This document shows positions 1 through 64,000 of a DNA stretch of 64,000 nt, piece by piece. Positions within the stretch are counted from its first letter, which is position 1; every line of letters begins with the position of its first letter. The notes under the pieces were generated by a model. It was not told the DNA's origin. It was given only the letters and a program-made list of their open reading frames with translations, and made no database searches. Made by a program: the position numbers and the translations under genes. Origin of the DNA: an uncultured Acidobacteriaceae bacterium (GTDB taxonomy: Bacteria; Acidobacteriota; Terriglobia; Terriglobales; Acidobacteriaceae); NCBI GenBank assembly GCA_963790505.1, contig CAWBOT010000004.1, positions 1,132,225 through 1,196,224 of the forward strand. Direction: 5' to 3'.

Positions 1-1316
1 GCAGTAAGTACGAGTTCATCACCGACACCATCGGCGCGGCGGTAATCGGCCACTGGGTTTCGCCCTATGCGCACAACGTCCCCGATCCCGATGAGTGGGT
101 TAAGGTCGACGGCGCTCAGCTCAAGGAAAAAGATGGCTACCTCAGCCTGCGCCTTGGCGAGCCGATGGAAGAGGTCAACTTCGTCGACCAGGCGCGGCTC
201 GTCGCAATCGATCATCCCGCCAACAGCGAAGTCTTCCCCAACGAGCGCTTCAAGAACGATCCGCCCTTCGCGGAGAAAAAGACCATCTTCACCGAGCAAT
301 CTCATCCCGTCGCCGGCGCGTGGGACAACAACAGCAAAGACGTCACCGGGGTCGTTGCAAAAGTCGATCACGAGTACGTCCGCGACTTCACCAACCTGCC
401 TTACGCAGGCTTCGCCAACACCCACACCCTCACGCTCGACCTCGGCCCCACATCTCCCGATAAGCCTCTGCGCCTGCTCATGCACGGCTTCATCGAATAC
501 TTCAGCGCGACCTCGCTCTACTCCGCCTGGCAGGCGGGACTCGCGCCCATCTCGCCCTACGTCGAAGCGCAGATCGCCGACGGGAGCTGGAAGCGCATCG
601 TCGACGACATGGGTTTTCCCGCCGGCTTGCCGCGCACCATCGTCACTGACCTCACCGGCCGCATGCCGCCTGGCGCGACCCGCATCCGCATCACGACGAA
701 TCTGCAAATCTATTGGGACCAGATTCTCGTCTCGAATGAACCCGACCGCCCCGACCTCGCGCGCGAGACCGAGGTTCCCCTCGCCTCAGCCTCGCTCGGC
801 TTCCGTGGCTACCCGCGCCAGATCGACGGCACAACCCCCGGCGACCTGACCTATCACTACGAAGAGGCTAGCGCGACCGGACCCTTCGTTCGTCAGCGCG
901 GTCCCTACACTCGCTATGGCGACGTCACTTCTTTGCTGAGCGCGATCGACGATCATTTCGTCATATTTGGCAGCGGAGAAGATATCGATGTCGAGTTCGA
1001 CGCCTCGGCGCTCCCCCCGCTGCCCGCCGGCTGGAAGCGCGATTACTTCTTCTACGCCAACGGCTTCGTCAAAGACATGGACTACTACGAAGCCATGCCC
1101 TTCACCGTCGCAGCCATGCCCTTTCACCGAATGAGCGGCTATCCCTACGCCAGCAACGAACATTTCCCCGAGGACGATTCGGCGCTCGACTACCAGCTAT
1201 GGTGGAATGATCGCTTCGAAACCGGCGACACCGCGCAGACATATCGCTTCGACTACCTGCCCCGCAACGCTGCGCCGATTACCCCTTCTTCAACAACACC
1301 ATCTTCTGGTCGCTGA
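1..1316 (+). CDS. conserved hypothetical protein, 5' end outside window
   Basis: Frame 3 is open from nt 3 (SKYEFITDTIGAAV...) and continues into the listed 165..1316 ORF. Codon usage is GC3-rich. I can name no diagnostic motif. Confidence 0.6.
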   Translation, partial: SKYEFITDTIGAAVIGHWVSPYAHNVPDPDEWVKVDGAQLKEKDGYLSLRLGEPMEEVNFVDQARLVAIDHPANSEVFPNERFKNDPPFAEKKTIFTEQSHPVAGAWDNNSKDVTGVVAKVDHEYVRDFTNLPYAGFANTHTLTLDLGPTSPDKPLRLLMHGFIEYFSATSLYSAWQAGLAPISPYVEAQIADGSWKRIVDDMGFPAGLPRTIVTDLTGRMPPGATRIRITTNLQIYWDQILVSNEPDRPDLARETEVPLASASLGFRGYPRQIDGTTPGDLTYHYEEASATGPFVRQRGPYTRYGDVTSLLSAIDDHFVIFGSGEDIDVEFDASALPPLPAGWKRDYFFYANGFVKDMDYYEAMPFTVAAMPFHRMSGYPYASNEHFPEDDSALDYQLWWNDRFETGDTAQTYRFDYLPRNAAPITPSSTTPSSGR

Positions 1317-1341
1317 AAAACCCGCACGTGGTCTTCAGTGA

Positions 1342-2401
1342 TCATGAGGCAACCGCCCGCTCCGAGGTCTCCGGCATCATGCGCGCCCCCGGCGTCCCGC
1401 AGCCGCAGGAGCGGCGCACTACCAGTTCGACGGGGAGAACCACCTTCTGGCCGCCTGACGGCAGAGCGGACCATCCAGCGAGCCTCTCGAAGAGCAGTCC
1501 TGCAGCCACCCGCCCAATCTCGTCCCGTGGCTGGCGCACCACGGTGAGCGTCGGGTTCAGCACCGCAGCCAGCTCAAAATCGTCGAATCCAACGATCGCC
1601 ACGCTCCTCGGAATCGAGACCCCGAGTTCATTTAGCGCCAGCAGCGCAGAACGCATCGTCAGGTTGTTCGTGCAGAAAAATGCAGTCGGCGGATTCGAAC
1701 GATTCATCGCCTCGGCGATCGCCGGAGCGATCGATTCCTGACCGCTGCCAGTCGATATAAGCTTCGGCCTTGAGCCGCGCCGCGCTTAACGCCTCGCGAT
1801 ACCCTTTGTAACGCATCTCCATCGTGTAGAGCGATCGCGACAACCCGATGCACACAATGCGTCGATGACCATGTTCGATCAGGTGTTCGACCGCCAGGGC
1901 TGCTCCGCTCTTGTTTTGCACCAGTACGGAATCGAAGCGCGCCAGCGGCGCTGGCCTGTCCAGGGTCACGATGTGCGCGCCTGCAAATTCCGCCTTTCGC
2001 AGGTACGTCTCCTTCTGCTTTGCCGGGATAATCACCATGCCGTCCACATGCCGCCGCAGCATCTGGCTGGCCTCGTGATATTCGACATCTGGATCTTCCG
2101 CCGAAGTCGTGAGAATCACCGAGTACTCATGCTCCTTTGCGACCACGGCGATGGCATGCGCACAATACGCAAAGAATGGATCGTAGAGGTACGGAACGAT
2201 CACCCCGATTGTCTTAGTCTTGAGTCCGCGCAGCGCGCGCGCCACTTCATTGGGCTGGTAGTTGAGCTGCTTAATTGCGCGATGGATACGCTTCGCAGTC
2301 TCTTCCGAAACCGTCACCGTGCCGCTCAACAGCCTCGACACCGTCATCGTCCCTACGCCTGCGCGCTTGGCGACATCGGCCATTGTCGGGTTGCGCGTCA
2401 T
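1342..2401 (-). pseudogene. LacI/GalR-family transcriptional regulator, split by a frameshift near 1700-1745
   Basis: ORF 1628..2401 gives the HTH N-terminus (MADVAKRAGVGTMTVSRLLSG...YQPNEVARALR) and the first half of the sugar-binding domain. ORF 1342..1707 in another frame gives the rest (PTAFFCTNNLTMRSALLALNELGVSIPRSVAIVGFDD). The two halves overlap around ...YIDWQR / GQESIAPAIAEAMNRS. Confidence 0.8.
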
Positions 2402-2436
2402 CTCTTACCTCATCGCTTTTGTTGCTCGGCAGTAAA

Positions 2437-2465
2437 TTGACATGGGAAATTTTGTCCCATATAAA
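2437..2465 (+). promoter_or_regulatory. sigma70-like promoter facing the GH5 gene
   Basis: TTGACA (2437-2442), a 17-nt spacer, then TATAAA (2460-2465). The spacer contains the palindrome ATGGGA-N7-TCCCAT. Confidence 0.5.
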
Positions 2466-2470
2466 ACGAA

Positions 2471-2484
2471 TGATATCGCTATCA
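2471..2484. promoter_or_regulatory. candidate LacI-family operator
   Basis: TGATATCGCTATCA fits the general LacI/GalR operator pattern TGnnAnCGnTnnCA. It sits just downstream of the -10 box, between the divergent LacI-family and GH5 genes. Confidence 0.45.
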
Positions 2485-2616
2485 TAGGCAGCATTCAGCG
2501 CGCGAGGCAAGACGAAATAGAGCCGCCTCGGATTGCCGTCCGTCGCGTCTGTCGCGTCTTTTGATGCGCCGTCGTCGTAACAGGAATGAAAGTAAATCTC
2601 GACTGCCGGAATAATT

Positions 2617-3792
2617 ATGCCTATCTTTAAGGGAACTTCCCTCGTCAGGCTGCTATCTACCTCCGCGGTGTTTTCATTCTTGGCCATCTCCTGCCGGGCA
2701 GCCCCGCTCTTCGCCCAGCCCGCCCAACCCGACCCTGCCTTCGCCCGCGCCCAGCATCTCCGCCACGGCATCAACGCCAGCATATGGTTCGCCCAGCACT
2801 CCGGCGGATACACCGTCGACTATCTCCGGACCTTCACCACTGCCGACGACATCGCGCTCATGGCAAAGCTCGGCTTTGACCACGTCCGCCTCAGCATCGA
2901 CGCCGACCCGGTCACCGAATGGCAACGCGGCCGCCCCGGCGGCGCGGCCTTCATGGCCGAACTCGACCGCGTCGTGAAGACCATCGTCGACGATCACATG
3001 ACCGTCATCGTCGACATCCATCCCGAGAGCAAATACAAGGCCCCGCTGAAACAGGGCACCCAGCCCGTGCAGCAGTTCACTTCGCTGTGGCGCGCTCTCG
3101 CCGCCCATTACGCCTCAACTGACCCCGAGCACGTCTACTTCGAGATCATGAACGAGCCCGAGCAGGACGATCCCTATCGTTGGCAAGGTATTGAGAGCGT
3201 CGTAGCAGCCGCGATCCGCGAGGCTGCGCCCCATCACACCATCATCGTCGCCGGCGCGCACTGGTCGGGCATCGAAGATCTGCTCGCCCTTGAGCCGATC
3301 GCCCTCGACAACATCATCTACACCTTCCACGACTACGAGCCCTTCCCCTTCACTCACCAGGGTGCGACCTGGACCACCCCCGACGTCCAGCCGCTCCGCG
3401 CCATCCCCTACCCCTCCAGCCCCGAGGCAGTTGCGCCCAGGCTCGACGAAGAATCCTCGCTCAGCAGCCAGTTCTTCCTCAACCAATACGGCCTCGCCCG
3501 CTGGGACGCCTTCCGCGTCGAGAACACTATCGAGTTCGCCGCCAAATGGGGCAAGCTCCACAACGTCCCCGTCTACTGCGGCGAGTTCGGCGTCCTTCGC
3601 TACTACGCCCCACCCGGGATGCGCGCACAGTGGCTCCACGACATGCGCGTCGCCCTCGAAAAGAACAACATCGGATGGGCCATGTGGGACTACCAGACCA
3701 ACTTCGGCGTCGTCACCAAGAAAGACGGAGGCCCCGCCATCCCGGACATGGACGTAGTAAAAGCCCTCGGCCTCGCCACCGCAACCAGATGA
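2617..3792 (+). CDS. secreted glycoside hydrolase family 5 (cellulase-like)
   Basis: N-terminal signal-like segment. Contains the YFEIMNEPE acid/base motif and the CGEFGV nucleophile motif typical of GH5. Confidence 0.8.
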   Translation: MPIFKGTSLVRLLSTSAVFSFLAISCRAAPLFAQPAQPDPAFARAQHLRHGINASIWFAQHSGGYTVDYLRTFTTADDIALMAKLGFDHVRLSIDADPVTEWQRGRPGGAAFMAELDRVVKTIVDDHMTVIVDIHPESKYKAPLKQGTQPVQQFTSLWRALAAHYASTDPEHVYFEIMNEPEQDDPYRWQGIESVVAAAIREAAPHHTIIVAGAHWSGIEDLLALEPIALDNIIYTFHDYEPFPFTHQGATWTTPDVQPLRAIPYPSSPEAVAPRLDEESSLSSQFFLNQYGLARWDAFRVENTIEFAAKWGKLHNVPVYCGEFGVLRYYAPPGMRAQWLHDMRVALEKNNIGWAMWDYQTNFGVVTKKDGGPAIPDMDVVKALGLATATR

Positions 3793-4056
3793 GCGGCCAC
3801 AACAGACAGCACAAGACGATTCAAGGAGTCCGATTCAAACCAGCGGGAGCTGAGTCTGCATCATCCGTATCTCACGCGGCATTGTGGACCCGACTTACGA
3901 CCCGCGCAAGCCGTTGAAAACGAGGTAGGGAAGCAGCGGGTCAAAACTCACCCTTTGTGGGACTCTTGCCCCGTAGAGAGGTGCATGGGAGAGGAGAGCC
4001 GCGAGATATTCCGAGGACTAGTATTGGTCGACTTCCGAAAACGTCACCTTTTCAGG

Positions 4057-7000
4057 TTATTGAACCACGAGTGTTAGAGGCTGTTTCACGGTGATTGTGT
4101 TATCGGACGCCACAATTTGAACCGTATACGTCCCTGCGGCGACGTTCTGAGATTGGGGTGGGGGAGGTGTGCTAGATCCTGAACCACAACCGGAGATTCC
4201 GGCTGCAGCACCAAGTAGAAGCAGGGGTACGGCTGCTAACAAGAGGAAGCGATTGCGCTTCCTACGCCAGGGCAACAGAATCAGGAAGCCCGCAAGGAGT
4301 GAACCCACGCTGACCTTGCCGAGCACGGCGGCAGCAGTTTGGGTGGCTTGCGTTGCGATGGTAACAGCGAAGGTCGCTGATTTGCCGCCGCTCAGGGGCA
4401 GGCTCGATGGAGTGAAACTGCACGAGGCGTTGGTGGGCAAACTGCTGCAGGTTAAAGACACCGTACCGGAATAACCGTCTGCAGGCGTCATTGAAAGAGC
4501 ATAAGAAGCCGGCTGCCCGGCTGTGACCGTGCTACTCGTGCTTCCTCCCGTCTGCGGAGCAATCGCAAACGGAGCATCAGGGGCGGTTCCGGAGAGAGTG
4601 ACCGTCTGTGGCGAAGTGCCGCCGTTATCTGTGACCGTCAAGGTGGCTGAGGCACTCCCTGCGGCGCCTGGAGTGAAGACGATGCTGATGACGCAGGATT
4701 GGCTCGCGCTCAGTGTTGCGCTGCAAGTACTGGTCTGTGCAAAGTCTCCGGCGTTCGCCCCGGCGATCGCGACAGCAATACCGGTCAGCGTGGCGTTGCC
4801 GGAGTTGGCCAGAGTCACCGTCTGCGCAGTCGACGAAGTGCCAACCGCCTGCGAGGCGTAAGTGAGCGACGTCGGCGACAGGGTGGCGATGGGTGCCGGG
4901 GCTGGGGTCCCGGTTCCGGAGAGAGTGACGTTTTGCGGCGAAGTGCTCGCGTTGTCGGCGATGATAATTTCGCCCGTCAGGCTCCCTGACATAGTGGGCG
5001 TGAACGTTACCGAGATTGTGCAATTCGCGCCGGCCGCGAGACTGGACCCGCAAGTGTTCGTTTCCGCGAAGTCGCCAGATGCGGCGATCGATGTGATCGT
5101 GAGTGCCCCTGTGCCCGAGTTGGTCAAGGTCAGCACTTGTGGCGCTCCGCTCGTGCCGACTATCGTCGAAGCGAATTCAAGGCTTGTCGCAGAGAGCGTC
5201 ACGGCTGGAGCTGCAGGCGTTACCACCATAGTGACAGGGGCTGATGTTACACCCGCATAATTTGCGTCCGGACTCAGCTGCGCCGTGATGCTTGCGTTCC
5301 CCACCGCGAGCTCGCTTGTGGTCAGGGTTGCGACAAACTCCCCGGATGTAACTTGTGATGGGCTCAGGGTTCCGGTGCCGAGGGCTGAGGTTCCGTTATA
5401 AAACGTCACAACGCCGGTGGGAGGGATTCCAAAGGAGGTTCCCCCGTAGGTCGCTGTCAAATCTACATTTTCACCGGTTACAACGCTGGTCGATGGAGTT
5501 GAGAGCACAGCGGTGAGCGCGACTGGGTTCACAACCACGCGTCTTATGCGACTATCTGCTCCGATATATAAATTCCCAAGTGCATCCGCGGAGGCTGAGT
5601 ACGGCAAGTTCAACATCGCTGCAGTCGCACTCGCGCCATCTCCGCTGTAACCTGCCGAACCATCACCGGCAACTGTATTGATGATTTTGCTGCTCAGGTT
5701 GATTTCACGAATCGCGTTGTTGCCGATGTCCGCCAGCAATAGATTGCCCATGCCGTCGGTGTGAAGCCCAGCAATAGTCTGAAAAGTGGCAGCGCTCGCT
5801 GGCCCTCCGTCACCCGTGTATCCATAGTTCATTCCTGTAAATATTCCGTCTGGGTATCCGCCCGCATAAACATTGATGACACCGGTCGACAGATTCACAA
5901 TGCGAATGCCGTTCTCCAGAGCATCGGCGATATACAGATTCCCCGCATTGTCGAGCGCAAGACCATTGGGGAAGATATAGGCATCGATGGCGGGTCCTCC
6001 ATCGCCGAAACTATCGCCAGGATAGGTGAAGCTGTTGGATCCATTGCCGGCAACCACTGTACTTGTACCGCTCTTCGTGTCAACTGCATCAACATAGACG
6101 CCATTTGTTGCATAGAGGGTGTGTTGGCCGTCAAAAGCCATCGTCCCGGCAACGTTTAGCTGGCTGTTGAGTGTTGTAATTGTGCCGGTACTTATATCTA
6201 CAACGCGAATACCCTGGTAATAGTCTCCAATGTAGAGATTACTGCCAGCTCCGAAGGCGAGGGTATTCGGTGTACCAAGCGGCGTCTGCGTTGCCGGACC
6301 TCCATCCCCCGGCAGGCTATTTGGTGTGCTTTCCTGTCCATATGAGGCGAAGCCGCCGTTCCCGGCGATCGTCGTAATAATTCCCGTCAAACCGTCGATA
6401 CGGCGTATCACTCCATTTCCAGAGTCGGCGATATACAAGTTACCCTTCGCATCTGCAACGGTATCCGGCGAGGTGCTGATTCCGGCCATTTGAGCTGGGC
6501 CGCCGTCGCCAGAGTAGTTGTACGCGCCAGTGCCTGCAAAGGTGGCGATCATGCCCGCAGTGTCGATGGAGCGGATGCGGGCTGGCTCCGTGAAAAGGAC
6601 ATCTCCCGAAGACGCCACGGTGATCGAGAGCGCCGATAAAATCTCGGCCGCAGTAGCCGGGCCGCCATCTCCAGTTGACCCGATTTGGCCGGTACCGGAG
6701 ATCGTCGTCAGGCTTGTGCCGTTCACCGGAAGTTGCATGATCGAACTTGCGCCGTAGACTTGTGGGCCGGAGCCTTCTGTGAAGTCGACATTTCCGGCCG
6801 AGTCCACCGCGAGGCCCAGCGGATCAAGGTTGGCGCCAATCGCCGTGTTTCCGGGTACGGACGGTGCTGCCTCACCACCGCCTGCGAGTAGCCGGGTAGT
6901 ACCGGTATTCAGTTCAATTGAGAGGATCGAGCTGGTGTAAAGGCCAGCACCTGTATAGACATAAATGGCAGAAACATAAAGAGTGCCATTGCTGATGACA

Positions 7001-7851
7001 ATACTGCTCGGCCAAAAGTTAGCCTCTAACCCCACTGAATCGATCGGGCAAGTCTGAGTATTCGAGAGCACCTGACAAGAACCACTTGTCCCACCGTATT
7101 GCGAGATCACTCCTGTCGTGTGGTCGACACGCTTAAGTGAGCCGCCATCGACCAAAAACATATTCCCGACGGCATCGACCGCTACGGACGAAGGGTCCGC
7201 GAGGAGGGCATCCACTGCCAACGTTCCATCGGGACTGGAGCCAGACTTGTTGAGGGTACCCGCAACCGTGGTGATAATGCCTGTCGATGCGGCCACCATG
7301 CGCACCGTGAAGCTGCCTTCGTCTGCGATGTAGAGATTACCGGTTGAATCGACGGCGAGCCCGGTTGGAGAAACCAGCGTCGCCGCTGTGGCTGAGCCAC
7401 CATCTCCGGTCGCCTGGAGCGGTCCGCTTGCTAAAGGCTGGCCTGCGTACACCGTTACATTGCCGGCACTGTCGATCTTGAGAACACTTCGAAAATTTCC
7501 AGCCACGACGAAAGTGTTTCCCTTAGTGTCCGTGGCAATTCCGGTGACGCTTCCAAAGTTCGCGGTCAATGCTGTTTGCGGCTTTTGAAACGGCGCCACT
7601 CCCGCAAGCGTCTCGATCACGCCCGAATCGCCGGAAGGCGTACTTGATGCAGCTGTCGTGTGGGAGAGCTGCAGATGCGAGACTGTGCTCCGGCGTTTGC
7701 TTTGGTGTCGGTGGTCGATAAAAGCGGTATTTCCGCGTGGTCCAACGACGGTGGAAACTGTTATTGGTGGAGGGGTTATCTCGGCATTCAAAGGCAAGAA
7801 AAATACAAACAGAGCAGCCAACGCTGCATATCTAAATTGGTGGAACGTCAC
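4057..7851 (-). CDS. giant NHL-repeat surface protein with Ig-like / choice-of-anchor-D-like domains and a C-terminal membrane anchor
   Basis: 1264-aa ORF with a signal peptide and many GDGGPA...GNLYIAD...IR repeats (NHL-type propeller blades). Three LTLTNSG...C..SV.FTP modules follow, then hydrophobic C-terminal segments. Confidence 0.75.
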   Translation of the reverse strand: MTFHQFRYAALAALFVFFLPLNAEITPPPITVSTVVGPRGNTAFIDHRHQSKRRSTVSHLQLSHTTAASSTPSGDSGVIETLAGVAPFQKPQTALTANFGSVTGIATDTKGNTFVVAGNFRSVLKIDSAGNVTVYAGQPLASGPLQATGDGGSATAATLVSPTGLAVDSTGNLYIADEGSFTVRMVAASTGIITTVAGTLNKSGSSPDGTLAVDALLADPSSVAVDAVGNMFLVDGGSLKRVDHTTGVISQYGGTSGSCQVLSNTQTCPIDSVGLEANFWPSSIVISNGTLYVSAIYVYTGAGLYTSSILSIELNTGTTRLLAGGGEAAPSVPGNTAIGANLDPLGLAVDSAGNVDFTEGSGPQVYGASSIMQLPVNGTSLTTISGTGQIGSTGDGGPATAAEILSALSITVASSGDVLFTEPARIRSIDTAGMIATFAGTGAYNYSGDGGPAQMAGISTSPDTVADAKGNLYIADSGNGVIRRIDGLTGIITTIAGNGGFASYGQESTPNSLPGDGGPATQTPLGTPNTLAFGAGSNLYIGDYYQGIRVVDISTGTITTLNSQLNVAGTMAFDGQHTLYATNGVYVDAVDTKSGTSTVVAGNGSNSFTYPGDSFGDGGPAIDAYIFPNGLALDNAGNLYIADALENGIRIVNLSTGVINVYAGGYPDGIFTGMNYGYTGDGGPASAATFQTIAGLHTDGMGNLLLADIGNNAIREINLSSKIINTVAGDGSAGYSGDGASATAAMLNLPYSASADALGNLYIGADSRIRRVVVNPVALTAVLSTPSTSVVTGENVDLTATYGGTSFGIPPTGVVTFYNGTSALGTGTLSPSQVTSGEFVATLTTSELAVGNASITAQLSPDANYAGVTSAPVTMVVTPAAPAVTLSATSLEFASTIVGTSGAPQVLTLTNSGTGALTITSIAASGDFAETNTCGSSLAAGANCTISVTFTPTMSGSLTGEIIIADNASTSPQNVTLSGTGTPAPAPIATLSPTSLTYASQAVGTSSTAQTVTLANSGNATLTGIAVAIAGANAGDFAQTSTCSATLSASQSCVISIVFTPGAAGSASATLTVTDNGGTSPQTVTLSGTAPDAPFAIAPQTGGSTSSTVTAGQPASYALSMTPADGYSGTVSLTCSSLPTNASCSFTPSSLPLSGGKSATFAVTIATQATQTAAAVLGKVSVGSLLAGFLILLPWRRKRNRFLLLAAVPLLLLGAAAGISGCGSGSSTPPPPQSQNVAAGTYTVQIVASDNTITVKQPLTLVVQ

Positions 7852-8096
7852 TAAGGCCTCGTACCGACCATTTCATCTGAAGGCAAATGATCGCTCCCCG
7901 AAATTAACACACGACTACTCGCCTTTGAAAGATGCAATCTAAGGACAATGAAATCGGGTTCTCGGACGTTTACCCACGACAACACCGGTTGGCGTGAGTA
8001 ACCAGCAGCGGGTGGGAAGATGCGGTGTTCCAGGTCCCGATTTAAGCGATGGCTTCCGCGGTACCCGCAAAGTCCGTCGGCAGTAAAATAAAAGTC

Positions 8097-9344
8097 ATGC
8101 ACCGCGTATACATGGACGCCAACGCCACCACACCCCTATCTCCAGAGGTCTTTGAGGCCATGCGCCCGTGGATGCTTGAGAGCTACGGGAATGCCTCCTC
8201 GGTCCACTACTACGGCCAGCAGGCCCGCGGAGCCGTCGAGATGGCGCGCATGTCCGTTGCCAGGCTGCTCAACTGCCGCGCCGCCGAAATCGTCTTCACC
8301 AGCGGAGGCACCGAAGGCGATAACCTCGCCCTCTTCGGGCTTATCCAGCCCGGTGACCATCTCATCACTTCTCAGATCGAGCACCACGCCGTGCTTCACG
8401 CCGCCGAGTGTCTCGCGAAGCGCGGCATCGACGTGACTTTTCTACCCGTGGACAGCAATTGCCTCGTCGACCCCGCCGAAGTACGCCGCGCCCTGCGCCC
8501 CAATACCAAGCTCATCAGCATCATGATGGCCAACAATGAGACCGGCGCGATCCAGCCCGCCGAGGAAATCGGCAAGATCGCTGAAGAGGCCGACGTCTAC
8601 TTCCACACCGACGCTGTCCAGGCCGCCGGCAAGCTCGCTATCGATGTCGCGAAAATCGGCTGCGACCTGCTCACCATCGCCGGCCACAAGATGTACGCGC
8701 CTCAGGGAGTCGGCGCCCTCTACGTCCACCGCGGCACCCAGCTCGAGCCGCTCTTCTTCGGAGGCACCCACGAACGCCAGCGTCGCGCTGGCACCGAAAA
8801 CGTCGCCGGAATCGTCGGCCTCGGCAAAGCCGCCGAACTCGCAGCGGCCGGCCTGAGTGGAACGGAACAAATGGGGGTGCCCCATCCTTCCGCGCCTTTT
8901 GCGGAAGGGTGGGATGCGCAAACGCCGGGTGCCCCATTCAAGCCCTCTGTTGGCTTGAGTGGGATAGAACAACTCCGCGACCGCCTCGAATCCGGTCTCC
9001 TCGACCGCCTCGAAAACATCGGCGTCAACGCCGGCAACGCTCCCCGCGTCCCCAACACCACCAACCTATGGTTCGACCACCTCGAAGGTGAAGCTCTCGT
9101 GATCGCCCTCGACCTCAAGGGGCTCTCCGTCTCAGGAGGTTCGGCCTGCGCCTCGGGTGCAACTGAACCCTCCCACGTCCTCACCGCCATGGGGCTCTCC
9201 CCCGAACGCGGTCGCGCCAGCCTTCGCTTCAGCCTCACCAGGAACTCCACCCTGGAAGACATAGACTTCGCCCTTGAAGCCGTGCCGCAGGCCGTGGGCC
9301 GCCTGCGCGAGATCTCTCCCGCCTTCGCCGGCACGCTCGGCTAA
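8097..9344 (+). CDS. class V cysteine desulfurase (IscS/NifS family) carrying a 34-aa in-frame insertion
   Basis: MDANATTPL start region, PLP lysine context TIAGHKMYAPQGVGALY, and active-site SGGSACASG. The start is placed at the ATG at 8097, though the ORF is open from 8049. Confidence 0.85.
   Translation: MHRVYMDANATTPLSPEVFEAMRPWMLESYGNASSVHYYGQQARGAVEMARMSVARLLNCRAAEIVFTSGGTEGDNLALFGLIQPGDHLITSQIEHHAVLHAAECLAKRGIDVTFLPVDSNCLVDPAEVRRALRPNTKLISIMMANNETGAIQPAEEIGKIAEEADVYFHTDAVQAAGKLAIDVAKIGCDLLTIAGHKMYAPQGVGALYVHRGTQLEPLFFGGTHERQRRAGTENVAGIVGLGKAAELAAAGLSGTEQMGVPHPSAPFAEGWDAQTPGAPFKPSVGLSGIEQLRDRLESGLLDRLENIGVNAGNAPRVPNTTNLWFDHLEGEALVIALDLKGLSVSGGSACASGATEPSHVLTAMGLSPERGRASLRFSLTRNSTLEDIDFALEAVPQAVGRLREISPAFAGTLG
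8871..8972 (+). repeat. two tandem GGTGCCCCAT-headed hairpin repeat units inserted in frame in the desulfurase CDS
   Basis: Hairpin 1 pairs 8881-8893 with 8901-8913 (13 bp, one G.U). Hairpin 2 pairs 8933-8944 with 8952-8963 (12 bp, one G.U). Both have 7-nt loops. The insert is flanked by the imperfect direct repeat ggcctgagtggaacggaacaa / ggcttgagtgggatagaacaa. Confidence 0.8.
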
Positions 9345-9383
9345 CTCGGCAGTAGCTTAAATCGATCGTCAATCTTTGGATCT

Positions 9384-9424
9384 GTCATCTCGACCGAAGC
9401 CTGCTGAGTGGAGAGATCTGCGGT
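9384..9424 (+). repeat. short intergenic repeat, TGTCAT...ATCTGC family
   Basis: tgtcatctcgaccgaag...gtggagagatctgcgg shares its termini with the copies at 11293, 40209 and 52341. Confidence 0.6.
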
Positions 9425-9448
9425 TTCCTCTTCTCGGCGTGGCCCGGT

Positions 9449-10441
9449 CTAAAACCTCTCCCCGACCATCTCTTCGCTCTTCTTCCACAGCGCTTCGGCG
9501 TTCTTCGGGTCGAGCGCATACCCGCGGACACCCTCGCTGATCGCGCTAATGATCACATCGTCGGCCACGATCTTCCCAACGTGACAGTTCTCGCAGTATT
9601 TGCCGCCGATCTCCTCGGCCGGAGCAACCACCCCCGCCCACACCGACGTCGCCGCGCCCTGCGGAATCGTCTTCCACTCGAACGGCGCCTTGCCCTCGGC
9701 GGCCAGCTGTTGGTTCATCTGCTCGATCATCTTCGGGAACATCGCCGGATCGAGGTGCCTGCCCAACTCGGTCATAATGCCACCGGGATGGACCGCCGCC
9801 GCCCGCACTCCGCGCGCCTTATGCCGTGCATCGAAGGCCACCGCAAACAGAATGTTAGCCGTCTTCGATTGCCCGTAGCTCACAAACGGCTCGTACGGCC
9901 TCTTCTCAAAGTTCGGGTCATCAAGGACGACATTCGAGAATCGATGTCCCGAAGACGCCAGGTTGATCAGCCGGCCGCCCTCCCGCAGCAGCGGCGCGAT
10001 CTTGTTCACCAGCACGAAGTGGCCCAGGTGGTTCGTCCCAAACTGCGTCTCGAAACCATCCACCGTGTGCCCAAAAGGCGTCGCCATCACGCCCGCGTTA
10101 GCAATAATCACGTCGAACGCATCGCCTCTCGCCAGCAGCGCCTCGGCGCACGCTCGCACACTCTTCAGGCTGCCCAGGTCGAGGGCAACCAGCTCGAAGC
10201 TGCCCCCGTTCGCCGCCGCGGCTTTGCGCACCTCCGCTGTCGCCTTCTCTGCCTTTGCAAGATCTCTCGCCGCTCCCACAACATGTGCACCGTGCGCCAC
10301 CAGCGCCCGCGCCGTCTCGACCCCGATCCCCGCCGAAACTCCGGTCACGAGAATCCGTTTGCCATGCAAGTCCACGCCGTCCAGCACTTCTTCTGTCGTC
10401 GAAGTCGCGCCAAATTGCTGTGCCACCAATTGCTGTGCCAT
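9449..10441 (-). CDS. short-chain dehydrogenase/reductase (SDR) family oxidoreductase
   Basis: TGVSAGIGVETARAL (TGxxxGxG) and YGQSKTAN (YxxxK). Start chosen at MAQQLV because AGGAGA lies 5 nt upstream. The longer listed ORF runs through the divergent promoter region. Confidence 0.85.
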   Translation of the reverse strand: MAQQLVAQQFGATSTTEEVLDGVDLHGKRILVTGVSAGIGVETARALVAHGAHVVGAARDLAKAEKATAEVRKAAAANGGSFELVALDLGSLKSVRACAEALLARGDAFDVIIANAGVMATPFGHTVDGFETQFGTNHLGHFVLVNKIAPLLREGGRLINLASSGHRFSNVVLDDPNFEKRPYEPFVSYGQSKTANILFAVAFDARHKARGVRAAAVHPGGIMTELGRHLDPAMFPKMIEQMNQQLAAEGKAPFEWKTIPQGAATSVWAGVVAPAEEIGGKYCENCHVGKIVADDVIISAISEGVRGYALDPKNAEALWKKSEEMVGERF

Positions 10442-10571
10442 CTTTATCTCCTGGTGTACGTCTGTTGCCGTAGCCATATCGCTGATTTCCCCGTCCTGCG
10501 GACCGCGGGAAGAATTGAAGAACGAAGAGGGTCTCCTGAGAAAAGAGACGTCCTCTCCGTTATCATGAGAT

Positions 10572-10592
10572 AACCGGAGACACTCTCCGGTT
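10572..10592. promoter_or_regulatory. perfect 21-bp palindrome, candidate TetR operator
   Basis: AACCGGAGA-cac-TCTCCGGTT lies in the divergent SDR/TetR intergenic region. Confidence 0.5.
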
Positions 10593-10625
10593 GCAATATT
10601 TATTCCGGATTCGAAAATCCCCGCC

Positions 10626-11204
10626 ATGAAGGCTGCCGCTTCAAAACCCGCCGCCAGAAAGCCCCGCTCCGACGGCCAGCGCAACCGCGAGCTGCTCCTC
10701 GAGGCAGCCAGGCAGGCCTTTACCGAATCCGGCGCCAATGTCAGCCTCGACGAAGTCGCCCGTCGCGCCGGCGTCGGTCCCGGCACCCTCTACCGCCATT
10801 TCCCCACCCGCGACGCCCTGCTTGAGTCGGTTTATCGCACCGAGGTCGGGAAGCTCGCCGCCGCCCAGCGCACCTTCTCTGAGACCATGCCCCCAGTCGA
10901 TGCGCTTCGCGCCTGGATGCGCCTCTTCGTGGACTACATCGCTGCCAAGCAGATCATTGCTCCGGCGCTCAACACCATGGTCGGCGGTCCCTCCCGTGTC
11001 TTTGAGTCCACCGGAGAACTCATCAAAGCCGCCGTCGGCGCTCTCGTCAATCGCGCCATCGAAAACGGCGACGTCCGCCCCGACATCGATCCCCTCGACC
11101 TGCTGCGTGCCCTCGTCGGAGTCTCCTACGTCGCCTCGATGCCCGACTGGCCGGCCAGCGCCAAACGCCTCGTCGACATCCTCATCGCCGGCTCCCGGCC
11201 TTAA
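10626..11204 (+). CDS. TetR/AcrR-family transcriptional regulator
   Basis: N-terminal HTH region RELLLEAARQAFTESGANVSLDEVARRAGVGPGTLYRHFPTRDALL. Confidence 0.9.
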   Translation: MKAAASKPAARKPRSDGQRNRELLLEAARQAFTESGANVSLDEVARRAGVGPGTLYRHFPTRDALLESVYRTEVGKLAAAQRTFSETMPPVDALRAWMRLFVDYIAAKQIIAPALNTMVGGPSRVFESTGELIKAAVGALVNRAIENGDVRPDIDPLDLLRALVGVSYVASMPDWPASAKRLVDILIAGSRP

Positions 11205-11272
11205 CTCCTCTGTGTTCTCAGTGTCCTCTGTGATGAAATCTTGGCTGCGCGGTTCGAGCCACGACAAACCAC

Positions 11273-11335
11273 GGTGCCCCATTAGGGACAATTGTCATCC
11301 CGAGCGGAGCGCGTAGCGCGAAGTCGAAGGATCTG
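11273..11335 (+). repeat. composite of a GGTGCCCCAT head plus a TGTCAT...ATCTG repeat
   Basis: ggtgccccattaggg (11273-) is followed by tgtcatcccgagcggagcgcgtagcgcgaagtcgaaggatctg (11293-11335). Confidence 0.6.
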
Positions 11336-11420
11336 TAGTTAGCGACGGCACAATCACGAAAGTCAACGGCCGCCTCCAGTCGCGATCTCTGGCTGTCGGG
11401 TTACACTGTATCCACTCACC

Positions 11421-11633
11421 TCAACCCCGCTGCACCTTCAGCCGCGCGTATCGGTACGAGAGTCTGCCCCGGAAGATCTCCTGCGGAAGATACCGTCGCG
11501 TCTCGAGGCAGAACGGGCACGTTTCGACAACCCAATCGTCCGGCATCGTCTGAATGCGCGCTGCAATGTTCTCTTCGCAACCCTTGCACGCGACCACGAA
11601 GTCGTGAAACACCGCACTCGGCCCCTGAAACAT
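11421..11633 (-). CDS. small CxxC...CxxC zinc-ribbon-like hypothetical protein
   Basis: MFQGPSAVFHDFVVACKGCEEN...ETCPFCLETRRY. The start is uncertain: the ORF is open to 11708, and the extra N-terminus overlaps a repeat-like stretch. Confidence 0.35.
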   Translation of the reverse strand: MFQGPSAVFHDFVVACKGCEENIAARIQTMPDDWVVETCPFCLETRRYLPQEIFRGRLSYRYARLKVQRG

Positions 11634-11736
11634 GAAATCAGTATAGGCGAACAAAAAGAGAATATCTTGTGGATTTCGGCAACCGCGTGATGCCCCAATT
11701 CGCGCCAATTCCCCTTAACTCGCACACTCCAAGCGA

Positions 11737-11744
11737 GATAATAA
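11737..11744. repeat. left target-site duplication GATAATAA
   Basis: Identical 8-mer at 14121-14128, in each case immediately outside the inverted repeat. Confidence 0.8.
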
Positions 11745-11793
11745 GGTAATAATATATTTGACTTACCCAAGCAATTCGGGTAGTCTTGGATTC

Positions 11794-12768
11794 ATGGAAA
11801 GCCCAAAGACACTACTCGAAGCGATTCAATACTTTAGCGATGAACAGGTATGCATTGAAGAGGTTGCTGCAATGCGTTGGCCCAATGGCGTGGTCTGCGC
11901 CGCTTGCGGTGCTGACAAACCCTACTACCTAAAGACTGCGAAGCGTTGGAAGTGCAAGGCTTGCCGGGGCCAGTTCTCTGTCAAGGTGAACTCGATCTTC
12001 GAGGATTCCCCCATCTCTCTGACCAAATGGCTACCTGCTCTTTGGCTGTTGGTGAACTGCAAGAATGGCGTGTCCAGCTATGAGATTTCCCGCGATCTGG
12101 GCATCACTCAGAAGTCAGCGTGGTTCGTTCTTCATCGTCTGCGGTTGGCTCTGAGAGCGCGTGACTTCAGCTACAAGCTAGGCAGCGAGGGTGGCTGTAG
12201 ATGATCAAGAGGTTGTACCTACATCGGCGGGAAGATCAAGGACATGCACGCTTCCAAGCTGAAAGCCAAGAAGTTTGGCAAAACAGGTTGGCAGGGCGGA
12301 CGCGGTAAGGCAGTCGTGATGGGGATGCTAGAGCGTGGTGGGGAAGTCAGAGCGCAAGTCATCGATCAGCGCATAAAGAAACACATCACTTCAGTAATCT
12401 CAGCCAACGTAGCGGACGGGTCGCACGTCATCACCGATGAAGCCAGCGTCTACATGGACATGCACAAGACCTACATCCATGAGGCTATCAATCATATGGA
12501 AGGGTATGTCCGTGAGCACGTCCACACCAACGGCATCGAGAACTTCTGGTCACTGCTCAAGCGTGGATTGAATGGAACCTACGTGAACGTAGAGCCATAC
12601 CACCTACAGGCGTATGTGGAAGAGCAGGTCTTCCGCTTCAACAATCGTGCGACCAAAGACAATCCTTTGGACGATGCAGACCGCTTCCTGCTGGCTCTGT
12701 CGCAGATCGCCAATCGTCGTCTGACCTATGCCGAACTCACTGGCAAGGTGGCAGAAACGCAAGCCTAA
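11794..12768 (+). pseudogene. IS1595-family (ISXO2-like DDE) transposase interrupted by an in-frame TGA
   Basis: N-terminal zinc ribbon (CAACGADKPYYLK...WKCKACRGQFS) in ORF 11758..12204, and DDE domain (TYIGGK...HTNGIENFWSLLKRG) in ORF 12244..12768. Both are in the same frame, separated by TGA at 12202-12204. The first-Asp motif region reads GGCR*SRGC. Confidence 0.8.
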
Positions 12769-12953
12769 TCGTTGGGTGCGGAAGCGTGGCCCGAAGCCGA
12801 AGTCTTAGCTTTGGGGCCGCGTTTCTGGCGCGTCTCAGCTATCGCTTTGGGATCATTCAGAAGAGCCGTTAGCTCTGTCTTGGTGACTGTCATTACCGAG
12901 CGCAGAGCATCGTTGAAGCGTGCCATCTCTGGCGTATCAGGCTGCATCTTCAT
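12765..12953 (-). CDS. IS cargo ORF 1, small basic-tailed hypothetical protein
   Basis: MKMQPDTPEMARFNDALRSVMTVTKTELTALL...KRGPKAKTSASG. It is convergent with the transposase and overlaps its stop by 4 nt. Confidence 0.4.
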   Translation of the reverse strand: MKMQPDTPEMARFNDALRSVMTVTKTELTALLNDPKAIAETRQKRGPKAKTSASGHASAPND

Positions 12954-12997
12954 GGGTACGATGATACGCTTGTTTGTATCCGCGAGGGACAAAGCAA

Positions 12998-13468
12998 ATG
13001 GCTGTCGTGTCAGCGTATGCGCTGGTTTGCCAACAAGTACTGAATGAGGTTGACGGCGTTCCGAGTGCGATCCGCATCGTCGAGGTATTCTTTCTCCCGT
13101 CTGATCCAGCCACGGTTGAGCCACCTTTCCCACCGCTGCCCATGTGTCTCTTTATAAACGTTCGCTTTACCGGGGATGACAACGATCCGCATTCGTTGTT
13201 CTTTACCCTGGTTCGTCCGGACGGTAGCTCTAAGACGATACCAATCGACGAAAATCGTGTGGCAGCGAGTAAGTATAAGGAAACCGACAAGAGCATTATG
13301 GCAATTGGGAGAATCGGAGTCGAGCCTAAGGAACTTGGTCAACACAACATATTGGTACATGTTGACGGCCAAGAGGTAGCGAAGGCGTTCTTTACACTGA
13401 TTGAAGATCGAACTTTATTTGAGGGACAGCTCCAAGCAAAATCAGTGGTGGAGGAGCGCCCGCTATAA
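12998..13468 (+). CDS. IS cargo ORF 2, hypothetical beta-rich protein (pattern reminiscent of DUF6941-type proteins)
   Basis: MAVVSAYALVCQQVLNEVDGVPSAIRIVEVFF...LVRPDGSS...ILVHVDGQEVAKAFFTLIE. The family assignment is from memory of the sequence pattern only. Confidence 0.45.
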   Translation: MAVVSAYALVCQQVLNEVDGVPSAIRIVEVFFLPSDPATVEPPFPPLPMCLFINVRFTGDDNDPHSLFFTLVRPDGSSKTIPIDENRVAASKYKETDKSIMAIGRIGVEPKELGQHNILVHVDGQEVAKAFFTLIEDRTLFEGQLQAKSVVEERPL

Positions 13469-13721
13469 ATTGCCACGCCTTGGGAACGGGCCTAAATTCT
13501 TCGATCTCCAAAGCCAGTCTATGTCGAAGCGATTCCAGTGGCCAATTCCCGCTAGATGCTTCGGCAAGAATTCTTTGAATTTTGAAAGCAAACTGAACGA
13601 TGTTCCCTGAATACTTTCGGTCGATGTCTCGGGATAGTGGATAAAACCACTCGGAGAACTGACGGCGGCTCCAAACTCCGTTAACAAATAGATCGAGATT
13701 TGAAATCAATTCATTGAACAT
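13392..13721 (-). CDS. IS cargo ORF 3, hypothetical protein
   Basis: 109-aa ORF (MFNELISNLDLFVNGVWSRRQFSEWFYPL...). Its 3' end overlaps cargo ORF 2 by 77 nt, and its ATG shares the CATG at 13719-13722 with cargo ORF 4. Confidence 0.35.
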   Translation of the reverse strand: MFNELISNLDLFVNGVWSRRQFSEWFYPLSRDIDRKYSGNIVQFAFKIQRILAEASSGNWPLESLRHRLALEIEEFRPVPKAWQFIAGAPPPLILLGAVPQIKFDLQSV

Positions 13722-14016
13722 GTCTGAACCTCATCAGAAGTACGTGGAGTGTCATGAGCTGCAAGACATTTGCCGTAAGTGCGACTGCTTGTCTTGGATG
13801 ACGATGTATCGTCACGTTCTGCTCGATGAAGGCTCCGCGAGCTTTGAATCCCAACAAGTCTTTGGGACGGTCAGTCAAATAATACGCTACGAAAACGATA
13901 GCGGTCAGCCCGTCCTACTACTGCATCAATTTAAGAGACCAGACCACAGCCTCGGCGGATCTGGCAAGCCCGATCCCAAAATGATTCTCTATGACGGAAT
14001 CGAGTACTTCTGTTAG
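13720..14016 (+). CDS. IS cargo ORF 4, Cys-rich hypothetical protein
   Basis: MSEPHQKYVECHELQDICRKCDCLSW...HQFKRPDHSLGGSGKPDPKMILYDGIEYFC. It ends 79 nt before the right inverted repeat. Confidence 0.4.
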   Translation: MSEPHQKYVECHELQDICRKCDCLSWMTMYRHVLLDEGSASFESQQVFGTVSQIIRYENDSGQPVLLLHQFKRPDHSLGGSGKPDPKMILYDGIEYFC

Positions 14017-14120
14017 ATGATCGGCAAATACCCAATGGCGCATCAATATAAAACGCGCTGCCCTGTCACGGTAAATCGAGATTATTTCACCGTGTTGGGT
14101 AACGCAAATATATTATTGCC

Positions 14121-14128
14121 GATAATAA
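14121..14128. repeat. right target-site duplication GATAATAA
   Basis: Identical to 11737-11744. Confidence 0.8.
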
Positions 14129-14494
14129 TCTTCAGAAGTTGGCATAGTGAATGGGGTCAGCTTGGTAGAATAAAAATAGGGATCAAGGAAAGTGAGCGCA
14201 CGCGCCTGCCGGGTGGCCTCCGGTCTCACCCGAAAACTCACCGGAAAGAAGGATTTCGCGGCTAACTCCTTTGCTTTGCGAGAGCAGAGATTGGAATCAG
14301 CTCCCTAAATCTCTCCGATTGTTGGATTTACAAGGAGAGTCCAGGGGAAGGGGTTTTCGGGGCAGCTCGGCTGTCGCTGAGATAGAGAGATCTCCCAGAA
14401 ACGACTTGGAATCAAGTTCATACCCGTAACCGCTTTGTTTTGAATAGTTTCGGCTCAATCGTGCCAAGCGGTTGAAAATAAAAGGTTTAGTCGA

Positions 14495-14504
14495 GGGGGG
14501 GGGG
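14495..14504. repeat. G10 homopolymer 30 nt upstream of mnmA
   Basis: tcgaggggggggggtaccc, read directly from the sequence. Confidence 0.9.
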
Positions 14505-14533
14505 TACCCACCTTCCAGAGTAGTTGGAAAAAA

Positions 14534-15652
14534 ATGCCGTCCGCACTCAACAACACGATCGCCGTAGCCATGTCCGGAGGAGTCGACTCCTCGACCGTCG
14601 CCGCCATGCTCAAGCGAGAGAGCTACGAGCTCGTCGGCCTCACCATGCAGCTCTGGAACCAGCGCCGCCTCGCCGGCAAAGAAGGCATGCCCGAGGAGAC
14701 GCGCGGCCGCTGCTGCTCGATCGACGATGTCTACGACGCCCGCCGCGTCGCCGAAGACCTCGACATTCCCTACTACGTCGTCAATCATCAGGAGCGCTTC
14801 GAGCGCGACGTCGTCCGCCCCTTCGTCAAGGAGTATCTCGCCGGACGAACGCCCATCCCCTGCTCCCTCTGCAACGACCACCTGAAGTTCGACCAGCTGC
14901 TCACCACCGCGCGCCAGATCGGCGCCGACCGCATCGCCACCGGCCACTACGCCCGCAACGAGTACGACCCCGAGCGCGGCCGCTGGATCCTCAAGCGCCC
15001 TGCCGACACCTCGAAAGACCAGACCTACTTCCTCTTCGGCCTCACTCAGGACCAGCTCTCGCGCACCCTCTTCCCGCTAGGCGGCTATACCAAGCCGCGC
15101 GTCCGCGAGATGGCAGCAGAGTTCGGCGTGGCCTCCGCCAACAAGCCCGACTCGCAGGAGATCTGCTTCATCCCCGGCGGCGACTATAAGAAGTTCATCG
15201 ATGCCTATCTCGAAGAGCAGGGCGAAGCGATGCCCGACTCCTCCGGAGAGCTCGTAACCACAACCGGGGAGGTCATCGGTCACCACGCCGGCGTCCATAA
15301 CTTTACCGTTGGCCAGCGCAAAGGACTCGGTGTCGAGTCGCCCACCGCGCTCTATGTGATTCAGATTGCTACAGAAGGAAATCAGGTCAAGGTCGGCAGC
15401 GAGAACGAGTTGCTGCAGTCCACCATGCGCGCCCGCCGCCTCAACTGGATATCAATTCCAAAGCTGCAGGGCGACATGCGCGTCAAGATCAAGATCCGCC
15501 ATCGTCACGAGCCTGCGTGGGCAACAATTGAGATGTCTGGGGAAGACGAGATGTCAGCAGTCTTCGACGACCCGCAGCGCGCCGTAACTCCCGGCCAGGC
15601 TGCTGTCTTTTACGATGAAGACGAAGTCGTAGGCGGCGGCTGGATCGCCTAA
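14534..15652 (+). CDS. mnmA: tRNA 2-thiouridine(34) synthase
   Basis: PP-loop AVAMSGGVDSS. Conserved CCSIDD and TGHYAR regions. Length of 372 aa fits the family. Confidence 0.9.
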   Translation: MPSALNNTIAVAMSGGVDSSTVAAMLKRESYELVGLTMQLWNQRRLAGKEGMPEETRGRCCSIDDVYDARRVAEDLDIPYYVVNHQERFERDVVRPFVKEYLAGRTPIPCSLCNDHLKFDQLLTTARQIGADRIATGHYARNEYDPERGRWILKRPADTSKDQTYFLFGLTQDQLSRTLFPLGGYTKPRVREMAAEFGVASANKPDSQEICFIPGGDYKKFIDAYLEEQGEAMPDSSGELVTTTGEVIGHHAGVHNFTVGQRKGLGVESPTALYVIQIATEGNQVKVGSENELLQSTMRARRLNWISIPKLQGDMRVKIKIRHRHEPAWATIEMSGEDEMSAVFDDPQRAVTPGQAAVFYDEDEVVGGGWIA

Positions 15653-15721
15653 TATATGTGAAGATTGCCCTCTCGTCCGCAAGAGCGCAGGGGAGAGATC
15701 TAGAGATCTACGGCTGCTTTC

Positions 15722-16336
15722 CTAAATGCCGCTGCTGTTCGTAACAACCACTTCCTCAACAACCACCACGACTGGCGTTTCTTCGACGACAGGCACGTCT
15801 CTCTTACTGTAAACCGTGCCTGTCGGATAGGTCTCTCCGCGCGCAGACTTGCTAACGAAGGTCTCTACCGCCGCCTTCAGGCCATTGAATATCCCATAGA
15901 TGTGTCGCATCGGGACTTCGATGCCTTGCTGAATTGTCGCGCTGGCATGAGAGATCCCATCCAGCGTCCCGCTGACCATCTCGTCGACGCGCGCGGTCTG
16001 CGCCCGCGTCTTTTCGAGCACTTCGTCCACCGAAACCTTGATCGTCTGCGACTCGTGCTTGAACGTCTCGCTCACTTCTGCAAGGTTTGCCGTGATCGTC
16101 TTGAGCTTCGGACTCAACTCTTCTAGGGTCGTCTTGGTAGACGCCATCAAGGGCAGCGCCTGCTCGGTTACCTGTTTGAGAGCGGCTTCAAGCTTAGACC
16201 CAAGTTTCAAGAAGGCAATAAGAAGGCCCAGCAGCACGCCGGCCTGAAGGAGAACCCCTACCGCAGTCGCAGCGGCGAAGACATCGAAAGCATACGGCGA
16301 AGTTCCCACGTTCATAAAATCATTCTCCTCAAACAC
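15722..16336 (-). CDS. DUF948-like membrane-anchored coiled-coil stress protein
   Basis: One N-terminal TM helix, then long helical repeats (LEELSPKLKTITANLAEVSETFKHE...). It lies next to a YtxH-like gene. Confidence 0.55.
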   Translation of the reverse strand: MFEENDFMNVGTSPYAFDVFAAATAVGVLLQAGVLLGLLIAFLKLGSKLEAALKQVTEQALPLMASTKTTLEELSPKLKTITANLAEVSETFKHESQTIKVSVDEVLEKTRAQTARVDEMVSGTLDGISHASATIQQGIEVPMRHIYGIFNGLKAAVETFVSKSARGETYPTGTVYSKRDVPVVEETPVVVVVEEVVVTNSSGI

Positions 16337-16442
16337 ACATCGTGTCCGGGTCTAGAGAGAGAAGCTGCGCGGACTGGCCTCCGTCAACTTTCCGAAAGCC
16401 AAACCGCGCTGACTCTTTGATACCCGGAAAGGGTGAGACCCC

Positions 16443-16847
16443 TTATTCCACGACGCCGTTCGTCACGACTGGCTCGGTTGCAGTCGCTTCATAGGCACTC
16501 TTGCCGGCATCGACCGCCGCAGCGACCTTTTCCTTCTGCTGCTGGACGAAGCCCTTTCCCTGATAGACGGCCTGCTGCACTTGCGCCTTACCGCGGTCGA
16601 TGTAATCCTTCCCCTGCTCGACATAGTCGTTGACTTGGCTCTTCCCGCGCTCCACCAGCACCGCGGCCTGGTCAGCGGTCTCACGCGCGCGTTGTTTGAG
16701 ATATTCAGCTCCCTCGCGGGCGTTGCTGACTACGTCTTCACGCGTCTCGCGCCCCGCCTTTGGTGCATACAGCACGCCCAAAAGCGCACCAAGCCCAAGT
16801 CCTGCTACAAACCAGCTGAATCCGCCACCCTGCTTTTCTTCTGTCAT
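16443..16847 (-). CDS. YtxH-domain protein
   Basis: GLGLGALLGVLYAPKAGRETREDV followed by a charged helical tail. Confidence 0.75.
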   Translation of the reverse strand: MTEEKQGGGFSWFVAGLGLGALLGVLYAPKAGRETREDVVSNAREGAEYLKQRARETADQAAVLVERGKSQVNDYVEQGKDYIDRGKAQVQQAVYQGKGFVQQQKEKVAAAVDAGKSAYEATATEPVVTNGVVE

Positions 16848-17044
16848 GAGAACACTCCTTCATCTCCGAAACGTTCCGGAATCCGAGCCAACGGAAGTTT
16901 CCGGTGCAAGATCAATACGAGTATATAGATGCTTGCGCCTGCCTAGTCGCCGCCCGTGGGACCGGAAATCAAGTCTATCCGATTCGTGGGCTGAATTTTA
17001 AGCGAGAATGTCACTATCGGAATCGAATCGAGGTCGCCATCCTG

Positions 17045-19369
17045 ATGCATCGTCCGCCCTTCAAGAAGGCATGTGCTTTCTGCCTTGTCGCCGTAATCGC
17101 AGCCTCCGTTTCTACCGTTGCCCTCCATGCGCAGACTTCCGCAAGCCCATCCGATGTGAAGCCTTCGGCGGCATTTTCTCAAGTCCTGAAGGCAGAGGTT
17201 GAGAAGGGCGAGTTTGAGCCAAAATATCCGGCCGAAAGCCACTGGCTTGACGGCGGCGACCGCTACACTCTGCTCGAGCCATCGGCCACCAACCCCGACT
17301 GGTTAGACATCGTCGCTTACGACACCGCGACCGGAAAACGGGCCATCCTGGTGCCCGCAAATCAGTTCATCCCCCAGGGAGAAAAAGCTCCGATCGCCAT
17401 CGAGGACTACGCCTGGTCGGCAGGTGATCGCAATTTGCTCATTTTTACAAATTCGCAAAAAGTCTGGCGCAGGCACACGCGCGGCGACTATTGGGTGCTC
17501 CATCTTTCCGATGGAAAGCTCACCAAGCTCGGCGGCAATGCTCTCCCGTCCACGCTCATGTTCGCGAAGTTCTCGCCTGATGGCGCTTCCGTCGCCTACG
17601 TAAGAAGCAACAACGTATATGTCGAAGATCTGGCGACCGGAAGTATCCGGCAACTGACCAGCGACGGCTCAGAGAACATCATCAACGGCACCAGCGACTG
17701 GGTCACCGAAGAGGAGTTCGACCTTCGCGACGCTTATTGCTGGAGCCCCGATTCGAAATCGATCGCCTACTGGCAGTTCGATCAAAGCGGAGTTGGCGAA
17801 TTCACCCTCATCAACGACACCAAGGCCAAGTATCCTGAGCTGTTCCGCTACAAATATCCGCAGCCCGGCGGAGTTAACTCTGCGGTCCGCGTCGGCGTGG
17901 TCTCCACAACTGGTGGCGATACCCGTTGGATTGAGCTTCCCGGAGACGCCCGCAACCACTACATTCCCCGGCTTGGTTGGGTCGGCGACTCGAACGAGAT
18001 CGTCCTGCAATACCTCAACCGGCTCCAAAACGAGAACCAGGTCTACCTCGTCAGCGCACAGACTGGAGCGGCCAAGCTGCTCTTTACCGACAAAGACGCT
18101 GCGTGGGTCGACGTGATGGATCGCTTCGAGTGGCTCGCAGGCAAAGACAGCTCAGCGACGCCGCCACATAAACGCGAACTGCTCTGGCTGAGTGAGCGCG
18201 ATGGCTGGCGGCACGCTTATCTGGTGTCGCGCACAACAGGGGAGATCCGGCTGATCACCGATTTCCCCGGCGATGTGATCGAGCCGATGTTTCTGGACGA
18301 GGCCGGCGGATACTTCTACTTCACTGCGTCGCCGTCCGATCCGGTCCGCGCCTATCTCTACCGCGCCCGCCTCGATGGAACAGGCAAACCGGAGCAGGTC
18401 ACACCCTCTGATCAGCCCGGCGAGCACTCCTACGATGTCGCTCCGAATGGCATGTGGGCGATTCATACCTATTCGAGCTCCAAGCATCCGCCCAGCTTCG
18501 ACCTGATCAAGCTGAGCTCCCACCAGGTCGGACGCGCGTTGCTAAACAACGACGCGCTCATTGCCAAGGACAACGCGCTGGATCCTCTTCCCGTGGAGTT
18601 CGTAGAAACGCCGGTGAGCGACGGCGTGAAGCTCAGTACCTTCGTCGTCAAGCCGCCGGGGTTCGACCCAATGAAGAAGTATCCAGTGCTCGTTTACGTT
18701 TACAGCGAACCGGCAGATGCAACGGTAAAGGACCGCTGGGGCTACACCTTCTATAAAGCCATCGCGCGGGAAGGCTATGTCGTCGTCAGCTTTGACAATC
18801 AGGGAACACCGGCTCCCCGCGGCCGCGCCTGGCGCAAGAGCGTCTATGGCTCAATCGGCGTGCTCTCTTCAAAACAGCAGGCAGAAGCGATTCGCGAATT
18901 CGCCCGGGAGCGCCCTTACGTGGACACATCGCGCATGGGAATCTTTGGATCGAGCGGCGGGGCGACCGAGACTCTCAACATGATGTTCCGCTATCCCGGC
19001 CTCTTTCAAGCGGGAGTGGCCATGTCACCGGTCCCCGACCAGATGCTCTACGACACCATCTATCAGGAGCGGTATATGGGCCTTCCGGCGGAAAATGCAA
19101 AAGGCTATCACGATGGATCGGCGATCAACTTTGCGGAGGGTCTGACCGGTCATCTTCTTATCATCCACGGATCGGGCGATGACAATGTACATTTCCAGGG
19201 GTCGGAGCTGCTCGTCAACCGCCTGATCGAACTCGGCAAGCCGTTCGAATTTATGGATTACCCCAACCGTACGCATTCGCTGAGCGAAGGACCCGGCACG
19301 GTACTTCACCTTTACAATCTGGTTCTGCGGTACATGGAGGAGCACGTGCCGCCAGGTCCCAGCAAGTGA
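17045..19369 (+). CDS. dipeptidyl-peptidase IV-type S9B serine peptidase
   Basis: Signal peptide from MHRPPFKKACAF. DPP-IV N-terminal propeller-type region, GxSxG nucleophile context GIFGSSGGA, and later GSGDDNVH and NRTHS. The listed ORF is open from 16904. Confidence 0.8.
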   Translation: MHRPPFKKACAFCLVAVIAASVSTVALHAQTSASPSDVKPSAAFSQVLKAEVEKGEFEPKYPAESHWLDGGDRYTLLEPSATNPDWLDIVAYDTATGKRAILVPANQFIPQGEKAPIAIEDYAWSAGDRNLLIFTNSQKVWRRHTRGDYWVLHLSDGKLTKLGGNALPSTLMFAKFSPDGASVAYVRSNNVYVEDLATGSIRQLTSDGSENIINGTSDWVTEEEFDLRDAYCWSPDSKSIAYWQFDQSGVGEFTLINDTKAKYPELFRYKYPQPGGVNSAVRVGVVSTTGGDTRWIELPGDARNHYIPRLGWVGDSNEIVLQYLNRLQNENQVYLVSAQTGAAKLLFTDKDAAWVDVMDRFEWLAGKDSSATPPHKRELLWLSERDGWRHAYLVSRTTGEIRLITDFPGDVIEPMFLDEAGGYFYFTASPSDPVRAYLYRARLDGTGKPEQVTPSDQPGEHSYDVAPNGMWAIHTYSSSKHPPSFDLIKLSSHQVGRALLNNDALIAKDNALDPLPVEFVETPVSDGVKLSTFVVKPPGFDPMKKYPVLVYVYSEPADATVKDRWGYTFYKAIAREGYVVVSFDNQGTPAPRGRAWRKSVYGSIGVLSSKQQAEAIREFARERPYVDTSRMGIFGSSGGATETLNMMFRYPGLFQAGVAMSPVPDQMLYDTIYQERYMGLPAENAKGYHDGSAINFAEGLTGHLLIIHGSGDDNVHFQGSELLVNRLIELGKPFEFMDYPNRTHSLSEGPGTVLHLYNLVLRYMEEHVPPGPSK

Positions 19370-19407
19370 GACATGCAAGATAGCGGCTCGATCAGCGCAC
19401 GGGTTCT

Positions 19408-20400
19408 TCAGTTTCTTCCGGTGCGCTGCGGCGAGGGGTAATACCCGGTCCGGTGTCGCAGCGAATAATCCGAGCCTCCAGCGACTCCGGTGAGAGAGAC
19501 CGAGATCGTTCGAAAATCCGAAGCAGTAGTGTGAGTCGACGGATAATACCCCAACAAATATTGCGTTCGCAGATCTTCCGATACCTTTTGAAATGCTGAC
19601 TCGAGGTCCGACGACTCGGCGTAGTAATGCTTGCCGCCGGTCTCCTGCGAAAGCGTAATCAGAGCGTGTTCGCCGCCGGTGTCGCGTCCTGCGTCCGCCG
19701 CGATTGGCACATCGATGATGCTGTAGACGAGCACTTCTGAGCGCAGCGCCGCTTCGAGCGCGTGCGAGTAGCTCACTCCTCTCACCGTGTCGTCGCCGTC
19801 CGTAATCAACACCAGCACCTTGCGGCCGGGATGCCCCGCGAGGCTCTGCGAGGCCAGGAAAATCGTGTCGTAAAGGGCCGTAGCCGGACCGCCGCGCAGC
19901 CGATCGAGACCACCGTCGATCTGGTGAAGGTTATTCGTAAACGGCACCACCTCGCGCACATCTGAGGCGAACTCCATCAGATCTAGTTGGTCGACCGGGC
20001 GCAGCAGCGCATGCACGAATTCGCGGGCCGCATGTGTCTCGATGCTCATGTCCTTGTGGACGGTTCCGCTGGTGTCGATTGCGAGGACAATCGAGAGCGG
20101 CACTGCCGACTCGCGGTCGAAGACGGCGATCTTCTGCGCGTGTCCGTCCTCGGCGAGAGTGAAGTTATCTTTGGTCAGGCCGCCGACCGGTGCGCCCTTT
20201 GCGTCAGTGACGTTGACGAATACGGGAACAAGGCTGACATTCACCTGAATTGCGGGCGCCGAACTTTGGATTACCGGATCCGTTTGACGGGCTGGAGCGG
20301 TGATCGAACCGATCCCGATGCCGCCCGGCGCCGATGCCTGCGCTGCTGCAATTGCGGGAACGCAGGCAACAAGCAGGGTTTGAGCTATCCGCATTCGCAT
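19408..20400 (-). CDS. secreted VWA-domain protein (VWFA-related acidobacterial type)
   Basis: Signal peptide. MIDAS-like AIDTSGTV. The architecture is typical of the VWFA-related family common in Acidobacteriota. Confidence 0.7.
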   Translation of the reverse strand: MRMRIAQTLLVACVPAIAAAQASAPGGIGIGSITAPARQTDPVIQSSAPAIQVNVSLVPVFVNVTDAKGAPVGGLTKDNFTLAEDGHAQKIAVFDRESAVPLSIVLAIDTSGTVHKDMSIETHAAREFVHALLRPVDQLDLMEFASDVREVVPFTNNLHQIDGGLDRLRGGPATALYDTIFLASQSLAGHPGRKVLVLITDGDDTVRGVSYSHALEAALRSEVLVYSIIDVPIAADAGRDTGGEHALITLSQETGGKHYYAESSDLESAFQKVSEDLRTQYLLGYYPSTHTTASDFRTISVSLTGVAGGSDYSLRHRTGYYPSPQRTGRN

Positions 20401-20548
20401 TTCTTACTTACAGCTTAGACTTCGGCCGGCAGTATTTGTATTCCCGCGTGGCATCCTGAACCGGCACAACCATTCGTATCTTTTCGCCAAGCTTCCTTGC
20501 TCCTCGAATGGCGGCCTAGGGGCATCGTGCTACCATCGCCTTTTGACT

Positions 20549-21196
20549 ATGAAAACGCCACTTCTCAGCTTGCCCTCTCAGCTCTTGTCGTCTGGTCTAT
20601 TGCTGGCCGCTCTCGCGCCCGCCGCGGCTTACGCCCAAACCGGATCCACCACGACCGCGCCTAAAACGACTACCCATAGAGCCACCGGGACGAGCGCCGC
20701 GGCTTCCACTGCCATGAAACTGCCACCGAATATTCCCGTCGTGCATGGCATTCCGAAGACCGAGTTCGCCCTGAAGTATATCGACTATAAGCTCGGCACC
20801 GGCGACTTGGCGAAGTCCGGCTGGAAATATAAGGTCCATTACACCGGATGGCTGCATGACGGCACCAAGTTCGACTCCTCGGTCGACCGCGGAACGCCCA
20901 TCGACTTTGTCCAGGGTGCTCATCGTGTCATTCCCGGATGGGACGAGGGCTTCGACGGAATGCACGTCGGCGGCAAGCGCAGGCTCTTCATTCCCTGGCA
21001 GTTGGCCTACGGCGCTACCGGTCGCGGACCGATTCCGCCTAAGGCCGACCTGATCTTTGATATTGAGCTGGTCGCGCAGGCGGATCCGAGCGCGCCACCG
21101 CAACCGCCATCGGCCGCCCCAGCAGCTCCTCAGGGCGCGACTCCGCCGCCAACTGCCACTACCCCGCCCGCGAAGCCTGCTGCACCACCGCAATAA
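20549..21196 (+). CDS. FKBP-type peptidyl-prolyl cis-trans isomerase with a Pro/Ala-rich tail
   Basis: YTGWLHDGTKFDSSVDRGTPIDF...VIPGWDEG...GGKRRLFIP...DLIFDIELV. Confidence 0.9.
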   Translation: MKTPLLSLPSQLLSSGLLLAALAPAAAYAQTGSTTTAPKTTTHRATGTSAAASTAMKLPPNIPVVHGIPKTEFALKYIDYKLGTGDLAKSGWKYKVHYTGWLHDGTKFDSSVDRGTPIDFVQGAHRVIPGWDEGFDGMHVGGKRRLFIPWQLAYGATGRGPIPPKADLIFDIELVAQADPSAPPQPPSAAPAAPQGATPPPTATTPPAKPAAPPQ

Positions 21197-21249
21197 ACGG
21201 GATCGGGGGTAGGGTTTCAAAAGACAAATAGCGCTTCGAAGACTGGCCT

Positions 21250-22351
21250 TCAGGTGCGACTTTTCACACTCGCCAGTTCAGCGACCATTGCCGCGATGTC
21301 CGCAGCTGCATTCGGCCTCGCCAGCGCCATTGCGTGCGCGCCCATTCGATCCAACTCTTCGCCGCGGTTGAACAACCCCACGAGCGTCTCTAGCAGGATT
21401 GCGTCGGTCAGCTCTGCCTCGATCACCATCCGCGACGCGCCGCCGTCTGTCATCACCTCGGCATTCTTGCGCTGATGATCATCCGTAGCCTGTGGAAACG
21501 GGATCAGCACCGCCGGTTTACCCGCTGCGCACAATTCGGCTACGGTACTCGCGCCGCTCCGTGCGAGTACCAGGTCGGCAGACCCAAACCGCTTTGGCAT
21601 GTCGTCCAGGAACGCGTGGACCTCCCAGCGTTTCGGATCTGCGCCGGAGGCTAGGTATGCAGCGGAGGTAGCCTCCGCATGGCGTGCGCCCGCCTGATGC
21701 AGCATCGTTAGTCCGGGCACAGAATCCAGCAAGGAGGCCGCGATGCGAGGCATCATCGTATTGAAGTTCCGCGCGCCCTGGCTGCCGCCGAAGATAAGAA
21801 GATGCGGCGCACTCCCCGCCGTTCGTGGCTGCAGCGCGAAGAATTCCTTGCGCACCGGGATTCCCGTCACTTTGGCATTCCGGAAATACTGGCCCGCCGG
21901 AGCGAAGCTCACCGCCGCTGCGCTCACCTGCTTGCCAACGAGCCGGTTCGCGAGTCCGGGCGCTGCATTCGGCTCAAAGGCTAGCGTCGGGATGCGCTTT
22001 AACAGAGCTGCAAGCATTCCCGGCCCCGAAGCGTAGCCACCCACACCGACGACCACGTCGGGTCGAAACGTACTGAGGAGCTTGAAGCAGCGCTGGCAGT
22101 CCAAAGGGGAGATCCATCAGGGTCCGCAGCCTTGTCGCCAGGCTGACGCCCTTCAACTGACCAACATGAATCAAATCTAGTTCGTAGCCTGCAGCGGGAA
22201 CCAGCCGGGTTTCAAAACCGCGCGCTGTGCCGACGAAGCGAATCTCGGCCCCATAGCGGTCGCGAAGCTCGTCGGCAATCGCCACTGCTGGAATCACATG
22301 TCCGCCGGTGCCGCCGCCTGCAATCAACACACGCAAGGCGGTCAGTCGCAC
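21250..22351 (-). pseudogene. murG: murG (lipid II GlcNAc transferase) with an apparent 1-nt indel at a G4/C4 run
   Basis: N-terminus [20 protein letters not shown] is in ORF 21974..22351. The rest ([15 protein letters not shown]...) is in ORF 21250..22104. The frames meet at ...LMDLP / [10 protein letters not shown], across gggg at 22106-22109. Confidence 0.85.
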
Positions 22352-23430
22352 TCCCGGGTGATATTCAACAGCACCCCGATCGAAAGCAGAGTGATGAACA
22401 GGGAAGTCCCTCCATAGGAAATGAAGGGCAGCGTAATTCCTTTGGTCGGCACCAGCGCGAGAACTACGCTGATATTGAAGAATGCCTGGATCAGGATGGT
22501 TGTGGTGATTCCAAAGGCCAGGAACCGGGCAAACGGGTCACGCGACAGCAGAGCTGCTCGCAGGCCTCGGTAGCCGAGCACAACGAAAAGCGTGACCACT
22601 ACCAGCGTGCCGACCAATCCTAATTCTTCCGCAATGTTGGCGAAGATGTAGTCGGTGTGCGACTCGGGAAGATAGAACAGCTTCTCTACTCCGCCCATGT
22701 AGCCGCGGCCAAATACTCCGCCCGTGCTCACCGCGATCAGCGATTGGTTCATGTGGTAGCCGATGCCTTGCGGATCGCGGTCGGGAAACAGAAAGGCCAG
22801 AAGCCGCTCTCGCCGAAACTTGACCGAGAGCATGAAGACGAGTACCGGGAGCGCCGCCGCTCCAGCCAGTGCCAGATACTTCAAGTCCATGCCCGCAAGG
22901 TAAAGGATCAGCGCTGTCACCGCTGCGCAGACCAACGCCGTGCCGAGATCGGGCTCCTTAAGGATCAGCCCGATGAAGAGCAGACTCGGCAAGGCTGCCG
23001 GAATCAGCGTCCCCCGCCAGTCGTTAATCATGTGCAGCTTGTTTTGCAGGAACCAGGCCAGGAAAAGGACCAGCGCAGGCTTCGCGATCTCCGACGGTTG
23101 AAGCGAAAGCGGTCCGAGCTTAATCCAGCGAACGGCGCCGTGCGACTTCGGCATGACAAACACAGCCAGTAACAGCAGGGCAGTGATGGCAATCAGGGGA
23201 AACACAACGCGCGGCTGATTATATTTCTTGTAATCGACCTGCATAAGAACGGTCATCGCCGCCAGGCCCAGCACCGCCCAGACAGCCTGCTTGATCAGGA
23301 AGCTGTACGGTGAACCGGACGCGGCCTGCGACGTGATCGCCGACGCGCTGAAGACCATCACTAATCCAATCACCACCAGGACGAGTGTCGTGCAGAAGAG
23401 TACTTTGTCGACCCCTACGCGTTTTGCCAT
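22342..23430 (-). CDS. ftsW: SEDS-family cell-division protein FtsW
   Basis: Multi-TM SEDS pattern ([39 protein letters not shown]). It sits between murD and murG. Confidence 0.9.
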
Positions 23431-24794
23431 GCCGGTAATCTCCTTCGTGCCATTACCAATTCCTTGAAGACCCGTCCGCGGTGCTCATAATTCTCGAACT
23501 GGTCAAAGCTCGAGCAGGCGGGCGCCAGCAGCACGACGTCGCCCGGCATCGCGGCTACGCCGGCTTTCGCTACGGCCTCTGCGAGCGTCCCGGCACTCAC
23601 GATCGGAACGTCACCGCGGATTTGGCTCTCGATCTTCTCGGCTGCCGCGCCAATGGTATAAACCGCCCGGACGCGCTCTTTCAGCAGCGCGCTTAATTGC
23701 GTGTAGTCGGAGTTCTTGTCTTTGCCGCCAAGGATCAGATGAATGCCCCCCGCAAACGAGGCGATGGCCTTTGCGGCGGCATCCACATTGGTGGCTTTCG
23801 AGTCGTTGTAGTAGTCGACGCCATTGAGCGTCACCACAAACTCAAGCCGGTGCTCGACGGCGTGGAAGCTCTCCACCGCCCTTCGGATTGCCGCCGGCTC
23901 AACTTTCGCCAGCCGAGCCGCGCAAACGGCAGCAAGTACGTTCTCCACGTTGTGATCTCCCTTGAGCGGAATCTTCTCTACGCGAACGATGCTCTCAGGA
24001 GCAGAGTCCTTCAGGGCCCTAAAAACGATCTCGCCATCAAGGACGAATGCGCCTTGGTCCACGGCGGACCTTCGGCTGAACCAGAAGACTCGCGAACCTG
24101 CCTTCCCCGCCGCTGCGCGGGTCACTGGGTCGTCCCAATTCAAAACCAGCGAGTCTTCGCCCGTCTGTTGCGCGAAAATCCGCTCTTTCGCGGCGACATA
24201 GTTTTCAAATGTGAGGTGCCGATCGAGATGATCGGGAGTGATGTTCAGGATTACCGCGATGTCGGGACGAAACTTCTCCGTAGTCTCCAGCTGGAAGCTG
24301 GAAACCTCTAGCACCGACCACCCATCTTCACGGCTATCCTCGACTAGAGCGATGACCGGCAGTCCAATATTACCCCCGACCACGACAGGTAATCCCGCCG
24401 ATACCAGGATCTCCCCGCATAGGCTGGTGGCCGTCGTCTTGCCATTCGAGCCGGTAATCGCAAGCACCTTGCCCTTGAGATAGAGAGCGGCCAGCTCTAC
24501 CTCTCCAATGACCGGCAAGCCAAGACCCTTCACCTTGACGATCTCTGGGGTATTCATGGGGACGCCCGGGCTGACCACGATCAAATCCTGACGGCGAAAG
24601 GTGAGCAACCCGTGGCCGCCGGCCTCAACCGCGATTCCTTCTTCGAGCAGCGCTGGAATCTCTCTGGCCAGGGCTCCCGCACTGCGCACGTCGGACACCG
24701 TCACCTGCGCGCCGCGTCGCCGCAGGAACAGCGCCGCCGCCAGACCGGATTTCCCCAGCCCCACCACCAGGATTTTCTTTCCCTTTAACTCCAC
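23415..24794 (-). CDS. murD: UDP-N-acetylmuramoylalanine--D-glutamate ligase
   Basis: KKILVVGLGKSG, ITGSNGKTT. Start placed at the GTG at 24794 (GAGG lies 8 nt upstream). The 28 extra codons of the listed ORF (to 24878) translate a hairpin repeat. Confidence 0.85.
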   Translation of the reverse strand: MELKGKKILVVGLGKSGLAAALFLRRRGAQVTVSDVRSAGALAREIPALLEEGIAVEAGGHGLLTFRRQDLIVVSPGVPMNTPEIVKVKGLGLPVIGEVELAALYLKGKVLAITGSNGKTTATSLCGEILVSAGLPVVVGGNIGLPVIALVEDSREDGWSVLEVSSFQLETTEKFRPDIAVILNITPDHLDRHLTFENYVAAKERIFAQQTGEDSLVLNWDDPVTRAAAGKAGSRVFWFSRRSAVDQGAFVLDGEIVFRALKDSAPESIVRVEKIPLKGDHNVENVLAAVCAARLAKVEPAAIRRAVESFHAVEHRLEFVVTLNGVDYYNDSKATNVDAAAKAIASFAGGIHLILGGKDKNSDYTQLSALLKERVRAVYTIGAAAEKIESQIRGDVPIVSAGTLAEAVAKAGVAAMPGDVVLLAPACSSFDQFENYEHRGRVFKELVMARRRLPAWQNA

Positions 24795-24821
24795 CGCCGT
24801 TGCCTCATGCCTGAACAATAA

Positions 24822-24895
24822 GGGTGCCCCAATCAAGTCCCCTGCTGGCTTGATTGGGACGGACGCAAACGTGCGCACCCCGTAGCTGGGTGCGC
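24822..24895. repeat. two stem-loop repeats in the mraY-murD spacer
   Basis: A GGGTGCCCCAA head precedes a hairpin pairing 24829-24839 with 24847-24857 (11 bp, 7-nt loop). A second hairpin, gcgcaccc-cgtagct-gggtgcgc, spans 24873-24895. The first closely resembles the unit inside the desulfurase gene. Confidence 0.75.
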
Positions 24896-25003
24896 CGCAA
24901 ACCCGCCGTCACTTCAACTCCTTCGCGCCAGATAAGGGTTGCCAATCGACACCGCACTCATTCTCCCACGTCACCGCCATGTGGAGGGCAGCTCAATCCG
25001 GGC

Positions 25004-26140
25004 TCAGCGCAGTTTGAGCGTCGTGAGTGCAAAGAGTGCAAACACCAGCGCTCCAATCCAGAAACGCACGATGACCTTGGACTCCGACCAGCCGATCAAT
25101 TCGAAATGATGGTGCAGCGGCGCCATCTTGAAGATGCGCTTGCCATTGCGCAATTTGTAGCTGCCCACTTGCAGAATGACCGAGAGAGCCTCCAGGACGA
25201 AGATGCCGCCAATAAACGGCAGCAGCAGCTCCTGTTTGATGACCACCGCTACCGTGGCGATCGCGCCGCCGAGGGCCAGAGATCCCACGTCGCCCATAAA
25301 AATCTCTGCCGGATGGGCGTTATACCAAAGGAAGCCGATGCTCGCTCCCACCATCGCGCCGCAGAAGACGGTCAGCTCAGCTACCAGCGGCATTCGCTGC
25401 AATTCCAGATAATCGGAGAAGACTACATGTCCGCTGACATAGGTAAGCACCGTCAGGGCGCTCGCCGCCACCAGCGTGCAGCCGATTGCCAGCCCGTCGA
25501 GCCCGTCAGTTAGGTTGACCGCGTTGCTCGCCGCCACCAGCACCACCACCACAAACCCGACGAACGGCAGGAACGCCAGGAGCCCAAGGTGCGGAATTCC
25601 ACCCAGGATGTGCCACGCCAGATCAGGCCGGAAGCGTTTGACGAACGGCACCATGAGGTGGGTCGAATAGGAACCCTGCTCCTGTAGCCCGATCAGCGCC
25701 ACCGCTACCGCGACTCCGGCGAGGATTTGTAGAAGCATTTTGGCGCGTGCTGTGAGACCCAAACTCCGGCGGTGAACCACTTTAATGTAGTCATCGGCGA
25801 ACCCAATCGCTCCGAACGCCAACGTCGAGCCCATGACCAGCCACACAAACGGGTTGGACAGGTCCGCCCAGAGCAGCGTCGGCAACAGGACAGCGATGCA
25901 GATCAACAGCCCGCCCATCGTCGGTGTCCCAGACTTTTTCTGGTGGGCCTGCGGCCCATCGTCACGGACGTATTGACCGATCTGGAACTCGCGCAGCTTC
26001 TCGATTACGTACGGGCCGATAATCAGGGTGATCAGAAGCGCGGTCAGGCTCGCAAACGCAGTGCGAAAGGTCAGATACCGGAAAATTCGGAATGGCCGGA
26101 AGTAAGGGAACAGTTTCTGATAGAGCAGCCAGTAGAGCAA
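25004..26140 (-). CDS. mraY: phospho-N-acetylmuramoyl-pentapeptide transferase
   Basis: Typical MraY N-terminus ([11 protein letters not shown]) and conserved [19 protein letters not shown] and HHHFE motifs. Confidence 0.95.
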
Positions 26141-26343
26141 ACGTCCTCCGGCGAGATTGCAAATTTGCTCTATCTTACAGCGGCGCGGGAGGGTGAGCGG
26201 CTTAAGGCTGGCGTCTCATGACCACAGACACTCGCGCGTAAACTCCTGAGCATCTGGAAGTAATCTGGGCGCAAGGCGGCGCTTCTCGTATTATCGGTTC
26301 GTAGTAGAGAGACTTTAGCCCGGACAGAACTGAGATCGAAAGA

Positions 26344-26598
26344 ATGGCGATTTCCCTCATGCCTCCAAGTCAGCCCTACGAGATTGGCGCCCGGTTGTAT
26401 CGAACGTTGCAGGCCAAAGCTATGCTGTTGGAAATCGAGGCCCTCCGCGACGAGCTTGCCGCCGCCAACATCGAAGATTCCGATCAAATGCGCCGCCAGC
26501 GCCTCCTCATCCAGGCCCAACGTGATGATGCCGAACGGCTCCGGAACTTCCTTGTCAAGACATGCCCGCGCCCCTGCGCAGGGCACGATCGAGGCTGA
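26344..26598 (+). CDS. small coiled-coil hypothetical protein
   Basis: 84-aa ORF with GC3-rich codons upstream of ruvB. No recognisable motif. Confidence 0.4.
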   Translation: MAISLMPPSQPYEIGARLYRTLQAKAMLLEIEALRDELAAANIEDSDQMRRQRLLIQAQRDDAERLRNFLVKTCPRPCAGHDRG

Positions 26599-26620
26599 AT
26601 CAGGGTAAACTTCCCAACAG

Positions 26621-27655
26621 ATGCCTCCGGCTAGTTCCAACCCCGAACGCTTAGTCTCTGCTACCCGCGCCGAAGAGGAAAGCTCCTTCGAACTCAAGCT
26701 TCGCCCCCGGATTCTCGCGGAATTCATCGGCCAGCCCAAGGCGAAGGAGCAACTGGCGATCGCTCTCGAGGCGGCCAGGTCGCGTGGAGAGGCTCTGGAC
26801 CACGTATTGCTCTTTGGCCCTCCGGGACTGGGAAAGACGACTTTGGCCTCGATCATCGCCAACGAGCTGGATGTCGGATTCCAGCAGACTTCCGGTCCGA
26901 CATTGCAGATCCAGGGTGATCTGACCGCCATCCTCACCAACCTGCGCGAACGCCAGGTGCTGTTTCTCGATGAGATTCATCGCCTGCAACCGGTGCTCGA
27001 GGAGAAGCTCTACACCGCTCTTGAGGACTATAAGCTCGACATCATCATCGGCCAGGGACCGGCTGCGCGCACCCATGTGATGGAGATCAAGCCCTTCACC
27101 TTCGTCGCCGCAACGACCCGGCCTGGCCTGCTATCTTCGCCGTTGCGATCGCGCTTCGGCATCCTGCTGCGGCTCGAGTTTTATGGCGAAGACGACCTGC
27201 GCTATATCGTCGAGCGTTCGGCCGAGGTCATGAACGTTCCCATCGACCACGACGGCGCCGCCGAGATTGCGATGCGCTCCCGCGGGACACCCAGAATTGC
27301 GAATCGGCTGCTGAGAAGGGTCCGCGACTACGCTCAGGTGCGCGGAACCGGCTCGATCGACCGCCCGATTGCCGAGGCCGCGCTAAAGATGCTCGAGGTC
27401 GACGCCCATGGCTTCGACGAACTCGATCGCCGCCTGTTGCTGACCATCATTGAGAAATATGGGGGCGGCCCGGTCGGGCTAAACACCCTGGCGGCTACGC
27501 TGGCCGAGGAAGAGGACGCGCTCGAAGAGGTTTACGAGCCATTCCTGATTCAGATCGGTTTTCTTGACCGCACGCCGCGGGGCCGTGTCGCGACGCGGCT
27601 CGCCTACGAGCATTTCGGAATTGAACTGCCTCGTCGGCAAACACCATTATTCTGA
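26621..27655 (+). CDS. ruvB: Holliday junction branch migration helicase RuvB
   Basis: Walker [19 protein letters not shown], and the [14 protein letters not shown] sensor region. Confidence 0.95.
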
Positions 27656-27681
27656 GATCAGGGCTGCGAGGAGGAGGAACC

Positions 27682-28242
27682 ATGGCACGTACTGAGTCAG
27701 CCATGATTGCGTTGGGCACCGAGGCGCCGCCCTTCAACCTCGAGGATGTAGTGACGACGAGGCGCGTTGGCATCGGCGAAGTCCGTGGCGAATACGGTCT
27801 GCTGGTGATGTTCATCTGCCGCCACTGCCCCTTTGTCAAACACGTGGAGAAGGAGCTTGCCACCTTGGGCAAAGAGTACTCGAGGAAAGGCGTAGGCGTA
27901 GTCGCCATCAGCAGCAACGACGCCGATTGTTACTCTGAAGACTCCCCACCCGCCCTAAGAATGCAGGCCGGCGAACAAGGCTTCACCTTCCCGTATCTCT
28001 TCGACGAATCGCAAGAGGTTGCACGTGCCTACAATGCGACCTGCACGCCCGATTTCTTTCTCTTCGATAAAGACTTGAGACTCGTCTACCGCGGGCAGAT
28101 GGATGACAGCCGCCCGGGCAGTGGTATCCCGGTCACCGGCAAAGACCTCCGCAACGCGCTCGATGCGCTGCTCGCCGGTCGACCGATCTCAGCAGAGCAG
28201 CGCGCAAGCCTCGGATGCAGCATCAAATGGAAGCATTCGTAA
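27682..28242 (+). CDS. thioredoxin-fold (AhpC/TSA-TlpA-like) protein
   Basis: CRHCPF CxxC motif. SD GAGGAGGAGG upstream. Confidence 0.7.
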   Translation: MARTESAMIALGTEAPPFNLEDVVTTRRVGIGEVRGEYGLLVMFICRHCPFVKHVEKELATLGKEYSRKGVGVVAISSNDADCYSEDSPPALRMQAGEQGFTFPYLFDESQEVARAYNATCTPDFFLFDKDLRLVYRGQMDDSRPGSGIPVTGKDLRNALDALLAGRPISAEQRASLGCSIKWKHS

Positions 28243-28251
28243 CAGCTACGG

Positions 28252-31200
28252 TTACTTGGTGGCTTCCATCTGCGGGTGCGGATAATCCACCCGCACCGTC
28301 TGGATCGAGAACGGCGTAATTGCGAATGAAACCTTGTCGCCAGTGACGCTGATGGCGCCGCCCTCGGGCTGTTCCATAAGATTTACCAGCGAAGCGCCGG
28401 TCGCTCCCTGAGGCACGCTGATCGTCACATCGCTCGACTTGCCCGCCCACTCATAGACACGGAAGAGCAGGGCGTTCGAGTCCTCAGCCTTCTTCATCGC
28501 CGTCAGGACGACGTTGTCGGCAGAGACGCTGACAAACGAGTGGTCCGCAGGCCATTCGCCCGAGTGAGATTCTACCTGCATCGCAGTCAGAGGGTAGTTG
28601 GTCTCGTAGCCGCGTCGCACGGTGAGCGCCGCCTTCCAGTCGCCGGCGTGGGGGTAGAGCCAGTAACTGAAGTGATGATGGCCGCGATCTGCATCAGGAT
28701 CGGGCCAAACCGGCGAGCGCAAGAGAGTGAGGCGCAGTTGATTGCCGAGTGCGTCGTAGCCGTACTTCGATTCATTGATGAGCGAAAACCCATGCTGGCC
28801 GTCGCCGAGATCGGCCCATCGCATGGCTGGGACCTCAAAGCGCGCCTTTTCGAAGGAGTTGTTGCGCGTGGTTGCGCGCTCGATCGATCCATAGGGAATC
28901 TCAAAGGTCGCCTTATCGCTGGTTGCGGCCAGAGGGAACGACGCTTTGAGAAGGACGTGCGTTTCGTGCCAGTCGATGTCGTTAACGATCTGAACTTCGG
29001 GCGATTCGTCAGTGAGCACAATATCCTGGACAAATTTTGAGCTCTGCCACGTTCGCGTCACTCGGATCGAGGCCCGGAGGGGCCCTTTGTCGATCAGTTG
29101 CACCGAATCTGCCGTCTCGATAGGAGAGTAATGGTCGTAAGTGCCGGGGTCGACGTTCCACGCGTCGTACTCCTTCGGCGTGTCCTTGAAAGTCTGCAGC
29201 TGGTTGCCGCAACCTCCGGCCGCGAGTGTTTCGAAGTTAGCCTTCTTGTCGAAGAGACTGATAATGCAGCCGGTCTTTGGATCGACGGTGACGCGAAGCA
29301 GGTCATTTTCCAGCGTAGTACCGCTCGCCTTCAGATGGGAAGTGGTCTTCAGGCCGTCACCTGCTTCGCCTCCAACATGCAAGACCTGGTAACCCAGAGA
29401 AGGGACGTTGCTGGTCTTGATAAGCAGACGAGCGGAATGCGTCAGTGGATCAGTAGAGATGACTTGGTCTTCAAGGATCGTGCCGTCTGCGCCTTCGACG
29501 CTGAGGCCGCGAAACCCCTTAGGCAGTTGGACATCCGCTTCAACCATGTTGCTGCGCGACCAGGCCAGGGGGTTTGTCACCAATACTGATACAACATTCC
29601 CCGGCGCGAATGAAGCGTTCTTAATGCTAGCCGTGTCGATCTTGCTGGCTAGCACCTTGAGCGCATTTTCTTGGGCATCGTTTGCTGTCCAATGAACGAC
29701 GTCGTAGTCCTTCTGCGCGTCTTTGTAGATCACTCCAATCCCTGAACCGGCGCCAAGATCGTGGAACTGGTTGAAGAGCACTTTTTTCCACGCCTCATTG
29801 AGCGGAGTTTGCGGATAATCCAGCCCTTGCAGCCAAGCGAGCGAAGAGAACTTCTCTGCGTTCAACAGCCACTCTTCGCTGTTGCGCATGTTGCGTTTGT
29901 GGTTGGCCTGGGTCGTGTAGACGCCGCGGTGATACTCGAAGTAGAGCTCATCCTTCCAGGTCGGAAGGCTTGTCTTGCCGTCCGTCGAAGGCGACAACTT
30001 GCCTTTGCCTTCCGCTAGCGCCTGATAGTTCCATACCGGCGAGTGCTCAGTGTCGAGGTTGCCCTCGACGTCGTTGAAGTAGCTCTGCGCGACGCCGAAA
30101 GTCGTCTTGGGATAGACCACGCTTGGCGAGGTCCAGATCTCCCCGGCGTCGAGCATCGCACGCGTCGGACCGCCGCCGTGGTCGCCGATGCCGTAAAGAT
30201 GCATCATCTCAGGAAGGCCGGGGTTCAGTGCACGCGACTTCGCCAGAGTCTCGGCCATCGGCACCGGTTCGATCGGGTTCACATAGTCGTTGGGGAAATA
30301 ACTGAGCACCTTGCTGCCGTCTGGCGATTCCCACCAGAAAAGCTTGAGCGGAAGCTGGTTCGTGTCGTTCCAGTGCATTTTCTGGGTGACGAAGTAATCG
30401 ACGCCCGACTTCTTGTAAATCTGCGGAAGCTGCCAGGTGTAGCCGAACGAATCGGGGTTCCATCCTATGCGGACATCCACACCGAACTGCTGCTTGAAAT
30501 ATCGTTTGCCGATCAGCAACTGGCGCACCAGAGACTCGCCGTCCGGCATATTGAGATCGGGCTCGACCCACATGCCACCGACCATCTCCCAGCGGCCTTC
30601 CTTCACCCGGTCCTTAATCTCCTGGCACTCACTGGGATATTTGTCGCAGATCCACTCGCTGTAGGCGGCGGCAGACTGGGTGTAGGTGTACTTGGGATAC
30701 TCGTGCATTAGTTGGAGCGCAGTCGTGAACGTTCGCCTCGCCACATCGACGGTCTCCGTCCACGGCCATAGCCATGCAGCGTCAATGTGCGAATTGCCGG
30801 TAAGCCGGATGGCGACCTTTTCGAGCACCGGGCGGAGAAGCTCGAGTTGCGCCTGCGATTTTCGCAGTGACGCATCAAAGGCCGCCTGATCCGCTTTGCC
30901 AAGAGCCGCGACATCGATCTGCGCGACCGCCGCGTTCAACTGCTGTTCGCTCGACGCCGGATTGCTCTCAATCGAAGGCAGCAGAATCGCAGCGGACTGC
31001 ACTTCTTCGGCCAGGATCGAGGGGCTGGGTCGTGTCTCCACAAAATCAATCCTCGCGTCGGCGCCAGTGAAGGTCTTCACGTCCACCGTGTGGAGTAACT
31101 TCACCGCAACAACGACCCTCTCGCCCGGCTTGGCGCCGTCGAAGAGCACAATCGGTTCGAGGTCTTCGCCCAGCGCGACCCGGCGCCCGTTGAAGTAGAT

Positions 31201-31581
31201 GATCTGCGGCATCGGGCCGTTCGCGCCCGCGTGGAACTGGAACCAGATACGAGCGCCGCTCAGGTCGTAGCCGTCGAGCGTCTTTGGTACCTGGATAGTG
31301 CTGCGAAACCACACCGCATCGTTGCCCACCTGTGTCTTGCCGGACGCCGTCTCCCATTGGCTGTCGTCAAGGTTGGTGGCCTCCCCATGGGGAACATCGC
31401 CCTTGTGATAACGCCAGCCAGCCAAGGGAAGATGGTCCAAAGCCAAGAGCTTTCCGATGGTCTGCGTATTTTGCGGGGTGAGGACCGTTTGTGCATGGCT
31501 CGACAGGCCGCAGATTGAGAGCGCAATGAAAGCGGTAACAAAACTAGAACGGCCAAGCCTGGTCAGCAAGAAAGCCTCCAT
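28252..31581 (-). CDS. glycoside hydrolase family 38 alpha-mannosidase, secreted
   Basis: GNSHIDAAWLWPW...Q...AAYSEW and a long GH38 C-terminal region. Start placed at MEAFLLTRLG (signal peptide), because the upstream TTG start overlaps the galU terminator. Confidence 0.85.
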   Translation of the reverse strand: MEAFLLTRLGRSSFVTAFIALSICGLSSHAQTVLTPQNTQTIGKLLALDHLPLAGWRYHKGDVPHGEATNLDDSQWETASGKTQVGNDAVWFRSTIQVPKTLDGYDLSGARIWFQFHAGANGPMPQIIYFNGRRVALGEDLEPIVLFDGAKPGERVVVAVKLLHTVDVKTFTGADARIDFVETRPSPSILAEEVQSAAILLPSIESNPASSEQQLNAAVAQIDVAALGKADQAAFDASLRKSQAQLELLRPVLEKVAIRLTGNSHIDAAWLWPWTETVDVARRTFTTALQLMHEYPKYTYTQSAAAYSEWICDKYPSECQEIKDRVKEGRWEMVGGMWVEPDLNMPDGESLVRQLLIGKRYFKQQFGVDVRIGWNPDSFGYTWQLPQIYKKSGVDYFVTQKMHWNDTNQLPLKLFWWESPDGSKVLSYFPNDYVNPIEPVPMAETLAKSRALNPGLPEMMHLYGIGDHGGGPTRAMLDAGEIWTSPSVVYPKTTFGVAQSYFNDVEGNLDTEHSPVWNYQALAEGKGKLSPSTDGKTSLPTWKDELYFEYHRGVYTTQANHKRNMRNSEEWLLNAEKFSSLAWLQGLDYPQTPLNEAWKKVLFNQFHDLGAGSGIGVIYKDAQKDYDVVHWTANDAQENALKVLASKIDTASIKNASFAPGNVVSVLVTNPLAWSRSNMVEADVQLPKGFRGLSVEGADGTILEDQVISTDPLTHSARLLIKTSNVPSLGYQVLHVGGEAGDGLKTTSHLKASGTTLENDLLRVTVDPKTGCIISLFDKKANFETLAAGGCGNQLQTFKDTPKEYDAWNVDPGTYDHYSPIETADSVQLIDKGPLRASIRVTRTWQSSKFVQDIVLTDESPEVQIVNDIDWHETHVLLKASFPLAATSDKATFEIPYGSIERATTRNNSFEKARFEVPAMRWADLGDGQHGFSLINESKYGYDALGNQLRLTLLRSPVWPDPDADRGHHHFSYWLYPHAGDWKAALTVRRGYETNYPLTAMQVESHSGEWPADHSFVSVSADNVVLTAMKKAEDSNALLFRVYEWAGKSSDVTISVPQGATGASLVNLMEQPEGGAISVTGDKVSFAITPFSIQTVRVDYPHPQMEATK

Positions 31582-31644
31582 GTACGCACTTGCAACAAAC
31601 AGAGCGACCCATGCAGCATAACGACTTCCCGATGCGGTGAGCAA

Positions 31645-31673
31645 GCAAAAGGCCCCGCGAAGATCGCGAGGCC
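31645..31673 (-). terminator. rho-independent terminator after galU
   Basis: Minus strand reads GGCCTCGCG-atctt-CGCGGGGCC followed by TTTTGCTTG. Confidence 0.6.
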
Positions 31674-31700
31674 GTAGAGCGATGGGAATCCGTGGTCTGG

Positions 31701-32576
31701 CTAGAGAGAAAGACTCTTCAGGTATTCACGGAAGGCGGGACCGAGGTCGTCGCGTTTCAGTGCGAAGTCGACCGTCGCCTTTAGCATGCCGAACTTGTCG
31801 CCGGCATCGTGGCGAACGCCTTCAAAGTTGTACCCGTAGACCTTCTCGCTCTTCAACAGCCCCTTAATGCCGTCGGTCAGCTGCAGTTCGCCGCCCGCGC
31901 CCGGAGTTATCTTCTCCAGTTCGCCGAAGATGGCGGGCGTCAGGACGTAGCGGCCGATAATTGCGAACTTGGAGGGAGCGTCTTCGAACTTCGGCTTTTC
32001 GACCATCCCCTTCGCTTCGAGGATGTCTTTGTTCCCTGCAGTCGGCGTGCCATCGAGCACACCGTATGCGGAGATGCCTGGGCCTTCGATCTCCATCGTC
32101 GCCAGAATCGACCCCTGAACCTGGTTGTAGACGCCGATCATCTGGCCGATGCATGAGGTCTTGGCATCGATCACATCGTCGGGCAAAATGACGGCGAAGG
32201 GCTCGTCGCCCACCAGATCTTTCGCGCATAGAACTGCGTGGCCGAGGCCTTTGGCTTCCTTCTGCCGCACCGTGACGATGCGGGCCATCCCGGAGATGCT
32301 CCGGCTTAACTCCAGCAGCGCCGTCTTGCCGCGCGATTCGAGCAACGCGTCCAGTTCATAGCTGATGTCGAAGTGGTCTTCGATGGCGGTCTTGCCGCGC
32401 CCGGTGATGATGATGATCTCTTCAATGCCGCCGGCGATCGCCTCTTCCACGCCGTATTGGATAATCGGCTTGTCGACCAGCGACAGCATCTCTTTGGGGA
32501 TCGCCTTGGTCGCGGGAAGAAAACGCGTGCCCAGACCGGCCGCCGGAAAGACTGCCTTACGCACTTTTTTTGTCAT
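31701..32576 (-). CDS. galU: UTP--glucose-1-phosphate uridylyltransferase
   Basis: KAVFPAAGLGTRFLPATKAIPKEML. Confidence 0.95.
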   Translation of the reverse strand: MTKKVRKAVFPAAGLGTRFLPATKAIPKEMLSLVDKPIIQYGVEEAIAGGIEEIIIITGRGKTAIEDHFDISYELDALLESRGKTALLELSRSISGMARIVTVRQKEAKGLGHAVLCAKDLVGDEPFAVILPDDVIDAKTSCIGQMIGVYNQVQGSILATMEIEGPGISAYGVLDGTPTAGNKDILEAKGMVEKPKFEDAPSKFAIIGRYVLTPAIFGELEKITPGAGGELQLTDGIKGLLKSEKVYGYNFEGVRHDAGDKFGMLKATVDFALKRDDLGPAFREYLKSLSL

Positions 32577-32766
32577 AAAAAGTCCTTAGCTCCCGTCTCT
32601 TGGTGAGGCTTGGTAGTTCAGGGACAGATGTGCAAAATGGAGTACTACCAGCATATCTCAGGCAGGTTACAGTCCCACGACATCGGATGCGCTTTCTCGA
32701 TGGCAGGGCAGTCTGGCCGCTTTCCCAGGCAAGGACAAACATCGCGAGGATTCCGTCGTCGGACAC

Positions 32767-35700
32767 TCACTGGGCCACTTCTTCGAACTCGAGCTCATCG
32801 AGCAGCAGGCGAATCTCCATCATGACCTCCTGCGGTTGCGATGATGCGAGCGGATAACGAAGAACTCCTTGCGGCGTAAACTGCGCGCCTCGCTTGACGT
32901 TTCTCGCAACCAGCATCATCAGGCGGCTGGGATCGACATTTGCCCTTTCCATGAACCTCATGTGAATTTGATCGCGCTTGCGGTCAACCTGGGAGACTCC
33001 GAGGCGTTCGCATTCAAGCCGCAGCAGGGCGGCCTCGAGTAGATGAGTGACGCTCTCAGGCGGCGGCCCGTAACGGTCTTCGAGCTCCGCGCGAACGTCG
33101 GCGATAGCGGCTTCGTCCTGGGCGCCGGCGATTTTCTTGTAGATACGCAGCCGCTGGTTCTCTTCGGAAATATAACTCTCGTCGACGCGCAGGCTGATGC
33201 CGAGATTGAGCTGGGTGGTCGTACGTTCCTGGCGATCTTCACCCTTGAGCTTGCTGACCGCCTCTTCGAGCATCGAGGTGTAAAGCTCGAAGCCGACGGC
33301 TTCGATATGGCCACTTTGCTCGCCGCCGAGCATGTTGCCCGCCCCGCGAAGTTCGAGGTCGAGGGCAGCGATCTTGAAGCCCGCTCCGAGATCTGAGAAC
33401 TCTTTCAATGCAGCGAGCCGACGGCGGGCAATCTCCGTCAATTCCTGTTCGGCCGGGATCAGTAGGTATGCATAGGCACGCCGGTTTGAGCGTCCCACGC
33501 GGCCGCGCAACTGATAGAGCTCGGAAAGGCCGTGACGATCCGAGCGATTAATCAGGATGGTATTTGCAAGCGGAATGTCGAGGCCGTTTTCAATGATCGT
33601 CGTGGCGACAAGAACATCGTATTCGTGGTTCATGAAGGCGAGCATGACCCGTTCGAGCTCGACCTCTCCCATCTGTCCGTGGCCGACGATTACTCGTGCT
33701 GATGGTACAAGCTCGCTGATCTTTGCAGCAATCTCGTAGATAGTCTCAACCCGGTTGTGGACGAAATACACCTGACCGCCGCGTTCGAGTTCGACTTCAA
33801 CCGCAGAGCGCACTAACTTCTCGTCGAACTTCGCGACGACTGTCTGAATGGCCATGCGGTCTTTGGGAGGAGTATCGATCACGCTCATATCCCGAAGGCC
33901 GATCAGCGACATGTGGAGCGTACGCGGGATAGGCGTCGCCGACATGGCCAGCACGTCGATTTCCTGGCGCATTTGTTTCAGGCGCTCTTTGTGGCGGACT
34001 CCAAAACGCTGTTCTTCGTCGACGACCAGCAGGCCGAGATCGTGAAACTTCAGGTCTTTTGACAATAGACGGTGGGTGCCGATGAGAATATCGACGCGCC
34101 CGCTCTCAACGCGCTCGAGAATGACCTTTTGCTCCTTCGGCGTGCGAAAGCGCGAGATCATTTCAATCTCGATCGGGAACTGCTTGAAGCGCTTCTTGAA
34201 GGTCTCGAAGTGCTGGAAGCTAAGCACCGTCGTCGGCGTGAGCACCGCAACCTGCCTACCGTCCTGCACAGCTTTGAAAGCGGCGCGCATCGCTACTTCG
34301 GTCTTCCCATAGCCCACGTCTCCGCAGAGCAAGCGGTCCATCGGCATGGTCGATTCCATGTCGCGCTTGATGTCGGCGATGGCCGAGATCTGGTCGTCAG
34401 TCTCGTTGTAATCAAAAGCGTCTTCAAACTCGCGCTGGAATTCATTATCTGGCGGAAAGGCATGGCCCTGCGCCGCCTTTCTCTGCGCGTAGAGTTTCAG
34501 CAGCTCGTCGGCCATGTCCTGCATGGCCTTCTTGACGCGTGCCTTGGTCTTGGCCCATTGCTGGGATCCAAGCCGGTTGAGCACCGGCGCCGGGCCGGCA
34601 TCTGTTGAGCGATACTTCTGGATCAGGTCAAGCCGGGTGAGCGGAACATAAAGTCTCGCTTGCTCGGCGAACTCGAGAATCATGAACTCGACGGTTACGC
34701 CATCCTGCTCGATCTCCTTCAGACCGAGGTAGCGCGCGATGCCGTGCTCAACGTGGACGACGTAATCGCCTATCGTCAGATCGCGGAAGTCGGAGATAAA
34801 CGCCGCCGTCTTCGACTTGGACTTCTTCACTACCGGACGTGCGGTCACATCGGCTTCGTCGGTAAGATCGTTAGCGCCGAAGAGCACCAGGTTAGCGTCG
34901 GGAAAGCTCACTCCATTGGCGATCGCTGCTCGCACCAGGACGGGCGTTCGCAGGTCACCGGACAGGTAGCTCGATTCGTCGTAGATGTTCTCGCTTCCGG
35001 TGTGTTGTGCGCGGCTTCCCAGACGGTACGGCAGTCCGTATTCGCGCAAGAGTGTTGCCAGACGCTCGACCTCTCCCTGGTTGGGCAGCGCGAGCAGCAG
35101 ATGAACGGATTGTTCCATCAGCGTCTTCAGCTGCTCGATCAGCGCGGGAATCGACCCGTGAAAGCGAAGGGTCGGCCGCGAAGCAAAGGCGACTTCGCCA
35201 AGCGTGGTGTCTTCATCGAGAACGTCGACTGCTCCGAGCTGATCGATATCCAGGCCGGGCTTCGCCGCGAGGGTGAGCAGCAACCGCTCGGGCTCGAGAT
35301 AAATGTCGCCGGGAGAGATCAGCGAGCCGATGCCGCTGCGGTCGTGGCGCTGCTCGACCTTACTCCACCATCGCTCGACCTGATTCTTGATCATTGCCGG
35401 CTCTTCGACGAAGACCTGGCAGCGCGGGAACAGGTCGAAGATCGTCCCATTCGCGCCGTAGACGGCAGAAAAGAATTCCCAACCGGGGAAGACGGTGACG
35501 CCGCCAGCAGAAATAGCCCGCTCGACGCTCGCATCGGCGTCGTCTTCGAGCGAACTGCCGCTCAGCCGGGCATGTACCGCTGCCAGCAACCGCTCGGTCA
35601 CCGGTGTTTCGGTTAAGGGAAGCAGAGTTGCTTCATCGAGCGGAGAAGACGACCGTTGCGATTCCGGATCGAACTTGCGTATCGACTCGATCTCATCCCC

Positions 35701-36324
35701 GAAAAGATCGATGCGGATGGGGCGGTCCATTTCCGGCGAATAGATGTCGAGGATGCCGCCGCGGCGCGTGAACTGGCCGGGCATCTCAACGATGTCCATT
35801 GCGGTGTAGCCGACGCTCGTAAGGTGGCCGAGCAGCTCGTCCACCTCAATCTCTTCGCCGCGGCGTAGTACGCGCGCGAGGTCGAGATAGTAATTCGCCG
35901 GAAACATCCTCAACGCCGCGGCTTCGACCGGCGCGATGACGATCGATGCCTCGCTGCTGGCTATCTTCCATAGCACGGTGGCTCTCTGCTCCTGGACATC
36001 CGGATGCGGCGAGAGGTTCTCAAAGGGCAAGACATCATGCGCCGGCAACTTGAGCACGCGCTCGATCGGGATGGTGCCGGTAAGCTCGCAGGCGGCGCGA
36101 ACGGCGAGTTGCAGTGCGTCGGCGGCCTTATTGTCGGCAACGACTACAACAACCGGCACCTGAGCGGCTTTGGCGAAGAGCGGAAGATAAAGCGCACGGG
36201 CCGTCGACGTAAGTCCAGAGACACGTCTGCGCCCGGCGGCGAGGCTGAGGTGCCTTCGTACCCGCTCGAACGAATCAGAGTGTTCCAGGTCCGCGAGTAA
36301 TTCGCGGACAAACGGCAGTACCAT
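32767..36324 (-). CDS. mfd: transcription-repair coupling factor
   Basis: 1185 aa. Contains GDVGYGKTEVA, VVDEEQRFG, and a TRG-like region. Confidence 0.95.
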   Translation of the reverse strand: MVLPFVRELLADLEHSDSFERVRRHLSLAAGRRRVSGLTSTARALYLPLFAKAAQVPVVVVVADNKAADALQLAVRAACELTGTIPIERVLKLPAHDVLPFENLSPHPDVQEQRATVLWKIASSEASIVIAPVEAAALRMFPANYYLDLARVLRRGEEIEVDELLGHLTSVGYTAMDIVEMPGQFTRRGGILDIYSPEMDRPIRIDLFGDEIESIRKFDPESQRSSSPLDEATLLPLTETPVTERLLAAVHARLSGSSLEDDADASVERAISAGGVTVFPGWEFFSAVYGANGTIFDLFPRCQVFVEEPAMIKNQVERWWSKVEQRHDRSGIGSLISPGDIYLEPERLLLTLAAKPGLDIDQLGAVDVLDEDTTLGEVAFASRPTLRFHGSIPALIEQLKTLMEQSVHLLLALPNQGEVERLATLLREYGLPYRLGSRAQHTGSENIYDESSYLSGDLRTPVLVRAAIANGVSFPDANLVLFGANDLTDEADVTARPVVKKSKSKTAAFISDFRDLTIGDYVVHVEHGIARYLGLKEIEQDGVTVEFMILEFAEQARLYVPLTRLDLIQKYRSTDAGPAPVLNRLGSQQWAKTKARVKKAMQDMADELLKLYAQRKAAQGHAFPPDNEFQREFEDAFDYNETDDQISAIADIKRDMESTMPMDRLLCGDVGYGKTEVAMRAAFKAVQDGRQVAVLTPTTVLSFQHFETFKKRFKQFPIEIEMISRFRTPKEQKVILERVESGRVDILIGTHRLLSKDLKFHDLGLLVVDEEQRFGVRHKERLKQMRQEIDVLAMSATPIPRTLHMSLIGLRDMSVIDTPPKDRMAIQTVVAKFDEKLVRSAVEVELERGGQVYFVHNRVETIYEIAAKISELVPSARVIVGHGQMGEVELERVMLAFMNHEYDVLVATTIIENGLDIPLANTILINRSDRHGLSELYQLRGRVGRSNRRAYAYLLIPAEQELTEIARRRLAALKEFSDLGAGFKIAALDLELRGAGNMLGGEQSGHIEAVGFELYTSMLEEAVSKLKGEDRQERTTTQLNLGISLRVDESYISEENQRLRIYKKIAGAQDEAAIADVRAELEDRYGPPPESVTHLLEAALLRLECERLGVSQVDRKRDQIHMRFMERANVDPSRLMMLVARNVKRGAQFTPQGVLRYPLASSQPQEVMMEIRLLLDELEFEEVAQ

Positions 36325-36337
36325 TGTCGTTAGTTTA

Positions 36338-37267
36338 TCAGTGGGAGGAGCGAGCTCGTTCTCGCTGCAGCTCGCGATACGCTTCGCTCTTGGAGATTGC
36401 TCGCTCGCGAGCGGCCCGCTTGAGCGCGGCCATTTCGTCCAGTCCTTCAGTTCGTTGCAATTCGGTGACTCGGTCCTTGAGGCTTGACGCGTGGCCAGCG
36501 GTGCTAGCGGCTAAAGACTTCGCTTCAACGAGCAAGGTAATCTCGCCGCGAACGCGATCCCGGCTGGCCAGATTCGCGCGAACTCCGCCCACCGCACCGC
36601 GAAGGAATTCCTCGTGCAGCTTAGTTAGCTCCCGCGCGACAACGACACGACATTCGGCGCCCCAGACCTTTTCGACATCTTCCAGCGTATCCAGAATGCG
36701 GTGCGGCGCTTCATAAAAGATCAGCGTGAGTGCTTCGTTGTCCGCGACTAGCCTGGCGAGGCCCTCCAGCTTGGCCCGGCGCGCGCCGCTCTTTGGCGGA
36801 AGAAATCCGGCATAGAGAAAATTTGCAGTCGCCAGGCCCGATGCGATCAGGGCGCTCACGGCGGCGTTGGCACCGGGGATGGGATAGACGGCGACGCCCG
36901 CATCGATCGCGGCCCGCGCCAGGGTCATCCCTGGGTCGGAGATGCCCGGCACGCCTGCATCGGAGACCACTGCGATTCGCGCGCCCTGCTTCAACTGCTC
37001 GACAAACTCGCGGGCTTTCTCCGCCTCGTTATGTTCGTGGCAGCTGGTGGTTGGCGTATGGATGCCGAAGTGGTTCAGCAGCTTCTGCGTTTGCCTGGTG
37101 TCTTCGCAAGCGATGCGGTCGGCGCTCTTGAGTACGCGCAAGGCACGCAGAGAAATGTCCTCGAGGTTGCCGATGGGGGTGGCGACGAGGTAGAGCCCGG
37201 GAGCGAGCGGCTTCTCGTCGACCGTCTTTCTCTCCGAGGCCGCGTCGTTACTCTCTTCTGAACACAT
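36338..37267 (-). CDS. rsmI: 16S rRNA (cytidine1402-2'-O)-methyltransferase
   Basis: GLYLVATPIGNLEDISLRALRVL, a tetrapyrrole-methylase fold pattern. Confidence 0.9.
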   Translation of the reverse strand: MCSEESNDAASERKTVDEKPLAPGLYLVATPIGNLEDISLRALRVLKSADRIACEDTRQTQKLLNHFGIHTPTTSCHEHNEAEKAREFVEQLKQGARIAVVSDAGVPGISDPGMTLARAAIDAGVAVYPIPGANAAVSALIASGLATANFLYAGFLPPKSGARRAKLEGLARLVADNEALTLIFYEAPHRILDTLEDVEKVWGAECRVVVARELTKLHEEFLRGAVGGVRANLASRDRVRGEITLLVEAKSLAASTAGHASSLKDRVTELQRTEGLDEMAALKRAARERAISKSEAYRELQRERARSSH

Positions 37268-37271
37268 CTCT

Positions 37272-38381
37272 TTAGTTTCTTTGCCGCTGCAGCTTGCGGT
37301 GCTCGGCGAGCAGTCCCATGGAGTGCATCAGGTTCTGTAGGGTGACGATGCCGACAATCTTTTCGCCCTCGGTGACCGGCATGAGCGAGAGGCCTCGTCC
37401 GGCGGTCATGCGGCGAATCATCGCGCCCAGCGAATCGTCCGGTTGGGCAACCTGGAAGGCGCGCGACATGACTCCCTGAATGTAACCATTGCCGTCGGCG
37501 CGCAGAGCGTCGAGAATGCTTTGGCGAGAGACAATGCCGACGAGATTGACCCCGCGCACCACAGGAAAATCGTCCTGTAGGCTGTGGATGGTCTTGAAGA
37601 GTGCGTCTTCGAGGGTGTCTGAGGGGGACATGGTCGAGAATTCAGTCAGCATCACGTCTTTCATGCGGACGTTGTCCACGACCGACTGAAAGAGTGTTCC
37701 CTGATCTTCGAGTTGTGCCCCGATGAAGATGAAGAAGCCGGCCATCACTAGCCACGGCATCCGCAAGGCAATGCCGGAGGCGAAGACCAGCACCGCTAGC
37801 ACCTGACTGATCCCGGCGGCCGAGCGGCTGGCCTGCGCTGCCTCCCTCGATCGTTTGAACTCGCCCAGCAGCACTCTCCCGCCATCAAGCGGGTAAGCCG
37901 GAACGATATTCACTAACCCAAGAAAGATGTTGAGCCAGACGAAGGAGCGCATGAGGTGCGCGGTCGTGATCCACGGAGCCTCAATCAGGCTCACCTGCGG
38001 GCTTGCGCCGGCGATGAGACCGCCGACGATCAGGGCGAAGAGCAGATTCGACACTGGCCCGATCATCGCCATTGGAGTCTGGATCTTCGGAGTGGTAGCG
38101 CGCTCGGTGCTCTCCGGGTTGGCGAAGGCGTAGAGGCCGCCCGTCGGCAATAGCAGAATGTTCCGGATCTGCAACCCGTAATATGCGCAGCCGATGAGTC
38201 GCGGAACCTCGCGCACCGCAACCGCTGCCAGCAGAAGCACCCACAACATCATGCCCCGCCAAATATCGAGGTTGGCTGAGGTTGCGCTCAGCATGCAGGG
38301 GCCGCTTAACAGCAGAAAGAAAGCGTGGATGCGGATATCGACTCCGAACCACCGCCCCAGGGGAAAGGACCAACCTCGCAT
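37272..38381 (-). CDS. M50 (site-2 protease) family membrane protein with a CBS pair; metal-binding HExxH motif degenerate
   Basis: FGVDIRIH start and conserved NIVPAYPLDGGR. A C-terminal CBS pair is present. The expected HExxH position reads REVPR (38199-38213). Confidence 0.8.
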   Translation of the reverse strand: MRGWSFPLGRWFGVDIRIHAFFLLLSGPCMLSATSANLDIWRGMMLWVLLLAAVAVREVPRLIGCAYYGLQIRNILLLPTGGLYAFANPESTERATTPKIQTPMAMIGPVSNLLFALIVGGLIAGASPQVSLIEAPWITTAHLMRSFVWLNIFLGLVNIVPAYPLDGGRVLLGEFKRSREAAQASRSAAGISQVLAVLVFASGIALRMPWLVMAGFFIFIGAQLEDQGTLFQSVVDNVRMKDVMLTEFSTMSPSDTLEDALFKTIHSLQDDFPVVRGVNLVGIVSRQSILDALRADGNGYIQGVMSRAFQVAQPDDSLGAMIRRMTAGRGLSLMPVTEGEKIVGIVTLQNLMHSMGLLAEHRKLQRQRN

Positions 38382-38519
38382 ACTGCTCCGTTCTCAAAGG
38401 CCAGCTCGTCCCGGTATTGGGCAAATCCGGCTCTCGTCATTGTAGAGGGTCGTACCGTTTACATACACAAGCGCGACGCCGAACGGGCCGTGGCGGCTCA
38501 CAATGAAGTGACTGGTACG

Positions 38520-39092
38520 ATGAAGCAAATGCGGGTCATATCCGGAATTTACCGCTCCCGGCTCCTCATAGCACCGCCCGGATTGGCGACGCGGCCCACC
38601 GGCGACCGTCTGCGCGAAAGCCTGTTCAACATCCTGGGCCCGCGCATTCCCCGAGCGGCTTTTGCCGACCTTTACGCCGGCTCCGGCGCTAACGGCATCG
38701 AGGCTATCAGCCGGGGTGCGGGCCTGGTGTTTTTTGTCGAGAACGCGCCGCTGCCAATGGAGGCGCTCCGGCTGAATCTGAAATCGTTGGGCATCGTGTC
38801 GGGCTACGGACTCGAGCCGCGCAGCGTCTCGTCTTTTCTACGCAGACTTGCGCAAGGGATGCAGAAGCTGGACATCGTCTTCCTCGATCCGCCATACGAA
38901 GCCACCGAAGAATATGCAGTCACGCTGGATTTGCTCGGGGGCGAATGCGCCTCGCTTCTAACGTCCGAATCGATTGTGATTGCGGAACACCGCCGCAAGC
39001 AGCCGCTCGCTGAGCGCTATGGGCAGTTGGCGCGCTATCGGGTGAAGGAACAAGGCGATGCCGCGCTGAGTTTCTTTGCAATTGGAGGCTGA
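38520..39092 (+). CDS. rsmD: 16S rRNA (guanine966-N2)-methyltransferase
   Basis: MRVISG..R.L..P......RPT.DR.RE.LFN, DLYAGSGANGIEAISRGA, and LDPPY. The listed ORF is open from 38325. Confidence 0.9.
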   Translation: MKQMRVISGIYRSRLLIAPPGLATRPTGDRLRESLFNILGPRIPRAAFADLYAGSGANGIEAISRGAGLVFFVENAPLPMEALRLNLKSLGIVSGYGLEPRSVSSFLRRLAQGMQKLDIVFLDPPYEATEEYAVTLDLLGGECASLLTSESIVIAEHRRKQPLAERYGQLARYRVKEQGDAALSFFAIGG

Positions 39093-39099
39093 GGCTCTA

Positions 39100-39684
39100 T
39101 CAGCCGAGCCGAACGTGATTTCCAGTCAACAGATCCACCTCAAACTTGAACTCTCGGTCGGTCATCAGGTCCCATCCCAGTCCCGTCAAAATATGTCCGC
39201 GAGTCTCGAGGATTTCGAAGCCCTCCCATGAAAGCCGGTCGGTCTGCCAGGCCTTTCCGTTGTGCCCGTACGCCGTAAGCGAATGGTGTCCAGAGAAAAG
39301 TAACAGTCGCTGTGACAGGATTGCGGTCACGGCGAGGACAGGGCGATATTCGACCATCTGCCACTCTTGCGGGTTCGCCGTATCGACCAAGTAGGCGTAA
39401 CCGCCGGCGACGGCGCAGAGCCATTGCGGATTGGGACAGCTCCATATGCCGGTCGGCACGGCGGGGTCGGCGTATCCGAGGGCAAAGGTGGCGAGAAACT
39501 CGCCCTGGCCGGTCGAAGGCCGGATCATGAGTTCCAACGCGCCGCGCTCGACTTCCTCGACTTCGCGGGGGTAGATGAAATGGCGTGGTGGATAGATGAG
39601 TGGGCGCTGCGCGAGAGCGGTGGCCTGCCAATCGTGGGGAAAGGTAAGATCGACTGTTGGCGCTGAGTTGTTGGGCTGCTGCAT
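39100..39684 (-). CDS. hypothetical protein
   Basis: 194-aa ORF with GC3-rich codons. No recognisable motif. Confidence 0.55.
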   Translation of the reverse strand: MQQPNNSAPTVDLTFPHDWQATALAQRPLIYPPRHFIYPREVEEVERGALELMIRPSTGQGEFLATFALGYADPAVPTGIWSCPNPQWLCAVAGGYAYLVDTANPQEWQMVEYRPVLAVTAILSQRLLLFSGHHSLTAYGHNGKAWQTDRLSWEGFEILETRGHILTGLGWDLMTDREFKFEVDLLTGNHVRLG

Positions 39685-39732
39685 CTAAATCATTGTTTCG
39701 GAAATTGGGTCAGGAAAGGAAATCCAGTAATT

Positions 39733-40157
39733 ATGAAAGCTATTTATACCGCAGAGGTGACTTCGGTTGGCGGCCGCAATGGGCATGTGGAAAGCTCCGA
39801 TGGGGTTCTCAAGCTCGACCTTAGTTACCCTCCGATGGATGGGTCGACACCCACCAAGACGAACCCGGAGCAACTCTTTGCCGCTGGCTACGCCGCCTGT
39901 TTCACCGGCGCGATCATGCACGTCGCGCCTACCCCAAGCCTAATCCGAACGAGATTCGGATCGTGAATAAGGTAACGCTGGGCACCGACGATGCGGGGGG
40001 CTTTTTGCTGGCTGCGCATCTTGATGTAACTATTCCTTCGGTTGACCAGGCGACGGCCGAGAAGCTGGTCGAAGCCGCTCACCAGGTCTGCCCTTATTCG
40101 GTGGCCACTCGAGGCAATATTGAGGTCAAGCTCACGGCGCATGGCGGGAAGGGCTAG
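39733..40157 (+). pseudogene. ohr: Ohr/OsmC-family organic hydroperoxide resistance protein, frameshifted
   Basis: N-terminal half with NPEQLFAAGYAACF is in ORF 39733..39966. C-terminal half with AHQVCPYSVATRGNI is in ORF 39963..40157. The frames change around 39920-39962, which contains a cccc run. Confidence 0.8.
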
Positions 40158-40208
40158 CTGCCACTCTTTTCGCCGATCATAAATGCAAGTGGAGGAATCG
40201 CTGACACC

Positions 40209-40248
40209 GCAGATTCCTTCACTCCGCTACGCTACGGTCGGAATGACA
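40209..40248 (-). repeat. short intergenic repeat, TGTCAT...ATCTGC family
   Basis: The reverse complement reads tgtcattccgaccgtagcgtagcggagtgaaggaatctgc. Confidence 0.6.
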
Positions 40249-40297
40249 ACTGTCAGGATTGCTGACCTCGACAAGAGTGTGAGTCTAACGCGAGTCC

Positions 40298-41906
<1,609 letters not shown>

Positions 41907-41965
41907 TCACCGAAAGGTTCTACACTGAAAGTGCCAGGTGTGAGGTTTTGGCTCGGAGGCCGACT

Positions 41966-42310
41966 ATGGAAGGTTTGTGGACGATTGAGTTTGGAAGCAG
42001 CGAAGGGGTCTATGGTGGAGGCGTCGTCGTCTTTACCGGCGGCAAAATCATGGGCGGAGATGCTGCCTACTACTACACGGGCTCGTATGCCATGGCCGAT
42101 CACGATTCTTTTGAAGCCAAACTCCGCATTAAGCCTTTCATCGATGGTGTTCCCAGCGTTTTTAACACGCTTCGTAAGGATTTCACCCTAAATCTGAAGG
42201 GAACAGTCAAAGACGCAGACCACGCCATCGCTCAAGGGGTGCCATCTGAGATGCCGGGGATGGATTTGGGAATCGTCCTGACGAGGCGCGAAGTGGCTGC
42301 GGCTGCTTAG
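41966..42310 (+). CDS. GrlR-like small beta-barrel protein
   Basis: MEGLWTIEFGSSEGVYGGGVVVFTGGKIMGGDAAYYYTGSY... matches the GrlR-family pattern as I remember it. GGAGG lies 6 nt upstream of the ATG at 41966. Confidence 0.6.
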   Translation: MEGLWTIEFGSSEGVYGGGVVVFTGGKIMGGDAAYYYTGSYAMADHDSFEAKLRIKPFIDGVPSVFNTLRKDFTLNLKGTVKDADHAIAQGVPSEMPGMDLGIVLTRREVAAAA

Positions 42311-42322
42311 GCGCATCGGGTC

Positions 42323-43048
42323 ATGCCAGAGATAGCCGATCGATCAAATGCGAATAGCCTCGATGCCGTCCTAGCCGATTTCGATGCAAGGGGGGAGCAC
42401 TTTAACAGCCTTTGCCGAGAGACACGCGGTCTGCTCGAAAGACTTCTGGCCTCTAAAGGCCTTTCAGTCCAGTCCATTCAACATAGGGTAAAGGGGCGGG
42501 ATAAAGTAGCGACGAAATACAAGGACCCAGCCAAGAGCTATGTGAAACTGACCGACATTACAGATCTGGTCGGTTTTCGCTTAATTACCTATTATGAGGA
42601 CGAGGTTGACGGGATCGCGGAATTTATTCGGGAGCAGTTTGTCGCTGATTCAAGATCAAACGACGCTCGGGCAAGGAGCGTCGACAGCTTTGGCTATCAT
42701 GCGTTGAATTTAGTTTGCTCTTACACCCAGAGCCGCTTAGCGCTTCCCGAACACAGGGCCTTTACGGGAGACTGCTTTGAAATTCAGGTCACCTCCATCC
42801 TGCGTCACGCCTGGTCGGAGATGGAACATAGCTGGTACGACCTGAGGGGCGATTCCCCAGAGAAAGTGAAGCGCCGGTATGCACGCTTGGCCGCGCTGCT
42901 GGAGATTGCCGAAGATGAATTCCAAGATCTGCGAAAGCTGCAACGAGACTTCAAGGAATCGACGGAACTCCGATTGAAGGCTGGAGTATCGGCTATTAAC
43001 GCAGGTTCTTCCGGGACACTCATTGACCAGGATTCGCCGTCCTCTTAG
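42323..43048 (+). CDS. stand-alone RelA/SpoT-domain (small alarmone synthetase-like) protein
   Basis: HRVKGRDKVATK, ITDLVGFRLITYYEDEV, FGYHALNLV, and FEIQVTSILRHAWSEMEH correspond to synthetase motifs RVK / DxxGxR / GYxSxH / EIQIRTxxxHxWA. It starts 12 nt after the GrlR-like gene. Confidence 0.75.
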   Translation: MPEIADRSNANSLDAVLADFDARGEHFNSLCRETRGLLERLLASKGLSVQSIQHRVKGRDKVATKYKDPAKSYVKLTDITDLVGFRLITYYEDEVDGIAEFIREQFVADSRSNDARARSVDSFGYHALNLVCSYTQSRLALPEHRAFTGDCFEIQVTSILRHAWSEMEHSWYDLRGDSPEKVKRRYARLAALLEIAEDEFQDLRKLQRDFKESTELRLKAGVSAINAGSSGTLIDQDSPSS

Positions 43049-43049
43049 G

Positions 43050-44156
43050 CTAAAAGTGGCGATTTAGGAAATGCTCCCAGCCACTGGCGCGGAGCTCGAT
43101 GGAAGGCTGGTTCCGCCGTGTGAGAGTGACGGTTGGCGCGCTCTTCTGCCGCTTGCTCATTCTTCCGATGACGCGAATCGCGATGCCGCCGATGTTCGCT
43201 GGGATTTTGGTTTTGGCTGGCGCTGTGAAGAGGAGCTCATAGTCTTCGCCCCCGTGGAGGGCGAGGTCGAGGGCAGATGGGGTCCAGCCAGCGGCTTGGG
43301 CGAGGCGGGCCATGGGGTGGACGGGAATCGCAGCGGCGTCGATCTCGGCGGCGAGGTTGGATTCTTCGCAGAGGTGGCGCAAGTCGGAGGACAAACCGTC
43401 GCTGAGATCAATGCAGGCGGTGGCGAGGCGCTGACTCACGAGCTGGCGTCCGATGTCGATGCGGGCTTCGGGGTAGAAATGTGGGTGTCCTGAAGCAGCG
43501 GCCTTCAGCTTCGCGAATTTCTTTGGCTTGCGCTCCAGGGCGAGCAACTCCGCTGCAGAACCGCCAAGACCGGGCCCGGTGACGTAAATGAGGTCGCCGG
43601 CCTGGGCACCGGCGCGCAACAGAGCCCGTTTGCGTTTCACTCCGCCGATGAGAACGATGTCAGCGGCGACCAACCCGCCCACTCCAGTCACAGACGGGGA
43701 CTCAGCCGTGTCTCCGCCGGCGAGCGAGACCTGCATTTGGTCGGCCAGGGCGAGCAGGCCGTTGAGGAAACGGTCTGTCCAGCTTGGCTGGCCGCGCCGA
43801 CCGACGGTCAATTCGCGTGGTACCGCAAGCGACAGGAAGGTGGCGATCGGGCGCGCCCCCATGGCGGCGAGATCGCTCAGTCCGCGCGCAAGACAGCGGT
43901 GGCCGACTGACTCGGGCGGGTGCCAATCGCGTCTAAAGTGCACATTCTCAAGGGAGAAGTCGGTGGTGACGGCAATCTCCTCGCCTGCGGCGGGGCGAAG
44001 CAGGGCGCAGTCATCGCCGATTCCAAGACGCAAGTCTCGAGAAATGCTCTTGTTCCTGGCGCGTAGGGCGGAGATGAGCGCAAGTTCTCCGCCAGGCTGG
44101 GCGCCGCCGCGGTCATCTTGTTTCAACGCTCTAGAGATAAGGCTCGCCATTATCAC
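43050..44156 (-). CDS. thiL: thiamine-monophosphate kinase
   Basis: LRLGIGDDCALL, AIR-synthase-like repeats, and GGDTA. Confidence 0.85.
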   Translation of the reverse strand: MIMASLISRALKQDDRGGAQPGGELALISALRARNKSISRDLRLGIGDDCALLRPAAGEEIAVTTDFSLENVHFRRDWHPPESVGHRCLARGLSDLAAMGARPIATFLSLAVPRELTVGRRGQPSWTDRFLNGLLALADQMQVSLAGGDTAESPSVTGVGGLVAADIVLIGGVKRKRALLRAGAQAGDLIYVTGPGLGGSAAELLALERKPKKFAKLKAAASGHPHFYPEARIDIGRQLVSQRLATACIDLSDGLSSDLRHLCEESNLAAEIDAAAIPVHPMARLAQAAGWTPSALDLALHGGEDYELLFTAPAKTKIPANIGGIAIRVIGRMSKRQKSAPTVTLTRRNQPSIELRASGWEHFLNRHF

Positions 44157-44194
44157 TGTTCCGAACTGGAATTATCGAGGAATTTACGGAACGT

Positions 44195-45355
44195 TTGCCC
44201 ATTTTCCGCATCCGGATACGTCGACTTTCATTGACCCTCATCCGTCCCTCTGTTAGCGTCGTTGGTAGACCTACGTCCAAAGCGAAGTGGTTCATATCGA
44301 GCGATTTGCTCGGTCGTGCTCCGCTGGCGGCGTTAGTTCCCTCAAGACGCGGGACGTCAAATACGAAGTCGAGAGTCCGATTGCGCAATCGTTATTACAT
44401 CATTTTTGTCGCGCGCGAAGAGGATGGCCGGGTCCGGAAGATTCCGATTCCCCTTCGCTATGCGTATGTTTTTGTAGCCGCCGCGGTCGTCGGCGCCTTC
44501 ACTTTAACCGGTCTGGCAGGATCCTACTCCAGGATGCTGCTGAAGACCTCGCACTTCAACGAGGTGCGATCGCAGAACGAAGTGATCCGGAAAGACTATC
44601 TCCAGATGGAGAAGGTCGCCCATCAGAAGGATGTTCAGGCGGCTTCTCTCGGTTCGCTGGCGAGCGAGGTCAGCGCCCTCTACGGCCTCACCCAGAGCAA
44701 GCTGGGCGGATCGAAGCACGCGGTCGCAATGGCTCCGGTCGCCGCAACGAGCAACGCCGCCGATACCGATTCTTTGACCGACCAGGGCTATCACCAGTCG
44801 CTCGACCAGCTTTACGCGCTCCGCATGACCGCGCTCTCTGGACGCCTGACGCCGGCCTTTAGCCCTCGCGGCTTCTCAACAGCGGGTACCTGGCTCGGAT
44901 TGGCGGATGCACCGTCTCTATGGCCGGTCATCGGCAAGGTCACCAGCTCGTTTGGCCAGCGGGAAGATCCCTTCAATGGAGAAGGGGCATTTCATGCCGG
45001 AATCGACATCTCGGCGCCATTCGGTGAGCCGATTCACGCCACGGGCGATGGTTTCGTCGAGTTTGCCGACCGCACGAGCGGCTACGGCCGAGAGGTCATC
45101 CTCGACCACGGCCATGGGCTGAAGACGGTGTACGGCCACATGTCAGGCTTTGCAGTTACTGCCGGCGATCAGGTGCGCCGTGGCCAGGTGATCGGCTACA
45201 TCGGATTGTCTGGGCGCAGCACCGGTCCACATGTGCATTACGAGGTCCGCATCCAGAACATACCTGTCAATCCCCACAAGTACCTGCGGATGACCATGGA
45301 CCAGATGGACACGGCGGATGCCAAGCCGGTCGATACGGTAGGCGGCGGGTCATAA
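44195..45355 (+). CDS. M23-family peptidoglycan metalloendopeptidase
   Basis: FHAGIDISAP...GYGREVILDHGHGLKTVYGHM...STGPHVHYEV. The start is uncertain; a TTG at 44381 (LRNRYYIIF...) is an alternative. Confidence 0.85.
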   Translation: MPIFRIRIRRLSLTLIRPSVSVVGRPTSKAKWFISSDLLGRAPLAALVPSRRGTSNTKSRVRLRNRYYIIFVAREEDGRVRKIPIPLRYAYVFVAAAVVGAFTLTGLAGSYSRMLLKTSHFNEVRSQNEVIRKDYLQMEKVAHQKDVQAASLGSLASEVSALYGLTQSKLGGSKHAVAMAPVAATSNAADTDSLTDQGYHQSLDQLYALRMTALSGRLTPAFSPRGFSTAGTWLGLADAPSLWPVIGKVTSSFGQREDPFNGEGAFHAGIDISAPFGEPIHATGDGFVEFADRTSGYGREVILDHGHGLKTVYGHMSGFAVTAGDQVRRGQVIGYIGLSGRSTGPHVHYEVRIQNIPVNPHKYLRMTMDQMDTADAKPVDTVGGGS

Positions 45356-45378
45356 ATCGTTGAGCCATGAAAAAGTTA

Positions 45379-45412
45379 AAGGCCGCCAGTGTTGGCGGCC
45401 TTCACTGTTTTT
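45379..45412. terminator. bidirectional rho-independent terminator
   Basis: AAGGCCGCCA-gtgt-TGGCGGCCTT with T-runs on both strands, between convergent genes. Confidence 0.75.
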
Positions 45413-45421
45413 GAAGGAAAG

Positions 45422-46774
45422 CTATTGGCCAGATGAGGCCGTGGAGGTTCCGGTGTAGCTGACGTGCCAGATCGACCCTGATCCGTCGTCGGAGACGAAG
45501 AGGGAACCGTCCGGGGCGACGGCAACGCCTACGGGACGACCCCAGACGTCTCCGCCAGAGGTAACGAATCCTGTGAGGAAGTCTTCGTATTCGCCGGTTG
45601 CTTTGCCGTCTTTGACAGGCACGCGAATCACTTCATACCCGGCGCGCTTGGACTTGTTCCATGAACCGTGCTCTGAGGCGAAGATGTCTCCCTTGTAAGC
45701 GGCGGGGAATTCCGACCCCTCATAAAACGTCATTTCGAGCGAAGCGAAGTGGGGCTGCAGAAGCACGTCGGGGACGATCGCTTTCCCGTTCAATTCCGGG
45801 TGCTTGCCTGCGAGGCGCGGATCCTGGTTGCTGCCCATGTAGTACCACGGCCAGCCGTAGAATCCATCCTCCTGCACGTGGGTGATGTAGTCGGGGACGA
45901 GGTTGTCGCCGAGCTGATCGCGCTCGTTGGTGGAGCACCAGAGCTGGCCAGTCTCGGGCTGAATCGCCTCGCCAACACAGTTGCGGATTCCTGACGCGTA
46001 GACCTTGACGAATTTGCCTTCGGGAGTGAATTCCAGCACGTCGGCGCGATGAAGCTCTTCGGGATGAGTGTCAGGATCGTCGACATTTGAGTGCGAGCCG
46101 ACAGAGACGAACATCCGCTTGCCGTCCTGCGAGAAGACGATGTCGCGGGTCCAGTGACCGCCTCCGCGCAGACGGCCGCCGCCGGGGAGATCGGCCAGCT
46201 TTTCAGCCGGGGCGCTGGCTTTGAGATCGCCATTCTTGTAGGCATAGCGAACCACGGTGTCGGTGTTGCCGATATAGAGCCATTTGGGATTGGGTCCGAG
46301 CGGGTAGAAGGCGATGCCAAAGGGCTGAGCCAGGCCGGTGGCAAAGACGCCCGCCTCCTTCGGCTTGCCGCTGGCATCGACTCCGCGATAGACGCGAATG
46401 GTGCCGCTGTCGGGCTTGCGGTCGACTTCACTCTCGGCGACGAAGAGGTCACCATTCGGGGCGAAGCGTATCAGGCGGGGCGCGATGCCGGTTACGTATT
46501 GATCGACCTTGAAGCCGGCCGGGGCCTTCGGCCATGCGTCTGCCGGTTTTGGGACTAGCTTGGGGCCATTGTCGACGGAAGTCGTCGCATAAGGCGCCGG
46601 CAAATCGGCGACGGTCACTTTGCGACGGGTTCCCGGAACCTCCTGCGAATAGTCGGTGAAGGCGGCTTTTCCAGTAATTGTGGGCTGGCTGGGGGGGCCG
46701 TCAGCGGCGAGCAGAGGGAGTCCAGCGGCAATCAGGGTCAGGGTGGCAAGGGTGAGATGGCGTCGAGCGGTCAT
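45422..46774 (-). CDS. PQQ-dependent sugar (sorbosone/glucose) dehydrogenase-like propeller protein, secreted
   Basis: Signal peptide. The pattern ...FAPNGDLFVAE...GGHWTRDI...GIRN..G...WCSTNERD.LGD..PDY matches the soluble sugar dehydrogenase family. Confidence 0.65.
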   Translation of the reverse strand: MTARRHLTLATLTLIAAGLPLLAADGPPSQPTITGKAAFTDYSQEVPGTRRKVTVADLPAPYATTSVDNGPKLVPKPADAWPKAPAGFKVDQYVTGIAPRLIRFAPNGDLFVAESEVDRKPDSGTIRVYRGVDASGKPKEAGVFATGLAQPFGIAFYPLGPNPKWLYIGNTDTVVRYAYKNGDLKASAPAEKLADLPGGGRLRGGGHWTRDIVFSQDGKRMFVSVGSHSNVDDPDTHPEELHRADVLEFTPEGKFVKVYASGIRNCVGEAIQPETGQLWCSTNERDQLGDNLVPDYITHVQEDGFYGWPWYYMGSNQDPRLAGKHPELNGKAIVPDVLLQPHFASLEMTFYEGSEFPAAYKGDIFASEHGSWNKSKRAGYEVIRVPVKDGKATGEYEDFLTGFVTSGGDVWGRPVGVAVAPDGSLFVSDDGSGSIWHVSYTGTSTASSGQ

Positions 46775-46857
46775 GCTTCCTCCGGAGATCGGGGATAGGT
46801 ATGCGAATTGGACGGTTAATCGGTTTACTTAGTTGAATTAATTTTTGCTTGCAACAA

Positions 46858-47889
46858 TTAAGGCTGGGTCTTGTCGTCGGGAGCAGCCAGCTTTTGCAGG
46901 ATGGTCAGTGGGATGGTCGCCGTCACAACCGCCCGGTCATTATGATGCTCGATTTCGACGCTGTTGAGCAGGGCTTTGGTATCCGGACTGGTGATTGCGT
47001 TGGGCAGGGCATTTTCAGCGGCCTTGAATATGCCGAGCAAGGCTTCAAGGGAGTCGGCGGAGAGACTAGCGGAGGCGCCGCTGGGCGCGATCTCCTCGAT
47101 TTTCAGGCGCACGCTGCCTGTCCAGCGCACAGAGGCGATGAAGGTGGCGTCGACGCTGAGAGGAATCTTGAAGCCGAAGATTTTGAAGTCGTCGCCAAAG
47201 CCGGCGGCGAGTTTGCCGAGTCCCCAGGCGAGAGAGAAGAGTGGAACTTCGTGGAAGCGCTGCGCGAGCAGAGAATTGCCTGAAAAGGGCAAAAGCGCGG
47301 TCCGTTGGCGGTCGAGGATAGAGTGGATCTGCTCCGCGGTGGGGGTGTTCGAGACGGCTACTTTGTTTGAGCCGAGGATGGCGACGCGATCGACGCGTCC
47401 GTCGATGGCGATGTTGTAGATGTCGTGACCGGCGTAGCGTTCTTTCGATTGCGCGAGGCCTTCGAGGTAGGTTTCAAGCCGCGTGTGATCGAATCTGCCG
47501 ACGAAGATGCTGGAGAAGGCTACGGGGCCGTTCGGCCCTAGCGGATTCGACATGCGATGCGTGGCAAAGGCGGCCTCGTCGAGGTCGCGCTCGAACTGAA
47601 TCCCGGTGGAGTCGATGAAATGCTGGTAATCCGGGTCGTGCTGAACGGGATGGGCGTCGAAGTTGACGACCGCGCGCATGGGGGCGACATCGACGTAGAC
47701 GATGCCGTCGGACTCGGGCAGCAGCCGGGCGGCTTCGGGAGGGGCGTTTTTGCGCAGGAACAGTAACCCGCTGATGAGCAAGACGACCAATCCGGTCGTG
47801 AGGAGCGTCGTTTTCACCCAGCGGCGGCGCAAGAAGGCGCGCTTAGCTGGGACCGCCGGCGCAACGGCGCTTTCTCCTGCCTCCACCAT
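46858..47889 (-). CDS. membrane-anchored hypothetical protein
   Basis: 343-aa ORF with one N-terminal TM helix (TTLLTTGLVVLLISGLLFL). Confidence 0.6.
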   Translation of the reverse strand: MVEAGESAVAPAVPAKRAFLRRRWVKTTLLTTGLVVLLISGLLFLRKNAPPEAARLLPESDGIVYVDVAPMRAVVNFDAHPVQHDPDYQHFIDSTGIQFERDLDEAAFATHRMSNPLGPNGPVAFSSIFVGRFDHTRLETYLEGLAQSKERYAGHDIYNIAIDGRVDRVAILGSNKVAVSNTPTAEQIHSILDRQRTALLPFSGNSLLAQRFHEVPLFSLAWGLGKLAAGFGDDFKIFGFKIPLSVDATFIASVRWTGSVRLKIEEIAPSGASASLSADSLEALLGIFKAAENALPNAITSPDTKALLNSVEIEHHNDRAVVTATIPLTILQKLAAPDDKTQP

Positions 47890-48007
47890 AAAACGAACCT
47901 ACCACATTGGGTCGGGCACGATTTGACCGCACGGAAGGCGAGAGCGGTCGCCCTGTAACCTGCTGCAGCGACGAGGCATCCCACTCGACAGAGGATAAGA
48001 AGGCACA

Positions 48008-48313
48008 ATGGACAAGTTCGCGATCTGGGCACAACTCGAAGCAAAACCCGGCAAAGAGGCGGAAGTAGAAGCGTTTCTGAAATCAGCTCAACCTCTTGCC
48101 GAGCAAGAGCCAGGAACTACAACCTGGTATGCACTGAAGATTGGCCCGGGGAAGTACGGAATTTTCGATACATTCGCCGATGAAAATGGTCGCAACGCCC
48201 ACCTTACAGGGGAGATCGCCAAGGCGCTGTTCGCCAAAGCAGAAGAGCTTTTTGCCAAGGCTCCGGAGATCGATAAGCCCGAGATTCTCGCGGCGAAGGT
48301 GCCTTCAGCCTGA
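48008..48313 (+). CDS. ABM-domain (putative monooxygenase) protein
   Basis: 101 aa, a ferredoxin-like ABM pattern (FAIWAQLEAKPGKEAEVEAFL...WYALKIG..KYGIFDTF). Confidence 0.55.
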   Translation: MDKFAIWAQLEAKPGKEAEVEAFLKSAQPLAEQEPGTTTWYALKIGPGKYGIFDTFADENGRNAHLTGEIAKALFAKAEELFAKAPEIDKPEILAAKVPSA

Positions 48314-48438
48314 ATGGGTTTGCCGCTCCCCAGGCAGCGTTGCAGTGCGTCATCCAACGTGCTAATCTTTTAATTCGTGGCCTTGGCGCGACGAGGCTTT
48401 CGTGTGTCTGCCAAGCTACGAAATTGTGATGCAATCGG

Positions 48439-48514
<76 letters not shown>

Positions 48515-48679
48515 TAAGCGCCAGTATCGGGATGCTTTGGTTGTTACGTAGGGAGAATTGCCCGCAGGCGTCCGCCCACCTCAGTGACTCCAATGCCAGA
48601 TGAGTTCTGCTGACCGGAAATGTGACCGGTTGGCCTTTGGCTGATCGAATCATGCAGGAGGCGTGACTGCGGAAGATGT

Positions 48680-48766
48680 GCACAGGTGGCCGAGTGGTTA
48701 ATGGCAGCAGACTGTAAATCTGCCACTCTTCGAGTTACGGAGGTTCGAATCCTCCCCTGTGCACCA
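48680..48766 (+). tRNA. tRNA-Tyr (anticodon GTA)
   Basis: Acceptor GCACAGG/CCTGTGC, anticodon stem GCAGA/TCTGC with loop CTGTAAA, a long variable arm, T arm GGAGG-TTCGAAT-CCTCC, CCA. Confidence 0.9.
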
Positions 48767-48790
48767 GCTTTTTGAGCGGTTCGGACGGAA

Positions 48791-48968
48791 GTGATGTCGA
48801 GGGCGGCAAAGAAGTGGATCTCGCTCGCGATACTTGCCGGCCTGGCCGGGTTGGCGTGGTTCACGATGGAGCCGGGGAAGCTTCGGCTGGTCGTGATGGT
48901 GTTGATTGGAAGTTTTGCGCTGCGCATCGTGCTCGCGACCTCAGGTTCGCGATACGATGACAAGCAGG

Positions 48969-48973
<5 letters not shown>
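48791..48973 (+). CDS. possible small two-TM membrane protein between tRNA genes
   Basis: 60-aa ORF with two hydrophobic segments (WISLAILAGLAGLAWF, LVVMVLIGSFALRIVLA) and GC3-rich codons. It overlaps the next tRNA by 5 nt. Coding status is unproven. Confidence 0.3.
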
Positions 48974-49044
<71 letters not shown>

Positions 49045-49129
49045 GAGTTTGGCGGTAATTTCGGGCCAGTGTGGCGGGTCTGTTTTAAGGGCCCCGATAC
49101 TGGCCTTGTGGTGTGTTTTGGCGGTACGG

Positions 49130-49204
49130 GCGGGAGTAACTCAGTGGTAGAGTCACAGCCTTCCAAGCTGTTGGTCGCGGGTTCGATTCCCGTCTCCCGC
49201 TCCA
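49130..49204 (+). tRNA. tRNA-Gly (anticodon TCC)
   Basis: Acceptor GCGGGAG/CTCCCGC, anticodon stem ACAGC/GCTGT with loop CTTCCAA, T arm GCGGG-TTCGATT-CCCGT, CCA. Confidence 0.95.
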
Positions 49205-49258
49205 GATTGAAAGACGTGGGCCGGGCAGCGAAGTCCGGCGTAGCGGGAATGCGAGACG

Positions 49259-49573
49259 ATGGGAATGTTTGAGCAAGCAGTGCTTCCGGTTCAGGACGAG
49301 AAGACCTTTACGGGAGTAAGTGAGGCGCTGGGTCAGGCGTTTTCAGCCCGCAATGTGGAAGATTTCCTGCGCCGCGTGAAACGCTCCGGCCTGCGGGCCC
49401 GAGAGTTCGAGGCGGTCCTCAGCAAGGGGCTTCTCGGAAAAGAGACGCCGGCTCGATATGCCGCGTTAGGAAATGGCGATCAGGGGCAGATTCGTGAGAA
49501 GTATCTCTCGTTGGTCGAACAGGTCGCGCCGGAGTTGCGGGCGCAGTTTTTGAAGGTTTACGCGTACTACTGA
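49259..49573 (+). CDS. hypothetical protein between tRNA-Gly and tuf
   Basis: 104-aa ORF with GC3-rich codons. No motif recognised. Confidence 0.45.
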   Translation: MGMFEQAVLPVQDEKTFTGVSEALGQAFSARNVEDFLRRVKRSGLRAREFEAVLSKGLLGKETPARYAALGNGDQGQIREKYLSLVEQVAPELRAQFLKVYAYY

Positions 49574-49625
49574 GCGGGAAGCTAGGCGCTAACAGAATTT
49601 CAGTACAGACACGAAGGGGACGGGA

Positions 49626-50813
49626 ATGGCGAAGGAGAAGTTTGACCGGTCGAAGCCGCATGTAAACGTGGGAACGATTGGGCACATTGATCACGGCAAG
49701 ACGACTTTGACGGCGGCGATCACGAAGGTATTGTCGAAGCACAACCCGAACATCAAGTTCCGCAGCTTTGACACGATCGACAATGCTCCGGAAGAGCGGG
49801 AGCGCGGCATCACGATCGCGACCGCGCACGTCGAGTATGAGACCAAGAACCGGCACTATGCGCACGTCGACTGCCCGGGCCACGCCGACTACATCAAGAA
49901 CATGATTACCGGCGCGGCGCAGATGGACGGCGGCATCCTGGTGGTTGCTGCGACCGATGGACCGATGCCGCAGACCAAGGAGCACGTTCTGTTGGCCCGC
50001 CAGGTTGGCGTTCCCAGCTTGGTGGTGTTCCTGAACAAGTGCGATGCGGTGGACGATCCGGAGCTGATCGACCTGGTCGAGATGGAAGTTCGCGAGCTGT
50101 TGTCGAAGTATGACTTTCCGGGCGACGATGTTCCGGTGATTCGCGGCTCGGCGCTCGGCGGTTTGAATGGCGAGGCGGAGTGGGAAGCGAAGATCGACGA
50201 GCTGATGGAGGCGGTCGACAAGTACGTTCCTCTTCCTGCGCGTGCGATCGATCAGCCCTTCCTGATGCCGATCGAAGACATCTTCTCGATCTCGGGGCGT
50301 GGCACGGTGGTTACCGGCCGTATCGAGCGGGGCAAGATCAAGGTGGGCGAAGAAGCCGAGATTGTTGGTTTCCGCGACACGCGCAAGACCGTAGTCACCG
50401 GCGTCGAGATGTTCAAGAAGCAGCTCGACGAAGGTCTGGCGGGCGACAATGCCGGGCTCCTGCTTCGCGGTATTGCGAAGGAAGATGTGGAGCGCGGGAT
50501 GGTGTTGGCGAAGACCGGATCGATCAAGCCGCACACCCAGTTCAAGGGTGAGATCTACGTGTTGAGCAAGGAAGAAGGTGGGCGTCACACTCCGTTCTTT
50601 AACGGCTACCGTCCGCAGTTTTACTTCCGCACCACCGACGTGACCGGAACGGCGAAGCTGCCCGAAGGCACGGAGATGGTGATGCCGGGCGACAATGTGC
50701 AGCTGGAAATTACCTTGCACACTCCGGTAGCCATGGAGAAGGGTCTACGGTTCGCTATCCGCGAAGGCGGACGCACCGTTGGCGCGGGCACCATCTCGGA
50801 GATTATTAAGTAA
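49626..50813 (+). CDS. tuf: elongation factor Tu
   Basis: [18 protein letters not shown], and NKCD. 395 aa. Confidence 0.98.
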
Positions 50814-50935
50814 AGCAGCGCCGCACTCAGGTGCGGCCGAGTCGGCAAGTCAGCGTAAAGCTGGCTTGCTGGCCGGTTCAAGGAAGCGGTTTTGGATCGC
50901 CGGGACGACAGTTCCGGGATCAGTTAGGATAAGAG

Positions 50936-51085
50936 ATGCGCGAAATAGTGACATTGCAGTGTCCTGTGTGCAAGGAACGCAACTACTCAACCACGAAAAA
51001 CAAGAAGACCACCACTGGCCGTCTTGAGTTTTCGAAGTTCTGTAATCGTTGCCGCAAGCACACCGATCACAAGGAAACGAAGTAG
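50936..51085 (+). CDS. rpmG: 50S ribosomal protein L33
   Basis: Hand-translated 49-aa ORF, too short for the ORF track: [49 protein letters not shown]. Confidence 0.85.
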
Positions 51086-51186
51086 GAGCAAGTCAGCAAG
51101 TTGGCGCGCCCTTTCGGGCGCAAGCGATGTTTTTGAGATGAATTCGCTTAGCGCGAAGCGCTGCTGACTCGCTGACCTGCTGACAT

Positions 51187-51262
51187 AGGGGCGTAAGCTC
51201 AACGGTTAAACTGGCGGTCTCCAAAACCGCACTTCTCGGTTCGAATCCGAGCGCCCCTGCCA
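51187..51262 (+). tRNA. tRNA-Trp (anticodon CCA)
   Basis: Acceptor AGGGGCG/CGCCCCT, anticodon stem GCGGT/ACCGC with loop CTCCAAA, T arm CTCGG-TTCGAAT-CCGAG, CCA. The D stem has one mismatch. Confidence 0.85.
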
Positions 51263-51367
51263 GTTCAGTAGTTCCGGCGTCGCTCGAGACCAGCGCCGGT
51301 GAAATGAGAAGTAAGTGATTTGAGACTCGTTTGTGCCTCACGGACGGGTCTCCACAAGGAAGTTTTT

Positions 51368-51670
51368 ATGGCGAAAGCGCTAGCGACCGCAAGCAACGAT
51401 GTTTCCAGCAAGCCGCAGGGCAAGCTGACCAATTCGGCAGCACCTGTCCCCGGACAAGTCGCCGGCGGATTCACCAGGCTGCGGGATTTTCTCGTGGACG
51501 TGCGCGGCGAGATGCGGAAGGTGGTCACGCCCTCAATGAAAGAGGTACAGTCCACGACCATCGTGGTGCTGGTGACGGTCTTTGCGTTTGCCGGATATTT
51601 TTATCTGGTCGATTCGATCCTCGGTCGCGGCATTCAGGCCGTGCTGCACTGGATGGGAGCGTCGCAGTGA
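51368..51670 (+). CDS. secE: preprotein translocase subunit SecE
   Basis: FLVDVRGEMRKVVTPSMKEVQSTTIVVLVTVFAFAGYFYLVD. It lies between tRNA-Trp and nusG. Start at MAKALA with AAGGA upstream. Confidence 0.85.
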   Translation: MAKALATASNDVSSKPQGKLTNSAAPVPGQVAGGFTRLRDFLVDVRGEMRKVVTPSMKEVQSTTIVVLVTVFAFAGYFYLVDSILGRGIQAVLHWMGASQ

Positions 51671-52308
51671 TGGCAGTGGCGTCAAGCGAAGTACATGGGG
51701 AAGCGATGGCCGATGAAGTGGTAAGCGCGGCAGCCGAGGGCGAGAATCCCGAGAAGCTCGGGCCGCCGACTAACGAAAATTTCAAGTGGTACATCATCCA
51801 CGCCTACTCGGGCTTTGAGCGCAAGGTGCGCGAGTCGCTGGAAGGGCGCATCGAGGCGTTCGGTCTGCAGAATCGGATTGGCCGCATCATGATCCCGACC
51901 GAGCCAGTCACCGAGGTCGTGAACGGCAAGAAGCGGACGATCGAGCGTGTCTTTCTGCCTGGGTATGTGCTGGTCGAGATGGAACTCGACAACGATCTCT
52001 GGCATGTGATCAAGAACACGCCACGGGTTACCGGCTTTCTGGGAACGGGCGACAAGCCGGTGGCGCTGAGCGAAGAAGAGGTAGGATCGATTCTCTTCCG
52101 CGCCGAAACCTCGAAGGAAAAGCCGCGGCTCAAGATCAAGTTCGAGAAGAACGAGTCGGTACGCATCACCGATGGACCGTTTGCCAACTTCAACGGCATC
52201 GTCGATGAGGTCAACGAGGTTCGCGAGACGGTCAAGGTCATGGTCACGATCTTTGGACGTTCGACCCCCGTCGAGCTCGAGTTCAGCAAAGTTGAGAAGG
52301 TAGTTTGA
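51670..52308 (+). CDS. nusG: transcription termination/antitermination factor NusG
   Basis: KWYIIHAYSGFERKV and a KOW region (VRITDGPFANFNGIVDEV). The ATG overlaps the secE stop (ATGA). Confidence 0.9.
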   Translation: MAVASSEVHGEAMADEVVSAAAEGENPEKLGPPTNENFKWYIIHAYSGFERKVRESLEGRIEAFGLQNRIGRIMIPTEPVTEVVNGKKRTIERVFLPGYVLVEMELDNDLWHVIKNTPRVTGFLGTGDKPVALSEEEVGSILFRAETSKEKPRLKIKFEKNESVRITDGPFANFNGIVDEVNEVRETVKVMVTIFGRSTPVELEFSKVEKVV

Positions 52309-52340
52309 GAAGCTTTTAGTTTTAGGGCATTGCTGAAACC

Positions 52341-52391
52341 GCAGATCCTTCGACTCCCCTTCACCAAGGTTCAGGGTCGCTCAGGATGACA
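52341..52391 (-). repeat. short intergenic repeat, TGTCAT...ATCTGC family
   Basis: The reverse complement reads tgtcatcctgagcgaccctgaaccttggtgaaggggagtcgaaggatctgc. It lies in the nusG-rplK spacer. Confidence 0.6.
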
Positions 52392-52416
52392 GACATTCAG
52401 TAGGAAGGTATTTGAA

Positions 52417-52851
52417 ATGGCACCGAAGAAGATTCAGACACTCGTTAAGCTGCAAATTGAGGCCGGCAAGGCCACTCCTGCTCCCCCGGTAGGCCCGGCG
52501 CTCGGTCAGGCGCAGGTCAACATCATGGAGTTCTGCAAGCAGTTCAACGCTCGCACCCAGACCAAGGAGATGGCGGGACTTACCATTCCCGTGGTCATCA
52601 CTGTTTACGTCGATCGCAGCTTCACCTTCATCACCAAGACGCCGCCGGCGCCGGTGTTACTGAAGAAGGCGGCCAACCTGGCCAAGGGTTCCGGCGTGCC
52701 GAACAAGACCAAGGTAGGCACGGTGACCGAGAAGCAGGTCCGCGAGATCGCGACCCAGAAGATGCCCGATCTGAACGCAGCTTCGATTGACGCCGCGATC
52801 AAGAGCATCAAGGGAACGGCCCGCTCGATGGGCATCGACGTCGTCGCTTAG
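52417..52851 (+). CDS. rplK: 50S ribosomal protein L11
   Basis: [21 protein letters not shown] and the rest of the sequence are typical of L11. Confidence 0.97.
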
Positions 52852-52870
52852 TCGTTTTTTTTTGCACGAC

Positions 52871-52898
52871 CAGCAGGCTCCAACTCTGGAGCCTGCTG
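52871..52898. other. perfect 12-bp hairpin after rplK (non-canonical terminator candidate)
   Basis: CAGCAGGCTCCA-actc-TGGAGCCTGCTG. A T9 run (52855-52863) precedes the stem rather than following it. Confidence 0.5.
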
Positions 52899-53046
52899 TC
52901 GCGTGTGGCTTTGGTCCCGTGATATATCGAGCGCATTCGCTTAACTCTCAGGCGCAGTCGGGTGGGCTGCAGCTGCGGTCAAGCCGCCACATCTCCAGCG
53001 AAGAAATCCTCCCCAAAATTCAACCCCTCACGGCGCGCATTGCATA

Positions 53047-55473
53047 ATGGGTGAAGCTTCTCATCGTTTGGAGCAGGGAATGCAGAATCTATTCAACGAG
53101 CTGCGCTACGCGCTGCGGCAGTTGTCGAAGAGCCCAGCGTTCGCGGTGACCGCCGTCCTCACGCTGGCGCTGGGGATCGGTGCAAACACTGCTATCTTCA
53201 CCGTCGTACACTCTCTGCTCATAAAGCCGCTCGACTACCCCGACGCCGACCGGATTGAGGCATTAAACACGTCTTGGCAGCGTCAGGGGCGTACCGTTCC
53301 GCGCTTGACCGGCCCGGACCTGGCGGATATCCGCAACCAGGCGAAATCCATTCAGGCGGTGGGTTTCTACGAGGGAGGCGAACTCGGCGTGCAGCTGCGC
53401 GACCACGCGACGTTTGTCGGCGTGAGCGGCGTGAATGCCGGGTTCGCGCAGGTCTTTCAGATTCACCCGGAGGCCGGACGGTGGTTTACAGATGCGGAAG
53501 CCAAGCATGCGGCGGTGGTCAGCGCCACATTTGCCCGCAACAACTTCGGCAATCCTGAGGCTGCAGTCGGTCAGATCGTGAAGGTCGAGGGTCAGCCGCT
53601 CGAGATCGTCGGCGTGGTTCCGGGCAACTTTGCATTTCCCAACCACACTCAGGTGTGGATGGACTATCCAGCGCAGCCGGAGTCGACTTCGCGAACTGCG
53701 TTTAACTATCGCGCGGTAGCGAGGCTGCGACGTGCGGTCTCGCTCGCCAGTGCTCAAGCGGAACTGGATGGGATCGGCAAGCGGCTGCAGGCCGCCTATC
53801 CCAAAGACAACGAGGACAAGAGCTTCCGGCTGGTTCCTCTGCAGGAACAGCTGGTGGGGCCGGTAAGGCCGATGCTGCTGTTGCTGATGGCTTCGGTCGG
53901 GCTGGTGCTGTTGATTGCCTGCGTGAACGTGACTCATCTTTATCTCGCTCGAGCTATCGAGCGTCACAGGGAGCTGGCAGTGCGAACCGCGTTAGGATCC
54001 TCGCGGCTTCGGCTGGGACGCATGGTGATCATGGAGAGCCTGCTGCTCTCCTTTGCAGGGGCCGCGTTGGGGATGATCCTGGCCGTGCCTATTGTGAAGG
54101 TACTGGTCAGCATTGCACCTTCCAGCCTGCCACGCGCTGGTGAGATATACCCAAACTTCTGGGTCTTTGCCTTTACCGCCGGAATCGCCCTGATCGCGAC
54201 GCTGGCTGCTTCGCTCGTTCCGGCGCGGCAGGCTACCCGGGTCGACCCAATCATGGCGCTGAAGCAGGATAGCTCTCGCGGTATGTCATCTCGCAGGTCG
54301 TTTCTGCTGAGGAATGGGCTGATTATTGCCGAGGTATCAGCCGCCTTTGTGCTGGCTGTGGGGGCATCGCTGTTGGGACGCACGATGCTGTCGCTGCAAT
54401 CGAATGATCTCGGCTACTCGAAGGCCGGGCTGCTGATCGTCGACGCTGATGCTCCAGCGGTCAACCTGGAAGACTCGCTGGGCGCGACGCAGAAGTTCGA
54501 CTCCCTGTTTGCCGACTTGCGAACTGTGCCGGGAGTTGAGAGTGTTGGCGGCGCCATGGGCCTGCCAACTGGGAAGTATGGCTCCAACGGCTACTACAGC
54601 GTCAACGGCGCGGCCGTGGAGAGTCACGGAGCGCAGGCGATTTTCAGCCTGGCGAGCCCGGACTACTTCAAGACGATGGAGATTCCTTTATTGAAGGGAA
54701 GAGACTTTGCAACGCAGGATGTCTATGACGCTCCCTTTGTGGCCATCATCAGCGAGTCGCTGGCGAAGCAGAGCTTTCCGAACCAGGACCCGATCGGGCG
54801 GCAGATCCAGTGTGGCCTCGACTCGCCGAAGTGGATGACGATTGTCGGCGTGGTGCGCGACATCAGGCAGGATTCGCCGGCTGAGTCGCCGGGAGCGGCA
54901 CTCTATATGCCGCTCAAGCAACATCCCTACATGGCCACCCAGATCAATATCGCCATTCGGACGAAGGTAGCTCCAGCGTCGTTGATCGATACAGTGCAAG
55001 CCAGAATCCATGATGCTGATCCAGCGATTGCGACGCGCTTCACCACGATGGACGCCATGGTCGGCGACTCGGTGGAGATGCAGCGCTTTCGCAGCGTCCT
55101 GATTGGCAGCTTCGCGGCTGTGGGCTTGTTGTTGGCGGTGCTGGGAGTCTACGGGACCGTTTCCTATTCGGTGGCGCAGCGGACGTTTGAGATCGGGGTG
55201 CGTATGACCTTCGGTGCGGAGAGGAAAGGCATCGTGAGGATGGTGTTGCGGCAGGTGCTGTCGCTGGTGGCCATAGGAATCACGGCTGGGCTGGTGGTGA
55301 GTCTCATCGCGGGCCGTTTCATGGTCAGTATGTTGTCTGGGGTGAGTCCCGCGGATCCGTTGAGCCTGATCGCTGCGATTCTGCTCTTGCTTCTTGCGGC
55401 AACGGGTGCAGCGCTGTTGCCGGCGCGAGCCGCCTCCAGAGTGGAACCGATGCGGGCGCTCCGCGGTCAGTAA
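53047..55473 (+). CDS. duplicated FtsX/MacB-type ABC permease (acidobacterial orphan permease type)
   Basis: 808 aa. LRYALRQLSKSPAFAVTAVLTLALGIGANTAIF start region, and two MacB-periplasmic-core + FtsX 4-TM halves. No adjacent ATPase gene. The real start may be M12 at 53080. Confidence 0.85.
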   Translation: MGEASHRLEQGMQNLFNELRYALRQLSKSPAFAVTAVLTLALGIGANTAIFTVVHSLLIKPLDYPDADRIEALNTSWQRQGRTVPRLTGPDLADIRNQAKSIQAVGFYEGGELGVQLRDHATFVGVSGVNAGFAQVFQIHPEAGRWFTDAEAKHAAVVSATFARNNFGNPEAAVGQIVKVEGQPLEIVGVVPGNFAFPNHTQVWMDYPAQPESTSRTAFNYRAVARLRRAVSLASAQAELDGIGKRLQAAYPKDNEDKSFRLVPLQEQLVGPVRPMLLLLMASVGLVLLIACVNVTHLYLARAIERHRELAVRTALGSSRLRLGRMVIMESLLLSFAGAALGMILAVPIVKVLVSIAPSSLPRAGEIYPNFWVFAFTAGIALIATLAASLVPARQATRVDPIMALKQDSSRGMSSRRSFLLRNGLIIAEVSAAFVLAVGASLLGRTMLSLQSNDLGYSKAGLLIVDADAPAVNLEDSLGATQKFDSLFADLRTVPGVESVGGAMGLPTGKYGSNGYYSVNGAAVESHGAQAIFSLASPDYFKTMEIPLLKGRDFATQDVYDAPFVAIISESLAKQSFPNQDPIGRQIQCGLDSPKWMTIVGVVRDIRQDSPAESPGAALYMPLKQHPYMATQINIAIRTKVAPASLIDTVQARIHDADPAIATRFTTMDAMVGDSVEMQRFRSVLIGSFAAVGLLLAVLGVYGTVSYSVAQRTFEIGVRMTFGAERKGIVRMVLRQVLSLVAIGITAGLVVSLIAGRFMVSMLSGVSPADPLSLIAAILLLLLAATGAALLPARAASRVEPMRALRGQ

Positions 55474-55497
55474 ACTTCTGGCGTCCGGACCCCCCGC

Positions 55498-58233
55498 TTA
55501 GGCGGCGATTTTGAAAAGTTTGAGGGTCTCGGCGGTCAGCTGCTGTTTCGTGTCAGAAAGCGCCTTCCACGGATCGCGATTCAGGCGAGCCTTCCAGCTC
55601 TCGTAATCTGCAACGTGAAAGCTGGGCCGCTCCGAGAGCTTGAGATCGCTCCACGGGAGCGGAAGCGAGACAGCAGCGCCCGGGCGCGCGCGCGGCGAAT
55701 AAGCGGCTACAGCGGTTGCGCCGCGCTCATTGCGAAGATAGTCGATGTAGATTCTTCCTGCGCGGGCGGCCTTGCTCATCTTGGTCAGATAAAGCGAGGG
55801 TTCGCGCTTCTCCATGGCCAACGCAAACGCGTGCGCGAACTGTTTGACCACCGGCCACTCGTGCTTCGGATCAATGGGGACGACGACATGCAGTCCCTTC
55901 CCGCCAGTTGTCTTGAGAAAGCTTTCCAGTCCGAGACTCTTGAGCCGCTTGCGGACTTCGGCTGCACTGGCGGCGAGCGTCGACCACGCAATGGCTGCAT
56001 CTGGATCGAGGTCGATGGTGATACGGTCGGGTCGCTCCAGGTCATCATTGCGGGATCCCCAGGGATGCACTTCCATTACGCCCATCTGCGCGAGTTCGGC
56101 GAGCGCGATCGGAGTCGACAGAGTGATGTAGGGCTCGATCTTGCCGGTCTTCTTGTCGGGAACGTCCACGGACTCGATGCCTTTGGGAAGCGTCCCGGTC
56201 GCGTGTTTCTGAAAAAAGCACGGCTTTGCGGCGCCATCCGGACAACGTACCAACGAGAGCGGACGGCCTGCGATATGGGGAAGCATGTGCGGCGCGATCG
56301 CCCAGTAGTAGTCGGCGAGTTGCTGCTTTGTGAGCTTTGATTCGGGGTCGAGGATTTTGTCGGGATGAGTAAGGCGAATGGCTGGATGTCGATTCGCCTG
56401 GGTTGTCTCTGTGGATGAGGTGGCCGCTGCGCTCGTGGTGGCAGTTGAGACATGGGCCGCGTGGGGAACTCGCCTCGCTCCGCCGGGCGTGGGCGAGATG
56501 GTGATCGTTTCACGAACTACTTCGGTCGCGGGTTTGTCCTCGCGCAAGCCCTGAAATGAAGCCTGACGCACGAGGTTATCAGCGGTCCAAGTGGCGAAGT
56601 TGATTTCTGCCACGAGCTCCGGTTTGACCCAGATGGCGCCGCGGCGCGCGTCGGTTGGGACCTTTTCGAATGAGGACGACTTTTCGCGAAGTTTGTCGAG
56701 CTTGTCGCGGAGGAGTTCGTGGGTCTTCTGCGTAAATCCGGTACCGGTGCGGCCAGCGTAGATGAGTTTCTTGCCTTCGTAGTAGCCGAGCAGCAGCGCG
56801 CCGACGCCGTGGATTCCATTCGAAGGAAGAGTGAAGCCGCCGATGACCAGCTCCTGCTGGCGAATGCACTTGAGCTTCAACCAACTCGCGCTTCGCCCGC
56901 TGGCGTATTTGCTGTCGGCGCGCTTGGAGACGATGCCCTCGGCATGGACTTCACATGCGCCACGAAAGACCGCTTCGCCGTTGCCTTCGAGGTGCTCGCT
57001 CAGCCGCAGGCCGTCCGCTGCGCCATTCAGGAGTTCGGCGAGCAGGGCCTTGCGATCCTGAAGCGGCTGGTTGCGAAGACTGTGGCCGTTCAAATGAAGA
57101 AGGTCGAAGAGGAAATAGCTCAGCGGCTTCTTGATGCCTTCCTGAAACGCGGCTTGCAGGTCAGCGAAGCTGGTGGTGCCGTCGTTGGCGAGCACCACGA
57201 TCTCTCCATCAAGGATGCAGCTCTCGGCGGCCAGCTTTGCCACGTCGGCCGCTACAGACTTCATGCGGTGCGTCCAATCGAGGCCGGTGCGAGTGCGGAG
57301 TTGGACGTTGCTGCCCTCTTTGCGCGCCTGGATGCGGTAGCCATCGAGTTTCAACTCGTGAAGCCACGCTTTGCCATCGGGTGGAGCGGATGCCTGTGAA
57401 GCGAGTTGAGGCGGAATGAATTCGGGCAGCTTCTCTTTCGGCAGACTCTTCAAAGCCTTGGTGAATGAGGCGGCACGTGGCGGGTCGTTCTTTGGCGCGG
57501 AGGCTTCGGCGTCGTCGCTGCGATACCAGGCGTTGCCCTGAGCGGTCTGCTTCGAGTTCCAGACGTGGTCCTTGTTCTGCGCGATTTCTTCGATACTGCG
57601 CCCGGTCACGACGCTGTCGGGCGCTTCCTCGGTGACCGATGGATCGCCGCTCTTGCGTTCGAAGTTGTCGTGCTCTTTGATGAGCAGCCAGTTGGGTTTC
57701 TTCTCGTTGGCGTACTTGCCGCCCATGCGGATGAGCGCCCACTTACCCTGCAGCTTCTGGCCGTGCAGGATGAACTTCAACGAGCCGGTGCGCAGGCCCT
57801 CGTCGACATCGGGATACGCAGCTTGCGGCTCCCACGTGCCTTCGTCCCACAGCATCACGGTGCCGCCGCCGTATTGGCCCTTGGGGATAATGCCTTCAAA
57901 GCCGCCGTATTCCATCGGGTGATCTTCAACCTGGACGGCGAGGCGCTTATCTGCGGTGACATAGCTCGGCCCCTTGGCGCAGGCCCAGCTCTTCAACACG
58001 CCATTCCAACCCAGGCGAAAGTCGTAGTGCAGGTTGGTCGCCGCGTGTTTCTGAATGACGAAGGGAAGGCCCTGCGAGGCCGATTCCTTCTTGGAAGTTT
58101 TTCGATCAGGAGCGTGAGGTTCGCCGCTCGGCTCTGCGGTAACGCTGAAGTCGCGCATGGAGCGATAGCGCTCCAGTTGACTGTCGATGGCATCCGCTGG
58201 AGATTTGGTCGCGGATTTATGCGCGGTCGCCAT
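55498..58233 (-). CDS. ligD: multidomain NHEJ DNA ligase D (phosphoesterase-ligase-polymerase order)
   Basis: HYDFRL (PE domain), the adenylation lysine in LHELKLDGYR, and a C-terminal primase-polymerase region (HPWGS...DLDP). Confidence 0.9.
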   Translation of the reverse strand: MATAHKSATKSPADAIDSQLERYRSMRDFSVTAEPSGEPHAPDRKTSKKESASQGLPFVIQKHAATNLHYDFRLGWNGVLKSWACAKGPSYVTADKRLAVQVEDHPMEYGGFEGIIPKGQYGGGTVMLWDEGTWEPQAAYPDVDEGLRTGSLKFILHGQKLQGKWALIRMGGKYANEKKPNWLLIKEHDNFERKSGDPSVTEEAPDSVVTGRSIEEIAQNKDHVWNSKQTAQGNAWYRSDDAEASAPKNDPPRAASFTKALKSLPKEKLPEFIPPQLASQASAPPDGKAWLHELKLDGYRIQARKEGSNVQLRTRTGLDWTHRMKSVAADVAKLAAESCILDGEIVVLANDGTTSFADLQAAFQEGIKKPLSYFLFDLLHLNGHSLRNQPLQDRKALLAELLNGAADGLRLSEHLEGNGEAVFRGACEVHAEGIVSKRADSKYASGRSASWLKLKCIRQQELVIGGFTLPSNGIHGVGALLLGYYEGKKLIYAGRTGTGFTQKTHELLRDKLDKLREKSSSFEKVPTDARRGAIWVKPELVAEINFATWTADNLVRQASFQGLREDKPATEVVRETITISPTPGGARRVPHAAHVSTATTSAAATSSTETTQANRHPAIRLTHPDKILDPESKLTKQQLADYYWAIAPHMLPHIAGRPLSLVRCPDGAAKPCFFQKHATGTLPKGIESVDVPDKKTGKIEPYITLSTPIALAELAQMGVMEVHPWGSRNDDLERPDRITIDLDPDAAIAWSTLAASAAEVRKRLKSLGLESFLKTTGGKGLHVVVPIDPKHEWPVVKQFAHAFALAMEKREPSLYLTKMSKAARAGRIYIDYLRNERGATAVAAYSPRARPGAAVSLPLPWSDLKLSERPSFHVADYESWKARLNRDPWKALSDTKQQLTAETLKLFKIAA

Positions 58234-58239
58234 GTACGC

Positions 58240-59148
58240 CTATGCCGACTTGCGGGCTTTTGGTTTGACGAGCGCGATCCCTTTCTCTTTCTCTTTCCTC
58301 GCTGCCGCCGCGGGTTTGGCGGCGACCTCTCTGCCTGACGCTTTCTTCGGGGGCGCAGCTTCGTCGCGCTCCACGCTCTTGCGCAGAGCGTCCATCAGGT
58401 TGATCACCTTGCCAGTTGCGGGCGCGGGCTCGTCGTGTGGAACCGGAGCGTGTTGCACCTTGGCATCGACCAATGCGCGCAGCGCGACTTCGTACTCGTC
58501 TTTGAATTTCTCCGGATCGAACTTGCCCGACTTGCGCTTGATGAGCTCTTCGGCGAGAGCGAGCTGGTCTTCTTCGACGGCGACCTGCTTGATCTCGGCA
58601 AAATAGCTGGCGGGATTGCGCAGCTCCTCGGCATAGCGCATCACGTAGGCCATCATGCCGGGCAGTTTGTCATCCGTTGGCGCGGAGATGGCGACGAGAT
58701 GTTCGCGGCCGCTGAAGGCGATCTTGCCCAGTGCAACCTTGCCAGCCTTGCGCAGAGCCTCGCGTACTACGGCGAATGCTTCGGCTTGCGCGTCGCCGTC
58801 AGGGACGACGAAATACGGCTTTTCAAAGTAGGCGGGATCGATCTCAGACTCGCTGACAAATTGCTTGACCTCCATCGTGTGTTTGGAGGGAATGCGAAGG
58901 TTGGCGAGTTCTTCAGGCTCAACGGTGACGTACTGACCCTTGGTGTATTCGTAGCCCTTGACGATGTCGGAGTTGTCGACCGCGCCCTCTTCGCCGGAGG
59001 TCTTCTGATACTTGATCCGCTCGCCGGTTTTGCGGCTGAGCTGATGAAAGCGAATCTCACTCTTCGTTTCGGTGGCGGTGAAGAGCTTGACCGCAAACGA
59101 GACCAGCGAAATCTGTATGTGACCAGACCAATAGGGACGCGCTGCCAT
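58240..59148 (-). CDS. ku: Ku protein with a Lys/Ala-rich tail
   Basis: MAARPYWSGHIQISLVSFAVKLFTA. GGAGGAAGG lies upstream of the ATG at 59148. It sits immediately upstream of ligD. Confidence 0.9.
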   Translation of the reverse strand: MAARPYWSGHIQISLVSFAVKLFTATETKSEIRFHQLSRKTGERIKYQKTSGEEGAVDNSDIVKGYEYTKGQYVTVEPEELANLRIPSKHTMEVKQFVSESEIDPAYFEKPYFVVPDGDAQAEAFAVVREALRKAGKVALGKIAFSGREHLVAISAPTDDKLPGMMAYVMRYAEELRNPASYFAEIKQVAVEEDQLALAEELIKRKSGKFDPEKFKDEYEVALRALVDAKVQHAPVPHDEPAPATGKVINLMDALRKSVERDEAAPPKKASGREVAAKPAAAARKEKEKGIALVKPKARKSA

Positions 59149-59348
59149 AGACCTTCCTCCACTTTCGAGACAAGAGCGGCTGCTAAGGATGCCTGTTCCC
59201 GTGCAATAAGGTCTGCTGAACGCCAGGCTGCAGCTACTGATTGCATCCGACTGAGGAGATAAATATAGCGCAAAAGTGGGCAATTTAGGCATTAAAAGAT
59301 ACATATAAGCCGCCAAAACCCTAGAAAAGCCGTATCTGGGGTTCCGGC

Positions 59349-60539
59349 GTGGGCACGAAAAACCCCTCTAATGGGGAAGGCAAATTGACGGGAAATGCGT
59401 GGCTAGGCATTCTTGTTGGACGGAGAAAATTGAAAACTCAACCAACAACAGACGCTCCTGGCGACCCGGGTCGCGCTGGCAATGGCGACGATAAGTTCGT
59501 CGCGATGGTCACCGCCAAAGCACGAGCGAGCCTCCCGATCTGTGACTTCGAACCGCGCTCGACGCTAACGACCGTTGCTCATGAGGTAACTCGGCCGCGC
59601 TTCGCGGCGATTGATGCTCACAATCATCTGGATTCTCTCGAACCCGCTGCTGTGCTCGCCATTATGGATGAGTGCGGCATCGAGCACATCGTCAACATCA
59701 CGATGAAGGTTGGCGATGAGGCATTTCGCATCGTGGAGAAGTTCGCGGCTGCTTCGCGGGAACGTTTCAGCACGATAGGGTGGATGGATTGGAGCGGCTT
59801 CGAGCGCCCCGACTTCGTTCAAGAGACGATCGACTATCTGGAACGGCTGGTCGAGCGCGGCGCAGTTGGTTTCAAGATATGGAAAGACCTGGGGCTGACG
59901 GTCCGAGATTCGAATGGCGAGTTAGTGCGTGTCGATGACGAGCGCCTTGATCCGCTCTTCGATAAGGCACGCGAACTCAATATTCCGATTATGTTTCACA
60001 CCGCTGACCCTGCGGCGTTCTTTGAGCCGCTCGATCGATTTAATGAGCGCTATGAAGAGCTGGCCGCTCATCCGGACTGGAGCTTTCACGGTGCTCAATA
60101 TTCGAAGCGGGAATTGTTGGAACAACGCAACTGCGTCTTCGCCCGGCATCCGCGGACGCGATTTATTGGCGCGCACGTGGGTGAGTCGCCGGAAGACCTC
60201 GGCTTTGCCGCGGCAATGCTGGAGCGCTTTCCGAATGTTTCGGTGGATATCAGCTCGCGGGTCGCGGAGCTTGGTCGTCAGCCTTACTCAGCGCGAGAGT
60301 TCTTTCTCAAGTTCGCAGACCGAATCCTCTTCGGCGCCGATCTGTTGCCCGATGTCCAGATGTACCGCCTCTACTATCGCTTTCTGGAAACATCGGACGA
60401 GTATTTCGAGTATCCCACTCACGCTTCGGGACAGGGTCGCTGGATGGTCTATGGATTGTTTCTTCCCGAGGATGTGCTTCGCAAGGTGTACCGTGAAAAC
60501 GCGATGCGAGTCTTTCCGGGAATTTGCCAGGGGGAATGA
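59349..60539 (+). CDS. metal-dependent amidohydrolase-fold protein
   Basis: AIDAHNHLD metal-binding start of a TIM-barrel hydrolase, and later FHTADP, GAHVG and FGAD. The start codon is uncertain; an ATG at 59505 is possible. Confidence 0.6.
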   Translation: MGTKNPSNGEGKLTGNAWLGILVGRRKLKTQPTTDAPGDPGRAGNGDDKFVAMVTAKARASLPICDFEPRSTLTTVAHEVTRPRFAAIDAHNHLDSLEPAAVLAIMDECGIEHIVNITMKVGDEAFRIVEKFAAASRERFSTIGWMDWSGFERPDFVQETIDYLERLVERGAVGFKIWKDLGLTVRDSNGELVRVDDERLDPLFDKARELNIPIMFHTADPAAFFEPLDRFNERYEELAAHPDWSFHGAQYSKRELLEQRNCVFARHPRTRFIGAHVGESPEDLGFAAAMLERFPNVSVDISSRVAELGRQPYSAREFFLKFADRILFGADLLPDVQMYRLYYRFLETSDEYFEYPTHASGQGRWMVYGLFLPEDVLRKVYRENAMRVFPGICQGE

Positions 60540-62566
60540 ATTTGGGTGTGAGCGCTTTCAGGGTTTTGTGTGTTGTAGCGCTGCTGCAGACGTTGCTGGG
60601 TGCGTCGGGAGGTACGCTGCTCGCGCAGACGGCACAGGTCAACGGGATACTGGGCGGAACACTGAGTAACGATGAGATCACTGCGGGGCTGAGTACTCAG
60701 GACGGGCATCCGACCGGCATCGGGATCCGCACAAATCACGGCAAAGACTCGCTGACAATCTCGGGACCGTTCGCGATAGCGTTGCGCGATGGCGCGGTGC
60801 TGTACCCGAGAGATTTGATTTGGGACGCGGCGGGTCGCGTGGAACACCTCGCGCCCGATGCTGGAGCAGCGCGATACTCAGAGCGAGTGCCCGGAGTGGC
60901 ACTGCACTATACGTTCCGCGATCGGACAGGGCGCTTTGATGTGGACTGGGCTTTGATCCTTCGCAAGGGATCGCATTACATCCGTCAGTCGGTGACGATT
61001 ACGGCCGGCAAAGAAGCGGTCGATGTGAGTGACGTTGAGCTGATCGATCTGTGGCCATCGAGCGGAAGTGGCGGCGCGACTCTTGCGGGTGTCGTGAAGG
61101 GTTCGCCGCTTATCGATGGCAATTTCTATCTCGGCTTTGAGCAGCCGCTGTCTCAATGCAGCGTGGTTGCGGGTCGGGGGAGCTGCGATCTGCGCAGCGA
61201 TGTACCGATTGCGGCGGGGCAGTCGGCGGAGTACTCCGCTGTGGTCGGCGTCGCTGCGCCGGGGCAAATGCGTCGGGATTTTCTGACTTATCTGGAGCGC
61301 GAGCGCGCCCATCCCTATCGGACCTTTCTCCACTACAACAGCTGGTTTGATATTGGATTTTTCACCCCCTACTCGCAGCAGGATGCGCTGGATCGCATTC
61401 ATGAGATCGGCGATGAGCTGAACAAGAAGCGCGGCGTCACACTTGACTCGTTTCTCTTCGACGACGGCTGGGACGACCACGATCATCTGTGGAAGATACG
61501 GGCGGATTTCACAGACGGCTTCACGCCGCTGTAAACAGGCTGCGGCTGAATATGGCACCGCGCCAGGGGTCTGGCTCTCGCCGTGGGGCGGCTATGGCCC
61601 CGCCAAGAAGGTGCGCGTTGCAAGCGGCGAGCAAGCGAAGGCTACGAGATTGTCGACGGCGGGTTGGCGCTGTCGGGGCCGAAGTACTATGCGCGCTTTC
61701 ACGATGCGGTGACCGAGATGGTCACCAAGTATGGCGTGAACCAGTTCAAGTTCGACGGCACCGGCAATGCGGACCGCGTGGTGAAGGGCAGCGCAGTTCT
61801 CGAGCGACTTCGACGCGGCGATTCACCTGATCGGCGATCTGCGCAAGCTGAAGCCGGACCTGTTTATCAACCTGACGACGGGGACTTGTCCTTCGCCGTT
61901 CTGGCTGATGTACGCCGATTCGATCTGGCGCGGCGGCGAAGATACGGACTTCGCCGGAGTGGGCACCGATCGCGAGCGCTGGATCACCTATCGCGATGGC
62001 GACACATATGACGCAGGTCGTGAAGCGGCGGCCGGCTGTATCCCGCTGAACTCGCTGATGCTGCACGGCATTGTTTATGCGCAAGCAAGCTCCGCATCTG
62101 TCGACCGATCCGGGCGGGGACTTTGCGAACGAGGTGCATTCTTATTTCGGTTCGGGGACGCAGTTGCAGGAGCTTTACATCACTCCATCGCTGCTGACGA
62201 CGGCCAACTGGGAGACGCTCGCCGAGGCGGCAAAGTGGTCGCGGGCGAATGCTTCGGTGCTGGTGGATACGCACTGGGTTGGCGGCGATCCGCGCTGGCT
62301 TGAGGTGTATGGATGGGCGGCGTGGTCTCCGACAGAAGGCGATTCTGACGTTGCGGAATCCGAGTGACAAGGCGCAGGATTTTACGGTGGATCTTGCTTC
62401 GGCGTTTGAGCTTCCGGCCGGTGCGGCGCGGAGTTATACGGCGCGAAGTCCGTGGGCGGCGGATGCTTCGCAGACGGCTGTTGAGCTACGGGCGGGTGAG
62501 GGGCATACTTTTCATCTGGCGCCGTTCCAGGTGCTGACTTTGGAGTGCGAGCCAAAGTCTAACTAG
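60536..62566 (+). pseudogene. secreted glycosidase-like protein (DDGW motif, alpha-galactosidase-like clan) broken by a stop and at least five frame changes
   Basis: One continuous homologous reading can be stitched across ORFs 60524..61534, 61443..61712, 61583..62011, 61908..62303, 62071..62367 and 62249..62566. Example junctions: FTPL*/KQAAAEYG, VVKGSA/FSSDFDAAIHL, GIVYA/KQAPHLSTDP, WSP/KAILTLRNPSDK. Confidence 0.75.
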
Positions 62567-62588
62567 GCAGCTGTATAGTGTCAGCCAT

Positions 62589-63173
62589 ATGGCTACTCTT
62601 TATCCCGGCCGCTACAGCACCTCGATCGAAGGACCTTTCGTTGTCTTTCTGATCGGTCTGCGTATCAACCGACTGCTCGCGGTGAACAAGTGGCTTCCTA
62701 CAGCAAAAGCGATGGGCCCGATGCTCCAGGAGCTTTATGCGAATCCGTCGCTAGGCATGCTTGCAGCTCATTCTTCCGTCTATTGGCGGGGCGTGATGGT
62801 GACGCAGTTCTGGCGCAGCTTTGATCACCTGGTTGAATATGCGCAGGCTCGCGATGCAGCACATCTGCCGGCGTGGAAGGCTTTCAATCAGAGTATCGGC
62901 TCAGACGGTAGCGTTGGAATATGGCATGAGACTTATCAGGTTGCGGACGGGAAGTATGAATGTGTTTACGCCAACATGCCCCGCTTCGGGCTCGCCGTCG
63001 CAGGAACGCACGAACCCGCCACGGGACATTTACGCGATGCGCGCTCGCGCATGAAGCGAGCCTCCGGCGAACCTCTGAGGGTTTACGTCACGCGTGGGCT
63101 TTTCCCTCGAAGTGCTGCTCGATCTCTTCGAGCGTCTTGCCCTTCGTTTCGGGAAGGAAAAATGCCGCGGTGA
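62589..63173 (+). CDS. DUF4188-like protein
   Basis: FVVFLIGLRINRL...WLP...MLQEL...YWRS.DHL..YA......HLPAWKAFN...GSVGIWHETY.V..GKYECVYANMPRFGLA. The 3' tail overlaps the convergent transporter gene. Confidence 0.65.
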   Translation: MATLYPGRYSTSIEGPFVVFLIGLRINRLLAVNKWLPTAKAMGPMLQELYANPSLGMLAAHSSVYWRGVMVTQFWRSFDHLVEYAQARDAAHLPAWKAFNQSIGSDGSVGIWHETYQVADGKYECVYANMPRFGLAVAGTHEPATGHLRDARSRMKRASGEPLRVYVTRGLFPRSAARSLRASCPSFREGKMPR

Positions 63174-64000
63174 CAAAGTAAATCACGGTGCATACTCCCA
63201 AGAAAGTGAACATTACGTAGTACCCGAACCTGCCCACGACTGGCAGGAAGACGAAGGCGATGAGCGTCGACGCCCCCTGGTTCAGAAGTAGCGCGATACC
63301 CATGCCGGTTGAGCGAATGCGGGTGGGCATGAGCTCGGAGAGCATGAGCCAGACTACGACTCCGGGGCCGAGCGCATACGAGGCGAAGAAGAGGCAGAGG
63401 CAGGCGGTGATGAGCCAGCCAGTCGTCTCAGCGGGGACAGGGCCAAAGAGGGCGCGCCTGATCTGGAGAGGAGCATTGGCCTCGGCTGAGTCGGGATGAA
63501 TGCGCAGCACCGGATCGTGATCGCTGCTGAGTACGGTCGAGAGGTGGTCCCCGTCTCCGTACGAATAGAGCACGGCGAGAGTAGTGGCGCCATCTGTGTT
63601 TGCGGCGAGCGGCAGATCGAGCACGTTCCCCTGGACGGCGGACTGGACTTTGTCCTTAATATCGACGCGCTCCGATTCAAAGCGATGAAAGACAAAGGCG
63701 CCGGCGAGCAGGGCGAGGACGATGCCCCCTGTCCCGGCCTTGAGCAGGAAGCGCCGGCCTTTGCGATCGACGAGCGCGACGCCGACAAGCGTCATTACGC
63801 ATTGCAGCACCTTGACCGACACGTCGCCGGCCGTCGCGTGGCTGGCGCTCATGCCTGCCTGTTTGAGGATGACGACCAGGAATGCGAGGATCGAGTTGAT
63901 TCCGGTCGTTTGGTTACAGACGAGAACGATGCAGGCCAGCACAAACGGCACAACGTATTTTCGCTGGACGAGCGATCCCGCGGAATGCGAGGTCTTCTGC
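63088..64000 (-). CDS. sugar-porter-family MFS transporter, 5' end outside window
   Basis: QTTGINSI, VDRKGRR, and the C-terminal PETKGKTLEEIE signature. The reading frame is open to the window edge. Confidence 0.8.
   Translation of the reverse strand, partial: QKTSHSAGSLVQRKYVVPFVLACIVLVCNQTTGINSILAFLVVILKQAGMSASHATAGDVSVKVLQCVMTLVGVALVDRKGRRFLLKAGTGGIVLALLAGAFVFHRFESERVDIKDKVQSAVQGNVLDLPLAANTDGATTLAVLYSYGDGDHLSTVLSSDHDPVLRIHPDSAEANAPLQIRRALFGPVPAETTGWLITACLCLFFASYALGPGVVVWLMLSELMPTRIRSTGMGIALLLNQGASTLIAFVFLPVVGRFGYYVMFTFLGVCTVIYFVTAAFFLPETKGKTLEEIEQHFEGKAHA

Follow-up and report, generated by a model that had tools for sequence, protein, structure and literature searches.

GrlR, the LEE negative regulator of EPEC and EHEC (Pfam PF16518; PDB IDs 2OVS and 4KT5), works by binding and sequestering the HTH regulator GrlA (PDB ID 4KT5) and is the only characterized member of its family. 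The validated toxSAS modules are FaRel, FaRel2, PhRel, PhRel2 and CapRel (Jimmy et al. 2020, PMC7229694), with Tas1 as a further validated subfamily, and the known classes of toxSAS antitoxins are pZFD, Tis1-like, PanA/PAD1 and SAH (PMC11782079). In the fused CapRelSJ46 (PMC9712102, PDB ID 7ZTB), the C-terminal domain is a pseudo-zinc-finger. RelQ and RelP (SAS1/SAS2) are housekeeping, non-toxic enzymes, and the roles of the ATP-donor, Mg and G-loop tyrosine residues are known from their structures (PMC5794853). The cassette described here combines a GrlR-fold small protein with a RelA/SpoT-type synthetase (SYNTH) enzyme. It is located in a window of 64,000 nucleotides, the whole stretch of DNA analyzed, from an uncultured Acidobacteriaceae bacterium, and its features are the following:

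40298-41822, minus strand: gltX flank (Pfam tRNA-synt_1c), divergent from the cassette
41955-41959, plus strand: GGAGG Shine-Dalgarno-like element, read from the sequence, 6 nt 5' of the small-gene start
41966-42310, plus strand: upstream partner gene, encoding the small β-barrel of GrlR fold (114 aa), with an ATG start
42311-42322, plus strand: intergenic gap of 12 nt, an operon-type junction
42323-43048, plus strand: RelA/SpoT-type SYNTH gene (241 aa; Pfam RelA_SpoT), encoding the core and a long helix, without the C-terminal helical domain
43046-43052, no strand assigned: truncation junction, with the synthetase TAG at 43046-43048 and the thiL stop at 43050-43052 (minus strand)
43050-44156, minus strand: ThiL-type AIRS/AIRS_C flank (Pfam AIRS 9.7e-24, AIRS_C 1.2e-7), convergent with the synthetase gene

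These coordinates confirm the layout of the original prediction, namely two co-oriented genes separated by 12 nt between gltX and thiL on the opposite strand, and a single nucleotide lies between the synthetase stop and the convergent thiL stop. The codons richer in A/T than those of the neighbors are also confirmed: GC3 is 0.59 and 0.57 in the two cassette genes versus 0.79 in gltX and 0.73 in thiL, hence ~0.2 below the flanking genes, and the GC content of the cassette is 0.52-0.54 versus 0.59 for the window. In this assembly gltX is frameshifted, being interrupted by a single inserted nucleotide near 41639. No promoter-like match was found in the region upstream of the cassette, nor a terminator at the synthetase/thiL stop junction, and an Rfam scan of the window returned tRNAs only. 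Among cassettes located in unrelated genomic contexts, the sole common upstream feature is a GGAGG-like element at equal distance; besides it, no conserved promoter, operator or RNA element was found 5' of the cassette. The gltX-cassette synteny is common to two metagenome contigs, L088 and L090 (76% DNA identity). Purifying selection acts on both window genes: comparison with L088 yields dN/dS values of 0.06 for the small gene and 0.12 for the synthetase gene.

The small-barrel gene and the synthetase gene form one co-inherited operon. The synthetase gene lies directly 3' of the small gene in 78 of the 80 metagenome loci listed that were found via the small protein; the two others end at a contig edge, so that the pair is adjacent in 78/78 assessable loci, and the loci examined before this set display the identical arrangement throughout. 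Such a gene-neighborhood survey had been proposed in the original prediction, and it establishes the pair as conserved. The intergenic gap is mostly 11-16 nt long (-8 to 25 in nearly all loci), the pairwise distances of partner and SYNTH are correlated (r = 0.80), and the GrlR-linked synthetases group as one clade in an NJ tree, of which a single member (L012) is without partner. Among the matches listed, the pair is present in hundreds of relatives. Conversely, no GrlR-like gene was found within ~4 kb of stand-alone relatives from other phyla (0/72). No third gene is conserved beside the pair, as clustering of the ORFs around the pair in 32 long loci revealed only lineage-local synteny (cca, frr/lipA, thiE). 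At three loci the synthetase is disrupted while the partner is intact: by an IS insertion (L109), by splitting of the gene (L139) or by truncation (L165). Acidobacteria of soil and peat, a poorly studied group, commonly carry the pair, and Alloacidobacterium dinghuense is a cultured carrier (synthetase QNI32784.1, partner QNI32785.1). A literature search found no paper on a GrlR-like/RelA_SpoT pairing, in agreement with the original prediction, whose author knew of none, and the pair looks like an undescribed module of toxin-antitoxin or regulatory type.

The window small protein has no Pfam match, and the NCBIfam GrlR model (NF010652) hits it weakly (E 8.8e-5, 22.6 bits versus a 205-bit cut-off). 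At the family level, weak matches to Pfam GrlR (PF16518) were obtained for 49 of 109 members (best E 6e-5), and the family profile reaches E 0.0035 against the PDB GrlR sequences. The AlphaFold model, derived from the 109-sequence family alignment in which the MEGLWT start is conserved, exhibits eight strands with a pLDDT of 92.6. Its best three PDB matches in Foldseek are GrlR chains (4KT5_A/B and 2OVS_A; TM 0.79-0.81 over 110-114 columns), and the fold search returned only GrlR and β-barrels. The proposed GrlR-like small β-barrel is confirmed by its modeled structure, while its sequence scores lie below the curated profile cut-off. It shares with GrlR an eight-stranded barrel over the full length (TM 0.80) and a G-x-Y/W...GGD...Y-x-G pattern, but sequence identity amounts to ~20-24%, with sub-threshold scores, and the surface EDED loop of GrlR falls opposite a loop that varies within the family. 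The contexts differ as well: neither T3SS genes nor a conserved HTH neighbor, GrlA-like or otherwise, were found in the flanks examined, and the gene that is conserved beside the barrel encodes an enzyme instead of a transcription factor. The family had been described as known only from enteric T3SS loci; GrlR-like proteins occur more widely, as a profile search yields at least 1511 clusters of them at 50% identity.

The 241-aa protein of the window matches Pfam RelA_SpoT (PF04607) over residues 54-172 with an E of 3e-11 (44 bits versus a 27-bit cut-off), which verifies the RelA/SpoT synthetase identity; the motifs quoted for it are present. In sequence as in fold, its catalytic core most resembles RelQ and RelP. 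These two are the only PDB sequences returned by the family profile at E<=1 (E 5e-14 versus 2BE3) and rank first in the fold search (TM 0.79 to 5DEC), in which CapRel (7ZTB) appears at rank 40; solved toxSAS structures other than CapRel are absent from the results of both searches. The nearest enzymes of the SYNTH domain are the housekeeping RelQ/RelP, ahead of the validated toxSAS whose structures are solved. The synthetases score 31-48 bits with NCBIfam YjbM (cut-off 320), and no matching acidobacterial subfamily is listed in the texts of Jimmy et al. 2020 and Atkinson et al. 2011.

The donor side of the active site is conserved. Across 80 sequences, that of the window included, residues R55, K57, K65, D81, R86 and E153 (donor/Mg) and Tyr125 of the G-loop do not vary, and they line up with their counterparts in RelQ and RelP. 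In contrast, the S of RxKxxxS, the S and H of GYxSxH, the R of EIQIR and the K of YK found in RelQ/RelP are replaced here by K, A, N, T and D, respectively. These replacements define a five-position signature of the GrlR-linked clade (S61K, S127A, H129N, R157T and K173D), >85-95% specific to it, whereas the stand-alone relatives retain S/H/R/K at these sites in 94-100% of sequences. Accordingly, the window displays GYHALN, EIQVTS and WYD instead of the canonical acceptor-side motifs GYxSxH, EIQIR(T/S) and YK. The T-for-R and N-for-H exchanges noticed at the outset are real, but they belong to this clade signature and are not idiosyncratic. Since the ATP-donor and Mg residues are kept and five pocket residues are changed, the sequence suggests that the enzyme still transfers pyrophosphate from ATP, but probably to an acceptor other than GDP/GTP. 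To note, SYNTH carries a small negative net charge (~-3 on average), unlike what is expected of a tRNA-binding toxin, which counts against a toxin reading.

The parent family of these synthetases, phrog_9640, is a widespread stand-alone enzyme; a filamentous Vibrio phage and a prophage of M. abscessus each carry it as an accessory gene on its own. Membership of the PADLOC candidate PDC-S33 was considered and dropped, the match being distant (31-72 bits over a profile of 349 positions). A scan of viral contigs did not reveal the pair: a single remote GrlR-like gene turned up, unaccompanied by a synthetase, and the small protein has no tblastn match in GenBank phages. On chromosomes, the pair occupies seven or more different sites, with gltX/thiL, rplM-rpsI, thiE, frr or cca as neighbors depending on the locus, and it also resides inside an island comprising tRNA-Val, an integrase, a DnaB-like gene and HTH_17. 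With the low GC3 and the phage-borne parent family, these sites indicate mobility, in a setting that resembles that of toxin-antitoxin or defense genes.

The window protein had been taken for a natively minimal stand-alone synthetase; it belongs to a ~370-aa family and has lost the C-terminal part, and loss of the C-terminal domain is recurrent in the GrlR-linked clade. Homologs are ~365-385 aa long, nearly all of them exceeding the window protein by ~130-140 aa. A tblastn search for the missing domain across the window, and 3' of further truncated copies, yielded nothing significant. In the model of a full-length protein 67% identical to the window copy (P0002), the C-terminal domain spans residues 229-374 and is all-helical. 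Its sequence diverges much more rapidly than that of SYNTH (27% versus 56% identity). This family resembles the fused CapRelSJ46 in its size, its N-terminal SYNTH, its fast-evolving C-terminal domain and its presence on prophages. It differs by its helical C-terminal domain and by a poor full-length superposition on 7ZTB (rmsd ~22 Å), and the window copy has a trans-encoded partner in place of that domain. RelQ and RelP, for their part, possess neither such an extra domain nor an obligate partner gene. Enzymes without the C-terminal domain amount to 6-8 of ~63 distinct GrlR-linked loci versus 1 of 71 stand-alone loci, a modest enrichment (Fisher p ~0.01-0.05) over loci whose sampling is non-independent. 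These enzymes keep all invariant residues at ~58-60% mutual identity.

Like validated toxSAS modules, the cassette couples a stand-alone SYNTH enzyme to a small protein unrelated to it in a tight bicistron that is conserved; it is likewise mobile and patchily distributed, and has relatives on phages and prophages. It departs from them by its proximity to RelQ/RelP, by a toxicity that is only putative, and by a partner of GrlR β-barrel type, outside the known antitoxin classes, which counts against an antitoxin reading. The reading that we prefer, with a probability of about 0.45, is that the barrel binds and restrains, antitoxin-like, a pyrophosphokinase whose acceptor substrate has changed. 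The enzyme would descend from the widespread mobile stand-alone family, with its RelQ/RelP-like SYNTH core and its hypervariable helical C-terminal domain. An acidobacterial clade would then have gained the GrlR-like gene, the donor and Mg residues staying in place while five pocket residues changed. By analogy with GrlR sequestering GrlA, the barrel may bind the enzyme directly and hold it inactive. Such control in trans could free the enzyme from the need for its C-terminal domain and so account for the repeated deletion of that domain, in the window as elsewhere. The analysis itself demonstrates the two protein identities, their strict pairing, the mobility of the pair, the five-residue signature and the truncation, whereas for this scheme we infer binding, inhibition, toxicity and a changed substrate.

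Another possibility, to which we give somewhat less credence, is a non-toxic signaling unit, in which a bona fide synthetase of alarmones or related nucleotides would be activated or tuned, not neutralized, by the barrel acting as a regulatory or ligand-sensing subunit upon a small-molecule or protein cue. Several observations are in keeping with it: the SYNTH core is nearest to RelQ/RelP in sequence and fold; the GrlR barrel resembles that of lipocalins, whose fold often serves ligand binding; the cassette is retained in synteny across lineages with saturated dS under strong purifying selection; and it often lies among translation-related housekeeping genes (gltX, cca/tsaD/cysS, frr, rplM-rpsI-rpsB-tsf). 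However, the replacement of the canonical acceptor-site residues does not fit an alarmone synthetase well, and a patchy, multi-site distribution with presence as cargo on an integrase island, a phage-borne parent family and repeated disruption of the synthetase with the partner left intact argue against this possibility as well.

A third explanation concerns the window only and is improbable: the 241-aa gene would be a decaying remnant with its 3' third deleted up to thiL and a non-functional product, in a cassette on its way to being lost. Indeed, the window copy is devoid of ~140 aa of the syntenic, 67%-identical full-length homolog of contig L088, and its stop abuts that of thiL without a terminator. 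Clear inactivation has occurred at the three disrupted loci mentioned above, and gltX is frameshifted in the same assembly. This frameshift had raised the question of an assembly artefact, which is ruled out: an independent Logan assembly (L089) exhibits the identical junction at 100% identity, and the 430 nt missing are beyond any indel error. The recurrence of the junction in a second assembly also speaks against decay, as do the intact ORF, the presence of every family-invariant residue and the dN/dS of the synthetase gene, although this value is averaged over two lineages. Furthermore, an independent lineage devoid of the C-terminal domain (L096, L133, L142 and L174) has diverged to ~58-60% identity with all catalytic residues kept, indicating that this shorter form can be maintained by selection. 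Finally, that the two genes share an operon yet not a function, the barrel being an anti-activator of an unlinked transcription factor as GrlR, the sole characterized member, is of the HTH regulator GrlA, is very improbable, since no HTH gene is conserved beside the pair and strict adjacency at all assessable loci listed, in at least seven contexts, together with co-divergence is difficult to reconcile with separate functions.

The restraint of the enzyme by its barrel may be part of a broader picture, which we put forward as rather doubtful: GrlR-fold barrels could be an unrecognized class of trans neutralizers or sensors of RelA/SpoT-type toxins, the acceptor of the clade could have switched from GDP/GTP to, for example, another nucleotide or the 3' end of a tRNA, the control exerted by the hypervariable C-terminal domain could have passed to the partner, and the pair could be a new toxin-antitoxin or defense family. 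If the barrel neutralizes or gates the enzyme, it would be a fifth, structurally unrelated control of RelA/SpoT-type toxins, and the large, almost uncharacterized GrlR-like superfamily, with its at least 1511 clusters, would gain its first function outside enteric virulence regulation. The five-residue signature marks a clade with a likely new substrate and bears on SYNTH chemistry beyond (p)ppGpp. The family would, moreover, offer a natural series for the control of these enzymes, from the stand-alone enzyme with a C-terminal domain, through the enzyme with both partner and C-terminal domain, to the enzyme with the partner only.

The GrlR-like gene and the RelA/SpoT-type synthetase gene are co-oriented and 12 nt apart, between gltX and thiL on the opposite strand:

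40298-41822, minus strand: gltX, flank of the pair
41955-41959, plus strand: GGAGG preceding the small-gene start
41966-42310, plus strand: small gene (MEGLWT...); ATG 41966 is the best start, conserved in 109 homologs
42323-43048, plus strand: synthetase gene, 241 codons from ATG 42323
43050-44156, minus strand: ThiL-type gene, flank convergent with the synthetase

The stops of the synthetase and thiL are 1 nt apart. GC3 is lower in the small gene (0.59) and the synthetase (0.57) than in gltX (0.79) and thiL (0.73), bearing out the layout and atypical composition of the original prediction. Against L088, a peat-metagenome locus, dN/dS is 0.06 for the partner, 0.12 for the enzyme and 0.05 for gltX, rough values because dS is saturated (~1.7). 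The window gltX is broken into two overlapping minus-strand ORFs (41433-41822 and 40298-41623; break near 41639) by a single extra base (ATGCGAAGAC versus ATGGAGGAC in the syntenic loci L088 and L090); either the assembly contains an indel here or this normally essential gene is truly frameshifted.

The 114-aa small protein has no Pfam match and a weak NCBIfam GrlR match (E 8.8e-5), and PF16518 is matched weakly by 49 of 109 family members. GrlR provides the best PDB sequences for the family profile (E 0.0035). The AlphaFold model (109-sequence alignment) has eight strands and a pLDDT of 92.6, and its three best PDB matches are the GrlR chains 4KT5_A/B and 2OVS_A (TM 0.79-0.81, whole length). 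Because the model is confident and these are its best matches, the predicted GrlR fold can be taken as established; the GrlR-like identity noted initially thus holds for the fold, but not as curated family membership by sequence. An IMG/VR contig (L178, 7455-7790) encodes a 111-aa GrlR-like protein, 35% identical to that of the window, next to a DNA methylase-like gene and with no synthetase there, and the window protein has a weak match to phrog_2483; phages therefore also carry GrlR-fold proteins, in other contexts.

The 241-aa protein is above the Pfam RelA_SpoT threshold (E 3e-11), confirming the RelA/SpoT-type assignment, and distantly matches NCBIfam YjbM/RelQ. It also matches phrog_9640 (E 1.2e-45), which its stand-alone relatives (~350-390 aa) match over the full length (E 2.7e-102 for one from Bacillus). 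Phages carry this parent family too, as a solitary accessory gene of opposite orientation: it is present in a filamentous Vibrio phage (L176, PQ189320.1, 6571-7581) and in a Mycobacterium abscessus prophage (L177, MW584157.1 gene 42), where it is annotated ‘GTP pyrophosphokinase’. RelQ/RelP are closest to the catalytic (SYNTH) core of the family (TM 0.79), CapRel 7ZTB ranks 40 in the fold search (rmsd ~22 Å), and the PADLOC candidate PDC-S33 is distantly related. Small genes of other kinds lie just upstream of some stand-alone members: an HxlR-type HTH gene in Sulfurospirillum/Campylobacterales, a DUF6887 gene in Nostoc and a small HTH gene in Bacillus toyonensis (small-gene coordinates 3591-3974 in L043/L048/L063, 3700-3999 in L070 and 3524-3988 in L047), which may reflect lineage-specific partner swapping.

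The pairing of the GrlR-like gene with the synthetase is real and specific. On the contigs examined that encode small-protein homologs, a RelA_SpoT gene always follows 3-16 nt downstream. The neighbourhood survey bears out co-occurrence: when metagenomes were scanned with the small protein as the sole seed, the synthetase is directly downstream in 78 of 80 loci, and the remaining two are cut off by a contig end within ~40 nt. Conversely, scanning genomes from the synthetase (>587 loci, many phyla) limits the GrlR-like gene to an acidobacterial clade of at least 44% identity; it is absent within ~4 kb from all of the 72 loci that are more distant. A neighbour-joining tree places the GrlR-linked enzymes in a single clade, together with partner-less L012, and distances between partners correlate with those between SYNTH domains (r = 0.80). 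L012 (1-1813) belongs to a MAG binned as Limnocylindrales, and the ~620 nt of sequence that precede its synthetase contain no GrlR-like gene. Among clade members with the KANTR signature it alone shows this absence; partner loss, horizontal transfer or mis-binning are possible.

The pair is present at no fewer than seven different sites:

gltX-thiL: window, L088
beside rplM-rpsI-rpsB-tsf: L001
beside thiE: L002-5
after frr: L107, L110, L114, L172
before cca: L119, L142, L174
near cca-tsaD-cysS: L171, cultured Alloacidobacterium dinghuense (QNI32785.1, QNI32784.1)
within an island of tRNA-Val, integrase, DnaB-like helicase and HTH_17 genes: L006/7

QNI32785.1 is annotated as "GrlR family regulatory protein". 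Neither a conserved third gene around the pair nor a shared upstream element beyond the SD was found. The cca gene, encoding a CCA-adding enzyme (PolyA_pol + HD), starts 12-30 nt past the synthetase in one lineage (L119, L142, L174 and L175), and in L171 lies at 10208-11590, 0.7 kb from the pair on the opposite strand. Further sites also adjoin translation genes (gltX, frr, rplM-rpsI, cysS, tsaD), which may be chance or may point to a role connected with tRNA or translation. In L002, L004 and L005, a 79-aa PhdYeFM-type antitoxin gene (133-372, 622-861 and 120-359) precedes the GrlR-like gene by 147 nt in the same orientation, and no obvious toxin gene of its own intervenes.

Stand-alone relatives retain the canonical RxKxxxS, GYxSxH, EIQIR(S/T) and EHxLxYK motifs, whereas in the GrlR-linked clade these read RxKxxxK, GYxA(L)N, EIQIT(S) and EHxWYD. 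The changes (S61K, S127A, H129N, R157T and K173D, window numbering) are each above 85-95% clade-specific; N129 is the exception (N in 53 and H in 17 of 71). The T-for-R and N-for-H substitutions first noted are thus present, though as part of a clade signature and not as peculiarities of the window. Five ATP-donor and Mg binding residues of RelP (R78, K80, K88, D107/E174 and R112 in SaRelP numbering; PMC5794853) and the G-loop Tyr are invariant across the family of the window enzyme. This pattern suggests that the pyrophosphate-donor half-reaction would be conserved and the acceptor changed.

Nearly all of 94 homologs are 365-385 aa long, aligning along the entire window protein and extending ~140 residues further. 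The synthetase of L088, which is syntenic with the window (divergent gltX, small gene, synthetase; 76% DNA identity), is full-length (382 aa, 67% identical); its model (pLDDT 92.3) runs from the SYNTH core through a long helix (180-219) to a C-terminal domain made up entirely of helices (CTD, 229-374). The window protein ends just past the position of this helix, no CTD remnant was found across the whole window, and the synthetase-thiL junction is identical in an independent Logan assembly. The window copy, first described as having no hydrolase or regulatory domains, is a truncated form. By identity, the CTD (27% versus 56% for the core in the GrlR-linked clade, 17% versus 45% in the stand-alone clade) is much faster-evolving, as expected of a specificity or sensor domain.

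CTD-less enzymes of 228-249 aa also occur in L096, L133, L142 and L174/L175; L142 and L174 are syntenic with full-length L119, upstream of cca. The loss in the window is independent, since its nearest relative is full-length. These proteins are ~58-60% identical mutually and keep all invariant residues. Short forms are more frequent where the partner is present (6-8 of ~63 loci versus 1 of 71 without; Fisher p ~0.01-0.05, loci non-independent). At other loci the enzyme is inactivated outright. The synthetase is interrupted after codon ~70 in L109 (1386-5285) by a ~2.6-kb IS insertion encoding a 328-aa zinc-ribbon transposase-like protein (2795-3781, minus strand), and resumes at ~4200; in L139 (431-1549) its SYNTH part (244 aa) and its CTD (114 aa) are encoded by separate ORFs, for which a nonsense mutation, a frameshift or an error in sequencing could be responsible; in L165 it is truncated within the long helix. 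The partner is intact in all three, which is suggestive only, because these loci were found through it.

Taken together, the observations are consistent with a mobile module of two genes, one for a protein-binding barrel and the other for a pyrophosphokinase that this barrel controls and whose acceptor pocket is remodelled. We tentatively favour, at a probability of roughly 0.45, an antitoxin-like role in which the GrlR-fold barrel would restrain the enzyme. Four points speak for it: the genes are arranged as in TA systems, the module is mobile, the ancestry of the enzyme is phage-borne, and the CTD would be dispensable when the partner is there. A regulatory pairing without toxicity, though less probable, is a serious rival, as the core resembles RelQ/RelP and is slightly acidic, and inheritance is stable under strong constraint. 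That the window copy specifically, shortened as it is, represents a decaying remnant is unlikely; the CTD-less form can be selectively maintained, since invariant residues survive such mutual divergence.

According to Jimmy et al. (PMC7229694), conserved bicistrons house many SAS subfamilies, of which they pursued only five. Full-text literature searches found no published description of a GrlR-like/synthetase pairing. The known toxSAS antitoxin folds are pZFD, Tis1-like, PanA and SAH (PMC11782079); if the GrlR barrel is a toxSAS antitoxin, it would represent a new antitoxin fold.
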